DNA of 20,000 bases from an uncultured virus (IMG/VR IMGVR_UViG_2061766007_000813) (lineage: Duplodnaviria > Heunggongvirae > Uroviricota > Caudoviricetes). The stretch lies in the IMG/VR virus record IMGVR_UViG_2061766007_000813; one strand, written 5' to 3'. Numbering within the stretch: position 1 is the stretch's first letter; every line of letters begins with the position of its first letter. Positions 1-20,000 of this stretch are shown piece after piece. The notes beneath the pieces were generated by a model, which saw only the letters and a list, made by a program, of their open reading frames with translations, had not been told where the DNA came from and ran no database searches. Both the position numbers and the translations under genes were made by a program.

Positions 1-849
1 ATCGCGATGGGTGTTGACAGGGACGGTGCTGGCGACCAAGGCATGATGTTCGGATATGCCGTGGACAGCCCAGACACAATGTACCTGCCTGTCCAGTATT
101 ACTACGCACAGCGTATCATGGGATTCTTCCAGAATGGACGCAAGTTCGGCGACCAGTGGTGCATGGACAATCTCCGTCCTGATGCAAAGTCCCAGATTAC
201 GTTCGACAAGGATTCTGGAAAGATGAAAACCATCGTTATCTCCCATCAGCATGTCGAAGGCATGAAGATGGATGAATTCCAGAAGACTTGCACAAAAATC
301 ATCCGCAATGCGGTGCCAGACAAGTATCTTGACCAAATCGTGTTCCTGAAACACGACGACAAGTACGACATCAATGACGACAAGACGTTCGTGTTCCTGA
401 ATCCGACTGGTCAGTTCGTCGAAGGCGGTCCCGCTGCCGACACTGGCTTGACTGGACGCAAAATCATCGTTGACACATACGGTGGCGAAGGTCGAATCGG
501 CGGTGGCGCATTTTCTGGCAAAGACCCGTCCAAGGTTGACCGCTCCGCTGCGTACATGTGCCGTTATGTGGCGAAGAATCTCGTGGCGAATGGCATGTGC
601 AAGAGGGCAGAAGTCGCCGTGGCATACGCCATCGGTGTGGCAGAGCCTGTTCAAATCATGGTCAATACATTCGGCACTGGCGATGATGCCAAGTTGACTG
701 AATATGTGAAGCAGAATTACAATTTCCGCCCGAAGGCGATTACCAGTCGGTTCAATCTGACGAAGCCTAAAGACTGGAAATACGCATGGACTGCTTGCAA
801 CGGACATTTCACGAATCCCAACTTCCCGTGGGAAAAAATTGAAAAATAA
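1..849 (+). CDS. metK: S-adenosylmethionine synthetase (5'-truncated by the window edge)
   Basis: Signature motifs GAGDQG, RPDAKSQ, NPTGQFVEGGPAADTGLTGRKIIVDTYGG, GGGAFSGKDPSKVDRSAAY, YAIGVAEP. The frame is open from base 1, so ATG at 7 is internal. Confidence 0.97.
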   Translation: MAMGVDRDGAGDQGMMFGYAVDSPDTMYLPVQYYYAQRIMGFFQNGRKFGDQWCMDNLRPDAKSQITFDKDSGKMKTIVISHQHVEGMKMDEFQKTCTKIIRNAVPDKYLDQIVFLKHDDKYDINDDKTFVFLNPTGQFVEGGPAADTGLTGRKIIVDTYGGEGRIGGGAFSGKDPSKVDRSAAYMCRYVAKNLVANGMCKRAEVAVAYAIGVAEPVQIMVNTFGTGDDAKLTEYVKQNYNFRPKAITSRFNLTKPKDWKYAWTACNGHFTNPNFPWEKIEK

Positions 850-862
850 TTCCCGTCATTTC

Positions 863-899
863 AAAAATCCGTGTCATATTTATTATGACACGGATTTTT
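863..899. terminator. Perfect 16-bp inverted repeat between metK and the methyltransferase (terminator or regulatory hairpin)
   Basis: aaaaatccgtgtcata-tttat-tatgacacggattttt; the right arm ends 3 nt before the ATG at 903. Confidence 0.65.
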
Positions 900-902
900 A
901 CT

Positions 903-1637
903 ATGATGAAATTGATTAACAACGACTGTCTGATTGAAATGGCGAAGATGGATGATGAATCCATCGACGCAGTTGTTTGCGACCTCCCGTATTTTCAGGT
1001 CGTGAAGGATGATTTTGACAACCAGTGGAAGAACGAGACTGAATATCTCGACTGGGTTGGTCGGATAATTGCAGAATACAACCGCTTGTTGAAGCCGAAT
1101 GGAAATCTGTTCCTGTTCACGAGTCGGCAGTACAACCGTCATATTTGCATGATGCTGGATGAATTCTTCAAGGAAAAAAGAATCATCATCTGGTGTCGAA
1201 AACGTTCGTTCAATACGACGAGGGGAAAGGCGTTGGCAAGCGGATACGAACCCATCGCGTATTATTGCAAAGGCGACGACGGCGTATTTAACAATATCAA
1301 GATAAAACCAGACACGAACCGCAGGGAATACACGGACGGCACATTGAAGGACGGAATATGCCTTTCCGACGTATGGACGGACATCCCTGCATTGCCACAC
1401 AACTCGAAAGAGAAAGTTGACCACCCGACGCAGAAGCCATTGAAGCTGATGGAACGCATCATATCCCTCGGAACAAACGAAGAAGACGTGGTGCTGGACA
1501 ATTGCATGGGGTCTGGAACGACGGGCGTGGCGTGCCTTAATCTCAACCGAGGTTTCATCGGGATTGAAAGCGATGCCAGATACTTCAATCTGGCTACACA
1601 GAGGATTGAATCGGAAACACCAATCTGGAAAAAATAA
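903..1637 (+). CDS. Solitary N4-cytosine/N6-adenine DNA methyltransferase, beta class
   Basis: N-terminal catalytic motif IV variant DLPY, then SDVW, HPTQKP, and C-terminal SAM-binding motif I LDNCMGSGTTG...FIGIE. Start is ATG 903 or 906; ATG 885 lies inside the hairpin. Confidence 0.93.
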   Translation: MMKLINNDCLIEMAKMDDESIDAVVCDLPYFQVVKDDFDNQWKNETEYLDWVGRIIAEYNRLLKPNGNLFLFTSRQYNRHICMMLDEFFKEKRIIIWCRKRSFNTTRGKALASGYEPIAYYCKGDDGVFNNIKIKPDTNRREYTDGTLKDGICLSDVWTDIPALPHNSKEKVDHPTQKPLKLMERIISLGTNEEDVVLDNCMGSGTTGVACLNLNRGFIGIESDARYFNLATQRIESETPIWKK

Positions 1638-1651
1638 AAAGGAGTATAATT

Positions 1652-2971
1652 ATGGAAGAACAGCAATTTGACGGATTGATTGAAAAATTTCTTGAATCGG
1701 CTTCATCGTCCATCATAACAAAAGGTGTTGTGGAGATGACGAACGGATTGATTGCAAGCGAGAGATTCGAATTTGGGAGCGATGCCATCACATTCGGGAT
1801 TGAAAGATTCGGCTATCATGATGGACTTGAGGCATTCAGGATTGTTGCGTTCGTTGAAGGCGGTCTGAAGGATTCTCTCCGTTCAAAGGCATTGCCGAGC
1901 GACATATCCTTGAATGACGCATGGAAGGTGTGCTCCAAAGGGTTCTTGACCGAAGACGGAAAGCATCATGTGAAATTCTCCGTGTCCCGTGACATCCCGC
2001 GTGGATTCGCCACAGAACATGGGATACTTCTTGAAATGAAGGACATACTTGCAAGAATCAAGAACTACTGCAAGATGTACGACATCGCATCAGCTCTTGT
2101 CGATGCGTTGCTGTCGATAATCAGTCGCAAGAGATATGCCATGCCTGTCGTGCAGGACGAATCATCTGACACCATCAAAGGCGAATCCATTGCAAAGCTC
2201 GAAATTGCTGGCGATTCCAACAAAAATGGAAATTCGATGAAAGAAAAGGAAGAACCGAATGCTCTTGAGGACACCATCGGAGAGACATTCGCGAAGAACA
2301 TCGGCGACAAGACCTACAAGCCAGACAAGGACAATGAAATCGACATGGCGTTGAAGGACACCGATGAGTATGTCATCAAGAAGAATTCTTTCCTAGGAAA
2401 GTTGGTCTCGATAGCTAAGTCCACATTCGGCGAAGAACGCGATATCAAGAAGCTCGAAAAGATTTTCGAGGACGATTTCGAGCAGAAGATGCACGAGGAA
2501 ATCACGCCGAAGCCCAATAAAGTCTTTGTCAAGGTCAAGAGACTCGTCCCGAATGCCAAGATGCCGTTGCGTGCGCATCCAGAGGACAAGGGAGCCGACC
2601 TGTTCGCGGTATCCAAGAAGACAATCGTCTATGGTGAGCATCGTGATGTCCTCCAGTATGGCTACGGAATCGCGATTGAACTCCCAGTCGGATATTCCGC
2701 CCTTATCATGCCACGCTCGTCCGTTTACAAGACTGGCATGATGATGTGCAACTCCATCGGGCTGATTGACTCTGGATACAGGGGCGAACTCATGTCTAAT
2801 TTCTATGCGGATGGTGAAAGCAAGCCATACGAAGTGTCTTCAGACAAGCCGATAGCGCAATTGGTCATACCAGAGTGCCTCGCCACGGAAGTCGAATTCG
2901 TCGAAGTGGATGAACTGTCCGAAACCGAACGTGGTACAGGCGGATTCGGAAGCACGGACGCAAAACGGTAA
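1652..2971 (+). CDS. dut: Trimeric dUTPase fused to a ~290-aa unknown N-terminal region
   Basis: The C-terminal ~150 aa have the dUTPase motifs KGADL, PRSS, GLIDSGYRGEL, IAQLVI and RGTGGFGSTD. SD aaggag lies upstream of ATG 1652. Confidence 0.92.
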   Translation: MEEQQFDGLIEKFLESASSSIITKGVVEMTNGLIASERFEFGSDAITFGIERFGYHDGLEAFRIVAFVEGGLKDSLRSKALPSDISLNDAWKVCSKGFLTEDGKHHVKFSVSRDIPRGFATEHGILLEMKDILARIKNYCKMYDIASALVDALLSIISRKRYAMPVVQDESSDTIKGESIAKLEIAGDSNKNGNSMKEKEEPNALEDTIGETFAKNIGDKTYKPDKDNEIDMALKDTDEYVIKKNSFLGKLVSIAKSTFGEERDIKKLEKIFEDDFEQKMHEEITPKPNKVFVKVKRLVPNAKMPLRAHPEDKGADLFAVSKKTIVYGEHRDVLQYGYGIAIELPVGYSALIMPRSSVYKTGMMMCNSIGLIDSGYRGELMSNFYADGESKPYEVSSDKPIAQLVIPECLATEVEFVEVDELSETERGTGGFGSTDAKR

Positions 2972-2990
2972 TCACATTCATACCATCCAG

Positions 2991-3410
2991 ATGAAATACG
3001 ACCATCCACAGCAGTTGGAACCGAAATGTATAGAAATCGAAATGCGTTTAAATGATGGATTCTGGCATCCTTGCTACGACTACTTTTTCGAGTCTAAGGA
3101 CTACATCGTATGTCAGTCGTACAGTTCATGGAATAATCCACAGCTTCTCATTCTTGATAAGAACAACCTTATAATGGCGGATGCTTTCATAAGCGACGGA
3201 AACCATGTTGAATACGGGGAACGGCTGTTCCAGCATTCGTATTACAATAATTTTGAAGACGACGGGACGTTGCTTGTATCGAAGGAACTGCTTGATTCCA
3301 TCATTTATAAAATCATGATAGGAGATTTGAAGCTTCTTAGCAAGGACGCGCTTCTTGACAGCATAATGAAAAAAATGTCTGAAATCTTGAAAAAGAGGAT
3401 GAAAGCATAG
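2991..3410 (+). CDS. Hypothetical protein (~139 aa)
   Basis: Open frame following dut in the same orientation. ATG 2991 is the first non-overlapping start. No recognisable motif. Confidence 0.6.
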   Translation: MKYDHPQQLEPKCIEIEMRLNDGFWHPCYDYFFESKDYIVCQSYSSWNNPQLLILDKNNLIMADAFISDGNHVEYGERLFQHSYYNNFEDDGTLLVSKELLDSIIYKIMIGDLKLLSKDALLDSIMKKMSEILKKRMKA

Positions 3411-3436
3411 TTCCATCGTATGATGATTTTTCTGTC

Positions 3437-3468
3437 TGGCTCGCTTGAATTTTCCGTTAGGCGAGCCA
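3437..3468. terminator. GC-rich hairpin after the 2991-3410 gene
   Basis: tggctcgc...gcgagcca inverted repeat; any downstream T-tract is hidden by the N-gap. Confidence 0.35.
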
Positions 3469-3479
3469 TNNNNNNNNNN

Positions 3480-3767
3480 AGACACGAACCGCAGGGAATA
3501 CACGGGCGGGACATTGAAGGACGGTATATGCCTGTCCGACGTATGGACGGACATCCCCGCATTGCCACACAACTCGAAAGAGAAAGTTGACCACCCGACG
3601 CAGAAGCCNNNNNNNNNNNNNNNNNNNNNNNNNNNNNNNNNNNNNNNNNNNNNNNNNNNNNNNNNNNNNNNNNNNNNNNNNNNNNNNNNNNNNNNNNNNN
3701 NNNNNNNNNNNNNNNTAATCTGGCAATAAGCAGGATGCAATCGGAAACACCAATCTGGAAAAAATAA
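3480..3767 (+). repeat. Second, gapped copy of the 3' part of the methyltransferase gene (strain variant or duplication)
   Basis: 3480-3608 matches 1310-1438 with 5 mismatches in 129 nt. 3716-3767 matches the MTase 3' end (...SETPIWKK*). Flanked and interrupted by N-runs. Confidence 0.85.
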
Positions 3768-3781
3768 AAAGGAGTACGATT

Positions 3782-4004
3782 ATGGAAGAAAAACAAAAGG
3801 AATTCGATGAGTTGATTGACGAATTCATTGAACTGTCGTCGGCATCAATCATGATAAAAGGTACGCAACCGAAGCAGAACGGGATGTACGCATACGAGGA
3901 ATTCGCTCTCGGAGACGACACCATCATATTCGGAATCGAGGAATTCGGATACCATGACGGTCAGAAGGCGTTCAGGGTGGTGGCGTTCGCAAACGGCGAA
4001 TTGA
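3782..4004 (+). CDS. Partial ORF homologous to the N-terminal domain of the dUTPase fusion; cut by an N-gap and possibly the true N-terminus of DnaE
   Basis: MEEKQKEFDELIDEFIELSSASI...FGIEEFGYHDGQKAFRVVAF aligns with MEEQQFDGLIEKFLESASSSI...FGIERFGYHDGLEAFRIVAF; same SD context. Confidence 0.75.
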
Positions 4005-4014
4005 NNNNNNNNNN

Positions 4015-6531
4015 GAAGAACAACAGCAACCATCCACGCCTTTCGTGGATTTCGGAAGGAAGACCCAGTTTTCACTCAAGACCGCTATGGGAGAGCCGAA
4101 GACAGCCATTCCCATTCTCAAGAAGCGCAATCAGAAGTGGTTTCCTATTTCAGACTACGGCGAGTGCTCTTCTTGGGTGAAGCAGTATTTCGGTTGCATC
4201 AAAGAAGGCATCGTCCCCATCCTCGGTATGGAGACGTTTGTCAACAACTACCGCTTCACAATCAATGCGGACGATGCGAACGACGTGACCGTGCATAAGT
4301 ACGGGGAGAACGAGGAATGGGAGAGAAAGGACACGGAGGTTTCCGAAGATGAGCTTGACTGGTCGCAGATTGATTTCCCGATTGACATCTTCGCACGTGC
4401 CCCTAAGTCGGAGTACAATGTCATCAAGATTCACAACGACGCGCAGTTGCACGGCGTGGAGAAAAGACCAAGGACGACCGACGCTTTCCTGAAGACGCAT
4501 GGCGAAGGAGTTGTGGCGTTGATGCCGACTCCGTATTCCGAGATTTCGTCGCATATATTCAATGGGAATTACAAGGAGGCATTGGCGAAATACGAATTCT
4601 ACAAATCCGTGTTTGACGATGTGTATGTGGAAATTCCGTTGCTTGAAGACGAGGAATACCGTGAAATCAACTCCGTCACGATTTCGTTCTGCAAGAAGCA
4701 TGGCATCAAGATGGTTCCAGTGCTCAATTCCCACTATGATACCATCGACGATGAAGAGGCATTCCCGATATTCCAGAAGTGCGGTGTATTGCGCGGTGGA
4801 ATGTCATACGAGGTGGACTACGCCCCGAACATGTATATGAAAACAAAGGAAGAGGTGTTGGACACATTCCACAAGTTCCACGAGTCAGATATCTTCACGC
4901 AGGATATCATAGACGAATTGATGAAGAATCTCGACGAGCTGTGCGAATCATTTACAACGCTTGAACTGGATACGTCTCCAAAAACCCCGCATTTCGAGAA
5001 TTCGGATGTCGAACTTAGAGAGCATGCATGGGCTGGATTCAAGAAATACGGGTTCGACAAAAAGCCGAACGCGCAGGTTTACAAGGACAGGCTGGAATAC
5101 GAATTGAAGAACATCATCAGTGCTGGCTTTGCCGATTACTTCATTTTGATTGAACGTATGTTCAATTGGTATAAATATGAAAAAGGTTGGCTTTCGTCCT
5201 GCGGTCGCGGAAGCGCGGCTGGCGCATTAACCCTTAGATGCCTTGGAGTCACGAAAATCGACCCCGTTCATCACAATTTACTGTTCGAGCGTTTCTTGGA
5301 TGCTTCACGTCTTGATGAAATTGTAAACAAAGGCGGAAAAGTGACAGGTGCCGATTTTCCCGACGTGGATAACGATGTGTTAAGTGCTCGTAAAGAACAA
5401 GTTAAGGAATATTTTGCAGAAGTCTATGGGAAGGAAAACATCTGTTCTGTCGGTACGGTTGGATACCTGAAAATCAAATCCACGCTTAAAGAGCTTGGGC
5501 GCGTGTTTGGAATCAACGACAAGGAAATCAATACATTGACGACTGACGGCATGAAGGAGTACGAGCTTGAAGACGACGGACGACCGCTGGAAGAGTTGTG
5601 TGAGAAATTCAAGGAGCTTAAAAAGTTCCTCGACAAGTATCCAGAAGTCGCCAAGGTGTTCAAAAAGCTTCAAGGTACAATCAACTCGTGGGGCGTACAT
5701 GCAGGCGGTATCCTCATCTCCGACAGACCGCTTGTTGACCAGTTGCCAGTGCGTATCAACAAGGGCAAGCTGGTCTCATGCTGGAGCGAGGGTCTTAATG
5801 GTCGTGACCTCGGCGAAATGGGCTTCCTGAAACTAGACCTGCTCGCCATCGAAACACTTGACATTATTGAAGATGCCTTGAAAATCATACAGGACAAATT
5901 CCCAGAAAAGTACAAGTCATTTGACGAAATCATGGAACTCATGATTAACGACGATGACAAGCATGCGTTGGGTCGAATCGAAGGCGGTTGGAACCAAGGC
6001 GTGTTCCAGTTTGAGACACCGCTCGCGCTGAAGACATGCGGTGAAATGCGAGGAATCAGGACATTCGACGATATCGCCTCCCTCTCCACGCTCATGCGTC
6101 CAGCAGCTCTTCAAAACAAGTTCCCAGAAAAGTACGGGAGAAGGCGCGACGGCGAGGAGAGTTTTGACATTCCAGAATGCATGAAACCGTACATTGAAAA
6201 GGAATACGGGATGCCCATCTATCAGGAAGGTGCTTATTTCTTCGGCATGTACATGGCTGGATTTGATAAGGTTTCGTCGTATAAGTTTATGAAATTGTTA
6301 TATAAAGGTAAGATGAAGGGTGACAAGATTCCTGAATGGCACGAAAAATTCATAAAAGGATGTCTTTCAAAAATAAAACATGAAGAATATGACATAGAAT
6401 TTGAAAACGGAGAAGTAAAGCACTATACTGAATTTGACATGCTGAAATGTACGGATGGTCAGGAACATACCGTAAAGGAAATCGTGGAGAAGAATCTGGA
6501 AATTGATGACAGTCCTGAGCAAAAAGAATAA
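4015..6531 (+). CDS. dnaE: DNA polymerase III alpha subunit, N-terminal fragment (degenerate PHP + palm/thumb + part of fingers) with a C-terminal split-intein-like tail; 5' end hidden in the N-gap
   Basis: GRGSAAG, LLFERFL, FPDVDND (catalytic Asp pair), HAGGILI, GFLKLDLL (third Asp), GVFQFE, RPAAL, YGMPIYQE. No FNKSH motif or OB fold. The frame is open back to the gap at 4015 (EEQQQPSTPFVDF). Confidence 0.95.
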   Translation, partial: EEQQQPSTPFVDFGRKTQFSLKTAMGEPKTAIPILKKRNQKWFPISDYGECSSWVKQYFGCIKEGIVPILGMETFVNNYRFTINADDANDVTVHKYGENEEWERKDTEVSEDELDWSQIDFPIDIFARAPKSEYNVIKIHNDAQLHGVEKRPRTTDAFLKTHGEGVVALMPTPYSEISSHIFNGNYKEALAKYEFYKSVFDDVYVEIPLLEDEEYREINSVTISFCKKHGIKMVPVLNSHYDTIDDEEAFPIFQKCGVLRGGMSYEVDYAPNMYMKTKEEVLDTFHKFHESDIFTQDIIDELMKNLDELCESFTTLELDTSPKTPHFENSDVELREHAWAGFKKYGFDKKPNAQVYKDRLEYELKNIISAGFADYFILIERMFNWYKYEKGWLSSCGRGSAAGALTLRCLGVTKIDPVHHNLLFERFLDASRLDEIVNKGGKVTGADFPDVDNDVLSARKEQVKEYFAEVYGKENICSVGTVGYLKIKSTLKELGRVFGINDKEINTLTTDGMKEYELEDDGRPLEELCEKFKELKKFLDKYPEVAKVFKKLQGTINSWGVHAGGILISDRPLVDQLPVRINKGKLVSCWSEGLNGRDLGEMGFLKLDLLAIETLDIIEDALKIIQDKFPEKYKSFDEIMELMINDDDKHALGRIEGGWNQGVFQFETPLALKTCGEMRGIRTFDDIASLSTLMRPAALQNKFPEKYGRRRDGEESFDIPECMKPYIEKEYGMPIYQEGAYFFGMYMAGFDKVSSYKFMKLLYKGKMKGDKIPEWHEKFIKGCLSKIKHEEYDIEFENGEVKHYTEFDMLKCTDGQEHTVKEIVEKNLEIDDSPEQKE
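6361..6528 (+). other. Split-intein N-fragment (Hint)-like tail of DnaE, shortened and lacking the block-B His
   Basis: CLSKIKHEEYDIEFENGEVKHYTEFDMLKCTDGQEHTVKEIVEKNLEI aligns without gaps (from memory) to the distal half of cyanobacterial DnaE-N inteins ([42 protein letters not shown]). Confidence 0.7.
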
Positions 6532-6544
6532 AAAAGTAAGTAAA

Positions 6545-6578
6545 AAATGAGCCACGGAAATATTTCCGTGGCTCATTT
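6545..6578. terminator. Bidirectional rho-independent terminator between the convergent dnaE-N and repeat-protein genes
   Basis: Perfect 34-bp palindrome aaatgagccacggaaatatttccgtggctcattt with A/T-rich flanks. Confidence 0.85.
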
Positions 6579-6694
6579 CAGCTTTGTTTTGAAAAGAGAG
6601 TTTTCAGTTTTTCCGATGCTTTTCTAGCTTTTTACAGTAATTGTAGAATATATTGTATTGCCCTTACAACAACAATTCTTCATTATCAATTTGA

Positions 6695-8293
6695 TTATTT
6701 TTCTAATTTTCTTTCTGCTTCATGTCTTATATTATCATCTTCATCATTTGCTAATTTTTTAAGTGTTTTGATTGGTGTGTTTGGATTACACACAACGCAA
6801 TATCTTATAATATTACTTTTATCATCTGCCATTTTTTCAAGTATTCCAGTGGGTGTCTTCGGATTTCCAGCAATATATTGCTTTATTCCGAAGTATTCAT
6901 CTTTTGCCAATTTTTCAAGCACTGCGACAGGCGTATTTGGATTTCGAGCAATGTACTCTCGTACATTTGGATTTTTATCATCCGCCAATTTTACAAGTGT
7001 TTTGATTGGCGTGCTTGGATTTTCGGCGATTACTTCTCTTACAGCACTATATTCATCATCTGCCAGTTTTTCAAGTGTTGCAACAGGCGTATTTGGATTT
7101 CGAGCAACATTTTTTCTTACGTTAAGCCAATTATTTGCCAATTTTACAAGTATTTCAGCAGGTGTTCTTGGATTTAGAGCAATATTCTCTTGTATTCCAA
7201 ATGAATCATCATCTGCCAATTTTACAAGTGTTTCAACAGGTGTGCTTGGATTTTTAGCAACTTTTCCTTTTACAGAAAAATCATCATTTGCCAATTTTAC
7301 AAGCGTTTCAGCGGGTGTGCTTGGATTTTCAGCAACTTTCTCTCTTACAGCACTATATTTATCATCCGCCAATTTTACAAGCATTTCAACAGGCGTGCTT
7401 GGATTTTCAGCAACATTTCTTCTTATATCGTTATCTTCATCATCAGCTAATTCTTCAAGTATTTCAACAGGTGTATTTTTATTAAAGGAAAGTTCTGTTT
7501 TTCCATACTTCATGAGAAATTCCATATCGTCATCTATCAAATCAAGACCTGGAATACATGAAGACGATTTGTTATTTTTATCCCACCATTCTATTTTATT
7601 GTCCTTTCTGCTGGCGCAGAGAGCCAGTAGTTTTCCATTTTGGAAAGCTATTCTCTTCGGATATTTATTGTAAGTGTTCCAATCTTGCCATGCTTCTTTA
7701 TCAAGTTCATCCCCGTACAATCCCATTTCTTCTTTCTGTTCTTCAGTCAACCGATTCATTTTCTGTTGATTAAAATTAAATTCTCTAATAATGAGACACC
7801 ACGGATTCTTGTCGTATCCCCAGTTGACATCAATAGCTTTCCTGACTGCTATCTGACCTTTTCTTGAATCTTCAACATAGTAAACAGTAACTCCATTTTT
7901 CAATGTTTTTTTATTTGTAAATGCAGGTTCTGTATCTGGATTGAATTTGGCATCCTGGCTTTTGATTCTGACAGTGGATTTGTCATCCCTGTTGATGACA
8001 TCCATCGGACGTTCAAAATTTTGAAAATCAAGATGCTGTTTGTTGATGAGATTCATGGCATCGTTGAATTTACTTAAATCCTCTGGGAGAACAAGCGACT
8101 TTTTCTTAATCCAGAAGAGAGCTGCCTTCTGTTCCTTTGCATTCATTTTTTCAAGGCATTCAAGATTTTCTTCGATATTAAGTTTCGGGATATTCATCTG
8201 TTTCAACTGCTTTTCGAGTTCATTACGACTGAAAGCAAGAAGCATTTTGGCTATCCTTACTAAATCTTTTGCTATTTTGATGTTGTTTCTCAT
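6695..8293 (-). CDS. 532-aa protein: amphipathic N-terminal leader, 'NPWCL' globular domain, and 10 C-terminal LRV/HEAT-like repeats
   Basis: Long AT-rich ORF with SD gaagga. Repeats fit NPxTPxxxLxKLAxDxxxxVRxxVA. Confidence 0.9.
   Translation of the reverse strand: MRNNIKIAKDLVRIAKMLLAFSRNELEKQLKQMNIPKLNIEENLECLEKMNAKEQKAALFWIKKKSLVLPEDLSKFNDAMNLINKQHLDFQNFERPMDVINRDDKSTVRIKSQDAKFNPDTEPAFTNKKTLKNGVTVYYVEDSRKGQIAVRKAIDVNWGYDKNPWCLIIREFNFNQQKMNRLTEEQKEEMGLYGDELDKEAWQDWNTYNKYPKRIAFQNGKLLALCASRKDNKIEWWDKNNKSSSCIPGLDLIDDDMEFLMKYGKTELSFNKNTPVEILEELADDEDNDIRRNVAENPSTPVEMLVKLADDKYSAVREKVAENPSTPAETLVKLANDDFSVKGKVAKNPSTPVETLVKLADDDSFGIQENIALNPRTPAEILVKLANNWLNVRKNVARNPNTPVATLEKLADDEYSAVREVIAENPSTPIKTLVKLADDKNPNVREYIARNPNTPVAVLEKLAKDEYFGIKQYIAGNPKTPTGILEKMADDKSNIIRYCVVCNPNTPIKTLKKLANDEDDNIRHEAERKLEK
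6700..7495 (-). repeat. Coding tandem repeat, 10 units of 25-26 aa (75-78 nt)
   Basis: Recurrent + strand string gccaattttacaag...caggy gtgcttggattt; protein units NKNTP/NPSTP/NPRTP/NPNTP/NPKTP. Confidence 0.9.
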
Positions 8294-8380
8294 AATTTAA
8301 TTCCTTCATTTAATTAAGTCCTTTTATTATACATAATGTATAAAGAAAACATGATGATTCAAAAAATTCATGCTAATCAT

Positions 8381-8420
8381 TTGCATTTTCCACAATGTGA
8401 TGTATATTATTGTAAAAGCA
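8381..8420 (+). promoter_or_regulatory. Putative sigma70-like phage promoter
   Basis: TTGCAT-N16-TATATT followed by A-TT-GTAAAAGCA; the same layout recurs at 12891. Confidence 0.55.
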
Positions 8421-8451
8421 TTAGTGTTTAAATCAGTCAAAGGAGAATCAC

Positions 8452-9102
8452 ATGATAGTCTTATGCGGAGTCGGAATCGATTATTTCCTGTATGCCATAG
8501 GTGCATTTCATTCGTCTTTTCAAAAGGATTTAAGGAGATGCATAGATTGCAGGGTGGCGACTTGTGATGAAAGCAACAGCAAAATTGTCAAATTCGCGCT
8601 CAAGCAGTCCGAGCAGGGATGCTTTTCCCTCATCACGTGTCCAGACGAGGACATAAAGGAGAGAATACTGAAAAGCGGGTTGTCTGAGGATGAAATCAAG
8701 GTGATATATGCCAAGGGGAAGATGTTAAACGTGATATCAGACATTGTTGGCATTTCAGCTATTGACATGAAAAAACAGGGAAAGGAGCTTCTCGACGATG
8801 CGAAGAAACACGGATGGGGTATGGTCGGAATTGACGGCGATGATTACTCCATGCATGATTTGTATCGTGACATAAGAGGCAAGTGCGGTCTGCATTGCTG
8901 TGGATGCGGAAAGGACGTGTCAGACAACACCAACTACTTCATGCTCCACGACGAGCTTTGGAGGAAAATCTGCAAGCAGGGAGAGAGGAACGAAACCGAT
9001 GTGCTGTGCAAGCGGTGCTGTGAACTGATTCTCGGTCGGAAGCTCACGAGGAAGGACTTGAACGACGCGCCTATAAATCTTTATCTGAAAAACTGGAAAT
9101 AA
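8452..9102 (+). CDS. Hypothetical protein with C-terminal Zn-finger-like domain
   Basis: SD aaggag. The C-terminus CCGCGKD...YFMLHDELW...LCKRCCELILGRKL has two CxxC pairs. Confidence 0.8.
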   Translation: MIVLCGVGIDYFLYAIGAFHSSFQKDLRRCIDCRVATCDESNSKIVKFALKQSEQGCFSLITCPDEDIKERILKSGLSEDEIKVIYAKGKMLNVISDIVGISAIDMKKQGKELLDDAKKHGWGMVGIDGDDYSMHDLYRDIRGKCGLHCCGCGKDVSDNTNYFMLHDELWRKICKQGERNETDVLCKRCCELILGRKLTRKDLNDAPINLYLKNWK

Positions 9103-9104
9103 CC

Positions 9105-9752
9105 ATGAAAGCTGATTGGGAAAAATTGCATTCCTTATATTATAAGGAAAAGAAATGCGGTGATTTATGTTGCCATAACACAATGTTCCTTACGGATGAC
9201 ATAATCGACCTCGTTGATTTCTCGAAGGATTATGACACCATTGCGAAAATCATGAAGGACAACAGGCTGTTCTATTCGGAACTGGCTTATTCATCCCCTT
9301 CCTACAGGAAATATTATCACAATGTACTGAATGATTGTAGTTGCAGTGATGAAGAAACGAGCGAAAAACTAAAGCAATTGGAACATAATTTTGAAGAAGA
9401 ATTTCAAAGCGATTCGCTTTATATATTTGAGACGGTAAGTAATTTGGCGAAAATCAAAAAGGATGTGAATAAAAAAGAAATAAAAAGAAAAATGTACACG
9501 GGCTTTGACTTTAAGCTCATGGACGTGACAATCGGTCAGATAATGGATGCGCATATTCTGAAACGGCAATATGAGGATTCCTTCTTTCATGTCAATTTCA
9601 AGTATTCCATCCTATGTGTGATTGGAGTGATTCTGGATGGCTACATAGATTCATTCCACGACCTCGACAGGTTGGACAGAGCCAGATACAAACTGGATGT
9701 GCGTCTGGATGAGGAAACAAATTCATACAAACCATACAGTTTCTTACAATGA
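9105..9752 (+). CDS. Hypothetical protein
   Basis: 215-aa ORF tightly packed between neighbours, with an ATGA overlap into the next gene. Confidence 0.8.
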   Translation: MKADWEKLHSLYYKEKKCGDLCCHNTMFLTDDIIDLVDFSKDYDTIAKIMKDNRLFYSELAYSSPSYRKYYHNVLNDCSCSDEETSEKLKQLEHNFEEEFQSDSLYIFETVSNLAKIKKDVNKKEIKRKMYTGFDFKLMDVTIGQIMDAHILKRQYEDSFFHVNFKYSILCVIGVILDGYIDSFHDLDRLDRARYKLDVRLDEETNSYKPYSFLQ

Positions 9753-10435
9753 ACAGGAAAAAACTGCACAGCTTGCTGGTGAAGAAAAAGAAAGAGAGAG
9801 ACTTCGATTCCTCGTATCGGAACTTGAACTGCGTCAGATTGCCAGACGACCCAAGCAAGATAATCGACTGCACCCCAGAGGGGAACTACGAGAACTTCAA
9901 ACATGTCGTCAACGGCGATTCCCTTGTGTATGCAGAACCAATACAGTCAACCCCTTTTGATGGATACAGGATTGCCAAAGGATTCGAGCCTTCTCCGAAA
10001 AGTAGATTCGTCTATGATGACGACGGGCTTAAAAGGATGATGAAGAGCATGGAGGGAATGGAAATCATCCGATACGACGAATACGGGGAATATGACGATA
10101 AATTGATAGGAAAGGTATGCGACGTATGGCTGTTGCCACAAATCCATGCAGGGAGGACATATCGTGTCCTTTGCATGCTGGCATGGCTGAAATGCGGATT
10201 CATGGAGAATTGCGGTTGGAGGAAAATGTGCTACAGGGTTTTTACGTTCGGGCAAACATGTTGCACATGTGGTGCGAAATCCCCGCACTCCACATGTTCT
10301 CATATGAAAGACGGAGTAAGAATAGCCCATATTGACCAGATTGACGCATGCGGTGGTCTGTATGTGTCACAATATGATAGAAATTCAGTGCTTCCTCGTG
10401 AATATGCAAACATGTGTAGTTTAAGGTATATATAA
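9749..10435 (+). CDS. Paralog family A member 1 (CTPxGxYxNFxH motif; C-terminal CCxCG...CxH; possible degenerate prohead-protease fold)
   Basis: Shares IIDCTPEGNYENFKHVVNGDSLVYAEPIQSTPF, IGKVCD and CCTCG...CSHM with 10437-11090 and 12162-12872. Confidence 0.85.
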   Translation: MNRKKLHSLLVKKKKERDFDSSYRNLNCVRLPDDPSKIIDCTPEGNYENFKHVVNGDSLVYAEPIQSTPFDGYRIAKGFEPSPKSRFVYDDDGLKRMMKSMEGMEIIRYDEYGEYDDKLIGKVCDVWLLPQIHAGRTYRVLCMLAWLKCGFMENCGWRKMCYRVFTFGQTCCTCGAKSPHSTCSHMKDGVRIAHIDQIDACGGLYVSQYDRNSVLPREYANMCSLRYI

Positions 10436-10436
10436 A

Positions 10437-11090
10437 ATGAAAAATATAGAATCATTTCATGAACAATACATAAGGAAGAAGAAACAGCCTTATGAGAAGA
10501 CGGAGAAGTACGATATCTGGAATGCGTTTCCAATCGACAATCCAATTGAAATAGTGGACTGCACTCCTGACGGTAATTACGACAACTTCAAGCATATTGT
10601 CGGAGGAGACCAGTTGCTTTACTGCGAATTCGCCAATTCGACTCCGTTTGAAGAGCATTCCATTTCCAAAGAATGCGAGCAGATGGTATATCTTAATTCA
10701 AAGATAAACTGCGCATTCGGAATGGATGACATCGACCTGATGAAAAATGATGTCATCGGGAAGTCACTTTGGAAGAACCAGTTCCAAGTCGGATATCCGA
10801 ATTGTAAAATAGGGGATGTGGTGGATGCCGACACAATCGACGACACATGGGACGGGATTCCGTACAGGTCTGTCGCCATCCTGTGCTGGACATCATACAA
10901 GGATATGAAAAGATACATGAACGAGAAACTGGGAATGACCTACCTCGGATTCAACTTGTTGGTCTCGAACGAAATATGCTGTGAATGCGGTGAGTCGTTC
11001 AAAAACGGGTATACATGCGACCATATCAAGAAACGCGGGCTTGAGATAGTCAAGTTCGCACAATTGAAAGGATTTGCATATGTCAACTAG
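10437..11090 (+). CDS. Paralog family A member 2
   Basis: IVDCTPDGNYDNFKHIVGGDQLLYCEFANSTPF, IGDVVDAD, CCECG...CDHI. Confidence 0.85.
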   Translation: MKNIESFHEQYIRKKKQPYEKTEKYDIWNAFPIDNPIEIVDCTPDGNYDNFKHIVGGDQLLYCEFANSTPFEEHSISKECEQMVYLNSKINCAFGMDDIDLMKNDVIGKSLWKNQFQVGYPNCKIGDVVDADTIDDTWDGIPYRSVAILCWTSYKDMKRYMNEKLGMTYLGFNLLVSNEICCECGESFKNGYTCDHIKKRGLEIVKFAQLKGFAYVN

Positions 11091-11315
11091 GAGGAAATAT
11101 GAGAAAAGGAGAATGTATATATGTATGCGATGCCTGCGCACGTAAGTGCAGAGTGATGCTGAAGGATTCTAACAATCCGACNNNNNNNNNNTGCACATTT
11201 GAGAGGATTTGCATATGTCGAATAGGAGGAAATATGAAAAAAGGAGAATGTATATATGTATGCGATGCATGCGCACGTAAGTGCAGAGTGATGTTGAAGG
11301 ATGCTGACAATCCGA
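11058..11315 (+). repeat. ~123-nt near-duplicate across an N-gap (11058-11180 vs 11193-11315), probably strain variants
   Basis: Same sequence at offset 135 with scattered substitutions, separated by a 10-N scaffold gap. Confidence 0.85.
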
Positions 11316-11668
11316 TTGCGTGTCTTTATGATTCGTCGTTGAATCCAGAATGGAAAAAGGATGACAAGCCAGAATTCGAGAAGGATGACCAGTGGAGGCA
11401 ACCTTACTACGATGACGACGAGTATATTGAAAAACTGACGGACGAGCAGAAGACTGAAATCATCAAGAACCATTTCGACTGCAAGATGCAGGCTGGATGC
11501 CCGTGCTTCCTTGACAGCGAATACAAGTGCGCCGAATGGAAGGCGTACTGCGAACTGACTGGTTCTGACGGTTCGGATTTCGAGTTTGACGATTGTTGGT
11601 TCAGGAGCAACGAGCATCGTTGCCTGACGGATTATGTATTGTGGAAAATGAAAAAGGGACAAAAATGA
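11234..11668 (+). CDS. Cys-rich hypothetical protein (~144 aa)
   Basis: SD aggagg. The 11099 start in the ORF track is the duplicated copy before the gap. ATGA overlap with the next gene. Confidence 0.75.
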   Translation: MKKGECIYVCDACARKCRVMLKDADNPIACLYDSSLNPEWKKDDKPEFEKDDQWRQPYYDDDEYIEKLTDEQKTEIIKNHFDCKMQAGCPCFLDSEYKCAEWKAYCELTGSDGSDFEFDDCWFRSNEHRCLTDYVLWKMKKGQK

Positions 11669-11910
11669 AAAACGAAAAATTGAAGAGAAGTTTTGAAGTC
11701 TGCAAGCAATGCGAGCATTATTCAAATGAGTTCAAGACATTGTTCTGTGGTGACAAGGTGTTCATGGCATGTGAAATTGATGCATTCGCTCCAAGAAACG
11801 GAGAGATAATCGTGAAAATCGCCAGCAACAAGTCTGAATACCAGAAATATCTCGTTCCGAAGGAATGTCCTTGCTGGACAGACCAGTGTATTGCGAACTG
11901 GAACAAGTAA
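11665..11910 (+). CDS. Small Cys-rich protein, paralog family B member 1
   Basis: CKQCEHY...MAC...EYQKYLVPKECPCWTDQCIANWN. Confidence 0.75.
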   Translation: MKNEKLKRSFEVCKQCEHYSNEFKTLFCGDKVFMACEIDAFAPRNGEIIVKIASNKSEYQKYLVPKECPCWTDQCIANWNK

Positions 11911-11917
11911 AATAAGT

Positions 11918-12235
11918 ATGACGGAACCTGTTTTAAGGAGAATAGGGCTTTGCAGGAAATGCGTGTGGTTCACGGACGGAGAGGCATATGCTTTTCTCCG
12001 CAACATCAATTCAATGCATTCATTTATCTGCATGCTGGATTCAAGCGTTGAGCACAATGGTTTGATATTCCCTAAAATCACAGGTGACGAAGACGAATAC
12101 GCCACCTACGAAGTGCCGAAGGAATGTCCTTACTGGGCAGAGCAGTGCATGGAGAACTGGAATGAAAAAAACAAGACATCAGATGGATGCCAGACCATTC
12201 CACGAAATGCTTCTGGAAAAGAGGGGGATGCTTGA
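11918..12235 (+). CDS. Small Cys-rich protein, paralog family B member 2
   Basis: CRKCVWF...FIC...EYATYEVPKECPYWAEQCMENWN. Confidence 0.75.
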   Translation: MTEPVLRRIGLCRKCVWFTDGEAYAFLRNINSMHSFICMLDSSVEHNGLIFPKITGDEDEYATYEVPKECPYWAEQCMENWNEKNKTSDGCQTIPRNASGKEGDA

Positions 12236-12872
12236 CAAGTCTGAGATAGACGCGAAGAAGCATCCGTACAATAGCTTTGTCTTCCAAGACCCAACTTTAA
12301 TCCTGAACTGCACTCCTGACGGGGGATATGAGAATTTCCAGCATATTGTCGGAGGAGATTGCCTTGTCTATGGGGAAATCATGAATTCCACTCCGATACA
12401 AAGGCATCACACGGTGCTTGACGAACATGTTCCGCTTGTACGGAAGTGCTACAATACAGGAAACGTATTTAGCAAGACTGGGATAAACACGGCGTACCGA
12501 AAAATCATCGGTATACCGATATACATGTGGGATTTCCTCATGTCGAAGCACCGTGAAGTCGGAAAAGTAGTCGATTCGGCGATTTTCCGCGACACATATT
12601 GCGACGAGGTGTATTTTACCTGTTGCATCCTGTGTTGGATTTCACAACATGATGTGGATGTGGTAAAGAACAGGCTTGACCTGCTAACAATATGCCCTAT
12701 CTTCGACATATCAAGAAGGGTATGCTGTTATTGCGGTACGACTTATTATTCTGGAGCAAGCCACGAGTACATAGGTTCCATGTGCAGGCACATGTCCCCG
12801 TTCAACGACGATTCCCTGAATGTCGTGTCGGTCGATTATGTCTGTAATCTCGTCATTTCAAAAAGAATCTGA
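12162..12872 (+). CDS. Paralog family A member 3
   Basis: ILNCTPDGGYENFQHIVGGDCLVYGEIMNSTPI, YNTGNVF, VGKVVDS, CCYCG...CRHM. Start is ATG 12162 (SD ggag) or 12183. Confidence 0.85.
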   Translation: MKKTRHQMDARPFHEMLLEKRGMLDKSEIDAKKHPYNSFVFQDPTLILNCTPDGGYENFQHIVGGDCLVYGEIMNSTPIQRHHTVLDEHVPLVRKCYNTGNVFSKTGINTAYRKIIGIPIYMWDFLMSKHREVGKVVDSAIFRDTYCDEVYFTCCILCWISQHDVDVVKNRLDLLTICPIFDISRRVCCYCGTTYYSGASHEYIGSMCRHMSPFNDDSLNVVSVDYVCNLVISKRI

Positions 12873-12890
12873 AAAATTTGCTTCTACGAC

Positions 12891-12931
12891 TTGAATTTTT
12901 CAAAACTCGGCATATATTAAAGGTAAAAGCA
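12891..12931 (+). promoter_or_regulatory. Putative sigma70-like phage promoter
   Basis: TTGAAT-N16-TATATT followed by A-AAG-GTAAAAGCA; matches the 8381 element. Confidence 0.55.
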
Positions 12932-12955
12932 AATCATATACAAAGGAGTGTAAAA

Positions 12956-13644
12956 ATGGGACTTGAAACACATGTTACGGTAAAAGTAGAGTGCGACGAC
13001 TGGTATCCCCTTGAGGATATGCTGTCCATAATTCGCGGGGAGCAACCGTTTGCTGCGGAAATCGAGCCGTACTTCTTCATTCCAATCGAGGAGAAAAAGG
13101 ACTTGTACACTGGAAATGGTGCCGTGAGGCGGAGTTCCTATCAGAAGAAGAACGGTAAGACGATGTACGTCATGGAGCTTCATGGCGAGGCGCAACACCT
13201 GTCTGTCGTGAACTGGTTCATCATTCCTGTCGGCGAATTGGAAAAGGCGTACAAGGAAAACAGGGAATGGGAAGGGAACGAAGGCTTTTTCATCAAAGCC
13301 ATTCCAATCGGAAAGGAATTCAGAATCACCTGCGAAAGCCACGGGGTTGAAAACCTTGACAACCACAAGATTTCCATGAAATACACTCCGAAAGGCAAGA
13401 TGGAGAACAGGGTGAAGCTCGTTGTTGACGGGAAGGAAGTCAAGGACAACGGCNNNNNNNNNNTATTCCAATCGGAAAGGAATTCAGAATCACCTGCGAA
13501 AGCCACGGGATTGAAAACCTTGACAACCACAAGATTTCCCTGAAATACACTCCGAAAGGCAAGATGAAGAACAGGGTGAAGCTCGTTGTTGACGGGAATG
13601 AAGTCAAGGACAACGGCTTTTATGTGGATTTCAACGAAAAATAA
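12956..13644 (+). CDS. Hypothetical protein; 3' part present twice across an N-gap (likely true end ...KDNGFYVDFNEK*)
   Basis: SD aaggag before ATG 12956. 13301-13453 is repeated at 13465-13617, and the second copy continues to TAA at 13642-13644. Confidence 0.75.
13301..13617 (+). repeat. 153-nt near-duplicate across an N-gap (strain variants)
   Basis: Offset 164, 4 substitutions (V/I, M/L, E/K, K/N). Confidence 0.9.
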
Positions 13645-13662
13645 CATATAAGGAAAGGACGC

Positions 13663-14493
13663 ATGCCAAACGATTTTGAATTCGGTTTCTCAAAGAACCA
13701 CATGATTTTCTCTGCTTGCAAGGACTGCCAGTGCTTCAGGGCATTCTGCTTTGATTCCAATAACGGATATGCCTGTTCAAGAGGGAGCGTCGGTGATTAT
13801 TTCATCCCGTTCGATTATCCGCTTGCCGACAAGGAACAAAAGAAAAATATGATTCTGAAGTATCAGAAAAATGACTTGCCAAATGGCTCTGAAAAGGATT
13901 CAGACCCGTGCGTATTCCATACGCAGTGCGCGATGCTGAATGTTATGGAAGACGAGGATGCCATCGACGAGATTCTCGCCAACGAATATGAAGCGATTGA
14001 GCAGAAAGCGAGCAAAATCGATTTTTCCGACCCTATGTTCGAGCATATCGCGAAGCTCGACCCGAATTTCAAAGAATGGTGCAAGAAGACCAAGAATGCG
14101 ACCGTGGCGATGTTGAAGAAAGATGGCAAGACCTGCGGATGCGTCTGCCTTGATGTCGAGAAGAACGAGGATTATTCATGGATTCTTCCTGCTCCTCCTA
14201 CAAAGCATTATTTCCAGAAAGACGAGACGCGCCTCGGCATCACGAAATTCGTGGTTGACGACACGATTCCGAATGCCATGCGGTTGCTGATTGCATTGGC
14301 TTACAAGCGAGCCGTGGTTGAAAACGTGGACGAGATTTACGCGGTCGTCGGTTCGAGCGCAATGGAAAAGTTCGCTCTCAACGGATTCCACGGAATTGGA
14401 TACAAATACGGTGGTTCTGGCGCGGATGACGATGATGCAGAGGGTGCATATGTCGTCGTGAAGAAACTCAAGGATTTGCTTGAAGGAGAATAA
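13663..14493 (+). CDS. Family-B-like Cys-rich N-terminal domain fused to a GNAT-like acetyltransferase domain
   Basis: N-terminus CKDCQCF...YAC...PCVFHTQCAM. C-terminus IDFSDPMFEHI..LDPNFKEW...RLGITKFVV...AVVENVDEIY resembles, from memory, the 'DPFFDSL..DY..F..W...LKIGTFKV...VDEIYVT' GNAT family. Confidence 0.65.
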   Translation: MPNDFEFGFSKNHMIFSACKDCQCFRAFCFDSNNGYACSRGSVGDYFIPFDYPLADKEQKKNMILKYQKNDLPNGSEKDSDPCVFHTQCAMLNVMEDEDAIDEILANEYEAIEQKASKIDFSDPMFEHIAKLDPNFKEWCKKTKNATVAMLKKDGKTCGCVCLDVEKNEDYSWILPAPPTKHYFQKDETRLGITKFVVDDTIPNAMRLLIALAYKRAVVENVDEIYAVVGSSAMEKFALNGFHGIGYKYGGSGADDDDAEGAYVVVKKLKDLLEGE

Positions 14494-14496
14494 CAA

Positions 14497-14727
14497 ATGG
14501 TCAAATTCAGATGGCATCGCGGACTGCTCGAAGATTCCCTTGCTACGGCGGTGAAGTTGAAGAACAAGGATGAAATCGAGAAACTCATCAAACACGAGTA
14601 CAGGAAGTGGGGCGAGACGAAATTCAAGTTCACATACGACTACATCGGATTCGATGAGCGTTGCGGATGGAATACATGGTATGTCTGCCTGAACGGGAAG
14701 TGCGTAGGCATGGCTGAACTGGAATGA
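14497..14727 (+). CDS. Small hypothetical phage protein
   Basis: SD aaggag; 76 aa with FRWHRGLL...FDERCGWNTWYV. Confidence 0.75.
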   Translation: MVKFRWHRGLLEDSLATAVKLKNKDEIEKLIKHEYRKWGETKFKFTYDYIGFDERCGWNTWYVCLNGKCVGMAELE

Positions 14728-14733
14728 ATCATC

Positions 14734-15099
14734 TTACCAATGGCTCTTCCCGAACTGTTGGACGACTCGGTACACAAGCCATGCTTTCCAAGACGGATAA
14801 CCGCACTCGATGAGTGCTTCTCGATACCAGGCATCGGCTTCTTCTCGTGTCATCACATGATTGTCGTACAGCCAGTCATGGCAGACGGAGGCATGAAGTG
14901 TGACAGGACTGAATTGCGGGGATATGAACGACCACAGGCAACGCGGGACGGACATCCCGTTGCTGGTGTATCCAGTTTCCACGATGTAAACGCAGTCTTT
15001 CACGACGAACAGCAACGGACTGTCCAATACAATAACGTAGTCGTTGTTGTTATTCTTCTTAAAATGGAATTTGATGTTTTTTCTATATATGCTTGGCAT
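14734..15099 (-). CDS. DUF1353-family protein
   Basis: GYTSNGMSVPRCLW...ASVCHDWLY...TREEADAWY...VYRVVQQFG matches the DUF1353 pattern. SD ggagg. Confidence 0.85.
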   Translation of the reverse strand: MPSIYRKNIKFHFKKNNNNDYVIVLDSPLLFVVKDCVYIVETGYTSNGMSVPRCLWSFISPQFSPVTLHASVCHDWLYDNHVMTREEADAWYREALIECGYPSWKAWLVYRVVQQFGKSHW

Positions 15100-15151
15100 G
15101 TATTTTCAACCTCCAATTAGATTCGGATTATAAACAAAAGGAGAAATCAGG

Positions 15152-15634
15152 ATGTTCATGAGAAAAGACTATGTGAAAGGCGAAGATGCTTGGAATGATT
15201 ATTTCTTCAATTTGTGCGAGGCGATTTCGCAGAAGTCGAAAGACCCGTCCACAAAAGTCGGTGCGGTGATTGTCAATTCAGGTCACAGCATCGTGTCGAC
15301 GGGTTATAATGGTTTTCCGATTGGCGTGGATGATAAGAATGACAAACGGTACGAGCGTCCAGAAAAATATACGTGGACATGCCATGCCGAAGAAAATGCG
15401 ATTGCATTCGCTGCGAGAAACGGGATTGCCACGAACGGGACGACGCTTTACTGCAACAGGCTTCCGTGCTGTGCCAAATGCACACGCCTTGCGATTCAGG
15501 CTGGAATCAGGGAATTCGTCGTGCTGTGCGACGTGGATGACGAGACTTTGAAACGTTGGGAACAGGAAAATGACATCGGCAACATGATGATTTCCGAATC
15601 TGGCGCGTCCATGACGATTTACAGGAAGAGATAA
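15152..15634 (+). CDS. dCMP deaminase (ComEB/Dcd-type Zn deaminase)
   Basis: SKDPSTKVGAVIV, STGYNG, HAEENAI, PCCAKC. Confidence 0.95.
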   Translation: MFMRKDYVKGEDAWNDYFFNLCEAISQKSKDPSTKVGAVIVNSGHSIVSTGYNGFPIGVDDKNDKRYERPEKYTWTCHAEENAIAFAARNGIATNGTTLYCNRLPCCAKCTRLAIQAGIREFVVLCDVDDETLKRWEQENDIGNMMISESGASMTIYRKR

Positions 15635-15667
15635 GGCAATTGGTCAAATGTGACAAAGGAGATTTAC

Positions 15668-16237
15668 ATGAAAGAAGAAGTCAAAATCGCATTGTCTGGA
15701 ATCCAAAAATTTGTCAATAACAATCTAGACATGAAAAAATTTGTCGATTTATTGGCTAAAATCATTGTCAATTGTGATGCTACCACGATAAATCTGGCGA
15801 AAATTTTTTGTACTCACGATAAGATGCAACGGTTTCTGCCAATGTTTCTTAATACAAATGAGCAAAAATGGCTTATCACACAATATGAATTTCTACAGCA
15901 AATGGAAATGTCCATTAACGGTGCAGGAAAGCTTCAACTTGTCAATATGATATTTCAAGATGTTGACCGTAAAAATAAAGTATATCAATTGAAACGTATA
16001 TTTCTTCTCAAAGACGGAAAGAGTGAAGAAGAGTTAATTGATTATATCAAGAATGATATGCTTGCGGATGACATTGAGCTTTTAACGAGAATTGATATTA
16101 AGAATCTCACATGGGCGGATATGGTTCTCATTGTAGAATCTATTATGAAACATGGTCGATTGGATGAATCTTTGCTATTCCGTTACGAACTTGAAGACAA
16201 AATTGTAAGTAATACACCAGTCACTATTTGGAAATAA
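15668..16237 (+). CDS. Hypothetical protein (AT-rich)
   Basis: SD aaggag before ATG 15668; ~189-aa open frame. Confidence 0.75.
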   Translation: MKEEVKIALSGIQKFVNNNLDMKKFVDLLAKIIVNCDATTINLAKIFCTHDKMQRFLPMFLNTNEQKWLITQYEFLQQMEMSINGAGKLQLVNMIFQDVDRKNKVYQLKRIFLLKDGKSEEELIDYIKNDMLADDIELLTRIDIKNLTWADMVLIVESIMKHGRLDESLLFRYELEDKIVSNTPVTIWK

Positions 16238-16286
16238 ACGCAAAGAAGACGTATCCATGATGGATATAAAAAATTCCTAATATGAT

Positions 16287-16317
16287 AAAAGCCACAGGCA
16301 ACTACCTGTGGCTTTTT
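16287..16317. terminator. Bidirectional terminator
   Basis: aaaagccacagg-caacta-cctgtggctttt between convergent genes. Confidence 0.85.
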
Positions 16318-16322
16318 CATTG

Positions 16323-16961
16323 TCAGAAGTTGTCTTCGATGAACAGGGCTTTCACCTTGCCTTCGAATGTCACGAAGTCGCATTTAGGATACGGCATGAA
16401 CTTCCCCATGAAAATCTCCGCGTTCTGGCTTCCTCCATTGTCATCATCGAGCCATTTATTATATCGCCATTCCGAGGCTTCTTCATAGGATGTGAATTTC
16501 TCAGCATATACGCATGTTTTTTCCGAGAACACGTCAATGATTCGCTTGAACCCATCCTTGCATAATGCAATGATGAAAGAATGAGTCGGATAATGAGGAG
16601 GTCTGTCGGAACGGATGTAATAGCATTTGTGGTCAATTCCTTCCTTTTCAAGCATCGCATCGACGAATACGGATGCGTCGTGGCACATACCGCATTTATG
16701 TTTCCAGAATTCGGAAGGCGACTGGATATAGATGTCATGACCGTCCTTTTCGTCCATCACGGCTATGCTTTTTGTGCTTGAGCCATCCGTATAATAGCAT
16801 CCGTATTCGAATTTGGACAATTGCCTTAGAAAGAAATCGACGACACGGCTGAACATGACTTTTTCGCCAGCCGTCCTTTCACCATAATCGGGCTTTGACC
16901 GCAACGGGCACGAGCCGAATTCATGGATTTCGTAATTTTGATTTTCTTGACTTTTCTTCAT
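16323..16961 (-). CDS. Transglutaminase-like (Cys-His-Asp) protein
   Basis: QSPSEFWKHKCGMCHD (Cys), PTHSFII (His), IID (Asp), with spacing typical of transglutaminase-like cores. Confidence 0.7.
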   Translation of the reverse strand: MKKSQENQNYEIHEFGSCPLRSKPDYGERTAGEKVMFSRVVDFFLRQLSKFEYGCYYTDGSSTKSIAVMDEKDGHDIYIQSPSEFWKHKCGMCHDASVFVDAMLEKEGIDHKCYYIRSDRPPHYPTHSFIIALCKDGFKRIIDVFSEKTCVYAEKFTSYEEASEWRYNKWLDDDNGGSQNAEIFMGKFMPYPKCDFVTFEGKVKALFIEDNF

Positions 16962-17020
16962 AATGCAACATATTACATAGTATAATTTATATTATACAAT
17001 GGCAAAAATATTAATAAATT

Positions 17021-18088
17021 ATGAAAGACAAAGATAAACCGCAATCAATTATCATTCAAAGTTGTCATTTTCCTACTCAGTGTGTTTCCGAAATGCTTGG
17101 ACTTTATGCATTCTTCAGCAAGAATCCATGTTACAAAGGATTATATTTAAGTGATTATGAAAAAGCCCATCTTAATCAGGATGAATTTTCACCAAGATGG
17201 CGTTTTTATTACAATGAGGAAATTAATTATCTTCTTGAAGAAATGAAAATAGGGCTTGGTACTCTTGAAGAATTGCCAATGGGTACTCCAATTGATTATG
17301 AATTATTCGATTGGAGATTTTACACAGGATGTCCTGCTTGTCCGAATCGGATAAACGTTGAATTGAAACCAGTCACACATCAGAATGCGGTCGTCGTGTG
17401 CTTCAGCGGTGGAAAGGACTCCGTTGCTACCGCGCTCAAATGCCGTGAGATGGGATACGACGTGCAGTTGTATCATATTCACGGAATCAACCATTCGTAC
17501 CCAGATGAGGTCAACGCCACGAAGGAAATCGCCGAATATCTCAAGATGCCGTTGTACATCGAGAATGTCTCTCTCTGCGGAAAGTCCGCTTGGCAGGAGA
17601 ACCCAGTCAAGAACCAGTTGATTGCGACAATGACTTTGAATTACGCCAATGAGAACGGGTTTGGTCAACGAATTGCACTCGGAGATTTCAGGAACGACCA
17701 CCGCGAACGCGCCATCTACGGGACGAACTGGACGGATACGGTCGAGATGTGGGAGGCGTACAGGAAGTATATTACCTGCCAGTATCCCGACTACGAGCTA
17801 ATCATGCCGTTCGACAACTACTTTCAGACGATGGATTTGGTTGCTCAGGACATGAACCTCCTGAAGATGGTGCAGGGTTGCATTGCCCCGATGCGGTACC
17901 GCGACTACTGGCGTGAGAAGAACATTGCCAAATTCGGGGAAGACGTGGTTCTCCCGCATCGGTGTGGTTCGTGCTGGAAATGCTGTCGCGAGTACACGCA
18001 TCTCGCCGACACTGGCGTTCTGCCCATGAACGAGAAATTCTACAAGAAGTGCATGGGTGTGCTGAAAAAAAAGGAAAAGGAGATATGA
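17021..18088 (+). CDS. QueC-like PP-loop (adenine-nucleotide alpha-hydrolase) ATPase with C-terminal Zn motif
   Basis: VVCFSGGKDSVAT PP-loop, NPVKNQLI, and GC...CGSCWKC Zn cluster. It has an extra ~120-aa N-terminus compared with canonical QueC. Confidence 0.8.
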   Translation: MKDKDKPQSIIIQSCHFPTQCVSEMLGLYAFFSKNPCYKGLYLSDYEKAHLNQDEFSPRWRFYYNEEINYLLEEMKIGLGTLEELPMGTPIDYELFDWRFYTGCPACPNRINVELKPVTHQNAVVVCFSGGKDSVATALKCREMGYDVQLYHIHGINHSYPDEVNATKEIAEYLKMPLYIENVSLCGKSAWQENPVKNQLIATMTLNYANENGFGQRIALGDFRNDHRERAIYGTNWTDTVEMWEAYRKYITCQYPDYELIMPFDNYFQTMDLVAQDMNLLKMVQGCIAPMRYRDYWREKNIAKFGEDVVLPHRCGSCWKCCREYTHLADTGVLPMNEKFYKKCMGVLKKKEKEI

Positions 18089-19134
18089 CCCAATTCAACC
18101 TTTTCGAGGATAATGTGTCATCGTTTACGTTTTTGGAATTTTTAGAGAACGTAAACGATTTTGAATGGTTCAAGTCAAGTTCGAAGCTTGGAATAGAACA
18201 TGAGAACGAGCTGAACAGGTACTATTCCTTTGAATACGGGAAGGACAATCCTCCTCTGTATCTTGCCGACCCATTGAACGCAACAATAACTGGCAAGACA
18301 ACATATCATGTAATGATTGTCAGATTTGAGGACGGAGATTCAGTGCTAGTCGTGTACCGCTCGCTTGAATTTATGAAAAAGAGGATACACGTTTTCGATA
18401 TTCCGATTTCAATCACAGGAAACAAAGAGCATTCATTGAAAATAATCGACGTAATGCTCAGTACGAAGTTTGTCACGTTCATCTTTAAAGAGAAGTACAA
18501 GTCTTATTTCAAAGAGGTTTATCCGAAGGAACAGTACAACGATTATTATTACGACCTTGAACAAGAGAATGCGATTCATTTCTCCAATCATATTTGGCTC
18601 AAGAAGCATTGCATTAATACATTGGTTAAGAATGATGATTATCAGATAATGAATGTGCATGGGCATCACGAATGGATAAAGAAAGCATTGGAATGCAGAA
18701 GAATATGGTTTAATGGGAGAAGTGGAGAGAAAAAAACCGATAATGAACGGAAGTATTTTGAGAATTCATTGAAATGCGAAGATGGAAGAATTGCAGAAAT
18801 TGCAATTGTATACAAACAGTCTTGCATACTCGCGATAAAAACAATTCTTGTTCACAAAGATAAAGGATATGCGACTGATATCATGTTCAGCCATGTGTCC
18901 CGAAGCAGGAAGACCATGATGGAGACTTATCCAGAAATCAATAATGGAGTGATGTCCAATCTAGATGAATGCATGAGGTACGCTACAGGTATGTTTCTTC
19001 TCAATAATGGGATTCAAAAAGAATACCGACTTGGATTTGTTCCTGAGAACAAGACGTTGAAAGAACATAAGGAAAGAATCACCACTGGAAAAATATTATA
19101 TTTTTCGACGGTCAAGGAACAACGGCATGAATAA
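18085..19134 (+). CDS. Hypothetical protein, possibly DUF2156/Fem-type (aminoacyl-tRNA-dependent transferase, double GNAT fold)
   Basis: ATGA overlap with the QueC-like gene (SD aaggag). NDYYYDLE...WLKKHCINTL and GIQKEYRLG....TLKEHKERI loosely match DUF2156 motifs (DYxY...KRxxIN; G..GLRxxK). Confidence 0.55.
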   Translation: MTQFNLFEDNVSSFTFLEFLENVNDFEWFKSSSKLGIEHENELNRYYSFEYGKDNPPLYLADPLNATITGKTTYHVMIVRFEDGDSVLVVYRSLEFMKKRIHVFDIPISITGNKEHSLKIIDVMLSTKFVTFIFKEKYKSYFKEVYPKEQYNDYYYDLEQENAIHFSNHIWLKKHCINTLVKNDDYQIMNVHGHHEWIKKALECRRIWFNGRSGEKKTDNERKYFENSLKCEDGRIAEIAIVYKQSCILAIKTILVHKDKGYATDIMFSHVSRSRKTMMETYPEINNGVMSNLDECMRYATGMFLLNNGIQKEYRLGFVPENKTLKEHKERITTGKILYFSTVKEQRHE

Positions 19135-19396
19135 CAGAATTTGCAAGAAATGTCCTAACGGGGAAGGAAAATGGCAATGGTTTAGAAAACCAGTTGCAAT
19201 GAATGGAGAATTCATATTCATGTGTTATTTTTATCATAAGAACGCAAACAATCCATGCTTTGAAATATCAGTCGAAGAAATGAAAACATATCCAAAAGGA
19301 AATCTTGACAAATGGGTGCAAGAAAATATTGATGTTGAAAAGCTCAAAAAATACTGTATTTGCTATTGCGAGCAACTAATGGACAAGTGGAAATAA
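19127..19396 (+). CDS. Small Cys-rich protein, paralog family B member
   Basis: ICKKCP...FMC...YCICYCEQLMDKWK; overlaps the stop of the upstream gene. Confidence 0.75.
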   Translation: MNNRICKKCPNGEGKWQWFRKPVAMNGEFIFMCYFYHKNANNPCFEISVEEMKTYPKGNLDKWVQENIDVEKLKKYCICYCEQLMDKWK

Positions 19397-19398
19397 TA

Positions 19399-19430
19399 AA
19401 AAAGCGAGGATAATTTTATCCTCGCTTTTT
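19399..19430. terminator. Bidirectional terminator
   Basis: aaaaagcgaggataa-tt-ttatcctcgcttttt, 15-bp stem between convergent genes. Confidence 0.88.
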
Positions 19431-19451
19431 GCTTAATTGATTTTATTCAAT

Positions 19452-19877
19452 TTATTTCACTTGGAAATCCAAAGCACCGATAATTTCTTCTGCTTCTTTT
19501 TTTGTATCATATTCTTCCTTCTTCGAGAACAAATCTTTCAATTTGTTGATTGCATTGGAAAGTCCTTTAAAAGCATCGATTACTGCATTTTTAATTGTAT
19601 CGACGATACCAGCAGTTTTTACAGAAGCCTTGAATTTACCGCCTGATGCGGATGGAATCCAAACACCTTGATTGCTTTCAAAGTTCTGCCCAAGAGCTTT
19701 GTCAAAAGATGCATTTGTAAATGATACAGCAGCAAGAACTTCGTTAAAGTAAGCAATTTTGCCCTTCAATTTTGTAATCAGCAACAATGAATTTTTTGAA
19801 CCAAGTTCAAGACGAACTGCTGTTTCTTCAATTCTTACTTTATGGTCTTTTACCTGGTTCTGTTGAAATTCATCTTC
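19452..19877 (-). CDS. Hypothetical protein, 5'-truncated by an N-gap
   Basis: The frame stays open upstream of the TTG at 19787 up to the gap (EDEFQQNQVKDHKVRIEE...). Confidence 0.7.
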   Translation of the reverse strand, partial: EDEFQQNQVKDHKVRIEETAVRLELGSKNSLLLITKLKGKIAYFNEVLAAVSFTNASFDKALGQNFESNQGVWIPSASGGKFKASVKTAGIVDTIKNAVIDAFKGLSNAINKLKDLFSKKEEYDTKKEAEEIIGALDFQVK

Positions 19878-20000
19878 TNNNNNNNNNNCAAGGAAGAGGG
19901 ACCTGTCAGGAAGGAATATGAAGGGAAGGACGAGGAATANNNNNNNNNNACTCGTCCATGAGCCATACGCGGATTACGGGAGGAACGAATTCTACCTGTT

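Follow-up and report, generated by a model that had tools for sequence, protein, structure and literature searches.

A probable non-splicing half-intein clasp at the break of a split phage DnaE polymerase

The DNA analysed here, referred to as the window, is a 20,000-nucleotide stretch of the uncultured Caudoviricetes record IMGVR_UViG_2061766007_000813. It carries a gene for the N-terminal half of DnaE (P0001), followed by a terminator-like hairpin and an LRV-repeat gene (Table 1). The true start of P0001 probably lies a few codons upstream of position 4045, at a run of Ns (4005–4014), and the gene ends with a TAA stop codon at 6529–6531. Domain searches of P0001 returned PHP, Pol III NTPase and finger domains only, and HhH and OB domains were absent, in agreement with an earlier interpretation of this DNA made from its letters alone (the sequence-only reading), which had described a DnaE ORF without its OB half. 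The same reading had placed a strong terminator directly 3′ of the gene; a hairpin is indeed present there, the longest of eight terminator-like sites in 3800–8600 (4.1 expected), with its role as a terminator read from a consensus match. Genes neighbouring P0001 include metK, a methylase, a dUTPase and a dCMP deaminase. As these neighbours are partly shared with G001, a complete 329-kb virus record, the window most likely derives from a large phage. The window DNA was best represented in bovine gut sequencing runs, possibly its source.

Table 1. Coordinates of the features at the DnaE break in the window
Feature	Position	Strand	Remarks
DnaE N-half gene (P0001)	4045..6531	+	828 aa from GTG; PHP aa 6-197, NTPase aa 323-601, finger aa 604-774
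Last polymerase (extein) residues, C773-K778	6361..6378	+	Cys of 'CLS' belongs to the polymerase and is not the Cys1 of an intein
Acidic tail, H779-E828	6379..6528	+	Hint-aligned over a core of aa 780-822; net charge -12; distal lobe of an N fragment of the split-intein type
Degenerate block B (T795-E-F-D798 instead of TxxH)	6427..6438	+	
C802	6448..6450	+	Invariant in 33/33 tails; matches the Cys of the LC.DG motif in parent inteins
Terminator-like hairpin	6545..6578	+	15 pairs, 7 G-C, loop 4; between DnaE-N and the LRV-repeat gene; consensus match only
LRV-repeat gene	6695-8293	minus	Convergent with DnaE-N

P0001 breaks off 20 residues ahead of the GYGF motif, so the observation that the ORF stops short of this motif stands, with the gap measured at 20 residues rather than the ~25–30 first proposed. 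The stop occupies the same position in five further loci (L001, L003, L004, L005 and L010). A family search using residues 560–828 as query returned 53 proteins among 2,432 candidates of 455–1,449 aa; 32 were close N-halves, and the other 21 comprised eight DnaEs unbroken at the site, one with a cis mini-intein, three with a full IntN at the GYGF.K site and nine distant DnaEs. Together with the window protein and the last N piece of G001, the close N-halves form a set of 34, over which tails were counted (the nine distant DnaEs were set aside). A tail of 43–50 residues was present at the same place in 33 of these 34, P0029 being the one N-half without it. A contig from sequencing run X1 covers 5724–6574 without differences, X1 being possibly the source of the window and hence not independent. 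Since 33/34 N-halves are tailed at the same place, five loci share the stop and the X1 contig agrees, the stop at 6529–6531 is not an assembly error, an explanation that the sequence-only reading had allowed for. A single-protein scan of viral_contigs found no relative, and tblastn against isolated phage records gave only 25–28 % matches among the 25 matches listed.

As had been reported for the window, no DnaE C-half was detected in it by tblastn using nine C-terminal parts of relatives as queries, and none was found within the sequenced stretches of L001, L003, L004, L005 and L010. The complete G001 genome, by contrast with the window, yielded both parts: its sole N part lies at 83650–89228 (+) and its sole C gene at 240197–241732 (−), 150 kb apart, the latter a few genes from a clamp-loader-like gene. 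The C-half opens with 12 non-polymerase residues (the head), followed by the 20 residues missing from the N-half and then GYGF. The sequence-only reading had proposed to look for a DnaE-C gene with an N-terminal Hint fragment; this relative has a DnaE-C gene, with an IntC-like head that lacks a terminal Asn. The intein-free C-half of L088 has the same extein as that of G001. The G001 C-half carries an HHH_6 domain (Pfam), and the predicted model of an intein-free C-half allele has a C-terminal beta domain whose OB identity Pfam did not confirm; a PHP/NTPase/finger N-half and an HhH-bearing C-half together supply the domains expected of DnaE (family C polymerase). Because the C gene was seen in G001 and not in the window, the N/C pairing for the window is taken from G001; the tails of the two share 76 % identity. 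In a further genome, G003 (78 % complete, with end repeats), the C gene is present and the N-half is without a match.

Relatives that are unbroken at the site show how the two halves add up. In 12/12 of these, 25 residues separate a GC or GA from GYGF, a stretch that aligns with Taq and E. coli DnaE directly ahead of their YGFNKSH motif. The split form has five of these residues on the N-half and 20 on the C-half (the boundary being accurate to a residue or two), and as 5 + 20 = 25, no host residue has been lost or doubled. A loss of about 27 extein residues was considered and rejected, the residues being present on the C gene. The comparison also settles the identity of the Cys in 'CLS'. The suspicion that it might be extein sequence was well founded, since GC or GA occupies this position in the 12 unbroken relatives, and 'CLS' was accordingly rejected as intein block A. 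Of the proposed intein-like end after CLS, the intein derivation of the tail holds and its start does not: the remnant begins at about H779 (6379; intein position about 50) rather than at the Cys at 6361, and both Cys/Ser1 and block A are absent from the N-extein junction. H779 is present in 30 of the 33 tails.

The tail proved to be the distal lobe of an N fragment of the split-intein type. A profile built from the 33 tails matched a set of 27 cis inteins at the GYGF/C site (which excludes one more cis intein, P0115) with an hhalign probability of 97.1 and an E value of 6.1e-11 over 43 ungapped columns, corresponding to intein positions of about 50–92. The probability was 96.6 against four GYGF.K-site inteins and 1.1 against five FPDVD-site inteins. 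The profile scored above 12 bits in 29/40 intein sequences, the best of 840 decoys reaching 8.8, and its strongest intein matches were split forms (P0119 and P0035). An AlphaFold model of the tail, built from tail relatives only (pLDDT 79), pointed the same way. A VIA search with this model returned Hint domains in 22/29 rows, the top 12 all being inteins, with Npu DnaE IntN 47–99 as the best match (Z 5.5, rmsd 4.7, 53 aligned; such a Z can reflect a common arrangement). Foldseek placed DnaE inteins in its top seven rows (best E value 0.035, TM 0.60; no row at E ≤ 0.001). These structural scores are individually modest. Pfam searches of the 56- and 93-residue ends turned up no Hint match, the sole hits being weak ones to unrelated families (DUF7141 and Myosin_N), and phmmer of the tail against the PDB gave no intein; the tail is too short and divergent for these methods, so we do not read the two results as evidence against a Hint origin. 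The Hint similarity anticipated for this end of the protein was thus recovered by profile and by fold, and the ungapped likeness to a distal intein N fragment proved real, also against decoys. The resemblance to cyanobacterial DnaE IntN held in part: Npu IntN is the best fold match, whereas the closest source of the remnant appears, from the profile comparisons, to be the inteins at the neighbouring GYGF site in the same phage DnaE family. An origin from an FPDVD-site intein was rejected on its profile probability of 1 %.

The residues required for splicing have gone from both sides of the break. At the block-B register the tails have no His (0/33; D in 28, Q in 3 and E in 2), which confirms the reading of TxxH as TEFD, and a [TS]xxH occurs at some other position in 4/33 tails. 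The family's cis inteins, on the other hand, have Cys1, [TS]xxH and a terminal Asn in 27/27.

To characterize the C-terminal side, 1,773 candidates of 281–895 aa were searched, giving 60 further C-halves and, with that of G001, 61 in total. Forty-six of these have at least 32 residues ahead of GYGF (27 with a cis intein and 19 without), 12 start with a full IntC, two have short starts and one is a fragment. An MK[ILV] head opens 44 of the 46 long-start C-halves (44/61 overall), and in most C genes the ATG is fixed 32 codons ahead of GYGF; P0095, P0099, P0104 and P0106 have atypical or short starts. The head appears to resemble the first strand of IntC: a head profile picked this strand in 12/12 full IntC pieces, and in the cis inteins it ranked the strand first in 8/27 and among the top three in 17/27 (best of four offsets, about 130 windows), the head being too short for strong statistics. 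Position 12 of the head is Gly in 44/46 relatives and Asn in none, and blocks F and G with the terminal (H)N are absent from the 12-residue heads. Residue 13 of the C-half is Thr in 37/46, Ser in 5/46 and Glu in 4/46. Tails and heads have the opposite charges typical of the N and C fragments of split inteins, all 33 tails being acidic (−3 to −12) and 43/46 heads basic (+1 to +5), while Hint-fold homology extends to one lobe only. As three defining features fail, we do not class the arrangement as a split intein.

The tail is also under purifying selection. No indel occurs across 43 columns of 33 rows, and mean identity is 53.5 % in the tail compared with 60.9 % in the finger domain and 41.7 % in a linker. 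Selection was tested on the six pairs formed by four standard-code sequences (the window, L001, L003 and L005; neither L004 nor L010, a recoded sequence, was included). In all six, synonymous sites of the tail codons are saturated (pS 0.76–1.24) while pN is 0.09–0.14, against 0.03–0.20 for the polymerase extein stretch. The head has an identity of 50.7 % and the extein directly after it 81.5 %.

On these data, we favour, with a probability of roughly 0.8, the reading that tail and head form a domesticated, non-splicing half-Hint clasp that holds the split DnaE together. The replicative DnaE would be made as two polypeptides, broken in the finger region between a helix ending GC..KIK and an [ST]GE turn. 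An acidic tail would end the N-half, and a basic 12-residue first IntC strand, encoded elsewhere, would open the C-half. As cross-strand neighbours in the Hint fold, the two cut ends would be expected to fit into a single loop of the polymerase. According to passages in PMC11923092 and PMC11063168, a split intein assembles when the anionic distal lobe of IntN electrostatically captures the cationic beginning of IntC, after which the other lobe collapses, and a passage in PMC9138240 describes Npu IntN 51–102 and IntC 1–13 as caging pieces that mimic the binding intermediate. Tail and head would correspond to the two pieces of this 'capture' lobe, the lobe with the catalytic residues having gone; the head strand would complete the sheet of the tail, holding the halves as a non-covalent heterodimer. 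The enzyme would never be spliced at this site, its pieces most likely being held by a clip instead of ligated. Npu IntC 1–13 alone is insufficient as a cage according to a passage in PMC11063168, so the 12-residue head may bind weakly without the polymerase surfaces, which may supply part of the affinity between the halves. A domesticated, non-splicing Hint remnant was one of the options raised by the sequence-only reading, and it is now well supported by a C gene with an IntC-like head, the extein arithmetic and purifying selection; the zipping together of the two halves is what we infer from these.

It is conceivable, and in our view unlikely, that the halves meet through their own polymerase surfaces, with tail and head as intein leftovers kept independently of each other for some other role, such as helix capping, stability, translation start, binding of another replisome protein, or redox chemistry or metal binding by C802. 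The existence of P0029 without a tail would suit such a scenario, as would the invariance of C802, the near-constancy of H779 and the lower conservation of the head relative to the extein that follows it. The monomer model moreover shows no defined structure for the head (pLDDT <50 over most of aa 1–11), which fits either a strand awaiting its partner or a loose end. As independent leftovers, however, tail and head would not be expected to complement each other exactly within a single Hint lobe, to be oppositely charged and to vary so little in length, and the tail, judging by its model and fold matches, appears to lack the very strand that the head would supply.

Continued trans-splicing by an ultra-short atypical split intein had also been put forward. 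It would have to use C773 or C802 together with C-half residue 13 (Thr/Ser), and we give it a very small chance. C802 is invariant and residue 13 is mostly Thr or Ser, as a +1 nucleophile would be; however, Ser/Thr stands at the same place in 8/12 unbroken relatives, and four of the C-halves have Glu. C773 is extein, the block-B His and the pre-junction Asn are missing throughout (0/33 and 0/46), and blocks A, F and G are absent. To our knowledge, about 56 residues cannot form the two-lobed Hint fold, and a search of G001 with a full IntN piece as query found no separate gene for the missing lobe (three candidates were scored and none was such a gene). With Cys1, the block-B His and the terminal Asn absent from both halves, the data do not support a splicing intein of this ultra-short kind. 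Smaller still is the chance that the halves are joined at the RNA level or that the N gene is a truncated or decaying copy. Genes of these phages are often interrupted and G003 lacks an N match, but the purifying selection on the tail codons, the fixed ATG of most C genes, the hairpin directly after the stop and the absence of any other DnaE from the complete G001 all speak against it.

The proposed clasp has parts in common with several known systems. Like the cyanobacterial DnaE inteins (Ssp and Npu), it involves a DnaE in two unlinked genes, an acidic distal IntN lobe and a basic first IntC strand. Unlike in those systems, only the capture lobe is present, Cys1, the block-B His and the terminal Asn are missing and no splicing is expected; the break site also differs, as had been noted, lying 20 residues ahead of GYGF. 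In the fractured genes described by Dassa et al. (2009, PMC2677866), as far as the relevant passages go, a split intein and a free-standing endonuclease break phage-like DnaE genes, and relatives of the window carry such elements elsewhere in the same gene (in the G001 N part and at the GYGF site). Those inteins have a full set of motifs with five catalytic residues, and their halves are adjacent, whereas here the motifs are lost and the G001 halves are far apart; adjacent halves flanking an endonuclease gene were seen neither in the window nor in L001, L003, L004, L005, L010 or G001.

A parallel in organization is NrdA-a/NrdA-b of phage Aeh1, an essential enzyme in two pieces which, according to passages in Crona et al. 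(PMC3045599), come together through terminal tails of mobile-element origin and are not spliced, and whose tails the same authors (2011) speculate to be remnants of a degenerate intein. Here too, the enzyme is split without loss of host sequence and both pieces have extra terminal tails. As far as those passages show, intein homology was not demonstrated for the Aeh1 tails, whereas here it is detectable by profile and fold and concerns one defined Hint lobe; conversely, tail function was demonstrated for Aeh1 and is inferred here. Engineered caged split inteins (NpuN 51–102 and NpuC 1–13) are described in passages of PMC9138240 and PMC11063168 as using the same fragments, which bind their partner without splicing; those are man-made to block a full intein, whereas the fragments here occur in nature, are conserved and make up all the intein sequence at the site. 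Passages on split phage polymerases in PMC12880540 and PMC7824862 mention other kinds and no half intein. No description of a natural non-splicing half intein was found in the literature searched, which covered main texts and few subscription journals (loci of this kind may be listed in the supplements of PMC2677866 and PMC12880540). From the comparative data, we regard the arrangement as real and conserved and as a probable new form of 'genes in pieces with interaction tails'.

The likeness of the clasp to the GYGF-site intein family suggests, less firmly than for the clasp itself, an origin from an older member of that family. By one route, a split boundary cassette (distal IntN, stop, start and first IntC strand) would have inserted into an intact gene, the halves separating later; by the other, an old intein at the [ST]GE site would have lost both of its outer parts. 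The tailed P0033 sits among unbroken relatives, and of the loci examined only L001 has an endonuclease-like ORF (DUF7487/MTES_1575-like) after its N gene. The GYGF site, 20–24 residues downstream of the break, is empty or occupied by a cis mini-intein or a real split intein. Nine matches to shorter proteins were obtained, four of which are middle pieces of 129–140 residues (head, extein and full IntN) and five shorter and probably cut off; two of the middle pieces lie on contigs equal in length to that of a full-IntC C-half and so seem to share a contig with it (P0107/P0128 and P0114/P0123; contigs of 9,638 and 10,753 bases). Some relatives appear to have a DnaE in three pieces, with a real split intein 24 residues downstream of the clasp. 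The middle pieces have almost the same IntN parts and differing heads, so an already clasped gene seems to have been invaded later to give the three-piece state. In an enzyme that combines the clasp with true trans-splicing, the clasp would have to be orthogonal to the working intein, and we may speculate that the head of the 129-residue middle piece cages its own IntN until the tail of the N-half captures it, which would order assembly. On balance we lean slightly towards the wider view that a selfish split intein was pared down to a ~55-residue capture lobe and fixed clade-wide in large gut phages as an essential clasp of two peptides on a replicative polymerase, with some members using at least three gene products and combining the clasp with trans-splicing 24 residues away.

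The clasp would account for the truncated look of such phage polymerases in annotation. If the reading is correct, the 33 tails, 44 heads and one cognate pair offer a natural test of the capture-and-collapse model, namely whether the capture lobe alone folds and binds tightly, and a heterodimer of 45 + 12 residues whose ends fit a loop of a host protein would make a useful split-protein tag. The 2011 speculation on the Aeh1 tails would become directly testable, and the life cycle of inteins would have an end point other than loss, in which the host enzyme retains the binding half after splicing has gone.

In some relatives, DnaE appears to be interrupted more than once. The middle pieces P0119, P0121-P0123, P0126 and P0128 (129-140 residues) consist of the head, 24 extein residues and a full N fragment of a split intein (IntN), with the same ending in all. 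Together with 12 C-halves, P0107 and P0114 among them, that begin with a full C fragment (IntC), these pieces imply a polymerase made of three pieces. Middle piece P0123 and C-half P0114 lie on contigs of equal size (9,638), as do P0128 and P0107 (10,753). The distal IntN is near-identical (44-47/47) among five of the six middle pieces while the heads of the same pieces differ (5-12/12), which suggests that the split intein at the GYGF site spread recently.

A second intein site, GYGF.K, lies two residues downstream of the first (P0035, P0041, P0042, P0044 and P0066) and is found empty, occupied by a cis mini-intein or carrying a 92-residue IntN that ends at the stop codon. DnaE of the complete 329-kb relative genome G001 is encoded by four ORFs: three for the N part, separated by endonuclease-like ORFs (326 and 346 aa), and a C gene that carries a cis mini-intein. 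A second relative (locus L088) is represented by a 255-kb record with repeats at its ends, rated 78 % complete. Its C gene matches that of G001 exactly in the extein but contains no mini-intein, and no N-half match was found in this record. In Logan, the largest contigs of P0036, an unsplit DnaE, and P0066, a headed C-half, are equal in size (45,758), reflecting either chance or the presence of both DnaE forms in one genome.

Features of the window and of relatives' loci.
Location	Feature	Remarks
window 885-2971	methylase and dUTPase genes	
window 3305-4014	fragments like the methylase and dUTPase genes	repeated between N runs
window 6695-8293	532-aa protein, LRV/HEAT repeats	minus strand; convergent on DnaE-N
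window 9749-12872	several paralogous ORFs, 217-262 aa	common DCT..G.Y.NF.H-like motif
L001:8220-13822	DnaE N part of G001	three ORFs with intein-like ends
L010:2660-4180	glutamyl/glutaminyl-tRNA synthetase-family gene	~6 kb upstream of DnaE-N
L010:9990-12880	DnaE-N	TAG codons in frame

Within the window, the repeated methylase/dUTPase-like fragments are probably scaffolding artefacts. The LRV/HEAT-repeat gene is missing from the corresponding place in loci L001 and L003, and Pfam gave no family for the paralogous ORFs.

At locus L010, DnaE-N contains 19 in-frame TAG codons, for which Glu fits the aligned columns best (mean BLOSUM 1.57 vs Asp 0.74, Lys 0.54 and Gln 0.52); these columns resemble GAA columns, not CAA columns. 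The number of conserved-Glu columns that hold Gln is 4 in relative P0030, 7 in P0031 and 4 in P0032. No tRNA was found within the L010 locus. Judged from this one gene, TAG may mean Glu rather than Gln in L010.

Finally, in a FastTree phylogeny built from a single 280-residue segment, with four distant DnaEs as the root, the tailed N-half P0033 clusters with P0041 and P0042, both with full IntN (support 0.99). This group falls among otherwise unbroken relatives, apart from the other 32 tailed N-halves. In P0033, the clasp would thus have arisen a second time or been transferred.
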